From positions 218,835-282,834 of the forward strand of contig JBIOWE010000006.1 in the NCBI GenBank assembly GCA_044868145.1: 64,000 nucleotides of DNA, read 5' to 3'. Origin of the DNA: Patescibacteria group bacterium (GTDB lineage: Bacteria; Patescibacteriota; Patescibacteriia; UBA10025; JBIOWE01). The translations under genes and the position numbers were made by a program. Shown here piece after piece: positions 1-64,000 of the stretch. The notes under the pieces are model-generated. The model was not told the origin of the DNA. It worked only from the letters and a program-made list of their open reading frames with translations, and did not search any database. Numbering within the stretch: position 1 is the stretch's first letter; every line of letters begins with the position of its first letter.

Positions 1-23
1 TGTCGATCAATGCTAGCAGAACA

Positions 24-1394
24 ATGACTGTAACGTCTGCGGGCTCGCTGTCGTTGAGCGGCACGATCTCTGGTTCCGGCAAGTTAACGTATAAGCCGAG
101 CGCGTCGTTCCCAACCGGCGGCACGATTTCTTCCATTCTCCGCTTTGATTCGACTGACAATGACCAGACGATGGGCGCGCGGACCTACGGCGGCGCGGTG
201 GAGGTTTTCAACACTAGTGGTTCGAGTCGAACCGTGACCGCTGCTGCTGGGACGCTCGCATTCTCCTCGACCCTCGACATCTCCAAAACCGGCGGTGGCG
301 GTGAGACCCTCGAGCTGAACACGAACGACCCCACGACAACGATTAGCGGCGCAGTCACGATTGGTTCCGGCACAACGTTTTCCGCGAACAGCGCGAACGC
401 CTTGAACATCAACGGCAACTATACGAATAGTGGTACGTTCACGGATAATTCAGGCACAGTTACTGTTGCCGGCTCGGCCCAACAAACCTTCAACGCGACG
501 ATGACCGGCAGTTCAGACTTCAATAACCTGACCATCACCAATAACTCGGGTTCGGATCCGGTTACCAGCCCGTCGGTCATTTTCTCCGCTAGCGCCACGA
601 CCGCGGGGACGTTTACCGCCACAACGGCGAATGTCAAACTCCGCTTCTTTGCTGGCGGGACGTACACGTTCCAGAACATCAGTTTTAACGGTCAAGCTAC
701 GACGTCTCGCGTCGCCTTGCGAAGCTCATCGGCTGGGACGGACTGGAACTTGAACGTGGCGGGCACGCGTTCCGTGCTGAATACCGACGCGAAGGATTCG
801 GATGCGTGCGGCCAAGCCCCGAACATTGATGCAACGGATATTTCCACGCTCGATTCAACGGGCAACACCTGTTGGGATTTCAGCGCGACCCAGTTTAGCA
901 TCTCGGACACGACGATTGGGTTTGGCGCGATTACCGCGAGCACAGGTCGCTGGGCGACTGGTGATACGAACGGTACGGACGCCTCCGCCACGACCCCGAC
1001 CGCGGCACACACGATCAGCATACGGACGAGCGCAGGGAACGGCTACGCCCTGACGTATTTTGGCGCGACGCTTACAAGTAGCGGGAACACGATCTGCCAA
1101 ACCCCCCTCACAGACTGCGTGGACGCGACTGACGACTCGGATGGCGCACCTGGGACCGAGCAATTCGGGATTTCCGTGAGCACCGACGGGAATGCAACTA
1201 TTGCTGCCGGGTACCTCCGCGACAGCGCCGCCTCATTCAATTTCATTCCTTCAACGACCACGACGATCGTTTCGGAAACTGGCGCGACCGCCACAGAAAC
1301 GATCACCGCGAGCTACCTCGCGAACATCGCCGCCCTGACGGAACCGGGTGCCTACTTGACTAACATTACGTATATCTTGACGGCGACGTTTTGA
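24..1394 (+). CDS. Secreted Thr/Ser/Gly-rich surface protein, paralog A; probably 5'-truncated by the window edge
   Basis: No in-frame stop upstream of the ATG at 24 and no signal peptide on the first Met, so the gene likely starts before the window. The C-terminal ~170 aa are near-identical to the C-terminus of the 2304..3383 product (shared SDTTIGFG, TICQTPLTDC, GTEQFGISVST and TTTTIVSETG blocks). High-GC, Thr/Ala/Gly codon-rich. Confidence 0.6.
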   Translation: MTVTSAGSLSLSGTISGSGKLTYKPSASFPTGGTISSILRFDSTDNDQTMGARTYGGAVEVFNTSGSSRTVTAAAGTLAFSSTLDISKTGGGGETLELNTNDPTTTISGAVTIGSGTTFSANSANALNINGNYTNSGTFTDNSGTVTVAGSAQQTFNATMTGSSDFNNLTITNNSGSDPVTSPSVIFSASATTAGTFTATTANVKLRFFAGGTYTFQNISFNGQATTSRVALRSSSAGTDWNLNVAGTRSVLNTDAKDSDACGQAPNIDATDISTLDSTGNTCWDFSATQFSISDTTIGFGAITASTGRWATGDTNGTDASATTPTAAHTISIRTSAGNGYALTYFGATLTSSGNTICQTPLTDCVDATDDSDGAPGTEQFGISVSTDGNATIAAGYLRDSAASFNFIPSTTTTIVSETGATATETITASYLANIAALTEPGAYLTNITYILTATF

Positions 1395-1409
1395 TCCATT
1401 TTTTGCATA

Positions 1410-1517
1410 GGTGGCAAATCTTTTTGCCACCGGAACGGCTCACAAACAAGATTTTTGAGCTATGCGTTGAGAATAAATATTTAACGTTTTCGCGTAGATG
1501 CCAAATCTTGTTTGGCA
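1410..1517. repeat. Left REP-like palindromes: hairpin GGTGGCAAA/TTTGCCACC (1410-1431), AACAAGATTT motif (1445-1454), hairpin GATGCCAAA/TTTGGCATC (1495-1517)
   Basis: Perfect 9-bp stems read directly. The loops carry AAATCTT(G)TT, the reverse complement of the AACAAGATTT motif. Confidence 0.7.
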
Positions 1518-1529
1518 TCGAAAGGTTAA

Positions 1530-2018
1530 ATGATTATGGCTCGAACACGTTTGTCATTAGATGGTCAATTCCGTTACTTTGTCACCGTCTCAACGTCAGA
1601 TCGCAAAAAGATTTTTCAAAATAATACGATTAAGGATTTATGGATACAGAGTCTTGGTTATTGCCATAAAAAATTACATTTCTTTCTTTACGGATACGTA
1701 CTACTACTCGATCATTTTCATTTAATGTTAATGACAAAGGGTCATCGAAAAATTGAGGATGTGATGCGTCACGTGAACGGAGTTTTTGCGCAGCGTTACA
1801 ATAAGCTAGCTAACGAATATGGACAGGTGATCCAACGACGATTCTGGGACCACGCCATTCGGAATGAAAAAGATTTTATCGAGAAGCTCGATTATATGCA
1901 CAAAAATCCTTTAAATCACGGTTTGGTAGATGATGTTGAGGATTGGCCGTATTCGAGTTGGCATAATTATAATTGTAAGCATAAACCATTAATCGAAATA
2001 GATGCTATTGATCTCTAG
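1530..2018 (+). CDS. HuH-family Y1 transposase (IS200/IS605 TnpA or RAYT-like), 162 aa
   Basis: HFHLML matches the His-hydrophobic-His motif. The C-terminal region contains the putative catalytic Tyr near WPYSSWHNY. Size is typical of Y1 transposases. Flanking hairpins are present. Confidence 0.7.
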   Translation: MIMARTRLSLDGQFRYFVTVSTSDRKKIFQNNTIKDLWIQSLGYCHKKLHFFLYGYVLLLDHFHLMLMTKGHRKIEDVMRHVNGVFAQRYNKLANEYGQVIQRRFWDHAIRNEKDFIEKLDYMHKNPLNHGLVDDVEDWPYSSWHNYNCKHKPLIEIDAIDL

Positions 2019-2036
2019 GTCTTAATAGATGCTTGC

Positions 2037-2133
2037 GCTGATAAACAAGATTTATCAGCTACGCGACAGGAGGCATATTCTGTTTCATTTAAAACTCCTG
2101 CCCAAAAACAAGATTTGCCTGCCTGTCGACAGG
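2037..2133. repeat. Right REP-like palindromes: hairpin GCTGATAAA/TTTATCAGC (2037-2059) with an AACAAGATTT loop, a second AACAAGATTTG copy (2105-2117), and the 12-nt perfect palindrome CCTGTCGACAGG (2122-2133)
   Basis: Read directly. This is the fourth copy of the AACAAGATTT core within 700 bp. Confidence 0.7.
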
Positions 2134-2177
2134 TAGGTGAGCTACGCGGAGGCGGAGTTGAAAATTGATACAAATCG

Positions 2178-2206
2178 TTGACTGATTGGCAAAATCGTGC
2201 TATACT
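2178..2206 (+). promoter_or_regulatory. Sigma70-like promoter: TTGACT, 17-nt spacer, TATACT
   Basis: -35 at 2178-2183 and -10 at 2201-2206 with a 17-nt spacer, upstream of the 2304 gene. Confidence 0.5.
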
Positions 2207-2303
2207 ATATGCGTAACCTAACTAAAAAGGTCGGGCTGTGTATATCTGAAAAAATGCACAGCAAAACAAAAACAAACAATCATTAAAAGCTCAATAATTA
2301 TCC

Positions 2304-3383
2304 ATGAAAATTCATAAGATATTCTTCATAGTAATGGTTCTCATTACGGTTTTTGGGATTAGCTTCCCGATCCAGAACGCAAAGGCAGCTGCTTTAACAA
2401 GCGTGAAAGATGTGATGAATACGATTGCCGCGACCGCGAACGCGAACCATACGATATCGTTCGTTGCTCCGTCTGCGGTCTCGAACGGTTCTACCATCAC
2501 CTTGACCTTTCCCGCAGGTTTTAGCTTAACCGGTCTTGTCGAGGACGACATTGACATTGCGGGTACGACAGAAGGAGAACTAACCACAGCCGCTGATTGC
2601 ACGGGCAGCGAAAAAGCGAGCTTTAGCTTCTCTGGCCAAGTCATTACGTTCACGCTTTGTGCTGGTGACGGCGGTGACTTCACGGGATCGGAAACAATCA
2701 CCATCGAGATTGGCAATCACGCAAGTGCATCCGGAACAGGTTCCAACCAAATTGATAACCCTTCAGCCGGCGACTATCGTATCACCATCGGTGGTACCAT
2801 GACGGACTCCGGCGCGTTTGGTGTCTCAATCATTTCGGATGACAGCGTCAACGTGACCGCGCAGGTGAACGAGTCCATCACCTTCACGATTTCCGACACG
2901 ACAATCGGGTTTGGTACAATTACATCGAGTACAGGTCGCTGGGCGACTAGTGACACGACCGGTACTGATGCCTCGGCAACGACGCCGACATCCGCCCATA
3001 GCATGACCATCGCGACGAACGCCACAGGCGGTTACACGATCACGTACAACGGCGCGACGCTCACAAGCGGCGCGAACACCATTTGTCAAACACCGCTCAC
3101 AGACTGCGCGGACGTGACCGATGACTCGGATGGCAACCCCGGCACGGAGCAGTTTGGAATTTCCGTGAGCACGAGTGGGGACGCCACTATTCCTGCCGCG
3201 TATCTGCGAGATAGTGCCGCTTCCTTTGAATTCAAGCCTTCAACAACCACGACGATCGTCTCGGAGACTGGTCCCACAGCAACGGAGACAATCAGCACGT
3301 CCTATCTTGGCAATATCACCGGAACAACCGAAGCCGGCGCCTACTCGACGAACATCACGTACATCGCGACCGGCACGTTTTAA
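2304..3383 (+). CDS. Secreted Thr/Ser-rich surface protein, paralog B (359 aa), with N-terminal signal peptide
   Basis: Signal peptide MKIHKIFFIVMVLITVFGISFPIQNAKA. C-terminal module ~80% identical to that of the 24..1394 product. Confidence 0.7.
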   Translation: MKIHKIFFIVMVLITVFGISFPIQNAKAAALTSVKDVMNTIAATANANHTISFVAPSAVSNGSTITLTFPAGFSLTGLVEDDIDIAGTTEGELTTAADCTGSEKASFSFSGQVITFTLCAGDGGDFTGSETITIEIGNHASASGTGSNQIDNPSAGDYRITIGGTMTDSGAFGVSIISDDSVNVTAQVNESITFTISDTTIGFGTITSSTGRWATSDTTGTDASATTPTSAHSMTIATNATGGYTITYNGATLTSGANTICQTPLTDCADVTDDSDGNPGTEQFGISVSTSGDATIPAAYLRDSAASFEFKPSTTTTIVSETGPTATETISTSYLGNITGTTEAGAYSTNITYIATGTF

Positions 3384-3490
3384 GCCAGTCCGTAAGCCGA
3401 CAGCCAAACATCCTGACAGCCATCAGCCATTCAGCCTTTAAAGCTGAAAAGCGTTGCAGAATCTTCGTTTATGGATTTTAAAACAAAAAA

Positions 3491-4486
3491 ATGCCGACAA
3501 TAATGAGGAAATTAGGTGTTCTTACTGTCCTCACGATCGGCATTTTTTTTGTTGTCCAAAACGCCCAAGCTATCACCATTATCCCCCCCTCGTTCGAGTT
3601 TCAGGTAAAACCTGGCGAAACGATCAAGACAAAAATAAAGTTATTCAACGAGGAACAGCAGGCAAAACAACTTTATTCAGACGTTACGAATTTTACGGCC
3701 CAAGGGGAAACGGGAAATCCGCAGTTCGACCTGAAAGCTCAAAGAGTGGACTTAAGCGCTTGGATAGATGTTGGGCCCGGCCCATATCCGATGCAAGCCG
3801 GAGACAGGATTGAGGTGCCGATTACGATTAATGTGCCTAAAGATGCGGAACCGGGTGGGCATTATGCGGCTGTGTTCTTTACGACAAAACCACCAGACAC
3901 GGAAGAAAGCGGTTCTATTGGCATTGCATCAGCGATTGGGTCACTTTTCCTCGTGCGCGTTGAAGGCGAAATACGCGAACAAGGTTCTTTAATTGAATTT
4001 TCCGTGGCAGAAGGCAAAACGTTGTTTTCCCGTGCCCCGATCGACTTTTTTGTTCGCTTCAGTAACACCGGCAATGTCCATTTACGGCCGACCGGCACAC
4101 TTACAATTAAAAACATGTTTGGGGGAACAAGCGATACCATTGATGTGAACCCGGGCAAAGGGGCCACTTTACCAGGTCAAATTCGTAAATATGAAGTCAA
4201 ATGGGAGCGCGGGCAGGTTCAAGCCGGAACAGGTAGCGCATGGTCTGATTTTTGGAAAGAATTCAGCAATGAATGGAATAACTTTGCCATTGGCAAATAC
4301 ACAGCTTCCTTGGCTCTAACGTATGGAATCACTCCTGCGGGTAACGCTTCGGGAGAATTGGACTTCTGGGTCTTACCGTGGCATGTATTGTTGGTCTCTC
4401 TCTTCACCCTAGCGATTGTCGTGGTTTTGTTGATCTTCTTCATCAAGCGATATAACGCTTGGATAATTCGTAAAGCAAAGCAGTAA
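3491..4486 (+). CDS. Cell-surface protein with signal peptide and C-terminal TM anchor; DUF916/DUF3324 (CscA-like) architecture
   Basis: N-terminal signal peptide, a beta-rich ectodomain, and a single C-terminal TM helix (VLLVSLFTLAIVVVLLIFFI) followed by a basic tail. The architecture matches the membrane-anchored partner found in Gram-positive WxL/Csc surface clusters. Assigned by architecture only. Confidence 0.45.
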   Translation: MPTIMRKLGVLTVLTIGIFFVVQNAQAITIIPPSFEFQVKPGETIKTKIKLFNEEQQAKQLYSDVTNFTAQGETGNPQFDLKAQRVDLSAWIDVGPGPYPMQAGDRIEVPITINVPKDAEPGGHYAAVFFTTKPPDTEESGSIGIASAIGSLFLVRVEGEIREQGSLIEFSVAEGKTLFSRAPIDFFVRFSNTGNVHLRPTGTLTIKNMFGGTSDTIDVNPGKGATLPGQIRKYEVKWERGQVQAGTGSAWSDFWKEFSNEWNNFAIGKYTASLALTYGITPAGNASGELDFWVLPWHVLLVSLFTLAIVVVLLIFFIKRYNAWIIRKAKQ

Positions 4487-4500
4487 TTGATTGAGACATT

Positions 4501-5355
4501 GTGCGACTGATATCTCTTCGAGTTTACTTGATTTTAGTTCCCATGGTCATCGCAGGTATGGTCATGGGAAGTTCTTTAATTAGTGCGATTGACGTTTCTA
4601 TTTCCGCGGTTGTGTCTGGGACACCGCCTGAAGAGCCGGATACCGTTGTCGTTTTTAAAGGATATGCTTCGCCTGGTGCTTTAGTAACCATTCGGGAAGA
4701 CGGCACCGTGCTCGCGACAGTCACGGCGGGGCCGGATGCGCGGTTTGAAGTTTCAAAAATCATTAATCCGGGAATTTACACGTTCACCCTGTTTGCCACC
4801 GACATCCGAGGAGTCGTTAGTTCGACATTCAGCATAACGTTGAGCTTAAGCCAAGGAACGACAACCACCATTAGTGGCATCTTTCTTGGTTCTACAATTT
4901 CAACGGACAGATCTTCTTACAGCGTCGGAGATATCGTGTCCATTCTTGGCTCGACAGTTCCCCTCTCCACTGTGAGCGTTATTGTGCATTCACACCTTAC
5001 ACAGCAATTTAATGTGAATGCCGGTTCCGATGGTGTCTGGTTGAAACAGGTCTCTGCGGATGGACAATCCATCGAAGTCGGAAGCCATTCAACGTACTCG
5101 CAAGCCGTCGCGCCAGATAACTCCATTTCCGAATTAAGTAAGACCGTAAGCTTTGCCGTCGGCGCGGGAGGGTCGTGCGCAGGATACCTTGCCGCGGATA
5201 TTAATTGCGATGGGTTTGTTAACCTTATTGATTTCAGCATTATGCTGTTCTACTGGAATTCAAGGAACCCAGCGAATCCGCGTGCGGACATTAACGGCGA
5301 TGGACTCGTGTATATAGTTGACTTCAGTATTATGCTTTTCCATTGGACGGGGTAG
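4501..5355 (+). CDS. Secreted/anchored protein with Ig-like region and C-terminal dockerin domain (GTG start)
   Basis: Two tandem Ca-binding dockerin repeats at the C-terminus: DINCDGFVNLIDFSIMLFYW and DINGDGLVYIVDFSIMLFHW. N-terminal hydrophobic signal/anchor. Confidence 0.7.
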   Translation: MRLISLRVYLILVPMVIAGMVMGSSLISAIDVSISAVVSGTPPEEPDTVVVFKGYASPGALVTIREDGTVLATVTAGPDARFEVSKIINPGIYTFTLFATDIRGVVSSTFSITLSLSQGTTTTISGIFLGSTISTDRSSYSVGDIVSILGSTVPLSTVSVIVHSHLTQQFNVNAGSDGVWLKQVSADGQSIEVGSHSTYSQAVAPDNSISELSKTVSFAVGAGGSCAGYLAADINCDGFVNLIDFSIMLFYWNSRNPANPRADINGDGLVYIVDFSIMLFHWTG

Positions 5356-5388
5356 TGTAGCGACGGATGTCCTTGACACAGGGAGATG

Positions 5389-5450
5389 CTGAAACAAGTT
5401 CAGCATGACATGACTCTAGCCATCAAGTAGTCATTCTGAACTTGTTTCAG
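5389..5450. repeat. Long inverted repeat / stem-loop: CTGAAACAAGTTCAG (5389-5403) and its exact reverse complement CTGAACTTGTTTCAG (5436-5450)
   Basis: 15-nt arms in perfect reverse-complement orientation with further inner pairing (ATGACT/AGTCAT). The core GAAACAAGTT resembles the AACAAGATTT REP core near the Y1 transposase. Confidence 0.6.
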
Positions 5451-5487
5451 AATCCCCTTCAGATACTACGTAATCAAACCATAATCC

Positions 5488-6633
5488 ATGCTTCATCGCA
5501 CCACAACAATAAAAATACTGCTATACTTTTTCTTTACGATCGTTGGTGGAATAGTATCAGCCGCATCTCCCGCAGACGCTGCTATTTTGTACGTTAATCC
5601 TGCGGAACAGACTGTTGCATTGCGCGAAAGTTTTGTTGTTGATATTTTGCTGAACAGTGAAGGAGAAACTATTAATACGGTTCAGACGAGTATCAATTAC
5701 TCGCCTGATCTTCTTGAGATTCTTGACGTGTCGAAGGGAGGATCGTTCTTAACGCTTTGGCCGGAGGAGCCGCTTGTTAGTGCACCAACAGGAGTTGTCT
5801 CGTTGGTCGGAGGCATCCCGAACGGTAGCCTTGTGGTAGACGGACGCGTTGTACGTCTTTTTTTTCGGGCAAAGGCGCTCGGAACCTCTTCCATTCGTTT
5901 TGATGAAGACAACTCAGCTATTTACTTGAACGACGGAAAAGGCACGAAGACTGCTCTTTCCAGTCGTCAAGCATCGTATAAAGTAACAAACCCTTCCCCT
6001 TTTCTCGTGGAGATTACTTCTTCGACGCACCCGGACGAAAATATCTGGTATAATAAAGTGTCAGCCACGCTCACATGGCAGGTAAAAGAAGGCGCGCTGT
6101 ATAGTTATGCACTTGCCGAGAGCCCGCTTGATACTCCAGATGAAAAAATTGAGGACCAGGTGGGGAAAGTGACGTTTGATGATCTTGAAGATGGTATCCA
6201 TTATTTTATTTTGCGAGAAAAATTAGACGGCGATGAGTGGGGGCCTGTTTCCATGCGACGTATCATGGTTGACCGATCACCCCCGATCCAGTTTGAATAT
6301 GCATTTTCGAAAGATGATGCAGGAAAGTCCATTTTGATATTTTCCGCGAACGATAAATTCTCCGGCATTGACCGATACCAAATTACCGAAGGACGGAAAG
6401 GGTTAGCTACTGCTCAAAGCCCCTATACTCTCCTGGATCAATCGCGCAAGTCGGCCATTACGCTTCAAGCAGTTGATAGCGCTGGTAACATAAGCGAAAT
6501 TTCCATACCCGGCCTTGGCCGTTCGGAAACGAAGAAAGGTGTGGATCCCCTCGTATGGGTTGCGGTCTCGCTGGTCGCAATTGTCTCGTTCGTATCTTTA
6601 TTTCTTGTATCAAAAAGACGAAAGATCACTTAA
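5488..6633 (+). CDS. Membrane-anchored cohesin-like domain protein 1 (signal peptide, cohesin-like module, Ig-like domains, C-terminal TM)
   Basis: Residues ~30-150 fit the cohesin pattern (ILYVNPAEQTVALRESFVVDILLNSEGETINTVQTSINYSPDLLEILDVSKGGSF, cf. CipA cohesins). C-terminal TM WVAVSLVAIVSFVSLFLV followed by KRRK. Confidence 0.55.
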   Translation: MLHRTTTIKILLYFFFTIVGGIVSAASPADAAILYVNPAEQTVALRESFVVDILLNSEGETINTVQTSINYSPDLLEILDVSKGGSFLTLWPEEPLVSAPTGVVSLVGGIPNGSLVVDGRVVRLFFRAKALGTSSIRFDEDNSAIYLNDGKGTKTALSSRQASYKVTNPSPFLVEITSSTHPDENIWYNKVSATLTWQVKEGALYSYALAESPLDTPDEKIEDQVGKVTFDDLEDGIHYFILREKLDGDEWGPVSMRRIMVDRSPPIQFEYAFSKDDAGKSILIFSANDKFSGIDRYQITEGRKGLATAQSPYTLLDQSRKSAITLQAVDSAGNISEISIPGLGRSETKKGVDPLVWVAVSLVAIVSFVSLFLVSKRRKIT

Positions 6634-6634
6634 T

Positions 6635-7882
6635 ATGTGGATGACAAGAACGAAAATATTCTACTCTCTTGCCTTTGCTTTTCTACTGGTCGTCGTTGGG
6701 ATACCGCACGTTGTGCACGCGGCCGGTTCTTTTTTCCTTAGTCCGAACGTCGGATCGTATACGGTCGGTTCTACGATTACCGTTCGTCTTGTTGTCGGCA
6801 CAGGAGGTCAAGCGATCAATTCTGGACAGGCTACAATCACTTTTCCGACAAGCACCCTCGAGGCGCAAAGCGTTTCAAAATCAGGGTCTATTTTTACGCT
6901 CTGGCCAGAAGACCCACGTATTGTTGGCGACACAGTAACATTCGCTGGCGGATTACCAACCCCTGGCTACAACGGAAGCGGCGGCTTGATTATTACCGCG
7001 ACGTTTCGCGCGACGGCGACTGGTACTGCTACTGTACGTGTTACTTCAGGCCGATTGTTGTTGAACGATGGTTCAGGCACAAATATTCTCACTGGATTTG
7101 GTTCGGCAACCTATACCATTACGCCGGCCCCGCCAGCAAAAAACACGCCAGCAGCTCCAACCGTTTCTTCGAGTTCGCATTCAGATCAAAACCTCTGGTA
7201 TGCAAACTCAAACCCGACATTCGATTGGACGCACGGCGACGGTGTAACGGGATTCAGCTATTCCTTTGACGACCAGGAAGGCGCAATTCCCGATGAGGTA
7301 CAAGACAGCACCTTGCCGCAAGCATCCTATGCTGGGACAAAAGATGGATTCTGGTATTTCCATGTTCGAGCAAGAAATGACGACGGATGGGGAGCCACTG
7401 GCCACTTTACCGTTCGCATTGATACAACGGCGCCGCTTCCGTTCGAGATATTTGCTCTTCTGGATGAGGAACAATCTCAAGATGCCACTCGTCAGATAGC
7501 GTTTAAAACAACAGATGCCGTGTCTGGGCTGGACCATTATGATGTGTATGTGGACGGTTTACACATTGAGCAATTACAGCCGGCTGAAACAGTGCTCTAT
7601 ACGTTGCCGGACTTGCCGCAGGGAACACATACCATTCTCGTGCGAGCAGTTGACCGCGCCGGCAACAGAACCGACGCCTCAGTAAACGTTGGTGCTGCAC
7701 GTTCTTGCCCAAGGACAGGTTTCCAGATAGGTTCATTGTCCACGTGGTGTACCTGGATAGTGGTTTTTCAATGGCTTATAATTCTGCTGCTTATTTTGTT
7801 TATCCTCGCATTACTCAATCGGCGAAACAAGCAGGCTCCAACCACTCAAAATCGCAAGCATCAGCATCAGTCATCCAAATAA
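6635..7882 (+). CDS. Membrane-anchored cohesin-like domain protein 2 (paralog of 5488..6633)
   Basis: Starts at ATG 6635 (MWMTRTKIF...), immediately after the upstream stop. Same domain order as protein 1: a cohesin-like module (GSFFLSPNVGSYTVGSTITVRLVVGTGGQAINSGQATITF), shared downstream domains, and a C-terminal TM. Confidence 0.55.
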   Translation: MWMTRTKIFYSLAFAFLLVVVGIPHVVHAAGSFFLSPNVGSYTVGSTITVRLVVGTGGQAINSGQATITFPTSTLEAQSVSKSGSIFTLWPEDPRIVGDTVTFAGGLPTPGYNGSGGLIITATFRATATGTATVRVTSGRLLLNDGSGTNILTGFGSATYTITPAPPAKNTPAAPTVSSSSHSDQNLWYANSNPTFDWTHGDGVTGFSYSFDDQEGAIPDEVQDSTLPQASYAGTKDGFWYFHVRARNDDGWGATGHFTVRIDTTAPLPFEIFALLDEEQSQDATRQIAFKTTDAVSGLDHYDVYVDGLHIEQLQPAETVLYTLPDLPQGTHTILVRAVDRAGNRTDASVNVGAARSCPRTGFQIGSLSTWCTWIVVFQWLIILLLILFILALLNRRNKQAPTTQNRKHQHQSSK

Positions 7883-7888
7883 GACGTG

Positions 7889-7917
7889 TTTTTGAAAACG
7901 GGCTTTGATCAAACCCG
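7889..7917. terminator. Bidirectional intrinsic terminator hairpin between convergent genes
   Basis: AAAACGGGC-TTTGATCAAA-CCCGTTTT: an 8-bp G/C-containing stem with A-runs on one side and T-runs on the other. Confidence 0.6.
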
Positions 7918-7919
7918 TT

Positions 7920-9728
7920 TTATGATATGCGATGTTTTATTATGATACGTTGGACCGCATCTTCCGGCGGCTTGCTGCCTTGTTGACTAATTCCGCCCGA
8001 GCGGAGAGGAGTGGAAAATAGATACCCGGGATACCAAATGCCTGTGTGTCCATGCTCAAGCATCGTCAGCCAGAGGTCCCAATCCTGCAGACGTTTGAGG
8101 GACGGATCAAATCCTGGGAAATGTTCTTTTCGAATCAGTGACATAGTGCTGATATAGTTTTCGCGACGCAAACGATCAGGGTCGAATTCAAAAAGCGAAA
8201 ACGTGCGCCATCCGAAACGAAAGTTAGCGTAACAATATGAGGCGTCCGCATGGGTTTCGAGCGTTTTGACCATTGTGTCGATGGCGCGCGGATGCAGCAC
8301 AACGTCCGCATCGCAAAAGAACAGATATTTCCCTTTTGCCGTCGCTGCACCCGCGTTGCGCGCGGCTGAAGAGCCGGCATTGCTTTGCTGTATCACCGTG
8401 AGGTTTGAAAATGATCGTAGGATGTCAATTGTCCGGTCGGTTGAACCGTCGTTTACAGCTATAATATCGATATGCGAGTACGATTGTGCTTGAATTGATT
8501 GTAAGGTCCTTCGAATAGTAGATTCGGCTTGGTAGCACGGAATGATAACAGACACTAGAGGTTTTTTAGCAAGCCCCAGCGCAGCGAGCATCGGTTGAGA
8601 GGTTACATCCCAGGAAAATTTCTTCACGCGTTCTCGACCCTGCTCACCAAGCCGATGGGCGTACCTTTCATCTGACAACAGCGATACGATTTTTTTTGCT
8701 ATATCGTGCTCATCCTCCGGATTCACAAGCAGACCAGATTCGCCATCGCTAATGGCTTCCGGTATCCCCCCACTGCGCCCGCCGATCACCGGTTTCGCAA
8801 ACGTATTTGCATCCAGGAATACGATGCCGAACCCTTCAAAGTCCTTGATTGTTCCATTGCTGATTGTGCGCGATGGAATAATGAATGCATCGCTTATTTC
8901 GTACAGAGGCCCGAGATCCTCAGACGACACATAGTCCAAGAATTCAACACGTTCACTTATCCGCAGTTCATTGACGATGCGTAGTAAGGGGCCGCGTTCT
9001 GGACCGCGTCCAACAATGAGATACAAAAGATTTGGTATTTTTGTAATAACAAGTGGAAGGGCGCGCAATACCATATCATGGCCCTTTCGTTTTTCAAGCC
9101 GAGAAACCGAGAGGAGTACTCTCTTTCCAAGCGCGCCGTATTGTTTCCTCGCTTCATCAACTTTGGCTTGGAGGACATCAGTCTGTAATTTGGAAGGTCC
9201 TGGATATACCACGATCGTTTTGGCCTGAGCAATCCCCCATTGTTGCACTTCTGTCGCTGTGTAGTTGCTTGCGCAAAATATCCAGTCCGCATTGTGGAGT
9301 ATCCGGCGCATCAGCCAAGCTTTTCTACCGGAGCTTCGCGGCAGTGTTACATCCGTGCCATACGCAAAAACGCTATATGGAATACCAAAAAATAGTTTCA
9401 ATGCGTAGGCAATCGTTCCGACTGGCATGGTTTGACCCGCCAATATATATGTGGTTCCGAGTTGACGCACAAGCCGTGCGGACGTAAAAAAGCCCACGAG
9501 CCATTTCGGCCAAATCGGGAAGTTTGACTTGATTAAGGCACGATGGTAAACGTTTTGCGCGTCGGGATTGCTGGTTTGATGGTTCTGTTGCCGTTCAGTT
9601 ACCACATGAACCGTAGATGTTTTCCTTAATTGCTCGACAGTTCGCTCAAGAAATTGAGCAACTCCGCCCACCTGCGGCGGGTAGTCTAGCGTGATGAGCA
9701 AAATATGTTCAGCCGAGTTTACACCCAT
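7920..9728 (-). CDS. Bifunctional glycosyltransferase: N-terminal GT4 (group 1) fused to C-terminal GT2
   Basis: GT4 EX7E region (EGFGIVFLDANTFAKPVIGGRSGGIPEAI). GT2 motifs VSVIIPCYQAE...AVNDGSTDRT and the DAD motif (FFCDADVVLHP). Confidence 0.8.
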   Translation of the reverse strand: MGVNSAEHILLITLDYPPQVGGVAQFLERTVEQLRKTSTVHVVTERQQNHQTSNPDAQNVYHRALIKSNFPIWPKWLVGFFTSARLVRQLGTTYILAGQTMPVGTIAYALKLFFGIPYSVFAYGTDVTLPRSSGRKAWLMRRILHNADWIFCASNYTATEVQQWGIAQAKTIVVYPGPSKLQTDVLQAKVDEARKQYGALGKRVLLSVSRLEKRKGHDMVLRALPLVITKIPNLLYLIVGRGPERGPLLRIVNELRISERVEFLDYVSSEDLGPLYEISDAFIIPSRTISNGTIKDFEGFGIVFLDANTFAKPVIGGRSGGIPEAISDGESGLLVNPEDEHDIAKKIVSLLSDERYAHRLGEQGRERVKKFSWDVTSQPMLAALGLAKKPLVSVIIPCYQAESTIRRTLQSIQAQSYSHIDIIAVNDGSTDRTIDILRSFSNLTVIQQSNAGSSAARNAGAATAKGKYLFFCDADVVLHPRAIDTMVKTLETHADASYCYANFRFGWRTFSLFEFDPDRLRRENYISTMSLIRKEHFPGFDPSLKRLQDWDLWLTMLEHGHTGIWYPGYLFSTPLRSGGISQQGSKPPEDAVQRIIIKHRIS

Positions 9729-11221
9729 TTTTTACGCAGGACAGCAACGAGAAGCGATCGTACGTCTTCTTTTGTAAAACCGCGAATCGCGTATAATGTC
9801 ACGAAATAGAAGATTACGCCGATGCCAATAAGAAGCGCTACATGGAAGCTGTTTCTTAAAAGAAAAAGTCCGATTGCCATAACTGCGCTGACGCCGACAG
9901 TTTTTCCAAGCGTAATAAAAAGCGTTTTCCTATTATACGGTGCGATTTTGCCGATCCAGCGTAGCCCAAGGAAAAAAAGCAAAACGCCGCTTACCAGCGC
10001 AGCGATTGCCGCGCCCGTAAACGTGTAGCGAGGGATAAGAAGAAAGTTCAGGGTAATATTTACCAGTACGGTAATGCCAATATTTATCGTATTAATAACT
10101 TGACGGTTTGTTGCATACAGCATTGTCCCGACCGGAAAATTCAAAAAAATTACCGTTAATCCCGCAATAAGAATCCGTAACGGAATGATTGATGTGCTAA
10201 AGTCTGGTCCGTAGAGTGTAAGAATAATGGAATCCGCAAGTGCGAATATTCCAAAGGAGATGGGAACCGCGATGATCATTAAGTAGTACATCGCACGTTC
10301 AAACGTTTTGCCCAGTGCTTGTTTATTCGTGACAAAAAACGCGCTCATCGCTGGATAGAGTGCTGCGGCAAACGCAGAAGGGATAAACTCAAGGGCATAG
10401 GTTAATTTGTGCGCTGTAACGTACCAGCCGACGTACCGTTGGCCGGCAAGAGCTAAAAGCGTGAACCGATCGGTGAAGGTATAAATTTTAGTAAAAATAG
10501 CTGCGATGGCAAACGGGATTGCATATCGAAGGAACGTTTTAATGGTCTGCTTGTTCCATGAGAGACCGGGTACAATGTGTAATTTCAGCCGCAGCATCGT
10601 AATCGAATAGATGAAATTAAAGATGCTGCCGCACACAATGGCGAGGAATAGCGCGCGGAGGCCAAAGTGCAGAGTGAGCGCGCCGATGCCCGCGATCATC
10701 GTAATGAGCATGTTGATAATCATTCCAATCGCTTCGTACTTCAGATTCTGTAGGCCGCGGAAAACTGCATAAAAAGTTAAGGAAAAAGTATCAAGTGCCA
10801 CGACGAGCCCCGCAGTGTAGATGATGGATTTTGCCACGTTGGTGTACCCTGAGAAGTTCGTGAAAATTCCTAGAGCGGTGAGAATGATGAGAGTGAAAAT
10901 TATCTTTACTCCGAGAACGTTGTTTAAATATTCCGAAGTACGGGTTGGTGAACGGGCAATTTCGCGTACCAGTACCGCGCTCAAGCTAAAATCAATGAGA
11001 ATGAGCAGTATGGGGATTATTGATTTAACGGGGTCATAGAGCCCAAGGTCTGTTGGCCCAATTGTACGGGCAACAACGATAAAATAAAAAAAGGAGAGAA
11101 TTTTTTGCACGACAAAAGCTACCGTGAGGTAGCTTGTATTGCGCAGGATGCGCTCCTGACCGTTTGGTTCTGATTGTTGCTGAGGTTGATCCATCAGAAA
11201 GCGTTTTACCGCTTTTGCCAT
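9719..11221 (-). CDS. wzx: Polysaccharide/oligosaccharide flippase (Wzx-like, MOP superfamily)
   Basis: ~12-14 predicted TM helices. N-terminal region typical of polysaccharide biosynthesis proteins. Confidence 0.65.
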   Translation of the reverse strand: MAKAVKRFLMDQPQQQSEPNGQERILRNTSYLTVAFVVQKILSFFYFIVVARTIGPTDLGLYDPVKSIIPILLILIDFSLSAVLVREIARSPTRTSEYLNNVLGVKIIFTLIILTALGIFTNFSGYTNVAKSIIYTAGLVVALDTFSLTFYAVFRGLQNLKYEAIGMIINMLITMIAGIGALTLHFGLRALFLAIVCGSIFNFIYSITMLRLKLHIVPGLSWNKQTIKTFLRYAIPFAIAAIFTKIYTFTDRFTLLALAGQRYVGWYVTAHKLTYALEFIPSAFAAALYPAMSAFFVTNKQALGKTFERAMYYLMIIAVPISFGIFALADSIILTLYGPDFSTSIIPLRILIAGLTVIFLNFPVGTMLYATNRQVINTINIGITVLVNITLNFLLIPRYTFTGAAIAALVSGVLLFFLGLRWIGKIAPYNRKTLFITLGKTVGVSAVMAIGLFLLRNSFHVALLIGIGVIFYFVTLYAIRGFTKEDVRSLLVAVLRKKWV

Positions 11222-11730
11222 TGTGGAGCGCGACGTGCTCCCTTTAGTCCATATTTTTTTCGTTCTTTCATGCGAGCGTCGCGCGTCAAATATCCAGACT
11301 GCCTGAGAATCGGGCGAAGCGCAGGATTGATAGTAATAAGGGCGCGCGCGATACCGTGCCTCGTGCTCTCCGCTTGCCCGCGTACCCCTCCCCCTTCAAC
11401 GCGTATAGTAAACCGGCCTGTCCCCGCGAGGTTGGTCACTTCCAAAGGCGAGCGGACGATGGTCTGAAATTCCTCTTGAGGGAAATACTGCCGGTAGTCT
11501 TTTTCATTCACGATAATCTCGCCTTTACCCTCTTCGTAAAAGCGAACCCGCGCTCGAGAGGTCTTACGCTTGCCAATGCCATAGATGAACTCGCCGGTCT
11601 TCGCATGAGCTGTCTTTTTTTCAACGACAGGAGTTGGAATCTCAATAGGTGCCGGTTGTTTGGGCAGTTTTTCCTTTTTTTCAATGCGTTTCCTTTGGGA
11701 GCTTGTTTTCTTTTGGATCTTTTTCGGCAT
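11206..11730 (-). CDS. rpsI: 30S ribosomal protein S9 with a Lys-rich N-terminal extension
   Basis: GIGKRKTSRARVRF...GGGVRGQAESTRHGIARAL...RDARMKERKKYGLKGARRAPQWQKR. A ~45-aa K-rich leader precedes the S9 core. Confidence 0.9.
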   Translation of the reverse strand: MPKKIQKKTSSQRKRIEKKEKLPKQPAPIEIPTPVVEKKTAHAKTGEFIYGIGKRKTSRARVRFYEEGKGEIIVNEKDYRQYFPQEEFQTIVRSPLEVTNLAGTGRFTIRVEGGGVRGQAESTRHGIARALITINPALRPILRQSGYLTRDARMKERKKYGLKGARRAPQWQKR

Positions 11731-11735
11731 ATATT

Positions 11736-12119
11736 TTATTCGCGAATTTCCAGTTGTCGAATCATTTCCTTTCGGAGTTTATTTTTGGGCAACATGCCCA
11801 TAACGGCTTTGTGAAGCGCAGCCGTAGGCTTCACGCGGAGTAATTCTCCTAACGTGATCGATTTGAGGCCGCCTGGATGATGCGTATGGTGCCTATACAC
11901 TTTTTGTTGCGGCTTTTTTCCGGTAATACGTATTTGCCTAGCGTTCGTTACGACTATTTTTTTTGCATCAAGTCGCCAGGGGCGGTAGCTTGGCGAATTT
12001 TTTCCGCGTAAAAGAAAGGCAACACGTGAGGCAATCCTGCCCAATGAAATGCCGCGGGCGTCAAGTACTACCGGTTCAACAATTGGTTTACTTGTTTTCT
12101 TTGGTTTTTGGTTCTGCAT
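11736..12119 (-). CDS. rplM: 50S ribosomal protein L13
   Basis: VLDARGISLGRIASRVAFLLRGKNSPSYRPW...VVTNARQIRITGKK. Start probably at MQNQKPKK (12119) rather than the ORF-track start at 12230. Confidence 0.9.
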   Translation of the reverse strand: MQNQKPKKTSKPIVEPVVLDARGISLGRIASRVAFLLRGKNSPSYRPWRLDAKKIVVTNARQIRITGKKPQQKVYRHHTHHPGGLKSITLGELLRVKPTAALHKAVMGMLPKNKLRKEMIRQLEIRE

Positions 12120-12471
12120 ATGGCATAAGCTCGAGGAGCGCGAGCGATGAACCGTCGGAGCGCGTTTGACCGAGACGAATGAGACGCGTGTATCCGCCTT
12201 TTCGATCTTTATAGTGATGGGCAAGGTCACGCACTATTTTGTTAGCTATATCTCGGTTCTTGAGGCGTTGGGTAACAAGTCGCCTCGAGGCTTCCGTGTT
12301 CGTTTTGCTCCGGTGGATTAGTTGTTCGATAAGAGGTTTAACCGTTTTTGCTTTGGCGAGCGTGGTTTTGACGTGTCCATGTTGAAAAAACGAAATTGCC
12401 AGGTTAAGGAGCAACGCATTTCGATGCGCGCGATCACGATCGAGTATTTTCTTATTTTTTCGGTGTCTCAT
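12088..12471 (-). CDS. rplQ: 50S ribosomal protein L17
   Basis: MRHRKNKKILDRDRAHRNALLLNLAISFFQHGHVKTTLAKAK. The ORF-track N-terminal extension is antisense to the rpoA 3' end and is rejected. Confidence 0.9.
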   Translation of the reverse strand: MRHRKNKKILDRDRAHRNALLLNLAISFFQHGHVKTTLAKAKTVKPLIEQLIHRSKTNTEASRRLVTQRLKNRDIANKIVRDLAHHYKDRKGGYTRLIRLGQTRSDGSSLALLELMPYAEPKTKENK

Positions 12472-13252
12472 CTTTTTCTTGCGACTTCTTTTCTTTCGTT
12501 TCCTTCTTCTTTGGTTTCTCTTCCGCCTTTTTCCCTTCTTTTTCTTTTTGTTCGGTTTTCTGTTCGGCAATGAACCTGAACTGTTCAACGAGTAAGCCAG
12601 CTGCGATTCGTATCGCTTCCGCTGGGGCGATTGATCCATCCGTTGTGAGGTTCATCTTGAGGCGATCATAGTTCGTCATTTTTCCGACACGCACGTTTTC
12701 TACTTCATAGTTGACGTTACGAACTGGCGTAAATATAGCATCGATGCCGATAGTGCCCAATTCAAGCTGGCCGCGCTCCATACTCTCTACAGGTCGATAT
12801 CCCCTGCCATACTCCAGGAACAGTTCCATGGAGAGTTCTGCAGTTTTGTCGGTTAATACAGCAATGGGCGCTTCCGGGTTAACTATCTCGACTTCGCTAG
12901 TAAGTTTAATGTCCTTGCCCGTGATATTTTTCTCACCTTTCGCTTTTAGGTGTACTTGCGCCTGTTCAACGCCATGTAGTTTGAACCGTAGTTGTTTCAC
13001 GTTTAATATAATATCCACAACATCTTCTTTGACGTGTGGTACGGTCGTGAATTCGTGTGTTGCTCCTCTGATTTTGATAGCTGTTACAGCTGTGCCAGGT
13101 AAAGAAGAAAGGAGGATCCGACGAAGTGCATTGCCAATTGTTGTGCCATACCCCGGGAAGCACGGCTCTAAAGTGATGATTGCTTGATTCTCACCAACTG
13201 ATTGAAGTTCGAATTTAGTGGGGAGCAATATATCTTCCATATACTTTATCAA
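12452..13252 (-). CDS. rpoA: DNA-directed RNA polymerase alpha subunit: NTD plus a Lys/Glu-rich tail, no alpha-CTD
   Basis: An alpha NTD (ALRRILLSSLPGTAVTAIKIRGATHEF...), ending around residue 230, followed by a ~36-aa K/E-rich tail. Total length is 266 aa, so there is no room for the canonical ~80-aa CTD. Confidence 0.85.
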   Translation of the reverse strand: MIKYMEDILLPTKFELQSVGENQAIITLEPCFPGYGTTIGNALRRILLSSLPGTAVTAIKIRGATHEFTTVPHVKEDVVDIILNVKQLRFKLHGVEQAQVHLKAKGEKNITGKDIKLTSEVEIVNPEAPIAVLTDKTAELSMELFLEYGRGYRPVESMERGQLELGTIGIDAIFTPVRNVNYEVENVRVGKMTNYDRLKMNLTTDGSIAPAEAIRIAAGLLVEQFRFIAEQKTEQKEKEGKKAEEKPKKKETKEKKSQEKDETPKK

Positions 13253-13269
13253 ATATTAATCGTAAAATG

Positions 13270-13653
13270 TTAGACTCGTCGAATTTTTCGCGGGCGCGGG
13301 CCGTTGTGCGGTATTGGTGTTAGATCTTTGATCGCCAAAATGTTCATGCCATTTGCATGGAGGGCTCGCACCGCCGATTCTCGGCCAGATCCCACCCCTT
13401 TCACAAAGACATCAACGCTACGCAGGCCGGTTTCGCGTGTCCGGTCCAACGCATCCCGGACGATCACACTGGCGGCGTATGGTGTTGATTTCTTCGGTCC
13501 TTTAAAGCCAACCTTGCCCGCAGACGACCAGCCAAGCACATTACCCGACTGGTCCGTAATGGTTACAATGGTGTTATTATATGATGCCTGAATATACACG
13601 CGGCCTTGAGTGACCGTCGCTTTCTTTTTCTTTTTGATTGGTTTCGCGTCCAT
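13270..13653 (-). CDS. rpsK: 30S ribosomal protein S11
   Basis: GRVYIQASYNNTIVTITDQSGN...SVIVRDALDR...NILAIKDLTPIPHNGPRPRKIRRV. Confidence 0.9.
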   Translation of the reverse strand: MDAKPIKKKKKATVTQGRVYIQASYNNTIVTITDQSGNVLGWSSAGKVGFKGPKKSTPYAASVIVRDALDRTRETGLRSVDVFVKGVGSGRESAVRALHANGMNILAIKDLTPIPHNGPRPRKIRRV

Positions 13654-13658
13654 ATGTG

Positions 13659-14051
13659 TTAGGTTTTCTCTGCAGTTGGCTTACGACCTGAGCCCATTGT
13701 TTTTCTCACATTGCCCCGGACCGTTCGCGAGTTCGTTTTTGTTCGTTGACCTCGGACCGGAAGGTTCTTCGCATGGCGAGAACCTCGATACGCGCCGATT
13801 TCTTGAAGGCGTCGAATATTTATAAGGCGGTTTCGCTTCAGCTCGCCCTCGACTTTGTAATTTTTTTCAATGATAGTTCTCAGTTTTCCAACCTCGTCTT
13901 CTTTCAGGTCACCTGTTTTTTTCCTTGCATCAATGCCAGCCTCTTCAAGAATTTTTACCGCAAGCGGGCGACCAATGCCATAGATTAATGGTAAGGCGTA
14001 TCCGATTTGTTTTTTTTGTGGGAGTGTGACTCCTGCAATACGTGCTAGCAT
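13659..14051 (-). CDS. rpsM: 30S ribosomal protein S13
   Basis: MLARIAGVTLP...IGYALPLIYGIG...INIRRLQEIGAYRGSRH. Confidence 0.9.
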   Translation of the reverse strand: MLARIAGVTLPQKKQIGYALPLIYGIGRPLAVKILEEAGIDARKKTGDLKEDEVGKLRTIIEKNYKVEGELKRNRLINIRRLQEIGAYRGSRHAKNLPVRGQRTKTNSRTVRGNVRKTMGSGRKPTAEKT

Positions 14052-14056
14052 GGATG

Positions 14057-14170
14057 TTATCCTTGTCGTTGCTTATGCTTTGGATTCGTGCAAATAATAA
14101 ATAAACGTCGTTTGCGCCGAACAACTTTGCAATTTTTGCAGATTCGTTTTACCGATGAACGAACTTTCAT
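14057..14170 (-). CDS. rpmJ: 50S ribosomal protein L36 (37 aa; below the ORF-track length cutoff)
   Basis: Manual translation of the minus strand gives [37 protein letters not shown], the L36 zinc-ribbon pattern. It sits between infA and rpsM as in the canonical operon. Confidence 0.85.
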
Positions 14171-14175
14171 TGACG

Positions 14176-14442
14176 TTAATGTCGAAAAATAATCCTGCCT
14201 TTTGTAAGGTCATACGTGGACATTTCAAGAGTCACTTTGTCCCCTGGCAAAATACGAATTTTGTTCACTCTCATTCTACCGGACAAATATGCGAGAACCT
14301 CAAGGTTATTTTCAAGCTTTACTTTAAACATCGCGGATGGCAATAATTCTTCAACGGTGCCAACCAGTTGCAAAAATTCTTTTTTGCTTGTTGGAGCAGT
14401 GCGTTCTCGCTTCTCTCGATTTGTCGAGTTTTTTCTTCTCAT
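14176..14442 (-). CDS. infA: Translation initiation factor IF-1 with a short basic N-terminal extension
   Basis: [57 protein letters not shown]. Confidence 0.9.
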
Positions 14443-14458
14443 GCACGGCTAAATAAAA

Positions 14459-14480
14459 AATTCTTGTATAGGCAAGAATT
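14459..14480 (-). terminator. Intrinsic terminator-like hairpin: alaS terminator and/or infA leader attenuator
   Basis: Minus-strand RNA AAUUCUUG-CCUAUA-CAAGAAUU followed by UUUUAUUU. This lies 10 nt upstream of the infA AUG and downstream of the 14550-14578 promoter. Confidence 0.6.
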
Positions 14481-14549
14481 TTGTTTATTATTAGCCAAGT
14501 TCTTGCCCAAAGTCGTGTGGAACCGTAGTGAATAGTTGTTTTCGAACGG

Positions 14550-14578
14550 ATTATACCAGCCAGCTTTTTCAACGTCAA
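14550..14578 (-). promoter_or_regulatory. Near-consensus sigma70 promoter (minus strand): TTGACG, 17-nt spacer, TATAAT
   Basis: -35 is the reverse complement of 14573-14578. -10 is the reverse complement of 14550-14555. It sits just 3' of the alaS stop and would drive infA and the ribosomal block. Confidence 0.55.
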
Positions 14579-14585
14579 GCTATAC

Positions 14586-16403
14586 TTATTCCACGACCGC
14601 TTTTATTCTTCGAATCCCGCTTCCCGATGATGATTCGGAAACGATCTTCAAAACACCGATTTCGCCAGTTCGCTTCACGTGCGGCCCGCCGCAAATTTCT
14701 TTTGAATAGTTACCAACCGAATAGACAGTGACCGTTTCCGGGTACTTTTCCTTGAAAAACGCGAGTGCACCCTTTCGCATAGCATCATCATAGCTCATCT
14801 GTTCCGAGCGTACTTCAAGGTTCTCGCGGATTTTTTGATTCACGATGTTCTCAATCTTGCGTTTTTGATCATCAGTGAGCTTAGCGTTATGGCGGAAATC
14901 AAAGCGCAATCGTTCAGGTGTGATATCTGACCCTTCTTGGCGAACGATCGGTCCGAGCATATCGCGGAGCGCTTGTTGCAGTAAATGAGTTGCGGTATGC
15001 AACTTCGTCACCTGCACCCGGTCTTTCTCGGGTAACGTCGAATCCAGGAGCCCGTGGCCGCCAAATTTCTTTTCGGACCCAACGCGGGAAATTTGTTTAT
15101 GTTTTTCAATGAGTTTATTAAATTCATATTCATCAAACTCAAACCCTTCGCGCTTTAGCTTATCAGATGATATTCCATAGGACGTGTATAATTGAAAAGC
15201 TTCAGACGCAGAGAGAGTTCTACCCGAAGGTTCGGGTGCGGAGATAGTCGAATCCTTTTTTTCCTTTCGGAGTTTTCGTAGGGCATCGACAACAGAAGTC
15301 TTTAAGACTTTTTGGTAGTTTTCCAGTTCCTGATCAAAAAGCTCCTTAATCCTGGGAGATCGTTCTTTTAAGTATGGCACGAACGGAGCGTACACAGTCG
15401 CGATAATGTCGACAAGATTATCAAATCTCAGATGTGGTAAGGAATACTGGTCGGCAGCACGACGAAAGAGCCTGCGTAAGATATAGCCCTGGTCTTTGTT
15501 ACTAAAAAAGGCCCCGTCAAAAGCTAGAAATATACAGGCTTTTATGTGATCCGCCACAATTCGACTCCGTACAATATCTTCGGGCCCGCCGGTCAGACCG
15601 AACGACTTGTCGACTTGTATGGCTTTAATGATCGGTGCGAAAAGATCGGTTTGGTAGACATTCGATTTCTTTTGCACGATAAGGGCTAATCGTTCAAGCC
15701 CCATCCCTGTGTCAATATTTTTTGCAGGCAGGAGTTTTAATTTTCCCGATTCGGTCATGTGGTACTGCGTAAAAACTAAATTCCACACCTCAAGAAATCG
15801 TTTGCATGAGCAATTCGGTATGCACTGATCGCCTTTTTCGCATGGAGTTCCACGCATATCATAATGAATCTCCGAGCAAGGCCCGCAGGGTCCACTTTTA
15901 CCAACAGGTCCCCACCAATTATCCAATTTTCCGAAACCATACAGTCTTTCTTTGGGCAAAAAACGAAGCCATAGAGATTTTGCTTCTTCATCCTGGGGGA
16001 TTTCCTTGTCCCCTTTGAAATACGTAGCAAAGAGGTGACGCTTATCAATTTTCATTTTTTTCGTAACGAATTCCCATGCCCATTCGATTGCCTCTCTCTT
16101 GAAATAATCGCCGAATGAAAACGAACCGAGCATTTCAAAGAAGGTGTTATGGGATTCGTCGCCGACTTGATCAATGTCGGAGGTTCGGATACATCGCTGA
16201 ATCGATACGACCCGGCGTGAATGGAAAACCTCCATAGGGTTTTTTTCTCCGGAAAAATATTGTTTAAATTGTTGCATGCCCGCAGTCGTAAAGAGTACAG
16301 ACGGGTCGTCGGACGGCAACAGCGAAGCGGATTCAACATAAACATGCTTTTTCTTTTGGAAAAAGCCAATGAACTCGTTCCTCATTTTTCCTGATGTCAT
16401 CAC
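14586..16403 (-). CDS. alaS: Alanyl-tRNA synthetase, short form (catalytic plus editing domains, no C-Ala domain)
   Basis: N-terminus FIGFFQKKKHVYVESASLLPSDDPSVLFTTAGMQQFK. Ends after the editing domain (HxxxH/CxxxH-like region ...CGGPHVKRTGEIG...). 605 aa versus ~870 typical. Confidence 0.85.
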   Translation of the reverse strand: MMTSGKMRNEFIGFFQKKKHVYVESASLLPSDDPSVLFTTAGMQQFKQYFSGEKNPMEVFHSRRVVSIQRCIRTSDIDQVGDESHNTFFEMLGSFSFGDYFKREAIEWAWEFVTKKMKIDKRHLFATYFKGDKEIPQDEEAKSLWLRFLPKERLYGFGKLDNWWGPVGKSGPCGPCSEIHYDMRGTPCEKGDQCIPNCSCKRFLEVWNLVFTQYHMTESGKLKLLPAKNIDTGMGLERLALIVQKKSNVYQTDLFAPIIKAIQVDKSFGLTGGPEDIVRSRIVADHIKACIFLAFDGAFFSNKDQGYILRRLFRRAADQYSLPHLRFDNLVDIIATVYAPFVPYLKERSPRIKELFDQELENYQKVLKTSVVDALRKLRKEKKDSTISAPEPSGRTLSASEAFQLYTSYGISSDKLKREGFEFDEYEFNKLIEKHKQISRVGSEKKFGGHGLLDSTLPEKDRVQVTKLHTATHLLQQALRDMLGPIVRQEGSDITPERLRFDFRHNAKLTDDQKRKIENIVNQKIRENLEVRSEQMSYDDAMRKGALAFFKEKYPETVTVYSVGNYSKEICGGPHVKRTGEIGVLKIVSESSSGSGIRRIKAVVE

Positions 16404-17491
16404 AGAGCTTGGGTAATTGTTCCTCCGCCGAGCACCTCGTCGTTTTGGTAAAATACAATGGCTTGCCCCGGCGTAATTGCGCGTTGTGGATCACGGAAAT
16501 GCACCAACATGGGCTGATGGCTAACTTGATTCAGAGTTGCCTCCATAAGCTTTTGTCGATAGCGAATTCTTGTTTGGCAGCGAAACGGCAGTCTTGGAGC
16601 TTGGTTAACCCAGTGAACGTTTGCAACAGTTAGACCCTTATGATAGAGTTGCTTGTTTGCAGGCCCGAGAGCGACGGTGAGAGTGTTTGTGGCCATATTC
16701 TTTTCAACGACGTAGTAAGGCCTTCCCGCAGCAATGCCAATGCCTTGGCGTTGCCCGATGGTGTAGAATGCGAGCCCTTGGTGCGTCCCAATCGTCTCGC
16801 CCTCCGTTGTTATAACAGGGCCTTTGAATTCTTCAATACGTTCCGAAAGAAATTTCCTTAGCTTAACCTTGCCGATGAAGCAGATACCCTGGCTATCTTT
16901 TTTATCAGCAACGTGTAGCTGCGCTTCTTTTGCGATGCGGCGAACTTCGGATTTTTGCAATGAACCTACGGGAAACAGGATGTGCTGCAATTGTTGCTGC
17001 GACAGCGCATAGAGAAAGTACGACTGATCTTTTTCAGGGTCCGTTCCAGCGAGTAAATGATACGACAAGCCATTATGTTCGTCCTTTGCTTTGGTTATGC
17101 AAGCATAATGACCCGTCGCAATATACGATATGCCCATTTGATGGGCGCGCTCCAGGAATTTTTTGAATTTTATTTCTTTATTGCAAAGAATATCTGGGTT
17201 TGGGGTTTCGCCTGATGCGTAACCTTGAAAAAATGGTTCCAAAACACTTTTTTCATATTCGCGTTCAAAGTTAAAAGTAAAGGCCGGAATACCTATTCGT
17301 TTGCATACGCGACGCATATCTCGCAACTCTTGTTCGACATTACAATCCTCCATATACGGGTCAGACCAGTTGATCATAAAGGCACCAGCGACTTTATAGC
17401 CCTGGCGTTTAAGCAAATACGCGGCAACTGCAGAGTCAACTCCTCCGCTCATTGCGACGAGCACATTTAGATCTTCAATGCTTTCGGCCAT
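16400..17491 (-). CDS. mnmA: tRNA-specific 2-thiouridylase MnmA
   Basis: VLVAMSGGVDSAVAAYLL PP-loop. Length and C-terminal region typical of MnmA. Confidence 0.9.
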   Translation of the reverse strand: MAESIEDLNVLVAMSGGVDSAVAAYLLKRQGYKVAGAFMINWSDPYMEDCNVEQELRDMRRVCKRIGIPAFTFNFEREYEKSVLEPFFQGYASGETPNPDILCNKEIKFKKFLERAHQMGISYIATGHYACITKAKDEHNGLSYHLLAGTDPEKDQSYFLYALSQQQLQHILFPVGSLQKSEVRRIAKEAQLHVADKKDSQGICFIGKVKLRKFLSERIEEFKGPVITTEGETIGTHQGLAFYTIGQRQGIGIAAGRPYYVVEKNMATNTLTVALGPANKQLYHKGLTVANVHWVNQAPRLPFRCQTRIRYRQKLMEATLNQVSHQPMLVHFRDPQRAITPGQAIVFYQNDEVLGGGTITQAL

Positions 17492-17556
17492 ATAGATACT
17501 GTATTGTAACGCATTATTTGTAAATCAAAAAGAGCCATCCTGCTACGCGGTGTCGC

Positions 17557-19209
17557 CTATAATTTGGCTATTTGCCCGGGTCTTAATGGCTGGAAATGGT
17601 TAGCGGGTGTTGGCGTCTGAGGTTTTTGGACAGGACCGCGGGGTTTATTTTCGAGAGTCCGCTGCTCCACCCGTTGGAGATTCGGACGTGCTTTTTTAAA
17701 CGGCAGCGGTTCTCGTGCTAATGCGTCTTTTAGAGAAATGCTTTGTTCCTGAGATTCGATGATGACCGGCTCGGTGTTTTTTGGAGGTGAAAACGGTATC
17801 TCTGGTTTGTTTATTTTCTTCACGTCTTGGCTGCGCCGTCGAGTCTTCCCTTCTGGGGTGTAGGCAGATTCGCTTGGTCGATATGCCGTGTTTTCTTCAT
17901 CCGCAGCTCCGGCGTACATTTCTGTTACGCCGCTCCATCGGAGAATTCTTTCTTCAACGATTGTGCGCGGTGTTCCGTAGCGCTCTTGGGATGCGCGAAT
18001 AACTTTTTCTCGATTGTTTGTTTTTCCCTCTAATGGAGGTAGGGTTGTTGCCGAAAACGGTTCGGATGCGACGCCATCAATCATAAGTTTCATGGCAACT
18101 TCATATTTCGCAAGGTTAAGTAAATCCTCTTCGGCGAAAATCGGAAAAAATTCTTTCGCAAGAAATTCGGCGTCAGCTGCACCGATACGAAAACACGTGA
18201 TTGTACCGACATTGCCGAAGACGGCAGCCTGAACTTCTTCCTCGAGTTGCTCGATGTATTGATGAGCAATAATAAGATTGAGCCGGTATTTTCGAGCTTC
18301 GGAAAGAATACTGGCAAAACTTTCTGTCGCAAAGTTTTGAAACTCGTCTACGTAAAGATAGAAATCTTTTCGTTCAGATTCCGGAATGTTCACTCGGCTC
18401 ATGGCAGCAAGCTGCAGTTTTGTAACAAGCATTGCCCCAAGGAGAGCGGAATTATCTTCACCAATGCGCCCCTTTGAAAGATTGATGAGTAAGATTTTTT
18501 GATTATCCATTGCTTCGCGGAGATTAACCGCGCTTTTCGGCTGTCCGACGATATTACGAATGATAGCGCCTGAAAGGAATTGCCCAACTTTATTTTGTAT
18601 TGGCGCGATTGCCTCGTTACGGAATTTTTCATTGTATGACGAAAATTCGTGCAACCAAAATCCTTTGACGATCGGGTCGCTGATTTTTTCGACAACTTTT
18701 TTTCGAAACGCTTTGTCAACGAGGATACGAGCAATGCCCAACATTGTTGAACCCGGATATTCCAACAAGGCGAGAATGCAATTGTTCAAAATATATTCCA
18801 TACGAGCACTCCACACCCCGGCCCAAATTTTTGTAAAAACGCCCATCAATCCTGAAGCAACCAGATGTCGCTCGTTTGGGTTGACGTTTTCAAGCACATT
18901 GAATCCGATGGGGTATTCGGTATCTGCCGGATTAAACACGATAACGTCATTGATTCGATATGAAGGGATAAAGTCGATAACTTTTTCAATGAGGTCTCCG
19001 TGAGGATCTACGACGGTAACGCCATTGCCCGCACGGATATCGGAAATAATCATATTTTCCAGAACGGTCGTCTTGCCCATTCCAGTTTTTCCGATCAGGT
19101 ACGTATGGCGACGGCGGTCGTCCCGCTTAATACCAAACTTTGTCCGCAAATTGCGGAAATTTGTTTCTGCAAAAAATGTAATTTCTCCGGGATCGGTTCG
19201 TATCTCCAT
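17557..19209 (-). CDS. Cytoplasmic P-loop ATPase resembling type IV secretion coupling proteins (TraD/TraG/VirD4 superfamily), without its own TM segment
   Basis: Walker A IGKTGMGKTT. Walker B LYVDEFQNF. The downstream LIIAHQYIEQL motif is typical of the T4CP family. No N-terminal TM helices. Confidence 0.6.
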   Translation of the reverse strand: MEIRTDPGEITFFAETNFRNLRTKFGIKRDDRRRHTYLIGKTGMGKTTVLENMIISDIRAGNGVTVVDPHGDLIEKVIDFIPSYRINDVIVFNPADTEYPIGFNVLENVNPNERHLVASGLMGVFTKIWAGVWSARMEYILNNCILALLEYPGSTMLGIARILVDKAFRKKVVEKISDPIVKGFWLHEFSSYNEKFRNEAIAPIQNKVGQFLSGAIIRNIVGQPKSAVNLREAMDNQKILLINLSKGRIGEDNSALLGAMLVTKLQLAAMSRVNIPESERKDFYLYVDEFQNFATESFASILSEARKYRLNLIIAHQYIEQLEEEVQAAVFGNVGTITCFRIGAADAEFLAKEFFPIFAEEDLLNLAKYEVAMKLMIDGVASEPFSATTLPPLEGKTNNREKVIRASQERYGTPRTIVEERILRWSGVTEMYAGAADEENTAYRPSESAYTPEGKTRRRSQDVKKINKPEIPFSPPKNTEPVIIESQEQSISLKDALAREPLPFKKARPNLQRVEQRTLENKPRGPVQKPQTPTPANHFQPLRPGQIAKL

Positions 19210-19210
19210 C

Positions 19211-20587
19211 TTATTTTATCGGTAAGTTAAAAGGTTTAGGCGCGGTGCGCGCTGCATATACCGGTGAGGTTGGCGCAATTTGCTGGCCAGTTGGCAAGCG
19301 AATAGGTGGGCGTGCCTTCTTTGTTTCCGTACGCTGCACTGCGGGCACTTTAACCGTTTCGACGGGGAAGTGCCAGAGACTTGCTAGTTCTTCCACGTTC
19401 AGGATCATGGTAGTTCTTCCGCGTCTGAGTGCGCGCGATCGATAGCCCCAGAGGATTCTGCGTTGACGCGTAAGGATACGTTGCTTGATGAAGAAATAAT
19501 CGGCGGTCGACATCGTCTTTTTATGCGGGATAATGCTGTTTAAGTCCTGTGTGTTGAACTGGTTCATTGCACCGGATAAGGCGTTCGCTGCCTTTACCTT
19601 GTCGTAAACGTCTCTACGCGCGAAGTACACGAGTCGAATCTTAGTTTTAAATGCTAATCTGCCAATTTTGTATCCGATTGCTTCGACGATATTACGTTCT
19701 GACGGCGGCATGTGCTGCATAAGAGACGGCAGCTTTTGGTCTGTTTTTCGCGTTTGCTCGAACTCGGAAGGGGCTATGATAGAGGCGGTCAGCGATTCGG
19801 TAATGCCCTGCGTAACTTGCCGAGGAATGTATGTCCAATCTTCGGACTGCGACGACTTTGCGCCTATCAGTTTTTTAATCAAAGTAACGCCTTTTCGTGC
19901 CCAGTCCGCAGCGAGCGGAGCGACAATGATTTGAAACCATACTTGTTCCGTAGGACCCAGCCGGCTTATCATTTCGAGAAACGACGCCATAGGATCCATG
20001 AAGGTTTGAGTCAGTGAATGCTCGAACATCGGGTATGTACGAATGGGATACGGATCGGATTTTGTGAAACGGTATTCCGTCCCCCAAAGGTCATAGTCCT
20101 TGTGCGGCAATTCAAGGGGTCTTGGCATCATGTCGACATAATCTTCGATTTCCGTGATTTCGGCATCAGGGTATTGTGCGTAGATGGATGCTTCCACCAG
20201 GTCCCGGAATTTTACAGGTGTGCGAATGGCAAATTGGATATACCCGGCGATTCCGATAATCTCGAAACTAATTGCGTTCGCGTCTTGGGTGTAACCTTTC
20301 CCATAGCGATCCCAGATTGTGCCCTTCCGGATGGTGCCGTAAATATGTTCAAACAAATGCTCTACGGCTTTTGGGCTTTGTTCGTTCAATTTAGGTATGT
20401 CAAGAGCAAGGATTGTGTGCTCGATAGAAAATTCATATTTATTGCGAATGTATGTCTTCCATCCGTCCCAGATTCCAAGGAGTATCGTAATAAGAATTAA
20501 AATCCATCCCCCGCTTTGGATAAGAAGCCAGGTGATGACAAATGGGTTTTGAGCAAGCTGGAATGCAGTTAGATCGAGTTCGATCAT
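19211..20587 (-). CDS. Membrane protein of unknown function (N-terminal TM), translationally coupled to the T4CP-like ATPase
   Basis: TM helix WILILITILLGIW near the N-terminus. The stop/start overlaps with both the upstream and downstream genes. Confidence 0.5.
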   Translation of the reverse strand: MIELDLTAFQLAQNPFVITWLLIQSGGWILILITILLGIWDGWKTYIRNKYEFSIEHTILALDIPKLNEQSPKAVEHLFEHIYGTIRKGTIWDRYGKGYTQDANAISFEIIGIAGYIQFAIRTPVKFRDLVEASIYAQYPDAEITEIEDYVDMMPRPLELPHKDYDLWGTEYRFTKSDPYPIRTYPMFEHSLTQTFMDPMASFLEMISRLGPTEQVWFQIIVAPLAADWARKGVTLIKKLIGAKSSQSEDWTYIPRQVTQGITESLTASIIAPSEFEQTRKTDQKLPSLMQHMPPSERNIVEAIGYKIGRLAFKTKIRLVYFARRDVYDKVKAANALSGAMNQFNTQDLNSIIPHKKTMSTADYFFIKQRILTRQRRILWGYRSRALRRGRTTMILNVEELASLWHFPVETVKVPAVQRTETKKARPPIRLPTGQQIAPTSPVYAARTAPKPFNLPIK

Positions 20588-21726
20588 GATGTTTTTTGTT
20601 CCGGTATTTTTTTTGTTTTAACGGTGTATTTTCCGTCTTGGAGACGCGCAAACCGGTCTTTATTGGTAAGGGCAAGAACAATCGTATTTTCTTTCACAAC
20701 CCGGCGCTCAAGCACTTTTTTGACCAAATCGTTTCGTGTCAGTGGCTGTTCGGCTTCAAGGAGTATCTGCTCAATCACTTCAGCCACAACGCCAGGTTTA
20801 TATCCCCATTCCTTGAGAGCATACATACCTCGGCCAACGAGAACATACTGGCCATTGAGAATAAGTTCATTATGAACGGTTGGCGGGTGAGCTCTACGTT
20901 TGTCGAAGTGTATCTCATTAATTCTTTTTGTGATTTCCGTAAAGTGCATGGGGCGCCCGGTTTTCTTTAGGATCAGGTATATCTTATCGTTCATGCGCTT
21001 CGGTTTAATGGTCCCCCATTCCGCAAGACCATAGTCGCCAAAGGGGTTCTTCGCGATATGTTGACTTATTGCGAGATATGAATCAATAACATCGTCGGTA
21101 AAAAGTGATACGTGCGTCTTGTAAAGGTCGGATTCACGAAACGCTTTCACGAGAGCATCAAAGGCAATGGTCTTACCGTATTTCTTAATAATATCTTCGA
21201 GTATTGCTACGGATTGCTCAAACACACGTAAAGGTGCCGTTTGCACATGCCAGAAACGATGATATTGCTTGTCTGCCGGTTTTTGCTTGAAAACCTCCTG
21301 GAGAATTTCACTTAGGAGGAAGAGTGTATTATTTTTATTCGCGTCATTGATTCCCGTGACTTCGAGCAGCTTTGAGAGAAGAAGTTCCTCCGCCATGATT
21401 CTGCCGTGCTGTTCTAATATTTGGCTTATAGTAAGTTCGACTGGACGAACGATTTGCTGAAACATTTTTTGTCCTTTGATTTTCGTCGTGCCAGTTTTTT
21501 CAATCTGACGGATCCGTTCGCGCGTCACAGAATAGGTCGCTCCGATTTGTTCAAGTGTTTCTTCTGGTTTGCCAGTAAGTCCGAAACGTCGACGCAAAAC
21601 GTCCTCTTCACGGGGCAGAAGAGGTTTCAGTAATTGGTTGACTACCTCAACAGGATTGAATTGTTCAATGTTGCTTACCTGTTGGCTCTGTATTATTTTT
21701 TCGAGGATTGAATTTTTTTCTTCCAT
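20584..21726 (-). CDS. Sigma-70 region-4-like HTH domain protein with a ~280-aa C-terminal domain of unknown function (not a complete sigma factor)
   Basis: LPREEDVLRRRFGLTGKPEETLEQIGATYSVTRERIRQIEKTG matches sigma70 region 4.2. No region 2 is present. The likely start is MEEKNS at 21726, because the promoter at 21766-21794 lies inside the longer ORF-track start (21786). Confidence 0.55.
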   Translation of the reverse strand: MEEKNSILEKIIQSQQVSNIEQFNPVEVVNQLLKPLLPREEDVLRRRFGLTGKPEETLEQIGATYSVTRERIRQIEKTGTTKIKGQKMFQQIVRPVELTISQILEQHGRIMAEELLLSKLLEVTGINDANKNNTLFLLSEILQEVFKQKPADKQYHRFWHVQTAPLRVFEQSVAILEDIIKKYGKTIAFDALVKAFRESDLYKTHVSLFTDDVIDSYLAISQHIAKNPFGDYGLAEWGTIKPKRMNDKIYLILKKTGRPMHFTEITKRINEIHFDKRRAHPPTVHNELILNGQYVLVGRGMYALKEWGYKPGVVAEVIEQILLEAEQPLTRNDLVKKVLERRVVKENTIVLALTNKDRFARLQDGKYTVKTKKIPEQKTS

Positions 21727-21765
21727 AAAATATGCAACGAAAACGTCATTTTTATTTTCGAACTT

Positions 21766-21794
21766 AGTATAGCATACTTTTGACATTGTGTCAA
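21766..21794 (-). promoter_or_regulatory. Consensus sigma70 promoter (minus strand): TTGACA, 17-nt spacer, TATACT
   Basis: -35 is the reverse complement of 21789-21794. -10 is the reverse complement of 21766-21771. It is preceded on the minus strand by a hairpin (ACCTTGTT..AACAAGGT, 21818-21841) plus a T-run that could terminate secDF. Confidence 0.6.
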
Positions 21795-21851
21795 GAGTTA
21801 AGTAGAAAATATAAAAGACCTTGTTCTGAACATAACAAGGTTTAGCTTAAG

Positions 21852-22745
21852 TTACTTTCGCCGCCAACTATTCCAAACGACGAGCAGAGGTGAAGCGACG
21901 AAGATCGAAGAATAGGTGCCTGCCGTAATTCCGATAATGAGTGCTAGGATGAAATGTCGAGTAGTATCGCCGCCGAACGCCAAAAGTGCAAGGAGAACAA
22001 GCAGCGTGGTGAACGATGTGCTGAGCGATCGCACGAGGGTTTGGTTCACGCTTCGATTCACGATTTCTTCGAAAGGTTCTCCATGCGAGGTCAACAATTG
22101 TTCACGGATACGGTCGAAGACAACGATAGTGTCGTGTACCGAGAAACCGAGAACGGTCAGAAGGGCAGAAACGAACAGACTATCGACCTGCACGTGAAAA
22201 AATCTTCCTAAGAGCGAGAATACACCAATAACAATAAAAACGTCGTGAACTAGCGCGACAACAGCGCACGCCCCATAGACCCATGAGGGTACCGGTCCAG
22301 CAGAAACTTTACGGAACGCGAAGGAGATATATAAAACGATGAATATAAGTACCAGGATGATAGCGATGACCGCGCGATGTTGTAATTCCTTGCCAAGCGT
22401 TGGGCCAATTGATTCAAAGCTTTTTTCTTGGACGTTGCCAAATTGTTCGGTTAGCTTGCTGAGGATTTCGTCTTTTGTCGCGTTGTCAATATTCTTCATA
22501 CGAATGGTCATCTCGTTTTGTCCGAGTGGCTGAATGACGGTTGTACCAAGATCCATGTCCTTAACAGTGTTTTCTACGGATTGGCTATCTGGTCTTGTTG
22601 CAGCGAACTCAACGCGCAGTAATGTGCCTCCCGTAAAGTCTATCCCGAGCGGTAAGCCCCAGATAAATAAAGAAATAAGGCCGGGGACGAGTAATAACCC
22701 CGAGAGAATGAAGAAGAAATTTCTTTTTTGGATAATCCGATACAT
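21852..22745 (-). CDS. secF: Protein translocase subunit SecF
   Basis: GIDFTGGTLLRVEF motif and 6 TM helices. Start probably at MYRIIQ (22745). Confidence 0.85.
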   Translation of the reverse strand: MYRIIQKRNFFFILSGLLLVPGLISLFIWGLPLGIDFTGGTLLRVEFAATRPDSQSVENTVKDMDLGTTVIQPLGQNEMTIRMKNIDNATKDEILSKLTEQFGNVQEKSFESIGPTLGKELQHRAVIAIILVLIFIVLYISFAFRKVSAGPVPSWVYGACAVVALVHDVFIVIGVFSLLGRFFHVQVDSLFVSALLTVLGFSVHDTIVVFDRIREQLLTSHGEPFEEIVNRSVNQTLVRSLSTSFTTLLVLLALLAFGGDTTRHFILALIIGITAGTYSSIFVASPLLVVWNSWRRK

Positions 22746-22746
22746 A

Positions 22747-24441
22747 TTAGTGGGTGTTTTTCTGAGTTTCACGCAGCCCAAATAATTTACCTTTTTTTTG
22801 CAGATGTTCTGTTAAAAGAAGGCGCATGAATGTCCTGGTAATTGTTATTGCAGAGAACATGCTGACGAGAATCCCGATAGCAAGTGTTATGGCAAATCCC
22901 TTAATGACTGATGTACCAAACCACGCGAGAATGAGGCATGAAAGAAGACTCGAGGCATTTGAGTCGCGTATGGACGGCCAAGCTCGCTTGAACCCCTCTT
23001 CTATAGCCTGCGCCAGTGTTCTTCCCGCTCGTAATTCCTCGCGCGTCCGCTCGAAGATCAAAATATTCGCGTCAACGGCCATGCCTATCGACAGTATAAA
23101 TCCTGCCACCCCGGCCAAGGACAGTGTAATGGATAGAAGTTTGAACAACATGAGCGCAATGAGCGCGTAGAGCGTTAGGGCGACAACCGATAACAACCCG
23201 GGTAGTCGATAGTACACAATCATGAACACGGAGACGAACAGTAGCCCGAGAATGCCAGCGAGAAAACTGCGTTCAACCGATATTTTTCCAAGAGTCGGGC
23301 CAACGTTGTTTTGGCTCGCCAAGCTAATGGGCACTGGGAGCGCACCCGCGTTTAACCGTTGGGCCAATTGCTTTGCTTCATCAAGCGTAAACTTGCCGGT
23401 GATGACTGCCTGACCACCACTGATTTTTTCATTCACGCGAGGAAGAGATATAGGGCTCCCGTCAAGAAAGATGCCTACTACTTTTCCGACGTTGCGCTGC
23501 GTAATTTCCTCAAATAGCTTCGAACCCTCGCTGTCGAATTGCAATGAAACTTGAGGCTCCCCAGTGTTTTGATCGAACTGCACGGTGGCCGATTTGAGTT
23601 GTTTGCCTGTCAGTTGTGTCGGAGAAAAATCTGAAGCCTGATCAGGGTTTAGTGACTTTTTTATAAATAAAATATGGCTCGAGCGAACTTCGCGCACGCC
23701 GTTGTTATTGCGTTCGTCAGTTTTTTTGATGATGTGGTATCCGAACTGACTTTCTACGACTTCCGTGTAGACCTTTCCCGTCTCAAGCTTATCGAAGATG
23801 ATGTCCTCAAATTCCGGAACGAGTTGGCCGCGCTGCGTAAAATCAAGGTCTCCGCCTTTTTTCGAGCCATCCTGCGTACTGGTATTACCCGGATCTTCAG
23901 AAAACTCGTCGGCGAGTTTCGCAAAGTCTTCACCTGCAAGCGCGCGTTTGAGAACGTCCTCCGCTTTTTTCTTCTGGCTAGCATTGAACGTTTCTCTGCT
24001 TGCTTTTTCTTCATCCGAAAGTGGGGCTACTTCTTTTTGCTCTTTGAATTCAAGGAGAGGAGTTTCCCCGATAAGGAGTATCGCTTCATTGACGTCTTGG
24101 ATACCTGGTAATTCAACGATAACCCGCCAGTTATCGCCTACTTTTGTGGTTTGAACAACTGGTTCGGAAACGCCAAACGCATTGACTCGACGTTCGATGA
24201 CATCTCGCACGCCGTCAAGCGCTCCTTGTCGGTCCGACGCAGGAATATTGGATACATCTGCATCGTACACAAGGCGCGTTCCTCCGAGCAGATCAAGGCC
24301 GAGCTTTACTTTCAGCTCTTTGGTGAATGAACCGATTTTTATGTTCGGACCTTTTGGCCAGTCGACAGTGCCCGCGAGAATAGCAATGACGACTATGATG
24401 CCGAACGTCAGCCAAACTCGTTTACGGAGAGTCATAATCAA
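22747..24441 (-). CDS. secD: Protein translocase subunit SecD with a parvulin (PpiC-type PPIase) domain inserted in periplasmic loop P1
   Basis: SecD TM1 and TM2-6 core are present. Inside P1: EDFAKLADEFSEDPGNTSTQDGSKKGGDLDFTQRGQLVPEFEDIIFDKLETGKVYTEVVESQFGYHIIK, which matches the PpiC/PrsA/SurA parvulin signature. Confidence 0.8.
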   Translation of the reverse strand: MIMTLRKRVWLTFGIIVVIAILAGTVDWPKGPNIKIGSFTKELKVKLGLDLLGGTRLVYDADVSNIPASDRQGALDGVRDVIERRVNAFGVSEPVVQTTKVGDNWRVIVELPGIQDVNEAILLIGETPLLEFKEQKEVAPLSDEEKASRETFNASQKKKAEDVLKRALAGEDFAKLADEFSEDPGNTSTQDGSKKGGDLDFTQRGQLVPEFEDIIFDKLETGKVYTEVVESQFGYHIIKKTDERNNNGVREVRSSHILFIKKSLNPDQASDFSPTQLTGKQLKSATVQFDQNTGEPQVSLQFDSEGSKLFEEITQRNVGKVVGIFLDGSPISLPRVNEKISGGQAVITGKFTLDEAKQLAQRLNAGALPVPISLASQNNVGPTLGKISVERSFLAGILGLLFVSVFMIVYYRLPGLLSVVALTLYALIALMLFKLLSITLSLAGVAGFILSIGMAVDANILIFERTREELRAGRTLAQAIEEGFKRAWPSIRDSNASSLLSCLILAWFGTSVIKGFAITLAIGILVSMFSAITITRTFMRLLLTEHLQKKGKLFGLRETQKNTH

Positions 24442-24506
24442 TAAAAAAAGACAAGGTTAGTCGAAATTTTTCCTTGCCTTACTATAGCAGTTTTTTTCTT
24501 CTCGCG

Positions 24507-25946
24507 CTAGTCATGCACAATGACGGTTGTGCCGACGCTTGCCCATTCATACAGTTTTTTTGAGTCGGCAAGCGATTGTCGCACGCACCCGTGCGAAACG
24601 CGAACGCCAAGGTGGTTTTCTCCCTCGTAGATCCTGCCGCCGGCAATTTTCCAATATGGCAGGGAGTGGATGCCATAGGCGCCATTACCGGCAAACGCCA
24701 TCCAATAGTCCATGTATAAGCTGTACGGTTTTGAATACGCGACAAGAATTTTATTGGTTGTTTTGAATGTCCCAAGCGGGGTGGGCATGCTCCACTTGCC
24801 AGTTGAAATACGGTGCTCGCCGATTTTCTGTCCATTTTCATAGTAGCGCAACATCTGCTCGGAAATATCAATATCAATGTATTTGGCTAGATCTTGTCTC
24901 CCTTCGGCAATTCGGCGTGTCGGTCCGACGATTAAGGTGTTATCGCCCGTACCAAAATCAGCTTCGGCTATGGAAACACCGCCGCGGAACTCTCTTTCAT
25001 AAGCGAAAAAGTTCATTGCGAGAGGTGTACCGTCAATTTCAAAGCTCCGTACGTGCGGCGCGCCTGTTTGACCCGCGGCCGCGACAATTTCGTCAAAGCC
25101 ATCATTGTCCACGTCGGCGCCAGTAACGGTTGCGCCTCCTGTAAATTGAGTTGGAAAGGCAGTAAACTGTCCGAGTACCTGGTTGGTTGAGAGTTTTATG
25201 ACTTTGATCCACGCGCTATCATAGCGGGCAACGGAGAAAATAAGTTCATCGTCGGGTCCGCCGTCAACATTTGCCGCGGCAAGGTTCACGCCGCCCTTGA
25301 AATCTTGATGGAATACGTAAAAGTCTTTGTTGAGGGATTGGCCAAAACGGTTAAAAACGCGAATATGCGGACCACCGCCTGCACCTGGCGCGGTAATAAT
25401 TTCTGGCAGGCCTGACCCATCAATGTCCGCAACGGCGACGTTGACGCCACCGCGAAATGTCGTGTCATACGCGAAAAATCCTGGGGTAAACACTGGTGTA
25501 CCGTATCGGTCAAAAATGCGCACCTGCGGTGCAGCCCCAAACTTTGTGCCGGTCACAATTTCCGCTTGTCCGTCTCCGTCCAGATCGCCGCAAGCAACAG
25601 TAACGCCGGCCCGCATCTTTTGGTCATATGCAAAAAAACCTGGGGTGAACACGGTTGCACCATCATGATTGAATATCCTAACCTGTGGACCGCCGCCCGG
25701 ACCAGCTCCCGTAATAATCTCGTCTATACCATCGCCGTCTAAATCGCAGGCCGTAACTGATGCACCGCCTCGGAAGATTTCCGGGTACGCAAGAAACGCG
25801 TGCTCCACAGTTCCACTAGTTGCGTCAATGATCTTTACCTCCGGCTCGCGCGTGTCCCCTGCGAGCGCCATTTTTGGTAACAAAAAAAGTATTGCGCTTA
25901 CAAAAGCCAATACTCCTAATGCTTCGAATACTTCCCTTTTGCTCAT
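24507..25946 (-). CDS. Secreted FG-GAP (integrin-alpha-like) beta-propeller repeat protein fused to a C-terminal L,D-transpeptidase (YkuD) domain
   Basis: Signal peptide. Six or more repeats of DxDGDGxxE/FG-GAP type (CDLDGDGIDEIITG, CGDLDGDGQAEIVTG, ADIDGSGLPEIITA, ...). C-terminal catalytic motif VRVSHGCVRQ, typical of YkuD L,D-transpeptidases. Confidence 0.75.
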   Translation of the reverse strand: MSKREVFEALGVLAFVSAILFLLPKMALAGDTREPEVKIIDATSGTVEHAFLAYPEIFRGGASVTACDLDGDGIDEIITGAGPGGGPQVRIFNHDGATVFTPGFFAYDQKMRAGVTVACGDLDGDGQAEIVTGTKFGAAPQVRIFDRYGTPVFTPGFFAYDTTFRGGVNVAVADIDGSGLPEIITAPGAGGGPHIRVFNRFGQSLNKDFYVFHQDFKGGVNLAAANVDGGPDDELIFSVARYDSAWIKVIKLSTNQVLGQFTAFPTQFTGGATVTGADVDNDGFDEIVAAAGQTGAPHVRSFEIDGTPLAMNFFAYEREFRGGVSIAEADFGTGDNTLIVGPTRRIAEGRQDLAKYIDIDISEQMLRYYENGQKIGEHRISTGKWSMPTPLGTFKTTNKILVAYSKPYSLYMDYWMAFAGNGAYGIHSLPYWKIAGGRIYEGENHLGVRVSHGCVRQSLADSKKLYEWASVGTTVIVHD

Positions 25947-26012
25947 GTTTTTATTTGTATTTTGCGAATTCTACCTTTATTCTAGCATATTTTTTTGTTT
26001 TTTGCAATATCG

Positions 26013-26585
26013 TTAGTTCTTTTTTACCAGCCCGTCAAATGCAATTTTCTCGTAATCCAACTCATTTATGCCGCTCAATTCGTATACCTGAAATGTCGAG
26101 AAGATTTTTTTATCATTCGGATTAAGTCCGAGCAGTGCAATGCCTTGGTCGACGTCAGGCCATGAATGGGCTTCGATTTCCAAATAGGGTTGCAGCGCAG
26201 GCCAGGTATCAATGTCAAACGTAATAGTATCCTTTACCCAGCGCGAACGACGATTTTCCTCGTAGAATTTTTCTATTAAACCAATGCTCTTGAGTAGAGT
26301 CCTTGTTTTTTCAAAGTCATTAACCTCTATTTCCATTTCCTTCATTCCTTTGTCGTTTCCCCCATGGGAACTCCGACCAAGCCGTTCTTTGTATCCCAAA
26401 GTTATGCGTGTACCTTCGTCCCGCAGGCGAATCCATGCTCCCTTGGCGTTCAGCCGTAAATCGGGGTAGTCAAAAACATAGCGTTTATAGAAAAAATCCC
26501 CTACTTTCTTTGCGCCAAGGGATAAGAGCTTTTTCTCAAGAGATAACTTGTCTATATTGAGGAATTTTACTTCAATTTCCTCCAT
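26013..26585 (-). CDS. CYTH-domain protein (CyaB/thiamine-triphosphatase-like triphosphate tunnel metalloenzyme)
   Basis: N-terminal EIEVKF motif and size consistent with CYTH domain proteins. Confidence 0.6.
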   Translation of the reverse strand: MEEIEVKFLNIDKLSLEKKLLSLGAKKVGDFFYKRYVFDYPDLRLNAKGAWIRLRDEGTRITLGYKERLGRSSHGGNDKGMKEMEIEVNDFEKTRTLLKSIGLIEKFYEENRRSRWVKDTITFDIDTWPALQPYLEIEAHSWPDVDQGIALLGLNPNDKKIFSTFQVYELSGINELDYEKIAFDGLVKKN

Positions 26586-27005
26586 TTATTTATCAAAATA
26601 GTTGCGTCCGGTTTTATATGCTTCTATGTATGAGGGAATTGCCATGAACAAGGGTTTTGGCAAATTGTCTATGTTGTACCAAGCCCACGATTCGATTCTA
26701 TCCGGTTCAACTACCTGCGGCTCGCCGTTTTTCCATTCGGCGACAAAGCCAAGGTCAACATAGTGCTTAGGCGCATAGTCTTTAAAATTGAGTAGTCGCA
26801 GAAATCGAATATTATCAATTTTAATGCCCGTTTCTTCCTTCACTTCTCGTCGAACGCATTCCTCAAAGGATTCCATGTATTCCATGTGCCCGCCCGGCCA
26901 GGCATACTCGCCTTCTCCGTGCGAACCTTTGCGCTTGCCGAGAAGCACTTTCCCGTCTTTTAGGATCATTACGCCTACGCCGACTCTGGGGTATTGTTGT
27001 TCCAT
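26586..27005 (-). CDS. NUDIX hydrolase
   Basis: Nudix box GGHMEYMESFEECVRREVKEETGI. Confidence 0.8.
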   Translation of the reverse strand: MEQQYPRVGVGVMILKDGKVLLGKRKGSHGEGEYAWPGGHMEYMESFEECVRREVKEETGIKIDNIRFLRLLNFKDYAPKHYVDLGFVAEWKNGEPQVVEPDRIESWAWYNIDNLPKPLFMAIPSYIEAYKTGRNYFDK

Positions 27006-27011
27006 ACGTGC

Positions 27012-29756
27012 TTACTTGAGCTGCGTTATTCTTTGACGATGCTCATCAGTGTTTAGCAGGCCGCACTTCTTGTACTTCTTGCCGCTGCCGCACGGGCAAG
27101 GGTCGTTACGTCCGATTTTCTTTCCTTCTGACGTTTTGAGATTGCCGGCGATTGTTTGCGACGTGCCTTTTGGCGTAGGTTGCTGCGTTTGGAGAGGCGA
27201 CGACACGTTTGTTGCTGTTTTTTCCGGCGCGATGAGCGTAACGCCCTGACGCGCTAAGGGTGTCTGGATGGAGGTTTGCGCCAGCGTTATTTTGAAAATC
27301 GAATACGCAATCTGTTTTTGGATGTTGGACATGAGTTCGTTGAATAACCTGTATGCCTCTTTTTTATATTCGACAAGCGGATCGCGCTGACCGTAGCCGC
27401 GCAAGCCAATCCCCTGTCGCAAATGATCCATGATGGTTAAATGTTCGATCCAGAGCGTGTCTATGGTGCGAAGGTACAGTGCATGTTCTATTTGGCGTAT
27501 ACGATTCGCATCCCCGATCGATTTTTCCAGCTGGTCATAGGATAATTGAGCAAGTTGCGTGAAGTACTTCAGTAAGGCGTCGCGCGCATGCATGTCGGAG
27601 GTTTTATCTCCGGCTTTTTCACGAATTTTCTCCATGGCAATGCGCTGCTTTAAATCAATGGGAAATATCGTATCTACCGATTCATAGATTTCATCGATAT
27701 TCCACGTTGCCGCATTATCGGCTGACGTGTGGAAGGAAACGATATGGTCAATTTCATCGTTGATATGGCCCAGAATAATTTGTCGGATTGTCGCGTCTTT
27801 TCTTTGCCCAGCGGAAATTTCCAAGATTTCTCTTCTCCGTTTGTACACAACCGTTCGGTGCTTGTTCATGACGTCATCGTATTCGACCAAGTGCTTGCGA
27901 ATGTCAAAATTATGGCCTTCCACTTTTTTCTGCGCCGCCTCGATTGAACGGCTCACTAACTTATTCTCGATCGGCATGTCATCAGGAATGCCCAGTCTTG
28001 TCATGAGCGTTTTCATTCGGTCCGAGGCAAAGATGCGCATTAAGTCGTCTTCAAGTGAGACGTAGAATTGGGACGATCCTTGATCACCTTGCCTGCCTGA
28101 TCTACCGCGTAATTGGTTATCAATACGCCGGGCCTCGTGACGTTCTGTACCAAGAACGTGTAATCCCCCTAGCTCCTTTACTTTTTGCTGCTCCGCAGGG
28201 TCTTGTGGGTTGCCGCCGAGAATGATGTCAACGCCGCGGCCAGCGATGTTGGTTGCAATCGTAACGCCGCCTAGTTTCCCGGCCTGTGCGATGGTCGCGG
28301 CCTCGCGTTCGTGCTGTTTCGCATTTAAGACGTTATGCGGTATGCCTTGTTGCGTCAAAAGTGCGCTCAAGACTTCATTTCTCTCGATGGAGATAGTGCC
28401 TACGAGAACCGGTTGGCCGAGTTCATGCCGCATTTTAATTTCACGGACGATCGCCTGGAATTTTCCTTCCTCGGTTTTATACACGCGGTCAGGGTCGTCC
28501 TGGCGAATCATTGGTTTATGGGTTGGGACGACAATTACCTCGAGGTTGTAAATTTTGGCGAATTCTTCAGCCTCTGTCGCCGCGGTTCCCGTCATGCCCG
28601 CTAGTTTGCCGTACAAGCGAAAGTAGTTTTGGAACGTAATGGTCGCCAGCGTTTGGCTTTCTTGCTTGATTGAGACATTTTCTTTCGCTTCAATTGCTTG
28701 GTGCAGTCCATCGGAATACCGACGGCCCTGCATTAGCCTGCCCGTAAATTCATCGACGATAATTACTTCCCCGTCCTTCACGACATAATCTCGATCTCGT
28801 TTGAACAATGCTTTTGCGCGCAGCGCTTGTTCGATATGATGAAGCGTTTCGATGCCGCCGGCCTCATAAATATTTTTCATTCCAAGGAATTCTTCCATCC
28901 TAGTTATGCCCTGGTCCGTCAGTGTGGATGCGCGCATTTTTTCGTCAACGTTGTAATCCTGGCCTTCTTGCAGGCGCTCCACAAGCTTCGCGAATCGGTA
29001 ATATTGCTCTGTTGATTCTTCCGCGGGCGCGGAAATAATAAGCGGCGTCCGCGCTTCGTCGATCAAAATGCTGTCTACCTCGTCGACGATGGCGAATACT
29101 AATTCGCGCTGCACCATGTATTCGAGGGTTGGGGCCATGTTGTCTCTCAGGTAGTCGAATCCGAACTCGTTATTGGTTCCATAAAGCACGTCGGAGGCAT
29201 ACGCCTCTTTACGGCTGACCGGGCGAAGATTTTGCATCTCTTGTTTTTCGGTTTGGAAGGTCGGATCAAAGATAAATGCTTGTTCGTGCTGGATGCACCC
29301 AACGCTAATGCCCAGGGTATGATAGACCGGACCCATCCACTGTGTGTCTCGTTTTGCGAGATAGTCGTTTACGGTAATGATGTGAACACATTTTCCCTGC
29401 AAGGTGTTCAGATATGCGGGTAGTGTCGCGACAAGTGTTTTTCCCTCACCCGTTTTCATTTCGGCAATTTTACCATGGTGCAGAACCATACCCCCCATGA
29501 GTTGCACGTCAAAATGTCTCATTTTAATTGATCGTTTTGCTGCCTCTCGGACGCTGGCGAACGCCTCGGGCAGAATTACGTCAAGCCCTTCCTTCTTGTT
29601 GACTCTTTTTCGAAATTCGTCTGTTTTTTGTTTTAATTGTTCTAACGTAAAACTCTCGAACGTATGTTCGAGTTTATTGATGCTATCGACGAGAGGCTGG
29701 AGTTTCTGGGCCTCTCGTTTATTTTGATCTCCAAATAATTTAGCAAAAACTGCCAT
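27012..29756 (-). CDS. secA: Preprotein translocase ATPase SecA with C-terminal zinc-binding motif
   Basis: DEAD-like motor domains and a C-terminal CPCGSGKKYKKC. Confidence 0.95.
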   Translation of the reverse strand: MAVFAKLFGDQNKREAQKLQPLVDSINKLEHTFESFTLEQLKQKTDEFRKRVNKKEGLDVILPEAFASVREAAKRSIKMRHFDVQLMGGMVLHHGKIAEMKTGEGKTLVATLPAYLNTLQGKCVHIITVNDYLAKRDTQWMGPVYHTLGISVGCIQHEQAFIFDPTFQTEKQEMQNLRPVSRKEAYASDVLYGTNNEFGFDYLRDNMAPTLEYMVQRELVFAIVDEVDSILIDEARTPLIISAPAEESTEQYYRFAKLVERLQEGQDYNVDEKMRASTLTDQGITRMEEFLGMKNIYEAGGIETLHHIEQALRAKALFKRDRDYVVKDGEVIIVDEFTGRLMQGRRYSDGLHQAIEAKENVSIKQESQTLATITFQNYFRLYGKLAGMTGTAATEAEEFAKIYNLEVIVVPTHKPMIRQDDPDRVYKTEEGKFQAIVREIKMRHELGQPVLVGTISIERNEVLSALLTQQGIPHNVLNAKQHEREAATIAQAGKLGGVTIATNIAGRGVDIILGGNPQDPAEQQKVKELGGLHVLGTERHEARRIDNQLRGRSGRQGDQGSSQFYVSLEDDLMRIFASDRMKTLMTRLGIPDDMPIENKLVSRSIEAAQKKVEGHNFDIRKHLVEYDDVMNKHRTVVYKRRREILEISAGQRKDATIRQIILGHINDEIDHIVSFHTSADNAATWNIDEIYESVDTIFPIDLKQRIAMEKIREKAGDKTSDMHARDALLKYFTQLAQLSYDQLEKSIGDANRIRQIEHALYLRTIDTLWIEHLTIMDHLRQGIGLRGYGQRDPLVEYKKEAYRLFNELMSNIQKQIAYSIFKITLAQTSIQTPLARQGVTLIAPEKTATNVSSPLQTQQPTPKGTSQTIAGNLKTSEGKKIGRNDPCPCGSGKKYKKCGLLNTDEHRQRITQLK

Positions 29757-29815
29757 GGCTGTCCGTCAATGCATTGTAGCAAATGACAGCGTTTTGGCAA
29801 GACGGAGGAGTCGAA

Positions 29816-30712
29816 TCAGCCTGCTGGACGGGAGTTATCCACAGCGAGTTTCATGAAATTGTAGACAAGTTTTGCCGCAAGAAAATTCGGAGCTTCAAGG
29901 CCCGGAATTGGCTTGAGCTCAACGGCGTCCGCGCCGACTATGTTGACAGAACGAAAAACTTTTTCTACGAAATTGAGCACCTCGTACCACCCTAATCCTC
30001 CAGGTTCAGGCGTGCCGACGGATGGCATGATCGATGGGTCGAAGCAATCAAAATCAAAGGTTATGTACACATTTCTCGTTAAACCCTTTAGCACCGTTTT
30101 GAGTGGCGGAATGTTAGGAGCATAATACACGGTCCTGATGCGGTGTTTTCTTATGTACTGTTCTGATTCAGCATTGATATTTCTGATTCCAATGGAAACG
30201 GTGGGGACATTGAGTTCTCTGATCCTCCGCATCACGCAAGCATGGCTCCACTTTGTTCCTTCAAACGAATTGAGGAAATCCGTGTGGGCATCAAAGTGGA
30301 GCACGGAGATGTCTTTGATTTTTTGCTTGACCGCCTTTACGGCGCCGTAGGTAATCGAATGCTCCCCGCCGAGTGTTATCGGAAATTTTCCCTCTCTCAC
30401 TGCTTTGTCCGTGATAACCTGCTGCACACCATCAAGCGCTTTTGCGGGAGAGTCTTTTGAAACGACGATTTCATCAAGGGTGAAAACATCAGTGGACGCG
30501 AGCCCCACAAGTTTATCTTTTTCGGCTGCGTCGAGCATTTCATCAAGATACCGGGAATTTTCGATAATTGAATAGGGCCCCGCGTTTGTACCGGAAGAAA
30601 AAGAAACCGTTCCTTCATACGGTATGGGAAAAATGACAACCTTCGCTTTCTGAAAATCTTGTTTGTGAACCGCGCCAAAATTAAACGGCCACAACTCGTA
30701 GGTTTTAGTCAT
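29816..30712 (-). CDS. speB: Agmatinase/arginase-family ureohydrolase (likely agmatinase)
   Basis: HFDAHTD and DFDCFDPS metal-binding motifs. Start probably at MTKTYELW. Confidence 0.75.
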
Positions 30713-31338
30713 TCCATGAGAAAGACTGCCGCGGCGACAACAGATGTCCAAAGTCCATTTTTGTCACCGATCGCAGACTGTGTAATGTTCATGGTATTGA
30801 CGATTTCGTTGGATATCTTCCAGAGTTCCTTCCGCTCATCATAGGAGACGTTGGGATCGAACTCTACGCCGAGCGTAGTTGCTAGCATCTGCGCTGCGAG
30901 ATCCTCTGCATAGTCCCCGGCTTTTTCTTCGGTTTCACCAAATGGATGGTGTTCCGAAAGATACCCATACTGGCTTTGGTCAGCAGGAATGGCGACGCCA
31001 ATCGAAGCCGCTATCAGTCTATTGGATTCGTACGTTTCGTTCCGTGCCATTACGCAGAAGGTTACCTGACCAGGCATCAATTGCCGCAATCCGTCGTCTT
31101 TGTAAATACGCTTGCACCCGGGAGGTAAAATGGAAGAAACTGTAACCAAGTTGCATTTTTCAATGCCCGCGTCTCGCAAGGCGAGCTCAAACGAAGAAAG
31201 ACGTTCCTTATGCCGGCCGACGCCTCGCGTGAAAAAAACTTTTTTTGGGACAAAGGGTGAATGCGAACTTGCTTTTTCTGCGCTTCCTTCTTCTATTTTT
31301 TTACTCGATTCATGCTCCTTCTGTTGGTTGTTGCTCAT
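30709..31338 (-). CDS. pdaD: Pyruvoyl-dependent arginine decarboxylase (PdaD family)
   Basis: VFFTRGVG...[12 protein letters not shown] matches the PdaD self-cleavage Ser-Ser region. The N-terminal ~25 aa may be an extension or an alternative start (ORF-track start 31407). Confidence 0.7.
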
Positions 31339-31476
31339 TGTCTGTGTTCTTACAATTTCGTGGGTGCAGATTTTATTTCTCAATTGCGTTACTGACCGTG
31401 CTCCCACGTGGTGCGTTGTGGATAACTTTCTTCTGTATCTATTTTACAGTCTTTTTTTTCGCAATACAATAGATTT

Positions 31477-32361
31477 TTAGAAACCTACATATCGAATTTC
31501 TTCCTGAAGTTGGATTCCTTTTGCATCGCGAACTTGTTGCTTAATGAAACTGATCAGCATAACAATTTGTTCTGCCGTCGCACCGCCGAGGTTAACAATA
31601 AAATTTGCATGATCTTCGGATACCTGGGCGCGGCCAATTGTTTTTCCTTTAAGACCAATTTCTTGGATAAGTTTCCCAGAGGACATTCCAGGCGGGTTTT
31701 TAAAAATGCAACCGGCGCACGCGTCGCCCGTGGGTTGCTTGTTTCTTTTTTTGATATAACTGGACATTGTATCGAGTATTTCTTTCTTGGAGGACTTTGA
31801 GAGTTCAAACGTTGCAGACAAAATTACTTCCTTTTCGTTGTGTTTGAACCTTGATATACGATATCCGAATGCGCAGTCTTGGTTTGGAATTTTCATCATC
31901 CTCCGCGTGTTCGTGTCGAAGACCTGTGCAGAAGTAATTTTTTCGCCAATGAATTCCTTCATGGTGCCCGCGTTGCCTGCGACTGCACCGCCGAGTTGAG
32001 CTGGAATGCCCACCATATACTCAAGTCCCGATAATTCATTTTTTGCAAGTTCAACCAAAAAACGCGAGAGCGGAAAGCCCGCTTCGACCGTGACGCTTGT
32101 GTCGTCAATCTGTATTTTCTTATTCGCAGTTTTAATAACAAGCCCGGGGAATCCTTGATCCGATACGAGAACATTACTGCCGGCGCCAAGTAGATAATAT
32201 GGTATTCCATCGTCAAGCGCTGCCTCAAGTGCTTGAACAATCGCATCGCTTGTTTCGGCAATAAGAAAGTATCTTGCCGGTCCACCCACTTTAAAGGTCG
32301 TATATGGGGCAAGCGGTTCGTTTTTTTTCACTCCCAGCAAGTTCACTACGGAGTTTTTCAT
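31477..32361 (-). CDS. murB: UDP-N-acetylenolpyruvoylglucosamine reductase
   Basis: FAD-binding N-terminus PYTTFKVGGPARYF and LLGAGSNVL. Confidence 0.9.
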   Translation of the reverse strand: MKNSVVNLLGVKKNEPLAPYTTFKVGGPARYFLIAETSDAIVQALEAALDDGIPYYLLGAGSNVLVSDQGFPGLVIKTANKKIQIDDTSVTVEAGFPLSRFLVELAKNELSGLEYMVGIPAQLGGAVAGNAGTMKEFIGEKITSAQVFDTNTRRMMKIPNQDCAFGYRISRFKHNEKEVILSATFELSKSSKKEILDTMSSYIKKRNKQPTGDACAGCIFKNPPGMSSGKLIQEIGLKGKTIGRAQVSEDHANFIVNLGGATAEQIVMLISFIKQQVRDAKGIQLQEEIRYVGF

Positions 32362-32436
32362 TTCATTGACATTTTACCACGTTTTGATAGTGTTTGGGTA
32401 GAAACGTTCTTTACCAAAAAAAAGGAGGTGATTGTT

Positions 32437-33144
32437 GTGACTGACCCAGAACGTTGGGTGCGAAGTTTTCTTGAAACATTGTCCAACCCACAAGGGAGGC
32501 GGAATGCAATTCTTGCTGCTATTGTTGGTGCTGCTATAGCAGCGTTCCTGCATATTGGCAGAAGGGCTTTCCGATATTTCCTTAACCCCGAACGTCAAAT
32601 GAACCGACTTGCCAATGCCATGGACTCTGCGATTCGACAGTTTCATTCTGTGCAAGCAGTCACAGTTACGCTGCGAAGTTTTTTCGGTAAGAAAATTACT
32701 GTGACAGTGACCGCCCAAACTCTTGCGCAACGTATTAAGGAACAAACAAATAAGCTCTTAAGTCTGAAAGAGCAACAAAAGCTGCGTAATAAAGCATTTA
32801 GGGAGCTGCAGAAGGCCACTGATAAGAGTAAGTACGTTCGGGTCTACAGTGAGTCTGAAGGAAAGCTAACACTTTGGCAGACAAACTGGACAGATGTTCT
32901 GAATGTAAAATCAGATCGGCCTCGTATTATAGAGCCCGGCGATAACATCTCGGAAGGCCAGATCATTGCTAAAGTACACACTGATGATAATCACGTGGTG
33001 AACATCACGAGTCCAGTCAATGGGTGGGTGATGCTGCTCAGGCGGTTAAAAAAAGTCAAGAAAGGCGATGAGATTGCCGTAATCTCGCGCAGTGAGGAGC
33101 AAACTGAACAGCGAGCTACTTCTCCAAGTGAGGTCAAGACATAA
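32437..33144 (+). CDS. Membrane-anchored coiled-coil protein with a C-terminal biotin/lipoyl-like (membrane-fusion-protein-type) beta-hairpin domain; function unknown
   Basis: GTG start at 32437 preceded by the SD AAAGGAGGTG. TM helix NAILAAIVGAAIAAFLHIG, a coiled coil, and a C-terminal IEPGDNISEGQIIAKVHTDDNHVVNITSPVNGWVMLL...KGDEIAVI. It is the only plus-strand gene inside the minus-strand dcw block. Confidence 0.5.
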   Translation: MTDPERWVRSFLETLSNPQGRRNAILAAIVGAAIAAFLHIGRRAFRYFLNPERQMNRLANAMDSAIRQFHSVQAVTVTLRSFFGKKITVTVTAQTLAQRIKEQTNKLLSLKEQQKLRNKAFRELQKATDKSKYVRVYSESEGKLTLWQTNWTDVLNVKSDRPRIIEPGDNISEGQIIAKVHTDDNHVVNITSPVNGWVMLLRRLKKVKKGDEIAVISRSEEQTEQRATSPSEVKT

Positions 33145-33161
33145 AACCCCGCGCAATGTAT

Positions 33162-34559
33162 TCAAGAGCGGGGTTTTTCTTTTGACAAAAGTTTCAATAA
33201 ATCATCGCTGATTCGCGTGATCGTTCCGGCGCCCATAGTTATGACGACGTCTTGCGGTTCGAGCCTTGATAGAAGCGCTTTTGGTATTGCGTGGAGGTTC
33301 TTAATGAATTCTGCGTTTTGACCCGATCTTTGCTTTATTGGCGCAACAAGTTTTTTTGCTGAGATACGTCGCTCATTTTCACGGCCTGCGACGTCGTATA
33401 CTTCCGTGAGTATTAGTTTATCCGCGTCTCGAAAGGCGCCCACAAATCCGTCAAATAAGCGTATCGTACGATTATGGCTGTGGGGTTGGTAAATGCACCA
33501 AATACGCCGGTTTGGGAACCGTTGTTTTACCGCAGCCAGCGTTGCTTGTATCTCTGTCGGATGATGCGCATAGTCATCTATTACAGTTATACCGCGTTTC
33601 GTCCCCTTTATTTCGAATCTACGCCAGGCGCCAGCATAGCTTTTAAGCGATTTTCGAATAATATCCTTTGGAATGCCGAGCGCCATGCTCATGATCGCCG
33701 CGGCGGCTGCGTTGGCAATGTTATGTCGACCGGGCACTTGAAGGGTCAGGTTCACTGCGTATTTCCCTTTTAACTCGAACGTGCTGTGCGAAGGTCTCGT
33801 TCTTACAAAACGTATCCCAACATCAGCCTTCCCCATGCCAAAAGTTATGACGCGACAAGACGCTTGCCCGAGAATGCTTCGCACATGAGGGTCGTCGTTA
33901 TTCGCCACCAGGATCCCCTCCTCCGGTAATCGGCGAATGTATGTAGCGAACGTTTGTTTGATATGTTGCACGTTTCTATAGAAGTCCAAATGGTCCGTCT
34001 CGATATTCGTTAGAATAATTGCAGCAGGACGATATGACAAAAAAGCGGCTTTGTATTCATCGCCCTCGACAATCATATATTTTCCTTTGCCATACCGCGC
34101 ATTCCGATCGAGCAAAAGCTTGAGCTTACTTCCTACAATGACCGTTGGATCAAGATACGCCTGAATGAAGATGGTCGCGAGCATGGCCGTGGTAGTCGTT
34201 TTGCCGTGCGTACCGGAGACCGCAATACCGTACTTCCCGTCCATGACTTCTCCGATTGCTTCCGGGTACGTTAGCACTGGGATGTTTTTATGACGAGCTT
34301 TCTGGATGACTGTGCTTTTTTCCGGGACCGCGGTGGAATAAATCAAAGCCTGCGTCGCGGTCGGTAGATAGGTAAGCGATTTTTTTTCGAGTGTAATATG
34401 GTAGCCTAGTTTTTGAAAACGTTCTGTGATTTCAGAGCTAACAATGTCAGCGCCTGTAATCGTTTTTCCCTGCTTGATCAGAATATGTGCGAGCCCAGAA
34501 AGGCCGATTCCGCCAACCCCAACAAGGTGGATTTTTTTGACTTTTCGTAAGGCATTCAT
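33162..34559 (-). CDS. murC: UDP-N-acetylmuramate--L-alanine ligase
   Basis: IHLVGVGGIGLSGLA and the Mur ligase motifs. Confidence 0.9.
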   Translation of the reverse strand: MNALRKVKKIHLVGVGGIGLSGLAHILIKQGKTITGADIVSSEITERFQKLGYHITLEKKSLTYLPTATQALIYSTAVPEKSTVIQKARHKNIPVLTYPEAIGEVMDGKYGIAVSGTHGKTTTTAMLATIFIQAYLDPTVIVGSKLKLLLDRNARYGKGKYMIVEGDEYKAAFLSYRPAAIILTNIETDHLDFYRNVQHIKQTFATYIRRLPEEGILVANNDDPHVRSILGQASCRVITFGMGKADVGIRFVRTRPSHSTFELKGKYAVNLTLQVPGRHNIANAAAAAIMSMALGIPKDIIRKSLKSYAGAWRRFEIKGTKRGITVIDDYAHHPTEIQATLAAVKQRFPNRRIWCIYQPHSHNRTIRLFDGFVGAFRDADKLILTEVYDVAGRENERRISAKKLVAPIKQRSGQNAEFIKNLHAIPKALLSRLEPQDVVITMGAGTITRISDDLLKLLSKEKPRS

Positions 34560-35617
34560 GAAGTAATTTGTACAATTTTATTTACTATTTGGGTTGTAGC
34601 GTCCTGAGGAAAGAGGGCGCGGATGTTTTTTCCTAGATTCTGTCTCGCGTTTATATCATCAAGTAGCGTAAGGACTGCCTTTTTCAGGGCGTCCGGACCG
34701 CTTTGTTCATGGACTATAATCGCAGCTTTTTTTCTATGCAAGTAGTCAGCATTCACTTCCTGATGGGTATGTGGCAACGGCACGAGAATAGCCGGCTTGC
34801 TAAGAGCTGCAAATTCTCCAATTGCGCTCATCCCGGCGCGGGAAATAATTACATCTGCAACTGATAGCACATGTTTCATCTGATCGAGCAATAAGGGGTA
34901 CGTGCGGTAATGCGGGTGCTGGAAGGTTGGTCCTGTCTTCTCCGGGCCCAGTATATGGATTACTTGAGCACGTTGAACGAGCGCAGGAGCAATTTTACCA
35001 ACAGAATTGTTAAGCGTTTGTGCTCCGGTTCCTCCTCCTAAGATTAAGAGGGTCGGTAAAGACTTATCTAATTGAAAATAGTTGATTGCTGCCTGTCGGG
35101 ATCCTTCCAAAATGTCCTGCCGGACAGGATTGCCAGTCGCAATTGTTTTTTTTGGCGGAAAGAATCTTGCCGTTTCTTCAACGGTAACAGTTATTACGTT
35201 GGCAAAGAGGGCCGTAAGAATGTTTGAAAGTGAAGGACGGACGTCTTGCTGATGGATAAGAATTTTTTTTCTCAGCACCCACGCTGCCCAGATTACTGGC
35301 ACAGAAACAAATCCGCCAGCGCCAATCACAATGTCTGGACGGAATCGGCCGACGTATACGAGCGCCTGCACAAAGCCCAGAAGCAGTTCGAACGGAGCGA
35401 TAATGGTCCGTACGTCAAGATACCGACGAAGTTTTGCACTGTGAATCCCGACAAACGGAAGATTGTATGACTGGGCAATGGCCCGCTCTGGCATGGCCCG
35501 TTTCGTGCCAATGAAGAGAAAATTCGTATCGGGTTTCTGCTTCCGAAGTGCAACGGCAATGGCAACAAGCGGCATAACAGAGCCCGCAGTACCGCCGCCC
35601 GATAAAATGACTTTCAT
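34556..35617 (-). CDS. murG: UDP-GlcNAc:undecaprenyl-PP-MurNAc-pentapeptide GlcNAc transferase
   Basis: N-terminal GGGTAGS and C-terminal GGGTGAQ motifs. Confidence 0.9.
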   Translation of the reverse strand: MKVILSGGGTAGSVMPLVAIAVALRKQKPDTNFLFIGTKRAMPERAIAQSYNLPFVGIHSAKLRRYLDVRTIIAPFELLLGFVQALVYVGRFRPDIVIGAGGFVSVPVIWAAWVLRKKILIHQQDVRPSLSNILTALFANVITVTVEETARFFPPKKTIATGNPVRQDILEGSRQAAINYFQLDKSLPTLLILGGGTGAQTLNNSVGKIAPALVQRAQVIHILGPEKTGPTFQHPHYRTYPLLLDQMKHVLSVADVIISRAGMSAIGEFAALSKPAILVPLPHTHQEVNADYLHRKKAAIIVHEQSGPDALKKAVLTLLDDINARQNLGKNIRALFPQDATTQIVNKIVQITS

Positions 35618-36717
35618 GTTTTTCTTTGTCTTGAAATATTTAGGATGATGCCAACAGCGGCAAGGGAAGCAATGAGCGCGGAGCTGCCATAACTGATAAA
35701 TGGTAACGGAATCCCAGTAAGTGGAAGTAATCCGACCATGGCGCCTATATTCACAAACGCCTGGAGGACGAACCAGACGATAACGCCGACAGTAAGGAGT
35801 TTCGCAAACGTGTCCGGCGCTGACCTGGCTATACGCAGGCCGCGGTACATGATGGCAACAAAGAGAATAATAAGACCCGCGGATAAGATTAATCCTAACT
35901 CCTCGGCGATGATAGCAAATATGGAATCCCCCGTTACTTCAGGTAAATAGAGGAATTTTTGTCTTGAGTGGCCAAGTCCCAGCCCGAAAATTCCGCCACT
36001 GCCAATTGCTAGCAGCGCTTGATTGACATGATAACCAATGCCCTGGGGATCGAGAGCGGGATTCAAGAAAACGGTTAGGCGTTCAACGCGATAAGGCGCA
36101 ATGTGTATTAATAATGCGAAAACGCCGACTGCCCCAGTAATGATTACCGCGAGCAGCCGAAATGGCGCGCCGGCCGTGAAGTAGATAGCGAGCGCTATAA
36201 GACTTATGGTAAACATTGTTCCCATGTCGGGTTGAAACATAATCAGAACGATGATAATGCCAACCATCATAAGGAACGGTAAGAACCCATAGCCAGTTTC
36301 TTTTTTGTGCGCCTGCGACTTTTCGAAAAAAGCCGCCAAATAAATAATAAGGGTAAGTTTCAAGAATTCCGACGGTTGGAAAATAACCGAACCGACTTGA
36401 ATCCAACGCCGTGCCCCGCCGTATTCGTAGCCAATTCCAGGGAGCAACACGGCGATCAGCAGTAAGATGTTGAACGCCAGTAGCAGGAAGGCCCACTTTC
36501 GCCATATGCGGTAATCAATTTTGCTCAGAACGAAGAGTAAAAGGCCGCCTATGAGTACGCCATTAAGGATTTGATGCTGCAGGAAATAGTTGCTATTTTG
36601 GAATTTTTCAAAACCAATGACGGAGGAAGCGGAGGCGAGCATAAGTAATCCGATAAGCACAAGGATCACGATGAGTACAAGAAAAATATAGTCGGGTTTT
36701 TTACTTGACCTTGTCAT
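35614..36717 (-). CDS. ftsW: SEDS-family peptidoglycan glycosyltransferase FtsW/RodA
   Basis: GARRWIQVGSVIFQPSEFLK motif and 10 TM helices. Confidence 0.85.
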   Translation of the reverse strand: MTRSSKKPDYIFLVLIVILVLIGLLMLASASSVIGFEKFQNSNYFLQHQILNGVLIGGLLLFVLSKIDYRIWRKWAFLLLAFNILLLIAVLLPGIGYEYGGARRWIQVGSVIFQPSEFLKLTLIIYLAAFFEKSQAHKKETGYGFLPFLMMVGIIIVLIMFQPDMGTMFTISLIALAIYFTAGAPFRLLAVIITGAVGVFALLIHIAPYRVERLTVFLNPALDPQGIGYHVNQALLAIGSGGIFGLGLGHSRQKFLYLPEVTGDSIFAIIAEELGLILSAGLIILFVAIMYRGLRIARSAPDTFAKLLTVGVIVWFVLQAFVNIGAMVGLLPLTGIPLPFISYGSSALIASLAAVGIILNISRQRKT

Positions 36718-38096
36718 GGGGAAAGTTTTTTTAACGCGGAACGGAATGCATTGCCTCGATCAAATTCGTTTAAGAAAAGGTTGAAGCTGGCGGCTCCGGG
36801 AGAAAGAAGAACCGTATCCCCTTCTTCCGCGTTGCGCCACGCCATTCGTACGGCCTTTTCCATGGAGTTTGCTTCAGTAAGGTTTTTTTTGAAGCTGATG
36901 GGGAGCTGTGACGTTAATTTCTTGGAAGCTGAGCCAGGCAGCAAAATGATCCTCTTGACGTGAGTTTGTAGTATACGCGCAAGTGGTTTGAAGTCTAGTT
37001 TTTTATCAACTCCGCCCGCAATGAGAATGACTTTTTTTGGAATAGATTCAAGCGCGGCGATAGTCGCGTCCGGAGTTGTGGACGCCGTGTCATTAATAAA
37101 CTCAACACCGCGCACCGCTTTAAGACGCTCTAGCCTGCCCTCGATTCCCCGAAACGTCTTTATACCGGAACGTATTGTGGAGAGAGGTACGTTCATTATC
37201 ATAGCGGCGGTAACTGCAGCAAGCGTATTTTCCAGGTTGTGCCTTCCTGCCAGTTGAACGTCCTTTTTCTCCAGAATAGTATGTTCGTTGCCGTTGCGTC
37301 GGAAAACGATTTTATCCCCATGGACGAATGTTCCATTTTGTTCGGGAAAGTACTGCTTTGAAAACCATAAACGATGAGACGGGACACGGGTTCCCATCTT
37401 CTTTATTTTGGCATTGTCTCGGTTGAGAACGGTGAAATCATTTTGACGTTGATGTTGAAAAATGATTTCCTTTGCGTTTTCATATTCTCTGAGCGATTTG
37501 TATCTGTTGAGGTGATCCCTCATGATGTTTGTGATAATTGCGATGTGTGGGCTTCGATTGAGGTGTCGCATGTCTTCTAATTGCCAGGATGATAATTCAA
37601 GGACAACGGACGTTTTTTTCTTAATGCGTCCAAGAAACTGTAATGGTGAAATGCGAATATTACCCGCTAGTACGGTATCACTCTTCCATTTCTTTAGTAT
37701 TGCATGCAAAAGAGAGGCAGTCGTTGATTTGCCTTTTGTTCCTGTAATGGCAACGATTGGAGCAGGACAGAGACGAAAAAAAAGACTCACATCAGTTTCT
37801 ATCGGAACACCCGCAGTCCTTGCCGCAAGCAGATATTTTGATTCCTTCGGGACGCCAGGATTTTTTATAATGAGGTTCGCGTTGCGGAAATCTTGTACTC
37901 GATGTTTACCAAGAACATAGCGAATACCCAATCCTTTCAGTTTCCGAATCGAAGGAGAGAGAATTTTTTTCGAACGTAAGTCAGTGACAACTATCTGGGC
38001 ACCTTGTTGGGCGAACCACTTTGCGACGCCAACGCCTCCCCCCTGTAGACCAAGGCCCATCACCGTTACTCGAACATTGTCAAACCGAGCGCTCAT
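36714..38096 (-). CDS. murD: UDP-N-acetylmuramoylalanine--D-glutamate ligase
   Basis: VMGLGLQGGG...ITGTKGKSTT. Confidence 0.9.
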   Translation of the reverse strand: MSARFDNVRVTVMGLGLQGGGVGVAKWFAQQGAQIVVTDLRSKKILSPSIRKLKGLGIRYVLGKHRVQDFRNANLIIKNPGVPKESKYLLAARTAGVPIETDVSLFFRLCPAPIVAITGTKGKSTTASLLHAILKKWKSDTVLAGNIRISPLQFLGRIKKKTSVVLELSSWQLEDMRHLNRSPHIAIITNIMRDHLNRYKSLREYENAKEIIFQHQRQNDFTVLNRDNAKIKKMGTRVPSHRLWFSKQYFPEQNGTFVHGDKIVFRRNGNEHTILEKKDVQLAGRHNLENTLAAVTAAMIMNVPLSTIRSGIKTFRGIEGRLERLKAVRGVEFINDTASTTPDATIAALESIPKKVILIAGGVDKKLDFKPLARILQTHVKRIILLPGSASKKLTSQLPISFKKNLTEANSMEKAVRMAWRNAEEGDTVLLSPGAASFNLFLNEFDRGNAFRSALKKLSP

Positions 38097-38159
38097 GAAT
38101 GTATTGTATCACAATCGCAGTGTTGTATGAGATCTCGATACGAGCTCTTATGCTCATGT

Positions 38160-39212
38160 CTATGTGCGATCGAGCAAAAAAAGGATGATCCCCAGGAATG
38201 CGGTAACCGCGGAAATAATCCAAAATCGCATCACGATTTTTGGTTCAGACCATCCTTTTGCTTCAAGATGATGATGTATAGGTGTCGAAATGAAAATCTT
38301 TTTACCGAGGAACCGTTTGGAAAAAAGTTGGAGTATGACGGAGAATGATTCTATCACGAGTAGCAGGCAAATAATTGGCAGAATGAGGGCGGCGTTTGTC
38401 ATCATTGCGACAATGCCAAGAGTGATGCCCAATGACATTGCGCCTGTGTCCCCCATAAAAAAGCGCGCTGGGTTAATGTTGAACCAGAGGAAAGCAAGTA
38501 ATGCGCCAGCCACCACCCCGCAAAACGCGGCGAGATCGTAGCGTCCCTGGAGAAAAGCGATCACACCGAATGCGCCAAATGCCGTTAAGAGCGTACCGCC
38601 TGCTAAGCCGTCGAGTCCATCGGCTTCGTTCACTGAAAAAGCAGTGGCGACGATGACAAAAAGGAAAATGGGAATGTACCAAATCCCGATGTCGAAATTT
38701 CCGAAGAAAGGGACGTGGATTGTTGTCCAATCAAGTTTGAAATAAAACCAATATGCACCCAATAGTGCGATCATGGTGTAAAGCAGCAGTTTGTGTTTCA
38801 CTCGTAGTCCTCCGCCTTTCGCGCCGATACCTTTAATGTTCAGTATGTCGTCAAAGAGTCCTACGAATGCAGCGATCACTAGTGCGGCTAACGGAAGAAA
38901 GGTTTGTGGGCGCGATAAAAAGTTGTATTCGGTTAGGGTATCTAAGATGGGTATCTTTGGTAAGACAAAAAAGAGAAGGGCAAGGAAAAGCGTCGTGAAC
39001 CAAATGAGAATACCACCCATGGTTGGTGTGCCTGATTTTGGCTCGTGCATTTTTGAATACACGGGCGCGTTCGGATCGATTCTGATTTTTTTCCCTAGTT
39101 TGTATTTGTACAGGAAATGTGTAAGGATCGGCGTGAGAATGATAGCAATGACAAAGGACAATGTCGTAAGAAAAAATATTTTGATAATTTGTTGGCTATT
39201 GAGAATATCCAT
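38160..39212 (-). CDS. mraY: Phospho-N-acetylmuramoyl-pentapeptide transferase
   Basis: Polytopic membrane protein with the conserved MraY DD/PTMGG regions (PTMGGILI). Confidence 0.9.
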   Translation of the reverse strand: MDILNSQQIIKIFFLTTLSFVIAIILTPILTHFLYKYKLGKKIRIDPNAPVYSKMHEPKSGTPTMGGILIWFTTLFLALLFFVLPKIPILDTLTEYNFLSRPQTFLPLAALVIAAFVGLFDDILNIKGIGAKGGGLRVKHKLLLYTMIALLGAYWFYFKLDWTTIHVPFFGNFDIGIWYIPIFLFVIVATAFSVNEADGLDGLAGGTLLTAFGAFGVIAFLQGRYDLAAFCGVVAGALLAFLWFNINPARFFMGDTGAMSLGITLGIVAMMTNAALILPIICLLLVIESFSVILQLFSKRFLGKKIFISTPIHHHLEAKGWSEPKIVMRFWIISAVTAFLGIILFLLDRT

Positions 39213-39213
39213 A

Positions 39214-39573
39214 TTAGGAAAAAATAAGAAGGAGGACGAGTGAGGCGAGCAATATTATCTCTAGTATCGTCGTAATATAGAAATAAGAGCGACGGATGAC
39301 GTTCGATGGCTTGCCGAGAAAATGTGCGGCAACAACATTAGCGAGGAGGAGAATTGTTCCGATACCCGGTATCAAAAATATCTGGTACCAATTGCCGATT
39401 AAGTCGATTCCAAAGTAAATGTTATAATGGAGTGGAATAAGGTCGTTTGATGGCCGGGCATGGATAACGGCAAGAGCCCATGTAACAGCGTTGATCGTTA
39501 CACTCGCTATAATGTTCCAAACGATATTCTTGTCTAAAAATAACGCGCGTAACCCTTCAAAAAAATGTTTCAT
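39214..39573 (-). CDS. Small 3-TM membrane protein of unknown function, immediately upstream of mraY
   Basis: 119 aa with three hydrophobic helices. Its ATG overlaps the divergent GT39 ATG (ATGTTTCAT). Confidence 0.4.
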   Translation of the reverse strand: MKHFFEGLRALFLDKNIVWNIIASVTINAVTWALAVIHARPSNDLIPLHYNIYFGIDLIGNWYQIFLIPGIGTILLLANVVAAHFLGKPSNVIRRSYFYITTILEIILLASLVLLLIFS

Positions 39574-41325
39574 TTCAGGCGATTAATTGAGCAGCATTGG
39601 AAAATCGTTGTTGCTGGCATACTTATAATAATGTTTGTGCTTGAATTGACGACTGCGGTTGGCGAATCGCAAACGGTAGACGAAGGCGTCCATCTATCTG
39701 CGGGGTACAGTTATTTCAAGACTCGCGATTTCAGGATGAACCCCGAGCACCCCCCGTTCGCCAAGTTGGTCGCAGCTTTACCGTTGTTGTTTTTGGATTT
39801 GAAGGACGTCCGTTCTTTTTCTGGCTGGCAAGAGGTAGATGAATGGAAGTTCGCTCACCAATTTCTTTATGGAAACACTGAAAGGGCAGATACAATATTA
39901 CTCCTAGGACGGCTATCGGGAATGGTCATGAGTCTGATTCTGGGGCTTGTTTTGTTTCTTTGGGCTAAGGAAATATTTGGTGTACTCGTGGCTTTCTTTG
40001 CGTTGTTCCTCTATGCTTTTGACCCGAACATGATTGCCCATAGTCGATATGTGACCACGGATGCGCCGCTTGCACTTTTTTTTGTTTTAACAATGTACTT
40101 ATTCATGCGGTTCATTCGGAATCCGAGCGCAACAGGGTTTCTTGCATTTGCGCTTTCTTTTGCGCTCGCGCAAGCAACGAAGTTTTCTGCACTCATTCTC
40201 GTGCCCACTCTTATTATTCTCTTTCTTGTACTGTCACTTCGGTACCCAAAGCTGCGTTCATTGAAACAGTTTACCATACATTTCGCGATTCTTGCCGCTA
40301 TAACGTTTTTGGTACTTTTTGGATTATACAGTTTTGAGGTGAAGCAACCAATAACTGACTACCGCGTGCAAGAGCTTCTCATAAAGCGGGAATTGATTGT
40401 GCAAAGTGGTGCTGAAGCATCGTACTCCGCGTCGCTCCAGAATGTTATTCGTCTGTCAGATCCAGGAACAAGCTCGGGCCGAAGATTTTTATCTTCGCTG
40501 CAATGGCATATTCCTTCGTACTCATACATTCGCGGTTTTATTCAGCTGGCAAGCCATAACGCAGGTGGCCACACTTCATATCTTTTTGGGCATTCATCAG
40601 ATTTCGGTTGGTGGTACTATTTCCCTTTGGCAATGCTGGTCAAAACTCCGGTGAGTTTTTTACTGTTTCTTTTGGTTTCAGCCGTCGCTCTATTCATGTC
40701 AACGGTAAAAAAACATTTTGAGGTTCTTTGGATCCTTGCGCCATTCATCATTGGGTCAGGAGTTTATCTTCTTGTCAGCATGACCTCGCATCTTAACCTG
40801 GGAGTCCGGCACGTCTTACCAATATATCCATTACTTTACATCATTGCGGCGCATGTAACTGTTTCGTTTGTCCAGAAAAGGCCGCTACCCGTGTTCCGGA
40901 TTTCCATTGCTGCGTTGCTTCTTTTCTACCTTTTCTCCTCACTTAGTATTTTTCCTCACTATCTTGCCTACTTTAATGAAATTGCAGGCGGGCCAGCGGG
41001 TGGTACTCGTTATTTACTCGATTCAAACATAGATTGGGGGCAAGACGTGAAAAAACTTCACGCCTACTTGCAAAAACATTCAATTCCCTTCGTTTGCATG
41101 GCCTATTTTGGTCAAGCATCGCTTGACTATTACGGTATTGATTACCGATACATTCCAAAAAATGCTGAAGTTGTTTCTAATGATCTCAACTGCGTCTACG
41201 TGGTAAGTGCTACGCTGCTTTTTCCTCATGACAGTGATTACGCATGGCTCCGTCAATATACCCCAACAGAGAAAATCGGATACTCTTTATACCTCTATGA
41301 TTTTCGAAAGAACGCACTAGACTAA
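39565..41325 (+). CDS. GT-C fold glycosyltransferase, family 39/PMT-like (dolichyl/undecaprenyl-phosphate-sugar dependent)
   Basis: 11+ TM helices. The first extracytoplasmic loop carries the DE motif (SQTVDEGVHLSAGYSYF). Large C-terminal soluble domain. Confidence 0.7.
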   Translation: MFHFRRLIEQHWKIVVAGILIIMFVLELTTAVGESQTVDEGVHLSAGYSYFKTRDFRMNPEHPPFAKLVAALPLLFLDLKDVRSFSGWQEVDEWKFAHQFLYGNTERADTILLLGRLSGMVMSLILGLVLFLWAKEIFGVLVAFFALFLYAFDPNMIAHSRYVTTDAPLALFFVLTMYLFMRFIRNPSATGFLAFALSFALAQATKFSALILVPTLIILFLVLSLRYPKLRSLKQFTIHFAILAAITFLVLFGLYSFEVKQPITDYRVQELLIKRELIVQSGAEASYSASLQNVIRLSDPGTSSGRRFLSSLQWHIPSYSYIRGFIQLASHNAGGHTSYLFGHSSDFGWWYYFPLAMLVKTPVSFLLFLLVSAVALFMSTVKKHFEVLWILAPFIIGSGVYLLVSMTSHLNLGVRHVLPIYPLLYIIAAHVTVSFVQKRPLPVFRISIAALLLFYLFSSLSIFPHYLAYFNEIAGGPAGGTRYLLDSNIDWGQDVKKLHAYLQKHSIPFVCMAYFGQASLDYYGIDYRYIPKNAEVVSNDLNCVYVVSATLLFPHDSDYAWLRQYTPTEKIGYSLYLYDFRKNALD

Positions 41326-41362
41326 GTATAGCGTTTCTGGAGGTTTGCTTCAATGCATTGAG

Positions 41363-41391
41363 TTGACGAATCAAATTTTCTGTGCTATAAT
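41363..41391 (+). promoter_or_regulatory. Sigma70 promoter: TTGACG, 17-nt spacer, TATAAT. The -10 ends 7 nt before the pilB ATG, predicting a leaderless mRNA
   Basis: -35 at 41363-41368 and -10 at 41386-41391. ATG at 41399. Confidence 0.6.
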
Positions 41392-41398
41392 ATAGTCC

Positions 41399-43129
41399 AT
41401 GGAAGACCCAAAAAAGCTCAAACAGGTGATCAAGGACGCTAAGTTAGTCGCCGCCGATCAGCTGGACAAAGTTTTTCTCGACTCTCAAAAACAAAAACAA
41501 GACTTCATTACATATCTGTTTGCGAAAAATCTCATTCCAGAAGTTTCTCTCTATGAGACACTTGCCAATTATTACCACGTACCCTTTATAGATCTGAGAG
41601 GTCAAACGATACGAAAGGATATCTTAACGTTAATCCCCGAGCCCATAGTACAAACGCAACAAGTCGTCGCATTTGACCGCGATGAACGTGAGCTCAAAGT
41701 TGGAGTGTTGGATCCACACAACCTCCAACTTTTTGATTTTGTTAAAAAGAAAACCGGCGTACCCTTGAAGGTCTACCTCACAACACCCTCGAGTATTAAG
41801 GAAGTCATCACGCAATATCACAAGGGTATGTCTGCGGAGTTTAAGAAAATTACCGAAGAAAAAGTCGGCCAGGCTGTGATGGATGAAAAAGATTTAAAAG
41901 AGTTGGCACAGGATCTGCCTATCGTAAGGATCGTCGATTCAATCCTTGAGTATGCAATTTTCGAAAATGCTTCTGACATTCATATCGAGCCAACAGACAA
42001 GGATTTATTAGTTCGCTATCGTATTGACGGCGTTTTACGCGATGTCATGGATTTACCTAAGTCAACGCAACCCGGGCTCACTGCGCGCATTAAGATCCTT
42101 GCACACCTGAAGATAGATGAGCATCGCATTCCCCAGGATGGACGTATTAAAATAACAACCTCCGATTACAAAATTTCCTTTCGGGTGTCGACAATCCCTG
42201 TGTATGACGGTGAAAAGATTGTTTTGCGCCTACTCAACGAATCTGCGAAACCATTGACGCTGGAACAAGTTGGTTTACAGCTCGGGGCTCTTACGCGCGT
42301 TGAGCGGAGCATTAAAAAACCACAAGGAATCATTTTTATTACTGGGCCAACAGGATCAGGCAAAACCACTACCCTCTACACCGTCCTGAACATATTGAAT
42401 GTCCCGGAGGTAAACATTGTAACGATAGAAGACCCCATTGAATATCGAATGCCGCGGGTGAATCAGAGTCAGGTCAATCCACGCATTGGGTATACTTTTG
42501 CGAATGGACTGCGCTCGTTGCTACGACAAGATCCAAACATTATTATGGTCGGAGAGATCCGGGATAATGAAACAGCAGAAATCGCCATTCACTCCGCCAT
42601 GACAGGACATTTAGTTTTGACGTCACTGCACACCAATGATGCCGTGACAACCCTTCCTCGATTAGAGGAAATGGGCATTCCTCCTTTTTTGATCGTTGCG
42701 ACGACGAATGTGGTAGCCGCCCAGCGTCTCGTGCGAAAGATATGCTTGCATTGCATTCAAAGCTACACATTAACAAAAAAAGCCATTGATGACTTACGTA
42801 AGGAATTTGACCTTGATTCCATTTTGTCTGTTTTGGAAAAACAAGGCGTCATTCTTTCCGCAAAAACACCGCTGGAATCACTATTGTTTTACAGGGGCAA
42901 AGGTTGTAAACAGTGCAGTAACAGCGGCTACAAGGGTCGAATCGGGATCTTTGAGGTATTGGAGATAACAAAATCAATGGCTCAACTCATTCTTGAGAGA
43001 GCCAGCGCAGCGCAAATGAAAGAGCTTGCGGTGAAGGAAGGAATGCTCACGATGCTCCAGGATGGCTTTATTAAAGCAAAAAATGGGATAACAACCATCG
43101 AAGAGGTGTTACGCGTGACGAAAGAATAA
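41399..43129 (+). CDS. pilB: Type IV pilus assembly ATPase PilB (GspE family)
   Basis: Walker A GPTGSGKTTTL, Asp box and His box, and a C-terminal tetracysteine CLHC...CKQC. Confidence 0.9.
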   Translation: MEDPKKLKQVIKDAKLVAADQLDKVFLDSQKQKQDFITYLFAKNLIPEVSLYETLANYYHVPFIDLRGQTIRKDILTLIPEPIVQTQQVVAFDRDERELKVGVLDPHNLQLFDFVKKKTGVPLKVYLTTPSSIKEVITQYHKGMSAEFKKITEEKVGQAVMDEKDLKELAQDLPIVRIVDSILEYAIFENASDIHIEPTDKDLLVRYRIDGVLRDVMDLPKSTQPGLTARIKILAHLKIDEHRIPQDGRIKITTSDYKISFRVSTIPVYDGEKIVLRLLNESAKPLTLEQVGLQLGALTRVERSIKKPQGIIFITGPTGSGKTTTLYTVLNILNVPEVNIVTIEDPIEYRMPRVNQSQVNPRIGYTFANGLRSLLRQDPNIIMVGEIRDNETAEIAIHSAMTGHLVLTSLHTNDAVTTLPRLEEMGIPPFLIVATTNVVAAQRLVRKICLHCIQSYTLTKKAIDDLRKEFDLDSILSVLEKQGVILSAKTPLESLLFYRGKGCKQCSNSGYKGRIGIFEVLEITKSMAQLILERASAAQMKELAVKEGMLTMLQDGFIKAKNGITTIEEVLRVTKE

Positions 43130-43136
43130 GAATTGT

Positions 43137-44354
43137 ATGCCTGAATTTTTTTACACCGCGAGAACAGCGGAAGGTAAATTGAAGAGGGATCGTATAAACA
43201 TGAAGGATGAGCAGTCTTTGGCGAACTATTTACGGACCCAGGGCTACATTTTGACTTCGGCAAAACCAGCCGCAGAAGCACAAGAAGGGTTCCTGAAAAA
43301 ATTTCTTGGAGGTCTGAGTGGCGTTTCGGTAGTCGAAAAAATATTTTTCACGCAAAATCTCGAGGTTATGTTGCGTACGGGTTTCTCTCTGGCTGCCGCG
43401 CTCAAGACAATCGGCGACCAAACGGAAAACAAGCGCATGAAGCAAGTGATTATCAACCTTCAACAAGACGTTGAAAATGGAATAGCATTCTCAACAGCCC
43501 TCGGACGACACCCGCGCATTTTTGGAGAATTGTTTGTCAATATGGTTGCTGCGGGAGAAGCTAGCGGAAAACTTGATGAAGTGTTAAAGAGACTGACTGA
43601 CCAGATGCGGAAAGATCATGCTCTTATCGCGAAAGTTCGTTCCGCTCTTACATACCCCGCCATCGTTATTTTCGCAATGATTGTCATTGGGATAGTCATG
43701 ATGACATTCGTCATTCCGAAGCTTTTGGAAATTTTTGCTGATGCGCAGGTGCAGCTCCCGCTTCCCACACGAATCCTCATTTGGATGACACATGTGTTAA
43801 CAAGCTACGGTATTTTTCTTCTTTTCGGTGTACTGGTCATTGCCTTCGTTTTGTACCGCTTTAAAAAAACATACCGCGGAAAACGCTTCTTTCACCTGGT
43901 AATGCTAAAAATGCCGATCGCCTCAAAGATTATCAAAAACATCAACATAGCTCGTTTTACAAGAACATTAAGCTCGCTCTTAAAAACGGATATTCCAATC
44001 GTACAAACCTTTCAGATTATTTCAAAAACATTAGGCAACGTATATTATTCGGCGGCGGTTATGGAGACCTCCGAGCAAGTAAAAAAAGGAATAAGCATCA
44101 TGAAATCGCTTGAGACAAAAAGAGAGCTTTTCCCCCCAATTGTCACACAGATGATTTCCGTTGGAGAAGAAAGCGGCAGTCTTGATACAATCTCAGAGGA
44201 AATCGCAAAATTTTACGAAGAAGCTGTTGACCAAACAATGCAGAACCTGTCAACAATCATCGAACCCGTCCTTGTTCTTTTCCTTGGCGCTGCTGTAGCT
44301 GGTTTGGCGCTTGCGGTTATCCTGCCAATCTATTCCCTCTCGGAAGCAATATGA
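43137..44354 (+). CDS. pilC: Type IV pilus platform protein PilC (GspF family)
   Basis: Duplicated T2SSF domains and 3 TM helices. Confidence 0.9.
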   Translation: MPEFFYTARTAEGKLKRDRINMKDEQSLANYLRTQGYILTSAKPAAEAQEGFLKKFLGGLSGVSVVEKIFFTQNLEVMLRTGFSLAAALKTIGDQTENKRMKQVIINLQQDVENGIAFSTALGRHPRIFGELFVNMVAAGEASGKLDEVLKRLTDQMRKDHALIAKVRSALTYPAIVIFAMIVIGIVMMTFVIPKLLEIFADAQVQLPLPTRILIWMTHVLTSYGIFLLFGVLVIAFVLYRFKKTYRGKRFFHLVMLKMPIASKIIKNINIARFTRTLSSLLKTDIPIVQTFQIISKTLGNVYYSAAVMETSEQVKKGISIMKSLETKRELFPPIVTQMISVGEESGSLDTISEEIAKFYEEAVDQTMQNLSTIIEPVLVLFLGAAVAGLALAVILPIYSLSEAI

Positions 44355-45322
44355 TCAAGCGCAGCAAAAAAACTCACGCTTTTGGCCTTTTTGAATCTGT
44401 TATTGCCATTGGCATTGTCGGTCTTTTTATAGTCCTTTTTGGTTCAAGCTTTACCTTTATATCCTTTGAACAGTATATTCGCGATCGCGCCCGGGCAATG
44501 GAGCTTGCGCAGCAGGAAGTAGAAGCGATCCGCAATAGTTCCTTTTCGAAACTATCAACGTGGACAGATACACATTTCCTTGGTGTCGCATTTAACAAAG
44601 GCTTATGGGCTGTACAAAACTCTGGAAGCGCGGTAAGCAGCCCAAACGTTTATACCCTTGGGAAGCCGTCCCCTGTTGCTTCTGGGGTAACAGGTATTGC
44701 CATAGTGCCTGGAGGAGACTATACGAATTTTACCTTTGAAACGTCCATAAAGGCGCTCGCTGATTCACAGGCAGGTTTTGGCACGGGGGTCGTTTTTCGT
44801 TATATTGACCATCGCAATTATTACAAGGCGTGGTTCACGGCTTCTACGCTCGTCTTCAGCAAGGTCGTCGATGGCGTTGAAGCAGTGCTCTATACGGAGA
44901 ATCCACGAACGTTTAATACTGATCAATGGTATAAACTGAAAGTGGTGACGAACGGCTCTTCGATCGAGCTGTGGGTTGATGATGTTCAAAGGACCACCCA
45001 AGTGGACTTGAGTTTTGCAAAGGGAAAATTAGCCCTGCTTGGCCTTGATTCAGCGCATCCTCAGTTTGACAACGTAACCGTTACTACTACATCTTCGACA
45101 ACGTGGAACTTAGACGCAGACACAGTTAACATTGTGGCAAACGGGTGGGAGCGGTTTGGCATACAAGATTTGCCAGGCGGTAACGACGTTCTGATCGTGC
45201 AAGACGCTGTAGGAGGTTTCACCGACTTAAAAAAAGTTACCGCTCGCGTTGAGTGGCAACAACGCAGTCAAACGCGGTCGATTGAATTGATTACCTACGT
45301 ACATGAACATAATGTACAGTAA
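44351..45322 (+). CDS. Pilin-like protein with atypical class-III signal and a C-terminal lectin/LamG-like (DUF1080-like) jelly-roll domain
   Basis: N-terminus KKTHAFGLFESVIAIGIVGLF (Glu at +5 if cleaved after Ala). The C-terminal ~200 aa are a beta-sandwich (FRYIDHRNYYKAWF...ELWVDDV). Confidence 0.5.
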   Translation: MIKRSKKTHAFGLFESVIAIGIVGLFIVLFGSSFTFISFEQYIRDRARAMELAQQEVEAIRNSSFSKLSTWTDTHFLGVAFNKGLWAVQNSGSAVSSPNVYTLGKPSPVASGVTGIAIVPGGDYTNFTFETSIKALADSQAGFGTGVVFRYIDHRNYYKAWFTASTLVFSKVVDGVEAVLYTENPRTFNTDQWYKLKVVTNGSSIELWVDDVQRTTQVDLSFAKGKLALLGLDSAHPQFDNVTVTTTSSTTWNLDADTVNIVANGWERFGIQDLPGGNDVLIVQDAVGGFTDLKKVTARVEWQQRSQTRSIELITYVHEHNVQ

Positions 45323-45881
45323 TCAAAAAGGTCTTTCGCTCACGAATTTGCTTGTCACCATAGCGATACTAGGGATCTTATCTGCCATTCTCTTCGAATC
45401 TTACCTAGCGTATAATCAGCTTCTGACAAATCAACTGACACGGGGCGATCTTGAGATTCAAACCACGGTTGCTTTAAAGAAAATGGCTGAGCAAATACGC
45501 AATGGAACTCAAATCATCGGTTCGCGGACCATCAACAGTGTCAGTTATACAACAGACAAGGAGACAATTATCGTTGAACTTCCTGCCATTGATGCTAATA
45601 AGGAAGTAATTCTGACAAAGTTTGATTATCTCGTTTATTACCTTAATCCTTCCGACAAAACATTCTTACGATCTTCGCTACAGCCCGATGCAACATCCTC
45701 TCGCCAAGGATTTTCGGATCAATTCATGCTCAGGGATATTTCAATACTTCGGATTTCTTACGATACGCAAGATCCTTCACAAGCCTCGCGCGTATCCATT
45801 TTTCTTAAAACGGAAAAAATTGTGAAAAACACCCCTCAGACGGCCACATTACAAACAGACCTTACGCTACGAAATAAATAA
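45303..45881 (+). CDS. Type IV pilin/pseudopilin-like protein (N-terminal GLSLTNLLVTIAILGILSAI)
   Basis: Pilin-like hydrophobic N-terminal helix after QKG, with Asn in place of Glu at +5. Confidence 0.5.
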   Translation: MNIMYSNQKGLSLTNLLVTIAILGILSAILFESYLAYNQLLTNQLTRGDLEIQTTVALKKMAEQIRNGTQIIGSRTINSVSYTTDKETIIVELPAIDANKEVILTKFDYLVYYLNPSDKTFLRSSLQPDATSSRQGFSDQFMLRDISILRISYDTQDPSQASRVSIFLKTEKIVKNTPQTATLQTDLTLRNK

Positions 45882-45882
45882 T

Positions 45883-47703
45883 ATGCGAATTTTTCGTTTA
45901 TCCTCACATCAACAACCAGGTCAGGTTCTGCTTCTCTCAATCGTTTTTATTATTTTAATCTTACTCTTGGTCACAGCATTTATCACTTTTGTTTTTAATA
46001 AGAATGCTGTAGTAACGCGATTGTACCGAGAAACGCAGGCTTTTGAACTCGCCGAGGCGGGCATTGATAAAGCCACGTGGTGTTTGAACCATAGTTCGGA
46101 GTGCTCGAACCCATATGGTGGAGAAACCGCAACCCTTGGCGTTGGCGAGTACACAACGGTCGTGACCGCCGCAGGGCTTGAGTATGAAATCGTTTCGACA
46201 GGAACCGTAGCGAATATTACGAAAGTCATTAAAGTAACTTTGACGGAAGAATCGGTTGTTGCGGGCGCTTCGTTTTTTTATGGCGTGCAGGTCGGCGCCG
46301 GCGGCCTTACATTACTAAATAATAGCTTTGTCGTGGGTAACGTTTATTCGAACGGCTCTATTACGGGTGGGAATGGGACATATGCAACTGGCGACGTATA
46401 TGTTGCCGGTGGTACTTCACTTACGGCTGACCAGCAGCAAACACTGCAAACATCTGATTATTCTTTTGGCGATATCAGCACACGTGAAGATATCGCACAA
46501 AGTTTTAAACCCGGCGTCGATGCGCCAATCAACTACATTCGTTTATATATTAAGAAGGTTGGGTCACCTTCAAACGCAACAGTACGTATAACGGAAGACA
46601 ACAACGGCAAGCCAAAAACCTCCTCTCTGACGAGTGGCACTATGCAAGCTACTCAAGTAACCTCGTCTTATGGGTGGGTTACAGTCTCATTCAGTTCCAA
46701 CCCCGTGCTCACAAAAAATCAAATTTACTGGATTGTTGTTGATATGAACTCGTCCAATGCAAGTAAATACTACGTTTTAGGAATGCATGACAACGCAGGA
46801 TACGGAAACGGACAAGGGATGTACAGTGCGAGCTGGAGTTCAGGCAATTGGACTGGCGCGGGAGGCGACTTTACGTTTGAGACATGGATGGGCGGTGTTG
46901 ATACGTTTATTGACGGACTAGAAGTTGGCGATACGGATCACACATGTGACAATGCCCATTATGCAACGCACCATGGAGACGCGCATGCGCATAAAATTTT
47001 GAACAGCGATGTTGAATGTGATGCATTTTACACGACCGATCCTGCAGACATTCAAGGCACAGCAGTTGGTAGAACAAAACATCCAAACAGCACAGATCCT
47101 CCTCCCGAAGCAATGCCAATATCCGATGGTCAAATTATTGACTGGAAGAATGGCGCTGTAGCTGGATCAACAATTAATGGCGATTATATTCTTGATGATG
47201 CCTCCGCCTCTCTTGGCCCAGTCAAAATTACCGGCAATATGACGATAAAAAATAACGCGAATTTGACCATTACGGGAAACGTATGGGTTGTTGGCAATGT
47301 TCTTTTTGACAACAACTGTTCGATTAACATAGACACAGGGTATTCGACAAATAGCGGATTACTCATTGCGGATGGAAAAATAACCGTGCAAAATAATTGC
47401 ACATTCTCGGGATCCGGTAGCGCAGGTAGCTACATACTCATCCTGTCCACAAATACCTCTCTTGATGGGGCTTCTCCCGCTATCGACATATCTAACAACG
47501 CCCAAACAGTTATTTTTTACGCGAGTAAAGGGCTGATCAACGTATCAAACAATGCCCAATTAAAAGAGGTGACGGGGTACATGCTCAAGCTTGATAACAA
47601 CGCGTCGGTTACCTATGAATCCGGTCTCGCAAGTGCGCAATTCGCAGACGGACCTGGTGGTGTGTGGACGATCAAGCGACAAACTTGGAATTTGGTAAAA
47701 TAG
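45883..47703 (+). CDS. Large PilX-N-domain minor pilin / putative pilus tip adhesin with a C-terminal beta-helix
   Basis: PilX_N-like N-terminus (QPGQVLLLSIVFIILILLLV...QAFELAEAGID). C-terminal repeats NNANLTITGN, NNCSINIDTG, NNAQTVIFYAS, NNAQLKEV and NNASVTYESG, typical of a right-handed beta-helix. Confidence 0.55.
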   Translation: MRIFRLSSHQQPGQVLLLSIVFIILILLLVTAFITFVFNKNAVVTRLYRETQAFELAEAGIDKATWCLNHSSECSNPYGGETATLGVGEYTTVVTAAGLEYEIVSTGTVANITKVIKVTLTEESVVAGASFFYGVQVGAGGLTLLNNSFVVGNVYSNGSITGGNGTYATGDVYVAGGTSLTADQQQTLQTSDYSFGDISTREDIAQSFKPGVDAPINYIRLYIKKVGSPSNATVRITEDNNGKPKTSSLTSGTMQATQVTSSYGWVTVSFSSNPVLTKNQIYWIVVDMNSSNASKYYVLGMHDNAGYGNGQGMYSASWSSGNWTGAGGDFTFETWMGGVDTFIDGLEVGDTDHTCDNAHYATHHGDAHAHKILNSDVECDAFYTTDPADIQGTAVGRTKHPNSTDPPPEAMPISDGQIIDWKNGAVAGSTINGDYILDDASASLGPVKITGNMTIKNNANLTITGNVWVVGNVLFDNNCSINIDTGYSTNSGLLIADGKITVQNNCTFSGSGSAGSYILILSTNTSLDGASPAIDISNNAQTVIFYASKGLINVSNNAQLKEVTGYMLKLDNNASVTYESGLASAQFADGPGGVWTIKRQTWNLVK

Positions 47704-47705
47704 TC

Positions 47706-48779
47706 ATGTTTGCACTCAAACCATTCCAACATTCATTTGGGTTGGACGTTTCCGATTTGAAGCTTCGGCTGGTACAGCTGAAAAAAAACGGAAGAAAAGT
47801 TTCGGTTTCTGGCTTTGGTGAAATAGTTATACCGGAAGGGAGTATTATCGGCGGAGACATAAAGATGCCAGAGCTTGTTCAAAATTCAATTGTCCAGTTA
47901 GTGAAGAACACTCACGGAAACATCAAAGGTCAATACGTTATTGCGTCTTTGCCTGAAAGAAAAACATTTATTAAAGTTATCACTATTCCATCAGTGCCGA
48001 GTGATGAATTGGCTGGGGCCATTAAATGGCAAACGCAGCAGCACGTTCCTATTTCGATGGATGAATCGTATATTGATTGGCAGATACTTGATTCCTTCAA
48101 GGATCAAGGGGGTGTTAAACAACGCGTTCTTGTCGGCGTTGCTCCAAAGGTAATTGTTGATCAATACACGGACGTTTTTAAAAGAAGCGGTCTCACCCCG
48201 ATTGCCCTTGAGACGGAGTCTGCGTGTATAGTGCGGGCGCTTATGCCAATCGACCAAAAAAACGATGAAAGTGTGTTAATTGTCGATATGGGTGCGAGCA
48301 GGACAAGCTTAATCATCTATGCAGAGAATGCGCTGCAATTTACGACAACACACACCGTAAGTGGATTTATGATGTCACAATCAATCGCGCGTAGCCTCAA
48401 ATTAACCCTTGACGAGGCTGAAAAAGCAAAAGTCATTTGCGGTTTTGATCCCACAAAAGCAAAAGGGGCTATACGAGCCATCCTTATACCAGTTGTCCGT
48501 GAATTGTTAATGCGTATTCAAGAAACGATTGAATATTCACCCACCTCCGTTTCAGGAAAAAAAATAGAAAAAGTCGTGCTTTGTGGCGGCGCATCACAGT
48601 TGGTAGGTTTGAAGGAATACTTTCAAGAAGCTCTGCACCTGCCGATAGTATTCGGTGATCCGCTTATGAATATTACAAATCATAAGCGCGTTATTATTCC
48701 AGCAGGCAAGCGTCTTTCCTATACAACCGCGCTTGGAGCTGCACTGCGCGGCTTATCCCCTAGCAACATCCTCTCATGA
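47706..48779 (+). CDS. pilM: Type IV pilus assembly protein PilM (actin-like ATPase fold)
   Basis: FGLDVSDLKLRLVQL... Start at ATG 47706 just after the upstream stop. Confidence 0.8.
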   Translation: MFALKPFQHSFGLDVSDLKLRLVQLKKNGRKVSVSGFGEIVIPEGSIIGGDIKMPELVQNSIVQLVKNTHGNIKGQYVIASLPERKTFIKVITIPSVPSDELAGAIKWQTQQHVPISMDESYIDWQILDSFKDQGGVKQRVLVGVAPKVIVDQYTDVFKRSGLTPIALETESACIVRALMPIDQKNDESVLIVDMGASRTSLIIYAENALQFTTTHTVSGFMMSQSIARSLKLTLDEAEKAKVICGFDPTKAKGAIRAILIPVVRELLMRIQETIEYSPTSVSGKKIEKVVLCGGASQLVGLKEYFQEALHLPIVFGDPLMNITNHKRVIIPAGKRLSYTTALGAALRGLSPSNILS

Positions 48780-49336
48780 TATCACTCAACTTGCTGAGTC
48801 CTCAGGAAAAATCTTCCCTTCGTACGGATCGCATGTTTGCCATGGCACGCACGTTAGGCGTAATGATCCTTGTCGTCTTAGCGGTTTTGACCGTTATTTT
48901 CTATTTTGAAAAAAATGTTTTACAAAATAACTATTCTATTCTACAAAGCGAAGGCCGCGGTTATGAATCCATCGTTTTGACCTCTCACGGCGCAACCCTT
49001 GAAGCTAGCATTGTCGCCCTGAACGAGGATATGGCCAAAGTGCAGCAAATCCAAAAAGGATTTATTACATGGTCAAAATTCTTTCAATACTTGAGCGATA
49101 GAAGGCAAAACACAATCCAAATCACTTCAATAGTGCTAGATCAAGCAGACTCATCTTTCTTATTGGAAGGTCGCGCAAAAACTCGCTCGGATATTTTGTC
49201 ATTCCAAGATTTTCTCAATGCCTCGCCATTATTTGATGACGTTTCTGCCCCGATTTCGAATCTCACAGAGCGCGAGAACGTTGATTTTTCATTTAGCGGA
49301 AAATTAAACCTAGCAACGCTCGCATCATTACCATGA
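48776..49336 (+). CDS. pilN: PilN-like bitopic pilus alignment protein
   Basis: Single TM followed by a periplasmic/extracellular domain. Position after pilM. Confidence 0.6.
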   Translation: MISLNLLSPQEKSSLRTDRMFAMARTLGVMILVVLAVLTVIFYFEKNVLQNNYSILQSEGRGYESIVLTSHGATLEASIVALNEDMAKVQQIQKGFITWSKFFQYLSDRRQNTIQITSIVLDQADSSFLLEGRAKTRSDILSFQDFLNASPLFDDVSAPISNLTERENVDFSFSGKLNLATLASLP

Positions 49337-49869
49337 AAAATGATTTGCTAAAAAATGCCGGCATTATTGGCGGAATCACCTTGCTTTTCATTGGTGACAT
49401 TGTATTTTTTTTGTTGCCGCAACACAAGACGGTCGCATCATTGGCTGATAAGATTTACGATGAGCGCGTGCATGTGGAGTTAGTAAAGCGCCAAGCCTCC
49501 TCTCTCGTTGAAACGCAAGCGGGCTTTCATGCGATTGAAAGCGACGCAAAGCAACTCGAGGTTGCCTTTATTCCAAAAACTGAAACAATTCAGTTTATTT
49601 CTTCATTAGAATCTCTGGCTTCGGACCGTGGTATTACGCAAAAGATATCTCTTGAAGGACTTACCTTACCTTCTAAGACAAGTAAAACCCAGGCAGAGGT
49701 TCAGGAAGTTCCTCTTGAGTTATCATTGTCTGGTTCCCCATCGTTGGTTATTTCATATATCCGAGACCTTGAGCTTTTGCCGCATTATATTAATATAAAC
49801 AAAATAGAGATGTCTGGCGCTGATGAAAGCATTACGGCAAGAGTATCAGCCAAAACTTTCTGGCGATGA
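49333..49869 (+). CDS. pilO: PilO-like bitopic pilus alignment protein
   Basis: N-terminal TM plus coiled coil. Position after pilN. Confidence 0.55.
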   Translation: MKNDLLKNAGIIGGITLLFIGDIVFFLLPQHKTVASLADKIYDERVHVELVKRQASSLVETQAGFHAIESDAKQLEVAFIPKTETIQFISSLESLASDRGITQKISLEGLTLPSKTSKTQAEVQEVPLELSLSGSPSLVISYIRDLELLPHYININKIEMSGADESITARVSAKTFWR

Positions 49870-50174
49870 TGCATATGCGCAAAATATTAAGCAGGCTAAA
49901 AAAAGTTAATATCGGAAGTTTTCTCATCATGCATACGGGAATCGTTTTTGCCGTGCTTATTGCTTGCGCTGTTCTTTTTGTCGGTATTGTTACGTATCAA
50001 AAAGTCTATCTCACTGTTATTGCTCCAAAATCAATACCGCAGGAAGACTTACTCGAGAGGCAAGAGAAGGTTAATACGAATCTGTTTAAACAGATCTCGC
50101 ATGACCTTGATATCAAACGTTCTCAAAAGCAGTTACAGCCGGGGCAACTAAAGAATATTTTTTCCCACTATTAA
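49866..50174 (+). CDS. Small bitopic membrane protein ending the pil operon (PilP-like position)
   Basis: 102 aa, one TM, translationally coupled to the pilO-like gene. Confidence 0.4.
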   Translation: MMHMRKILSRLKKVNIGSFLIMHTGIVFAVLIACAVLFVGIVTYQKVYLTVIAPKSIPQEDLLERQEKVNTNLFKQISHDLDIKRSQKQLQPGQLKNIFSHY

Positions 50175-50180
50175 TGATTC

Positions 50181-50208
50181 TTGACATTTTTTGAGACTGC
50201 GCTACAAT
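50181..50208 (+). promoter_or_regulatory. Sigma70 promoter: TTGACA, 16-nt spacer, TACAAT, upstream of rpmA
   Basis: -35 at 50181-50186 and -10 at 50203-50208. Confidence 0.55.
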
Positions 50209-50228
50209 CATAAAACAAAGAAATCGCT

Positions 50229-50507
50229 ATGGCACATGTTAAAGGCACAAGCACAACTTCGCTCGGCCGTGACAGTCACGGTCAACGATTAGGCATTAAA
50301 CTATTTGCTGGTGAATACGCAAAGTCAGGCAGTATTATTGTGCGTCAACGTGGTACAAAATTCTTTCCGGGGAGAAACGTCTTGCGGGGTAAAGATGATA
50401 CTCTTTTCGCCGTGAAAGCAGGAACCGTCAAATTTCTTGAGGTAAAAAAGCTGGATCACTCAGGAAAACCGACCTATAAAAAATACGTTCACGTGATACC
50501 GGCGTAG
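50229..50507 (+). CDS. rpmA: 50S ribosomal protein L27
   Basis: [29 protein letters not shown]...[13 protein letters not shown]. Confidence 0.9.
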
Positions 50508-50527
50508 ACGCTTTTCTCCTGCTTTGA

Positions 50528-50557
50528 GCGCAATCAATCACTTGCGCTTTATTTTTG
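50528..50557 (+). terminator. Intrinsic terminator for rpmA: GCGCAA-TCAATCAC-TTGCGC followed by TTTATTTTT
   Basis: Hairpin plus T-run read directly. It overlaps the pyrG stop codon on the opposite strand. Confidence 0.6.
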
Positions 50558-52174
50558 GTTTATACACACATCAATGAAGTCTCGGAAAAGCGGGTGGGGT
50601 CGCAACGGTCGAGACTGGAATTCAGGGTGAAACTGTACGCCAACAAACCACGGGTGCTGTTGAATTTCAATAATTTCACCAAGTCGACCGTCCGGGGTCG
50701 TGCCAGACAGAATCATGCCGGCATCCTCAAATTGCTTTCGGTATTGATTATTAAACTCATATCGATGGCGATGCCGCTCCTGTATGAGTTCTTTATCGTA
50801 TGCTTTCCGAGCTCGAGAGTGTTTGGTAAGTTTACATTGCCAACTTCCAAGCCTCATCGTGCCGCCGTAATCATGCTCGAGCAGTTTTTTTTCTTGGTCT
50901 GGCATAATGTGGATTACGGGGTGTTGCGCTTGTTCATCGAATTCTTGGCTCGTTGCATTTTGGATTTGCAGAACATTGCGCGCGAATTCGATGGTAGCGA
51001 TTTGCATGCCCAGGCAAAGCCCGAAGAATGGGATGTTGTGTTCTCGCGCGTATCGCGCCGCCGCAATTTTTCCTTCTATGCCACGCGATCCGAAGCCACC
51101 AGGGATAACAATGCCATTCGCGGACTTCAGGCGGCTCCACTCTTTTGCATCATTTTTTTCGAGCTTCTCAGCGTCAATCCATTCAACGTTTAATTTTGCG
51201 TTATGGTAGTAGGCCGCTGACTTAAGAGCTTCCATGATGCTTAAATACGCGTCGCCATGTTCTGTATACTTGCCTACGATAGCGATTGATGCAGTTTTTG
51301 TGCCGTCTTTTGCGCGTTTTACAAGCTCCTTCCACTCTTTCAAATTCGGTTTACGCCTGTGCATCCCGAACTTGTCGAAAATGATGTCTGTAATATGAAA
51401 TTTTTCGAAATTAAGAGGTACCTCATACAGAATTTTGATCGTGGGGGCAGGTATGACCGCTTCCGGGGGTACGTCGCTGAAGAGCGCAATCTTTTCTAAG
51501 AGCTCCTGTTTGATCGTCGGAAAATCTGTTCTGCAAATGATAATATCCGGTTGGATTCCTATTCGCCGCAGCTCACGAATGGAACCTTGCACAGGTTTTG
51601 TTTTTAATTCACGTGACGTTTTGAGATATGGCAATAACGCGACATGAACAAAGAGAACATTCTCATCGCCGAACTCGCGGTGGAGCTGGCGTACGGCTTC
51701 CAAAAATGGTTCACCTTCAATGTCTCCAACCGTTCCGCCGATTTCCATAATAAGAAAATCCGCGTCGCTTTGTCGCGCAGCTTCCTGAATATGCGCCTTA
51801 ATGGCGTCCGTAATATGCGGAATAATTTGAATGGTTTTGCCAAGAAAACCACCCTTGCGCTCGTGGGTCAAAAGGCGGTCATACACTTGTCCGGCCGTGA
51901 GATTGCTAAGCCGGCTTAACTCAACATCAAGAAAGCGCTCGTAGTGCCCAAGGTCGAGGTCTGTTTCCGTGCCGTCGTTTAAAACGTACACCTCGCCATG
52001 CTGATACGGGTTCATCGTGCCGGGATCTACGTTGAGATACGGGTCAAACTTCAAACTAAACACGCGATATTTACAAGCCTTGAGTAATGCTCCAATTGAA
52101 GCCGCAGAAATACCTTTGCCGAGGCCCGAGCAAACACCGCCGGTGACTATGATGTAGCGACATTTTTGTTTCAT
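50549..52174 (-). CDS. pyrG: CTP synthase
   Basis: YIIVTGGVCSGLGKG N-terminus and a C-terminal glutamine amidotransferase with GLCLGMQ. Confidence 0.95.
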   Translation of the reverse strand: MKQKCRYIIVTGGVCSGLGKGISAASIGALLKACKYRVFSLKFDPYLNVDPGTMNPYQHGEVYVLNDGTETDLDLGHYERFLDVELSRLSNLTAGQVYDRLLTHERKGGFLGKTIQIIPHITDAIKAHIQEAARQSDADFLIMEIGGTVGDIEGEPFLEAVRQLHREFGDENVLFVHVALLPYLKTSRELKTKPVQGSIRELRRIGIQPDIIICRTDFPTIKQELLEKIALFSDVPPEAVIPAPTIKILYEVPLNFEKFHITDIIFDKFGMHRRKPNLKEWKELVKRAKDGTKTASIAIVGKYTEHGDAYLSIMEALKSAAYYHNAKLNVEWIDAEKLEKNDAKEWSRLKSANGIVIPGGFGSRGIEGKIAAARYAREHNIPFFGLCLGMQIATIEFARNVLQIQNATSQEFDEQAQHPVIHIMPDQEKKLLEHDYGGTMRLGSWQCKLTKHSRARKAYDKELIQERHRHRYEFNNQYRKQFEDAGMILSGTTPDGRLGEIIEIQQHPWFVGVQFHPEFQSRPLRPHPLFRDFIDVCINQK

Positions 52175-52623
52175 TTGGCTCTTGGTTGAATAATGCATGT
52201 TATCGTTGCGCGCAATTCCTTGCCGGACTCAATCTCTACGGGATACGTCCCTATGCGTTTCAATGGATGATCAAGCTTAATATATTTTGGATCAATGGAT
52301 AAACCTGTTGACCGAGCCAATTGCTGCGCGATGATTTGAGCCTTGATTCCGCGAAACAACGTTCCGTCAGAAGATGCAGGTTCATCTAGCTTGATCTCAG
52401 CTCCATCCAGTCGAGCAAACATATGTTGGGTATTCTTTTGTTCCTTTTCTTCTTGCTTCTTGTGACGAATGGTTTGTTGCTCGTTCTTTTTCAGTGTTTC
52501 TGCAGTGGCGATGGTTGCGAAGTGGTGCGGGCCAAGAAAATTACGAAAAAATCCCTCAGACACGTTTCTTACCTCGCCCTTCTTTCCGGTGCCACGCATA
52601 TCTTGCAATAGTATAACACGCAT
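52171..52623 (-). CDS. rplI: 50S ribosomal protein L9
   Basis: MRVILLQDMRGTGKKGEV... Confidence 0.85.
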   Translation of the reverse strand: MRVILLQDMRGTGKKGEVRNVSEGFFRNFLGPHHFATIATAETLKKNEQQTIRHKKQEEKEQKNTQHMFARLDGAEIKLDEPASSDGTLFRGIKAQIIAQQLARSTGLSIDPKYIKLDHPLKRIGTYPVEIESGKELRATITCIIQPRAK

Positions 52624-52654
52624 ACGTTTTTTATGAATAATCTATAAAAAATGA

Positions 52655-52909
52655 TTAATAAGCGTCGCCAGGATTCACCCACTGCGTTTCAACATTTTCT
52701 ATATGACTCGCACCAGGGCTGCTTTTTATCCATGCGATGAGTTCCTTAACGTTTTGTTGCTCGCCTTCAGCAACGACCTCAACAGACCCGTCTGGGCTGT
52801 TCTTCACATAGCCTACTATACTGAGATTCGCCGCGCGCTGCTTTATCGCCGTACGGAGGTTCACGCCTTGGACAATCCCGGTCAGCCGCAATAGCGCGTG
52901 TGCTCGCAT
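52655..52909 (-). CDS. acyP: Acylphosphatase
   Basis: GIVQGVNLR...GYVKNSPDGSVEV motifs. Start at the internal Met. Confidence 0.8.
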   Translation of the reverse strand: MRAHALLRLTGIVQGVNLRTAIKQRAANLSIVGYVKNSPDGSVEVVAEGEQQNVKELIAWIKSSPGASHIENVETQWVNPGDAY

Positions 52910-52916
52910 ACACTCA

Positions 52917-54125
52917 TTACTTCGCGAGAATGAATTCAACTGCTTTATCAAGCTGCGGGTCACGTCCTGCATCTGCATCTTCCTGCGTAAGGCTCACTTG
53001 CACGTCTGGATTTATGCCGTGGTCAGTTATAGACGTTCCGTTCGGGGTCAGCCATTTTGCAACAGTCAATTTAAGTGAAGATCCATCCGGAAAATCTTCC
53101 AGCTCTTGCACTGACCCCTTGCCAAATGTGCGCTCACCAATAATGATGGACGCTTTATGGTCTTGGAGTGCTCCGGCAACAATCTCTGACCCGGACGCGC
53201 TTCCCCCATTGACCAATACTGCGCTTGGAATGTTCTTGAGCGGCGTGTCTTCGTCGCCATAGTGCAGTTGCGGCGCTTCCCCTTTGTTGAATTGTTCTTG
53301 CACCACGACAACGTGACCGAGAAATTCGTCTGCCACTCTAATTGCGGCATCAAGGTACCCGCCCGGATTATTGCGTAAGTCGAGAATCAACCCAGAAGGG
53401 CTTTTGAGCATAACTTCCCTTACTGCCGCCACAAAATCATCAGCCGTATGATCATCAAATTGACTTATTTTTATGTACGCGACATTATTACTTTTCATCG
53501 TCCAGCTAACGCTATCAACTTTAATCGAGTCACGAGTTATTTCGACCACTTGTTCTTTTTGGTCCGGCGGTCTTACAATCGTCAGACTCACCTTGGTACC
53601 TTTTTTCCCTCGTATCAATGCAACAGCCGCGTCAATGCTCAAGTTTGCTGTTTCATGTTCGTCAATTTTGATGATTTGATCACCCGGCTTGAGCCCCGCT
53701 TTTTCAGCTGGCGTATTGGGCAGCGGTGCAATAACAGATAGTTGCTTACTCTTAATACCGATTTCAGCTCCAATCCCCTCGAATTGTCCGCTTAGTTCGT
53801 GAGAGAACTCTTCAGTCATTTGCGGATCAAGAAATACAGAGTAAGGATCACCCAGGCTGTTGACGAGCCCGCTAATAGCGCCGTAAAATAAATGAGTTTC
53901 ATCTACCGGAGTATTTACGTAACGTTCCTGAATAGTCTGCCACACATTGCTGAAAAGATTTTTCGAAGATGGGTTTTTGTCGTATAGTGTACCGACGACG
54001 CTTAAAATTTCACCAACGGTATGTGCTGAAAGTTGTTTTTTTGATGAAACGGCAACGAGAAAGCCAGCACTAAAGCTGACTGCCATGAAAAACAAGATAA
54101 ATGCTGCAATAAAAAATCTTTTCAT
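52917..54125 (-). CDS. ctpA: Carboxy-terminal processing peptidase (S41) with PDZ domain
   Basis: PDZ (GLKPGDQIIKIDEHE) and the S41 catalytic region (GGSASGSEIVAGALQD...GERTFGKGSVQ). Confidence 0.85.
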   Translation of the reverse strand: MKRFFIAAFILFFMAVSFSAGFLVAVSSKKQLSAHTVGEILSVVGTLYDKNPSSKNLFSNVWQTIQERYVNTPVDETHLFYGAISGLVNSLGDPYSVFLDPQMTEEFSHELSGQFEGIGAEIGIKSKQLSVIAPLPNTPAEKAGLKPGDQIIKIDEHETANLSIDAAVALIRGKKGTKVSLTIVRPPDQKEQVVEITRDSIKVDSVSWTMKSNNVAYIKISQFDDHTADDFVAAVREVMLKSPSGLILDLRNNPGGYLDAAIRVADEFLGHVVVVQEQFNKGEAPQLHYGDEDTPLKNIPSAVLVNGGSASGSEIVAGALQDHKASIIIGERTFGKGSVQELEDFPDGSSLKLTVAKWLTPNGTSITDHGINPDVQVSLTQEDADAGRDPQLDKAVEFILAK

Positions 54126-54129
54126 ACGC

Positions 54130-55422
54130 TTATGGAATGCGTTCGATTGATGCACCGATTGCCTTGAGTCGTACGTCAAGGGCTTCGTATCCTCTATCCG
54201 CTTGTTCGGCGTTCGAGATTGTACTTTTGCCTCGCGCGATCAACGCCGCAATGATCAGCGTTGCGCCTGCCCGGAGATCAAAGCTTGTAATGTCCGTTGC
54301 GGTCAAAGGCGTCGGCCCAACAATCAGGGCACGATGAGGATCACAGATTGTCGCGTTTACGCCCATTTTTATCAGTTCGTCTATATATTTCAGTCTGCCC
54401 TCATACATCCAATCGTGAATGAGTGTGGTTCCGTCTGCTTGTGTCATAAAAACCGAAAATGGAGGGATTAAATCCGTTGCAAAGCCTGGATACATCATAG
54501 AGTGCACTTTTTTTATCGCGTGCAATTTTAGCGACGGTTGCACGTTGATGGTTGCTTGTTGGTATCGTCTATGCAAAGTATTTTCTTGCTCTATCGTGAA
54601 CCGCAGTCCGGCCTCTTGAAATTTCAAAAGCGGAAGCTCGAGAAACTCTGGCGCGGTGTTTTTTAACTGAAGTTTTGATCGTGATGCGCCCGCTAAGGCA
54701 AGAAACGTCCCTGTCTCAATAGGATCTGGCATGATATTGTATCCGTCGGTACCCGTAAGTTCGCTCTGCCCTTGAATGTGCAACTCATACGTTCCGATTC
54801 CGTCGATCGTGACGCCAACTGATTGCAGAAACCAGCAAAGATCTTGCACCGACGGATCCGCAGCTGCTCCCCGTAACACTGTTTTGCGGGGAATAGTGCT
54901 AGCAATGATAATGGCATTTTCGGTTGCCGTAACGCTCATTTCTGGTAAAAAAAATGCTGCGGCTTTTTTCTTTGTCGCATCGACCGTGTACCCGTTTGAT
55001 GATTGTCCGACGATTATACCGAATTCCTGCAATACGCGTAAATGAGTATCAATCGGTCTTGCACCAATCTGGCAGCCACCAGGGTCGGGAAAGGTGAAGC
55101 GCATGCCTCTTCCCGAGAGCGCACCAAAAAATAATACGGATGATCGCAATGTGCCCACTAAATCCTCTCGAACTTTTTCTGGCGCAATGTCTCGCGCGTC
55201 GATGGTAACTTCATGGTCACCCGTCCACTTAATGTCCACCCCTATGCTTTTCATAATCTCCATCATATTCATTACATCGGCTATGCGAGGCAGGTTACGA
55301 ACAACGCACGTTTTTTTTGTCAACATCGCAGCTGCTAAAATAGGCGTTGCGGCATTCTTGGACCCGCGAACGACAATTTCGCCACGCAGGTTTTTTTGAC
55401 CTTCAATGACAAACTTTGACAT
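54130..55422 (-). CDS. murA: UDP-N-acetylglucosamine 1-carboxyvinyltransferase
   Basis: GEIVVRGSKNAATPILAAAML and the conserved catalytic region. Confidence 0.9.
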   Translation of the reverse strand: MSKFVIEGQKNLRGEIVVRGSKNAATPILAAAMLTKKTCVVRNLPRIADVMNMMEIMKSIGVDIKWTGDHEVTIDARDIAPEKVREDLVGTLRSSVLFFGALSGRGMRFTFPDPGGCQIGARPIDTHLRVLQEFGIIVGQSSNGYTVDATKKKAAAFFLPEMSVTATENAIIIASTIPRKTVLRGAAADPSVQDLCWFLQSVGVTIDGIGTYELHIQGQSELTGTDGYNIMPDPIETGTFLALAGASRSKLQLKNTAPEFLELPLLKFQEAGLRFTIEQENTLHRRYQQATINVQPSLKLHAIKKVHSMMYPGFATDLIPPFSVFMTQADGTTLIHDWMYEGRLKYIDELIKMGVNATICDPHRALIVGPTPLTATDITSFDLRAGATLIIAALIARGKSTISNAEQADRGYEALDVRLKAIGASIERIP

Positions 55423-55523
55423 ATAATTATTCTTCAATTATACGGAAGTTAGGGAAAAACGCAACGCATACGCGTCTGGACACGAAGCATATCGAGCATT
55501 ATACTACATCACGACGAAAAATA

Positions 55524-56840
55524 ATGAATATAAAAGCAAGACGCATCATCTTCTCGAGTTTCCTGTTTCTCTTCCTGATCATAGCGCCAATCATTATCGC
55601 GTATTCTTTTGGCATACGCTTTGATTTTAATAAAAAGCACATTGTGCAAGCGGGCGTCATCACTGTTGATTCAATCCCCCATTCCGCTACAATACGGTTG
55701 AATGGCGAGGTGCAAAAGCAAAAGACTCCAGCGAAATTTACGCGTCTAGCGCCCGGCCAGTACACGCTGAAGGTATCCAAACTGGGCTATTATGATTGGC
55801 AATCAGAAACCGCAGTCCAAAAGGGCGAAGCATCAATCTTTGACAACGTGTATTTAATCAAAAATACCGAGTCGCAATTATTGGTTGCTGGCACAATCAC
55901 AAGCATCGAACAACTGACTGATGGTGGGTTCTTAATTATCCAGAAGTCATCTGAAAATGTTTACGCTCTCTCAAGGTTTACATTTGGACGAAGTTTTGAA
56001 AATGTCACATCCCAAGAATCAATCTCGCCCCCGCAGATGTTTTGCGCAACTGACTCGCAACAATGCATTATGAGTTACGAGACAGCTCTGGGGCAGTCAC
56101 TGCTGTTGATAAATCTTTCTGGACAGTTTACGACTTCCAATTTCAGCAATAATCACGGGGAACCAATCACCCATATCGCCTACTCTTCTCAGGCTAAAGC
56201 ATGGATTGGGTTACGGGGAAATGCCATAGTTCAACTAGATTTTATTAAACAACTGATTTTACCCTATGTAACGTCGTCGGATCCGGTACAGGATTATCTG
56301 TTGCAGAATGACGAAGTTGTTGTTCTTACCGAGCAATCGATTTTCGTCCGAAGCACGAAAAACCTTGGCATGGATATGTACCAGATCAAGCTTAATCACA
56401 AGTATAAACTTCTCAAGTCGTCTAACGGAAACATTTTCTTACTGAACGGCAACGGAAATGCCATAGGCATATACCGGGTTGGTAACCAATCAGTGAGCGA
56501 GATAGATATCCGTGGTTCAGATGCGCTCTACGCGGAAAGAGCCCGAGCTTTTGTTATCGCGAACACGAACGAAATTTGGCTCATGGATAATAACCTGGCG
56601 TCCGCGCCAAGGCTCATCTGGCGTTCTAGCGGCACCTTAACAAAGAGTTCGGTTAATTCGCATGCGCCTTACCTTATGCATCTTCATAATAATGTCCTGA
56701 CGTTTCTCGAATTGCTCCGTAAAAACCCTTATTCACTGGCACTATCCAGCTCACCCGTGTATGACTTCGCCTTTGCAAATAATGGAAAAACCCTCCTCTT
56801 TGTTACTGACGAGGGTCTTTTTACTCAAGAGATTTTTTAA
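55524..56840 (+). CDS. Membrane-anchored PEGA-domain protein with a C-terminal beta-rich domain
   Basis: TM helix, then a PEGA-like module (VITVDSIPHSATIRLNGEVQKQKTPAKFTRLAPGQYTLKVSKLGYYDWQSE). A promoter-like TGGACA-17-TATACT lies upstream. Confidence 0.55.
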   Translation: MNIKARRIIFSSFLFLFLIIAPIIIAYSFGIRFDFNKKHIVQAGVITVDSIPHSATIRLNGEVQKQKTPAKFTRLAPGQYTLKVSKLGYYDWQSETAVQKGEASIFDNVYLIKNTESQLLVAGTITSIEQLTDGGFLIIQKSSENVYALSRFTFGRSFENVTSQESISPPQMFCATDSQQCIMSYETALGQSLLLINLSGQFTTSNFSNNHGEPITHIAYSSQAKAWIGLRGNAIVQLDFIKQLILPYVTSSDPVQDYLLQNDEVVVLTEQSIFVRSTKNLGMDMYQIKLNHKYKLLKSSNGNIFLLNGNGNAIGIYRVGNQSVSEIDIRGSDALYAERARAFVIANTNEIWLMDNNLASAPRLIWRSSGTLTKSSVNSHAPYLMHLHNNVLTFLELLRKNPYSLALSSSPVYDFAFANNGKTLLFVTDEGLFTQEIF

Positions 56841-56844
56841 ACCA

Positions 56845-57567
56845 TTACGGTTTCCGTGAACCAGCGACGAGCATGGAAGCGCGCAGGAGGGAACGGAACG
56901 ACTCGCCGCCGTCGCCCCACCAGCCTTTAAGCACTTCAAAGGTCATTTGTCCTCTTCGGATGTAATAATTGTTGACGTCCGTTATCTCAAGCTCGCCCCG
57001 TCTTGATGGTTTGAGTTTTTTGACTACCTGAAACACCGTCGGATCGTACATGTATAAACCAACCACTGCCAGGTCTGATGGCGGGTCTTTTGGCTTTTCC
57101 ACGATACGCTTAATTTTTTTCTTTTCGATTTCAACAACGCCGTATGATTTTGGATTATCCACTTTTTTCAAAAAGACTCTTGCTCCTTTTTTTTGGCGTT
57201 GGAACGACACAATGCTTTTTTTGATGCTGTCTTTCAGTATATTATCGCCGAGCATCACAACGATTTTTTCACCGTCAGCGAAATTCTTTGCTAACCCAAG
57301 CGCCTGCGCGATACCGCCTGGCTCTTCCTGGACTTCATAGGACAAATCCACTCCCAGTTCTCTTCCTGAACCGAGTAATTCTAGGAAATGTCCTGCGTGG
57401 CCCTTGCCGGATACGATGAGAATTTCAACGATACCCGCGTTCCGCAAGGTTTGTATGGGGTAGTAAATCATCGGTCGGTCAAAAACCGGCAAAAGATGTT
57501 TATTTGTTACTTTTGTGAGCGGAAATAAGCGTGAACCTGTGCCACCCGCAAGAATGATACCCTTCAT
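56845..57567 (-). CDS. rmlA: Glucose-1-phosphate thymidylyltransferase (short form)
   Basis: GIILAGGTGSRLFPLTKVTNKHLLPVFDRPMIYYPI. Confidence 0.8.
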   Translation of the reverse strand: MKGIILAGGTGSRLFPLTKVTNKHLLPVFDRPMIYYPIQTLRNAGIVEILIVSGKGHAGHFLELLGSGRELGVDLSYEVQEEPGGIAQALGLAKNFADGEKIVVMLGDNILKDSIKKSIVSFQRQKKGARVFLKKVDNPKSYGVVEIEKKKIKRIVEKPKDPPSDLAVVGLYMYDPTVFQVVKKLKPSRRGELEITDVNNYYIRRGQMTFEVLKGWWGDGGESFRSLLRASMLVAGSRKP

Positions 57568-57609
57568 AGGAAAGTGAAAAATAAAAACTAAAAAGGAAAA
57601 ATGAGCAGA

Positions 57610-58455
57610 TTAGTGTGTATTTGTGATGAGAAATTCGTGGAGGGCTGCTTGCCACGGACGCATCGGCGGAAGCTTAGTATTCAGCAACATGGAGTACATT
57701 GGACGTTTTGCAAGTCGCTGAAAATGCGAACCAGGCACAGCCCTTAGTGTAGCACGGATTTTCAGAGTCTGAAATATCTCTTGGCTGAATTGAAACCACG
57801 TGCAGCCGCCAGTATTGGTTATGTGGTAAACCCCAAACGGCATAGTACTTTCTATTACTTCCCGCGTGCGAGTTGCAAGGTCAAGTACGTACGTCGGCGA
57901 AGAAACTTCCTCATCAATAACTTCAAGGATACTCTGTTTTTTCGACAAGTCTATCATTTTCGATACGAAACTTTTTTTCGCTAGTGGGCTTGTTGCTTCT
58001 GGGCCAAAAAGTCGTGAGGTTCGAATGAGGTAGTAACGTTTCGCGTTGGTTTGAACCGCTTGCTCGCCTTTTAATTTTGAAACACCGTATGCACTGATGG
58101 GCTCGGGTCTGTCCGTTTCCGCATATCCTTCTTTTTTATCGCCGAAAAAAACGTAGTCAGTGCTGTAGTGAATAAGGAGGGCGCCAACGTTCTGTGCGGC
58201 ATTCGCGAGAAACTCAACGGCAGTGGCGTTGAGAAGCGTCGCTTTCTCCGGCTCTCGTTCTGCGCCGTCAACGTCGTTATACGCTGCGGCATTGATGACA
58301 ATATCTGGTTTTGTTTGGGAAATCGATCGGTCTATGTCTTCTTTGCTTGTTACGTCAAGTTCATTTCGATCGTATTCTATCAGCGTGTAATCTCGCAAGA
58401 CGTGCTTTAACGCTTGCCCTAGCATGCCTTTCACACCGAGAATCACAATTCGCAT
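57610..58455 (-). CDS. rmlD: dTDP-4-dehydrorhamnose reductase
   Basis: MRIVILGVKGMLGQAL and YxxxK in the SDR fold. Confidence 0.8.
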   Translation of the reverse strand: MRIVILGVKGMLGQALKHVLRDYTLIEYDRNELDVTSKEDIDRSISQTKPDIVINAAAYNDVDGAEREPEKATLLNATAVEFLANAAQNVGALLIHYSTDYVFFGDKKEGYAETDRPEPISAYGVSKLKGEQAVQTNAKRYYLIRTSRLFGPEATSPLAKKSFVSKMIDLSKKQSILEVIDEEVSSPTYVLDLATRTREVIESTMPFGVYHITNTGGCTWFQFSQEIFQTLKIRATLRAVPGSHFQRLAKRPMYSMLLNTKLPPMRPWQAALHEFLITNTH

Positions 58456-58458
58456 ATA

Positions 58459-59457
58459 TTATGTTTTCCCATACTGCTTTTTGTAATACTCAAGGTATGC
58501 GCCAGATTTGATTCTTTTCCACCATCGCTCGTTTTGAATGTACCAGTCTACTGTTTGCTTCAGGCCTTGGTCGAAAGAATAGCTTGGTGACCACCCGAGC
58601 TTTTGCAGTTTTGATGAGTCAAGGGCGTAGCGGAAGTCGTGCCCTGGACGATCAGACACGCTTTCGATTGATGATGCATCCTTGGCCAAAAGGTCTAAAA
58701 GTTTTTTTGTTAATTCCAGATTCGATATCTCATGTCCAGACGAAATATTATACGTTTCTCCGGGCGATCCTTTTTTGATAATCGTGTTGAGGCCGCTGCA
58801 GTAGTCTTCCATGTAAATCCATTCTCGACGATTTGAGCCATCGCCATAAAGAGGAACTTTCTTACCTTCGAGAAGGTTGGTGATAAATAAAGGGATGACT
58901 TTCTCGGGGTATTGGTACGGGCCGTAGAAGTTCACGCTATGCGTTATAATGATGGGCATTTTATATGTTACTGTGTAGGCGCGGCATAAGTGATCTCCTG
59001 CAGCTTTGGAGGCCGCATATGGACTATTTGGCTCAAAAGGGCTTTGTTCTGTGAATTTGCCGTTTAGGAGGCTTCCGTACACCTCATCCGTGGAAACCTG
59101 CACGTAGAGGCCAACCTTATGCGTTTTAGAGGCCTCCAGCAGGGTGTAAGTACCTACGACGTCTGTTTGGATAAACGTTTTCGGATCCAAGATAGACCTG
59201 TCCACGTGTGTTTCAGCGGCAAAGTTTACGACGAGATTTTTTCCTCTCATCACGTCGTTAACAAATCGGTCGTCAGCAATGTCGCCTTTTACAAACTCGT
59301 ATCGCGGGTTCTTTTGTATGTCTTGCAGGTTGTCGAGGTTGCCGGCGTATGTGAGCTTATCGAAATTCGTTATATACCAGTCTGGATGTTCCTTAAGCGC
59401 ATAGCGAATGAAATTCGACCCCATAAATCCTGCTCCGCCGGTAATTAATACTTTCAT
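58459..59457 (-). CDS. rmlB: dTDP-glucose 4,6-dehydratase
   Basis: MKVLITGGAGFMGSNFIRY...YAASKAAGDHL. Confidence 0.85.
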   Translation of the reverse strand: MKVLITGGAGFMGSNFIRYALKEHPDWYITNFDKLTYAGNLDNLQDIQKNPRYEFVKGDIADDRFVNDVMRGKNLVVNFAAETHVDRSILDPKTFIQTDVVGTYTLLEASKTHKVGLYVQVSTDEVYGSLLNGKFTEQSPFEPNSPYAASKAAGDHLCRAYTVTYKMPIIITHSVNFYGPYQYPEKVIPLFITNLLEGKKVPLYGDGSNRREWIYMEDYCSGLNTIIKKGSPGETYNISSGHEISNLELTKKLLDLLAKDASSIESVSDRPGHDFRYALDSSKLQKLGWSPSYSFDQGLKQTVDWYIQNERWWKRIKSGAYLEYYKKQYGKT

Positions 59458-59930
59458 ATGGCTTCCCAATTAAATCCAATGTTCGGATCATTATAAGGAA
59501 TACGCTGCTCGTCTGGGTTTTTTGCGTCATACGTTTCAGTCGTGTGATAAAATAAAAGCACTGGTTCTTCGCTTAAAACTTTGTACCCGTGTGCCACGCC
59601 TGAAGGTATGACAACAAGTTTGTAATCCCCCTCTCCCGCGTAGAGTGTTTGAGTTTCGCCTTTTGTCGCCGAATCATCACGGAGATCATGCAAGACAATA
59701 AGAGCTTTACCAGTCGCCACAAACCAAAGGTCATCCTGTTTTTTATGCCAATGAAAAGCCTTTATCGTATCTTTGTAAGTAACGGTGAAGGTGGATTGTC
59801 CGAATTTTTTAAGAAGGCCCTCACCTGCACGAAGAATCTCTGCGAGAAATCCAGGTTTGTATACCTGTTCGCCTGGGTCCACGACGTCTTGAAACACTTT
59901 TAGTTTTTTTATTATTACGTCGTGTATCAT
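59454..59930 (-). CDS. rmlC: dTDP-4-dehydrorhamnose 3,5-epimerase (cupin)
   Basis: FHWHKKQDDLWFVATGKALIVLHDLR...VVIPSGVAHGYKVLSEE. Confidence 0.75.
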   Translation of the reverse strand: MIHDVIIKKLKVFQDVVDPGEQVYKPGFLAEILRAGEGLLKKFGQSTFTVTYKDTIKAFHWHKKQDDLWFVATGKALIVLHDLRDDSATKGETQTLYAGEGDYKLVVIPSGVAHGYKVLSEEPVLLFYHTTETYDAKNPDEQRIPYNDPNIGFNWEAI

Positions 59931-60355
59931 TGTTTTGTTACTGACTCGTCGATTTTTTCCTCATGTAACAACAAAAGCGAGAGGAAAAAGGTTACTACAC
60001 CCGATAAGAAAGCAATAGCAAATGCCAATGTCCCGAGCTGCTTCATCTTAAAATACAGCACTAGAGCAACAATGACTGATAAGGAAGCGATAAGTAGATA
60101 ATGACGCATCGAAACGTCTGTATGCGTTGACTTGCCCGGTTCTGACTTTGCTATCAACGCGTGAACGACCCCGGCTACGATTGTTGTATAGAGCAAGATA
60201 TTCAGATCAACGTAGTCGCTGATAAATGTCGGCCATAATTCTTCAATGGTATAGAAAAGAAGGTACGATACGAGACTTACTTTAAAAAGTTCAAAAACGA
60301 TATTTTGCAGCATACGCATTCCTGGATTTTCTTTTTGAATAAACGTGGGTCTCAT
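59927..60355 (-). CDS. Small 4-TM membrane protein (GtrA-like position in a glycan cluster)
   Basis: Four hydrophobic helices. Translationally coupled between rmlC and the 597-aa gene. Confidence 0.4.
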   Translation of the reverse strand: MRPTFIQKENPGMRMLQNIVFELFKVSLVSYLLFYTIEELWPTFISDYVDLNILLYTTIVAGVVHALIAKSEPGKSTHTDVSMRHYLLIASLSVIVALVLYFKMKQLGTLAFAIAFLSGVVTFFLSLLLLHEEKIDESVTKQ

Positions 60356-60357
60356 GG

Positions 60358-62151
60358 TTATTGTAGTACGCGCTTGATCAAGTTCATGAGCCGCGGAAAT
60401 GCGTTCTGAAACGTTATCGGTTTTTTCTCGAAAAGAATAGACACTTCTTTCACGTGTAAGGTTTTGTTCTGCTCGGACATTTCCGGAAGGGCAATAATAA
60501 ATGAAACGGTGTGGTTGTTTGTGAACAGGTACGGCACGCTTACGCTAGCTTGCGCCACGAAGTCGCCATTGGATATGCTCGCTGGTTTATATTTCGATAT
60601 AATGTAGTCGTAATCGTCGATATGAGCCACTGTTGCGACGCTCGGAATACCAATGTCGTTTGGGTTGAAAAGTTGATTTTGGGAAAAGGCAAAAAAGCCA
60701 TTACCCTGTATAACGACATCATTCTCGGGGGAAGTTATCGCTGTAATACTTTTTAGATTTTTTACGGTGAAAGGGGTATTGATCGTTTCCACCTTCACAA
60801 TGTTCGAACCGACCAACACGTCTTGCAGACCCGCTATATGGGACGTACTTATTTCCAAGGAAGTGCTGGTCGTGTACACGGCCGTTGGCGTTACTGCCTT
60901 TTCACCCAGTATGTCCTTATACTCAAGGCTATCAGTTAAATAAATCTTCCCGGAGAACATCAGAAGTTGTTGAAACGTGGTTATTTGTTTTATAAAAATA
61001 TCGTCCGGGGTTTCGATGGTGAGTCGGTACAGTCCAAACGGTAAGTCGTCTTGAACAATAGTAAGCGTCATTTCCTGGGACGGTTTACCGGTAGCGCCGT
61101 CTACCCCATCGTCATCGACCTGGTAACTCTTTATTTTTTCATTCTCGTGATTATAAAGTGTAACGGAGAAAACGTCCTTCCCTTGGTGTCGGTTAATATC
61201 TTGAATCTGGAACGTATAGGAAAGCGACTCGTCTTTACCAATGTAAGTGTATATTTGGTGGGAGCCGCGTATGCTTTTTGTTATGACAAGAGGTACCGTG
61301 CTTTTTCGATAACCAGGTAACTGATAGTAATCGGATAATTCATAATTGTACTGTAGAAGCTTGTTCTGCGGCGGTAAACTCTGAAAGAACTCCTGTATAG
61401 ACGCGTAGCGGACCGGCGGCCGTTCGATTGTCACCAGGGTAGACTGCAAGGTATCTAATTGATTGTCGCGATCCCTTTCCAGAATAAGTTTCCTTTTTTC
61501 ATATTCATCCGCGCTCACTTCTCCCTTTTCATTCATTGCGACAAGTTCGTTCAGCGATTTATTGTACTGGGCAAGGACTTTCCCTTTGTTTTGTTCGTAT
61601 TCCGCCTTTTGTTTTTTTTGGTTTTCAACCAGCACGGCGTTGCGTTGCCATAAATAAACGTTATTTTCTTGAATTTTTTCCCAATAATCGGGAAGATTTT
61701 CCAAAGCAATCGGATGGCGCGCCAATTCTTCGTAATAATAGTTATTGTTCTCACCAGGTTGCTTTACGCCAAGTCGAAGAATCTCTTGCTTGTCGGGGTT
61801 GTCATAGCGTAACGTTACCGTTGCCTTTTGAAACGGGCGCGGCACCTTCACGTCGAAATATAACGGTGAAACGGTTATAAGTTGGAAATAGTCAGTTGCT
61901 TTTTGAGTATTACTTGTGCCGATGACACGATCCGGCTCTTTTGAAGCAAAATTCAAAACGCGATCGGATTCCTCCGGAATGGTATATCGAATCGTCAGTT
62001 TGCCAAAGGGAACGATGTGTTGATAAACGATCCAAAAAAGCAAAATAAGAGGCAGTGTCCAGATAAATACTTTGACGACGCGTTGTTGTTTGTCTGACGT
62101 TTTTTCCATTGAATATAACGCAAGGATAGCTATTTTTTTAAAATAATTCAA
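60358..62151 (-). CDS. Large N-terminally anchored extracytoplasmic protein of unknown function with a coiled-coil segment
   Basis: TM helix (FIWTLPLILLFWIVY) and a K/E-rich coiled coil (residues ~170-230). Coupled to the GT-C gene. Confidence 0.45.
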   Translation of the reverse strand: MNYFKKIAILALYSMEKTSDKQQRVVKVFIWTLPLILLFWIVYQHIVPFGKLTIRYTIPEESDRVLNFASKEPDRVIGTSNTQKATDYFQLITVSPLYFDVKVPRPFQKATVTLRYDNPDKQEILRLGVKQPGENNNYYYEELARHPIALENLPDYWEKIQENNVYLWQRNAVLVENQKKQKAEYEQNKGKVLAQYNKSLNELVAMNEKGEVSADEYEKRKLILERDRDNQLDTLQSTLVTIERPPVRYASIQEFFQSLPPQNKLLQYNYELSDYYQLPGYRKSTVPLVITKSIRGSHQIYTYIGKDESLSYTFQIQDINRHQGKDVFSVTLYNHENEKIKSYQVDDDGVDGATGKPSQEMTLTIVQDDLPFGLYRLTIETPDDIFIKQITTFQQLLMFSGKIYLTDSLEYKDILGEKAVTPTAVYTTSTSLEISTSHIAGLQDVLVGSNIVKVETINTPFTVKNLKSITAITSPENDVVIQGNGFFAFSQNQLFNPNDIGIPSVATVAHIDDYDYIISKYKPASISNGDFVAQASVSVPYLFTNNHTVSFIIALPEMSEQNKTLHVKEVSILFEKKPITFQNAFPRLMNLIKRVLQ

Positions 62152-63767
62152 GACGCAAGTTTAAGTAAACGTTCGTTATTGGGAAACGATATAATTTCTT
62201 TAAACGTTACCCCGATGCCTCCCAATAGTTGTTGCAAAGATGCAAAGTCCGGATCAGTTGGCGCGTAGTAATAATACACAAGAGTTTTTGCAAGGAGCGA
62301 CTGTATCAGTCTCACTTTTTCTGTGTCGGCAGCTGGTAGCGATACAATGACCTGCCGTTCCGGAAAGAACACCTTGTCGCTGGCGCCGGCGATGATGACT
62401 GAATCCTTGGGTGTGCGCTCTACAACGGCTTCGGCCTTTTGCTTGTTCTGATTTGCATATTCGCGAAGGGCAAAAATTCCCTGCAACGGGTCAAGCAGAA
62501 CGATATGGAAAGAAGTAAAGACAAAAGCGCTAAGCACAATGCTAATAGCGAATACGCGCCAACGAAATGATCGTAGGTAACTTACTACTTTCAGAATACC
62601 GATCGCGCAAAACGGTAAGCTAAACAAAGACACAGGTAACCAGTATCGAATGTAGGAAGAGCCAAGAATGATTTTCGTCCGATCGATGTATTCATAAAAT
62701 TCCCACGAGCCGTAGTACAGAAACAACCATATGCCCATAAAAAAGAATAAAAAAGTATACAGAAACTCCAAACGCCAGCGGCGTTCAGCAACGAATTTTT
62801 TTATGGTAAGAAAAAGACCAAAACCAAAGAAAATGGAAAATAAGGGGAAGATCCTTATGAAGTAATCGAGAACCCTTTCGGATGCGCCCGCGAAGTGTAC
62901 GCCAAAGGGAAATAAGATCTTCCCAACCTGCGTTAGAAAAGAGTTCCCGGCCCCCGAGGTAGAAATCGAGAGTGAATCGTCGAAATATGATTGATACGGC
63001 ATGCCGCCGAACAAATTCCAAAGAATGAACAAATATGGAATCAACACTATTGCGGCGCCTCCGGCGAAATACAGAACATTTTGCCAAAACCCTTTTTTAC
63101 CTGCGACAATCAGAATGATGAGGATAATCACGCTCGTCCAAAAAAATTCGACAGTTCGTATACTCAGTGAAACGCCAAATACAATGCCGGACAATGCGAG
63201 AATGAGATTATTCTTTTTCTCGAACGCACGCAATATGAGGTAAAGACTTAGTAGAAAAAAAACGAGAAACGCTACGTTATGGAACATGCCTCTCGTGGCA
63301 TAGTACCAGTATCCAGGATGGAGCAACAAAAGGATTGCGGTAAGGAATGCAACTGATGTATGGAAAACTCTTTTTAGCAATAAAAATATAATAATCGCGG
63401 CAAGAACAGCAAGCGCGGGCGTTAAAAACAAAATAACGAATGAACCGAAAACCTTTGCGATAGCCCCGTAGAGCATAATCATTCCGATAAAGCTCGCGGG
63501 TATCAAAAAACCGCCTTGAACAATTGTGCTGCGCGGATGGGTGATTCCTTCACCCAGCCCATACAATTGGTTATAAAATCTCAGTGAAAGGCTGTCTTGA
63601 AACTGAGTTATGAAGAAATAATTGGCGGTTTCGTCCGGTGACGTAAATTTGGGCTGTGCTTGATAGAGAGGCGCACTGTATATGAAAAAAAACACAATCC
63701 CTATGAGTATAAGGACTATGATTGCATTTTTCTCGTTCCCCATCGGTTGTCCCTTTCGAAAAATCAC
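62148..63767 (-). CDS. GT-C fold membrane glycosyltransferase (ArnT/PMT-like, GT83/GT39-like)
   Basis: 13+ TM helices with the DE motif in the first loop (TSPDETANYFF). Confidence 0.6.
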   Translation of the reverse strand: MIFRKGQPMGNEKNAIIVLILIGIVFFFIYSAPLYQAQPKFTSPDETANYFFITQFQDSLSLRFYNQLYGLGEGITHPRSTIVQGGFLIPASFIGMIMLYGAIAKVFGSFVILFLTPALAVLAAIIIFLLLKRVFHTSVAFLTAILLLLHPGYWYYATRGMFHNVAFLVFFLLSLYLILRAFEKKNNLILALSGIVFGVSLSIRTVEFFWTSVIILIILIVAGKKGFWQNVLYFAGGAAIVLIPYLFILWNLFGGMPYQSYFDDSLSISTSGAGNSFLTQVGKILFPFGVHFAGASERVLDYFIRIFPLFSIFFGFGLFLTIKKFVAERRWRLEFLYTFLFFFMGIWLFLYYGSWEFYEYIDRTKIILGSSYIRYWLPVSLFSLPFCAIGILKVVSYLRSFRWRVFAISIVLSAFVFTSFHIVLLDPLQGIFALREYANQNKQKAEAVVERTPKDSVIIAGASDKVFFPERQVIVSLPAADTEKVRLIQSLLAKTLVYYYYAPTDPDFASLQQLLGGIGVTFKEIISFPNNERLLKLAS

Positions 63768-63837
63768 TATAATAGTATATCATTTTAACATTACTTTACA
63801 ATGTGACGACTTTCTGTTATTATAAATTCTGAATTTC

Positions 63838-64000
63838 ATGAGCAGACCTGTCATAATCGTTTCATTCTTTCTTTCTTATGTGGCTTTGTTAGCCGCACTG
63901 TATTTTTTTTCGGAAAGCGCACGCTTTCTCAAAACTCCTTTGGTTATCGTCTGGGCTCTTTATGTTTTTTTCCTGCCCGGATACGTGTGGGGACTAGTTG
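63838..64000 (+). CDS. Start of a membrane protein (3'-truncated by the window end)
   Basis: ATG at 63838 followed by a hydrophobic stretch (MSRPVIIVSFFLSYVALLAALYFF...) with no stop before the window end. Confidence 0.3.
   Translation, partial: MSRPVIIVSFFLSYVALLAALYFFSESARFLKTPLVIVWALYVFFLPGYVWGLV

Follow-up and report, generated by a model that had tools for sequence, protein, structure and literature searches.

The handover of chains from SecYEG to extracytoplasmic folding factors is still unsettled. In SecDF, the F and I forms differ by a rotation of the P1 head of ~100 degrees, which is under PMF control, and the head swung in this way binds the emerging preprotein and helps to pull and release it (PMC8669966). 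Parvulin-containing proteins have been placed at this machinery in several systems: PpiD contacts SecY (PMC8669966); SurA binds the SecYEG-SecDF-YidC holo-translocon, and both SurA parvulin domains touch the SecDF P1 head, in its I form, in five of five AlphaFold models (PMC9987972); and the Mycoplasma surface PPIase Mpn444 cross-links to SecD and has been proposed to fold nascent exported chains (bioRxiv 10.1101/2024.09.05.611430). The existing evidence for the SurA-SecDF, PpiD-SecY and Mpn444-SecD contacts is either of low resolution or predicted.

Here we describe a SecD that carries a parvulin domain within its own polypeptide, encoded in a 64-kb stretch of DNA from a member of the Patescibacteria (the window). 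Both parts, SecD and parvulin, are well-known families, and the Pfam matches are already recorded in automated annotations, which means that databases already contain the domain combination as such. New are the architecture, the insertion point at a hinge, the permuted connectivity, and the restriction to Patescibacteria, with which a few MAG labels disagree; our literature search met with no account of SecD fused to a parvulin, nor of a parvulin in circularly permuted form.

A parvulin domain between P1 base and P1 head

The open reading frame has a TTG at its 5' end, while the probable start of secD is the ATG at 24435, where an identical database copy (P0001, 562 aa) begins. Its product passes the NCBIfam model for SecD, TIGR01129, with 395.6 bits against a cut-off of 244.4, and PF21760, PF22599 and PF02355 each score above their gathering thresholds. 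The Pfam domains follow one another in the order SecD_1st (77-136), Rotamase_3 (147-243), SecDF_P1_head (275-370) and SecD_SecF_C (374-542). The TM4 aspartate of the proton pathway, Asp457 in the motif GMAVDAN, is invariant in 71 of 71 aligned sequences, and T. thermophilus SecDF has AAVDGN at the aligned position; we take Asp457 to be the equivalent of E. coli D519. secF begins 1 nt after the secD stop, and secA lies on the same strand, 2.6 kb upstream of secD. Judged by its sequence, the product is the SecD subunit of a two-gene, proton-driven SecD-SecF export motor; the initial annotation had already named it SecD, which the TIGR01129 score and the three SecD Pfam domains in their proper order bear out. 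The features of the locus are as follows.

22747..24441, minus strand: secD open reading frame, 564 aa from the TTG at 24441, stop codon TAA at 22749-22747
24361..24423, minus strand: TM1, residues 7-27 (AlphaFold2 helix 5-25), with the basic N-terminus MTLRKR in front
24034..24213, minus strand: N-terminal part of the P1 base (Pfam SecD_1st, residues 77-136), ending in the hinge strand LLEFKE (strand 130-135)
23629..24033, minus strand: whole inserted segment, residues 137-271 (~135 aa), absent from compact SecDs
23938..24015, minus strand: extended helix alpha1, residues 143-168, a 26-residue helix (pLDDT 87-97) that forms the N-terminal link from hinge to parvulin
23713..24003, minus strand: parvulin core from alpha1 to beta4 (Pfam Rotamase_3, residues 147-243, covering profile positions 29-115 only)
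23893-23895, minus strand: codon of D183, in the parvulin core
23734-23736, minus strand: codon of H236 in the GYH motif, in the parvulin core, which also includes L199 (of GGDL) and F211
23662..23697, minus strand: apparently permuted strand beta1', VREVRSSHILFI, residues 249-260, with the catalytic-type His256 at 23674-23676; forms a hairpin with beta4 (234-246)
23629..23661, minus strand: variable linker back into SecD, residues 261-271 (pLDDT 69, majority-residue frequency 0.34)
23332..23619, minus strand: P1 head subdomain (Pfam SecDF_P1_head, residues 275-370, E 3e-32)
22816..23322, minus strand: SecD TM2-TM6 domain (Pfam SecD_SecF_C, residues 374-542), with Asp457 of GMAVDAN at 23071-23073
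21852..22745, minus strand: secF, from the ATG at 22745, 1 nt after the secD stop (TIGR00966, 295.5 bits against a cut-off of 160)

The inserted segment matches the Pfam families Rotamase_3 (residues 147-243, E 4.4e-20, 72.8 bits against a cut-off of 22.5), Rotamase (152-242, E 2.3e-16, 61.0 bits against 21.7) and Rotamase_2 (148-242), and in a sequence search of the PDB it matches solved PrsA parvulins with a best E of 1.6e-14. The motifs FAKLADEFSEDPG, GGDLDF and SQFGYHIIK all lie within residues 173-239. Both the parvulin match and the identity of the protein as a SecD are, at these scores, far beyond chance. The initial annotation had described a parvulin-type domain in the P1 loop between TM1 and TM2 from these same motifs and had asked for a scan against the three Rotamase families; domain, motifs and all three matches are indeed present. 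The basic N-terminus, TM1 (7-27) and the topology of solved SecDF together would place P1, and hence the inserted domain, outside the cell membrane.

The extent of the insertion was delimited by alignment with T. thermophilus SecDF (3aqp), as the initial annotation had proposed: residues 41-140 of the query fall on residues 29-123 of the Thermus protein and residues 268-541 on 151-424, leaving ~127 residues in the query where Thermus SecDF has 27. In compact relatives the connector from base to head comprises 0-40 residues. Among the best 150 representatives at 50% identity, insert-free SecDs are ~410-470 aa long with a median base-to-head linker of 34 aa; once its insert is removed, the protein has the size of these compact SecDs, in agreement with the earlier view that the P1 loop is then of compact length. 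Since in the most compact relatives SecD_1st directly abuts P1_head (for example at 133/134 in P0165), and since the P1_head match of compact relatives, like that of the query, starts at profile position 16-20, the alignments indicate that the parvulin has been cleanly inserted into the connector from P1 base to P1 head, with no SecD part replaced. In one respect the initial annotation has to be corrected: it had located the insertion inside the periplasmic head, and the boundaries of SecD_1st and P1_head place it at the hinge connector between base and head instead. The P1 head rotates about two links, of which this connector is one (PMC8669966).

The parvulin of SecD is the only one in the 64-kb window, and in 80 related loci the 4 kb on either side of secD contain no free-standing parvulin. 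These counts cover the window and those flanks, a scope too narrow to support the argument of the initial annotation that, with no prsA in view, separate periplasmic chaperones appear to have been lost. A marginal parvulin-like fragment at 49297-49866 (E 0.03) was rejected, as it proved to be PilO.

Strand order and active site of the inserted domain

Canonical parvulins have the topology beta1-alpha1-alpha2-alpha3-beta2-alpha4-beta3-beta4, in which beta1 lies antiparallel beside beta4, the N-terminus of beta1 being near the C-terminus of beta4. The insert departs from this order, with beta1 absent on the N-terminal side and following beta4. The matches lack the start of the domain: the Pfam alignment runs from profile position 14 for Rotamase and from position 29 for Rotamase_3, and the isolated parvulin-domain structures 1ZK6, 2M08 and 1JNS are matched only from chain residue 12-13. 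What is missing in front is strand beta1, which bears the xRASHILx motif and one active-site histidine out of two. A beta1 motif sits after beta4 instead, in ...SQFGYHIIKKTDERNNNGVREVRSSHILFIKK (residues 231-262), which reads as GYHIIKK, a hairpin, and VRSSHILF.

We moved residues 247-262 in silico to the front of the domain. Rotamase is then matched over its full length (1-97/97), the Rotamase_3 match starts at position 15, and the scores rise by 2 to 4 bits. In solved parvulin domains, the alignment of the de-permuted construct begins at chain residue 3-5, with EVRSSHIL opposite KIRASHIL in B. subtilis PrsA, EIKASHIL in 6XD8 and KIKCSHIL in 2M08. A control with a scrambled strand gave no extension in four of five domains (1ZK6, 2M08, 4WO7, 2M1I), reached residue 8 in 6XD8, and scored ~2-5 bits below the de-permuted construct.

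Structure prediction gives the same order of elements. An AlphaFold2 model of the full protein, built on the alignment of 71 sequences, has a pLDDT of 90-97 over residues 150-260 and a long hairpin in which 234-246 is paired with 249-260, the pairing of beta1' with beta4 being predicted at a pLDDT of 95-97. The insert modelled in isolation (pLDDT 94.8, pTM 0.86) has the order alpha1-alpha2-(alpha3)-beta2-alpha4-beta3-beta4-beta1'. The pTM of the full model is only 0.51, and the orientation of the parvulin relative to the head is undefined in it. A Foldseek search of the PDB with the isolated insert model returned no parvulin (best E 0.16); we do not count this against parvulin homology, because the E-values at the sequence level are 1e-14 to 1e-20. 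With the full model, all of the top 50 Foldseek matches in the PDB were SecDF proteins or RND pumps, which is uninformative on the insert.

The domain thus looks like a circularly permuted parvulin, homologous to the family and of non-canonical connectivity, with the order of its elements read from the primary structure; as far as we found, it is the first naturally occurring circular permutant of this fold. Because beta1 is antiparallel beside beta4 in canonical parvulins, a hairpin of beta4, a turn and beta1 is the natural way to make the permuted connection. As the domain starts with alpha1 and ends with beta1, its new termini are at the usual position of the beta1-alpha1 loop, which in Pin1 is the substrate-recognition loop beside the catalytic cleft. 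The domain would thus be attached to SecD by its cleft-proximal end, with a 26-residue helix on one side and an 11-residue linker on the other.

For the active site, we take Pin1 H59, C113, S154 and H157 to correspond to H256, D183, F233 and H236, based on alignment to PrsA and the Pin1 equivalences, and the proline pocket L122, M130 and F134 of Pin1 corresponds to L199, L207 and F211. The position of Pin1 C113 is thus occupied by Asp (D183), as in PrsA and Par14. Conservation was followed in 71 homologs of 57-68% identity that align colinearly through the insert: H236, I257 and L199 are kept in 71/71, F211 in 69/71, H256 in 68/71 and D183 in 61/71, and the full His-Asp-His set together with the hydrophobic pocket (L199, M/L207, F211) is found in the query and in 60/71 homologs. 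The mean frequency of the majority residue is 0.63 in the parvulin core, 0.75-0.80 in the SecD parts, and 0.49 and 0.34 in the two linkers. A minority have D183G (10/71), with or without H256Q (3/71), examples being P0088 and P0102; catalysis may thus have been given up in some sub-lineages. In the protein of the window the catalytic residues look intact, which makes a built-in foldase a reasonable reading.

Distribution and variants among relatives

Parvulin and SecD Pfam domains occur together in all of the best 120 homologs (90%-identity clusters), 71 of which were aligned and are all colinear through the insert; in the source records these 120 are named plain 'SecD' of Patescibacteria or Kerfeldbacteria. 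A survey of SecD homologs, which had also been suggested in the initial annotation, revealed a parvulin at the base-to-head junction in 66 of the best 150 representatives at 50% identity and in 15 of the best 80 species-representative genomes. The labels of these 15 are Kerfeldbacteria, Moranbacteria, Parcubacteria, Peregrinibacteria and unclassified Patescibacteria, with implausible labels on a few MAGs; SecD loci labelled Saccharibacteria, Nomura-, Uhr-, Taylor- or Daviesbacteria had no parvulin. On this survey, the SecD-parvulin architecture is a widespread family trait in Patescibacteria and not peculiar to one genome.

Cyanobacterial, Gastranaerophilales and Chloroflexota SecDs were rejected as candidates: they have no parvulin, and their long tblastn spans have other causes. 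None of the curated NCBIfam SecD/SecDF models contains a parvulin domain. The 993-position SecDF model NF009585 had been suspected of containing one since it aligned through the insert; this was ruled out, as the only models that the insert alone matches are those for PrsA, PpiC and SurA, and the matches of parvulin-bearing SecDs to NF009585 are confined to the parts outside the insert.

Four variants of the insertion can be distinguished.

Variant (a): single permuted insert of 120-157 aa, the type of the SecD in the window
Variant (b): insert of ~240-260 aa, with a degenerate core A, a His-bearing SHIL strand and an intact core B
Variant (c): insert of 340-470 aa, with a canonical parvulin and further sequence
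Variant (d): SecDF fusions of 1000-1100 aa that carry a parvulin domain

Core B of variant (b) has the canonical order, matching Pfam Rotamase over 1-97 (at residues 257-355 in P0122), and a second trailing beta1-like strand is usually present. Relatives in the class with large inserts are again named Peregrinibacteria or Patescibacteria. In a rough NJ tree, built on the shared base, head and TM regions only, parvulin-bearing SecDs fall in two large groups; single, tandem and insert-free forms are interleaved within the group that holds the SecD of the window, which implies repeated remodelling of the region. If a duplication followed by a deletion gave rise to the permutation, the tandem forms could be the intermediates to be expected; alternatively, they could represent a canonical parvulin nested in the beta4-beta1' hairpin.

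Proposed role and comparison with known systems

We consider it likely that the permuted parvulin at the SecD hinge is a membrane-tethered foldase/holdase on the SecDF motor, and we infer that it would be enzymatically active, would act on Sec substrates and would be coupled to the movement of the head. With parvulin and motor at a stoichiometry of 1:1 and SecD as the tether, the P1 head would hold and pull the unfolded chain that emerges from SecYEG, the neighbouring parvulin cleft would bind Xaa-Pro segments of the held chain, and the parvulin would both speed cis/trans isomerisation and shield the chain. In this way it would take over in cis the work that is done in trans by PrsA in monoderms and, in E. 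coli, by PpiD/YfgM together with SurA. The findings on SurA with SecDF and on Mpn444 with SecD are two independent lines that agree with this proposal. By analogy, we propose that the fusion is a covalent version of the contact seen between SurA and SecDF, or between Mpn444 and SecD.

One can speculate further that the fusion is a 'Rosetta stone' for parvulin foldases acting directly at the SecD P1 head, that the permutation serves to re-orient the domain, that the result is an energy-coupled extracytoplasmic foldase, and that the tandem forms are either a parvulin nested in another parvulin's beta4-beta1' hairpin or duplication intermediates of the permutation. The permutation would then turn the termini, and hence the catalytic cleft, toward the hinge and the substrate groove of the head, and the PMF-driven swing of the head would mechanically feed the emerging chain past the isomerase. 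This reading seems doubtful to us, and we offer it as a tentative extension.

The main alternative is that the parvulin does without catalysis and serves for binding, as a holdase or purely as a structural module, comparable to PpiD and SurA P1, so that isomerisation is irrelevant. Its contribution would then lie in the capture or release of substrate or in stabilising one conformation of P1. The parvulin domains of PpiD and SurA P1 are known to be inactive, and PrsA functions independently of its PPIase activity; such a role would also fit the D183G (10/71) and H256Q (3/71) homologs and the clearly degenerate first core of the tandem variants. We nonetheless think it unlikely for the SecD of the window, because retention of the His-Asp-His set and of the pocket (L199, M/L207, F211), here and in 60/71 homologs, is unexpected without selection on catalysis. 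Quite improbable, in our view, is a canonical, non-permuted core whose beta1 is supplied from elsewhere, the trailing SHIL strand being a linker and the vestige of a lost second copy. In the tandem variants, the SHIL strand after core A is indeed also the canonical beta1 of core B, and the Foldseek search with the isolated insert model gave no parvulin match; yet in single-domain proteins H256 is kept at 96% and I257 at 100%, which one would not expect of a vestigial linker, AlphaFold2 pairs 249-260 with beta4 at a pLDDT of 95-97, and no His-bearing strand precedes alpha1, the strand at 130-135 belonging to the SecD_1st base profile.

The insert might also have no part in handling Sec substrates and be instead a regulator that gates the movement of the P1 head, or an anchor to cell-wall or host-surface proteins, the bacterium itself being probably episymbiotic. 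Lying right on the hinge connector, it could affect the F/I-form transition, and the full AlphaFold2 model, which gives no defined orientation, would accommodate this. We regard such a role as very improbable, given that conservation falls on the residues of the cleft that binds prolyl peptides and that independent precedents, SurA and Mpn444, tie parvulin foldases to SecDF. An artefact of assembly or annotation, in which a chimeric contig or a frameshift had fused secD to a prsA-like gene, was considered only on account of the metagenome-like character of the window and has a practically negligible probability: the insertion is in frame with SecD sequence on both sides, and is kept in more than 120 homologs from independent assemblies (NCBI, JGI, ENA, Logan), several on contigs longer than 1 Mb. 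Its presence in the best 120 homologs, 66/150 representatives and 15/80 species genomes refutes this explanation.

A parvulin joined covalently to the SecD hinge provides independent comparative support for a functional link between foldases and SecDF. A single polypeptide that does without a lipoprotein anchor would also be a simple stoichiometric model for studying whether a foldase is coupled to the PMF-driven movement of P1. The origin of permutations of this kind might be traced through the single, tandem and canonical variants of related genomes, and for the Patescibacteria the architecture points to an economical way of folding secreted and surface proteins in tiny genomes.

On the side of the motor, the closest solved relatives are the SecD/SecDF proteins of Thermus thermophilus and Deinococcus radiodurans (3AQP, 5YHF, 5XAM/5XAN/5XAP), with ~27-31% identity. 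TM1, P1 base, P1 head, the layout of TM2-6, the Asp motif of TM4 and the adjacency of SecF are shared, whereas the ~27 base-to-head residues of those proteins compare with ~135 here, which include a whole parvulin domain, and SecD and SecF are here separate genes.

The closest sequence relatives of the insert are the PrsA lipoproteins of Bacillus and Listeria (4WO7, 1ZK6, 6VJ6, 6XD8; E 1e-11 to 1e-14), which like the insert belong to the non-phospho-specific parvulins and have Asp where Pin1 has C113. PrsA is extracytoplasmic and membrane-tethered and acts on proteins leaving SecYEG, as the SecD insert would by analogy. PrsA, however, is a lipoprotein in its own right that possesses an N/C chaperone domain, forms dimers and has the canonical strand order, while the SecD insert has neither a lipobox nor an NC domain, its strands appear permuted, and its anchor is SecD itself. 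Consistent with this, the PrsA NCBIfam models reach only 50-58 bits against cut-offs of 343-361, and over the parvulin part only, so that the protein does not classify as a PrsA; likewise it does not classify as a SurA or PpiD, the SurA model NF008038 reaching 34.9 bits against a cut-off of 394 in the parvulin region only.

Mpn444/Mpn436 of Mycoplasma pneumoniae resemble the present case in that a parvulin-type PPIase is found in a wall-less or monoderm minimal bacterium, although they are large trimeric lipoproteins encoded apart from SecD. At the E. coli holo-translocon, SurA and PpiD/YfgM likewise are parvulin-containing chaperones on the periplasmic face of a translocon; their contacts are non-covalent and transient, and some of their parvulin domains are catalytically dead, whereas in the SecD described here the connection is covalent and stoichiometric.

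Tandem inserts and active-site loss

In the tandem-parvulin SecDs (database homologues P0122, P0123, P0124, P0126 and P0133; related loci L006-L012 and L015), the insert is about 240-260 aa long and starts with a degenerate core A, which lacks the His of the GYHII motif, followed by a KASHIL strand. Core B, which is intact, comes next and is trailed by a second β1-like strand whose His is often missing. This order can be read either as two permuted units lying side by side, or as a canonical parvulin nested in the β4-β1' hairpin of a permuted one.

The hinge of the window SecD carries the sequence EFKEQKEV (residues 134-141; 24019-24042, minus strand), which is similar to EIKNEKEV in the insert of P0122, where it lies between the two cores and directly before the KASHIL strand. 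The likeness is a possible footprint of a recombination or deletion that joins the single and tandem forms; it may also be a coincidence.

Alignment of 71 homologues (A1) revealed that the active-site Asp is replaced (D183G) in P0088, P0102 and eight others, and that some of these have also lost the β1 His (H256Q); these losses suggest that the sub-lineage has changed to a non-catalytic role.

Fusions with SecF, and record labels

Single-chain SecD-SecF fusions of 1000-1150 aa (loci L024, L040 and L012; proteins P0151, P0163 and P0197) carry the parvulin at the same base-to-head junction as the window SecD. Peregrinibacteria is among the names on these records, and the L012 fusion reads through only under genetic code 25. 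Five loci (L003, L008, L010, L011 and L015) have record titles naming Lysobacteraceae, Binatia or 'uncultured Gammaproteobacteria', while their genes encode parvulin-SecDs of the Patescibacteria type, with 45-55% identity to the window SecD; the titles are probably due to mis-binned contigs or automatic mislabelling.

Genes around secD

The neighbours in the window share the strand of secD:

24507-25946, minus: 479-aa protein with FG-GAP repeats and a C-terminal YkuD L,D-transpeptidase domain, immediately upstream of secD
27012-29756, minus: secA
minus: NUDIX gene
minus: CYTH gene
20584-21786, minus: 400-aa protein, downstream of secF, with sigma-70 region 4 and HARE-HTH as its sole domains
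19211-20587, minus: 458-aa protein, downstream of secF, with a TM segment at its N-terminus; its gene overlaps that for the 400-aa protein

FG-GAP repeats and YkuD are an unusual pairing within one protein. The 458-aa protein had no Pfam match.

Relation to PrsA

The AlphaFold2 model of the insert (m5ad79ec4ad96, residues 136-272) is very confident (pLDDT 94.8). A Foldseek search of the PDB with this model did not return a parvulin among its matches, which may reflect an effect of the permutation on the 3Di states, or a technical miss; the insert nonetheless shares ~40% sequence identity with solved PrsA domains.

SecDs of the Peregrinibacteria type (P0173, P0179, P0184, P0196, P0206, P0266 and their relatives) have inserts of 340-470 aa, in which a full-length canonical parvulin is preceded by ~180 additional residues. 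The alignment of P0173 to NF000809, a PrsA-like NCBIfam model, extends past the parvulin, which hints that an entire PrsA-like chaperone module is contained within SecD.
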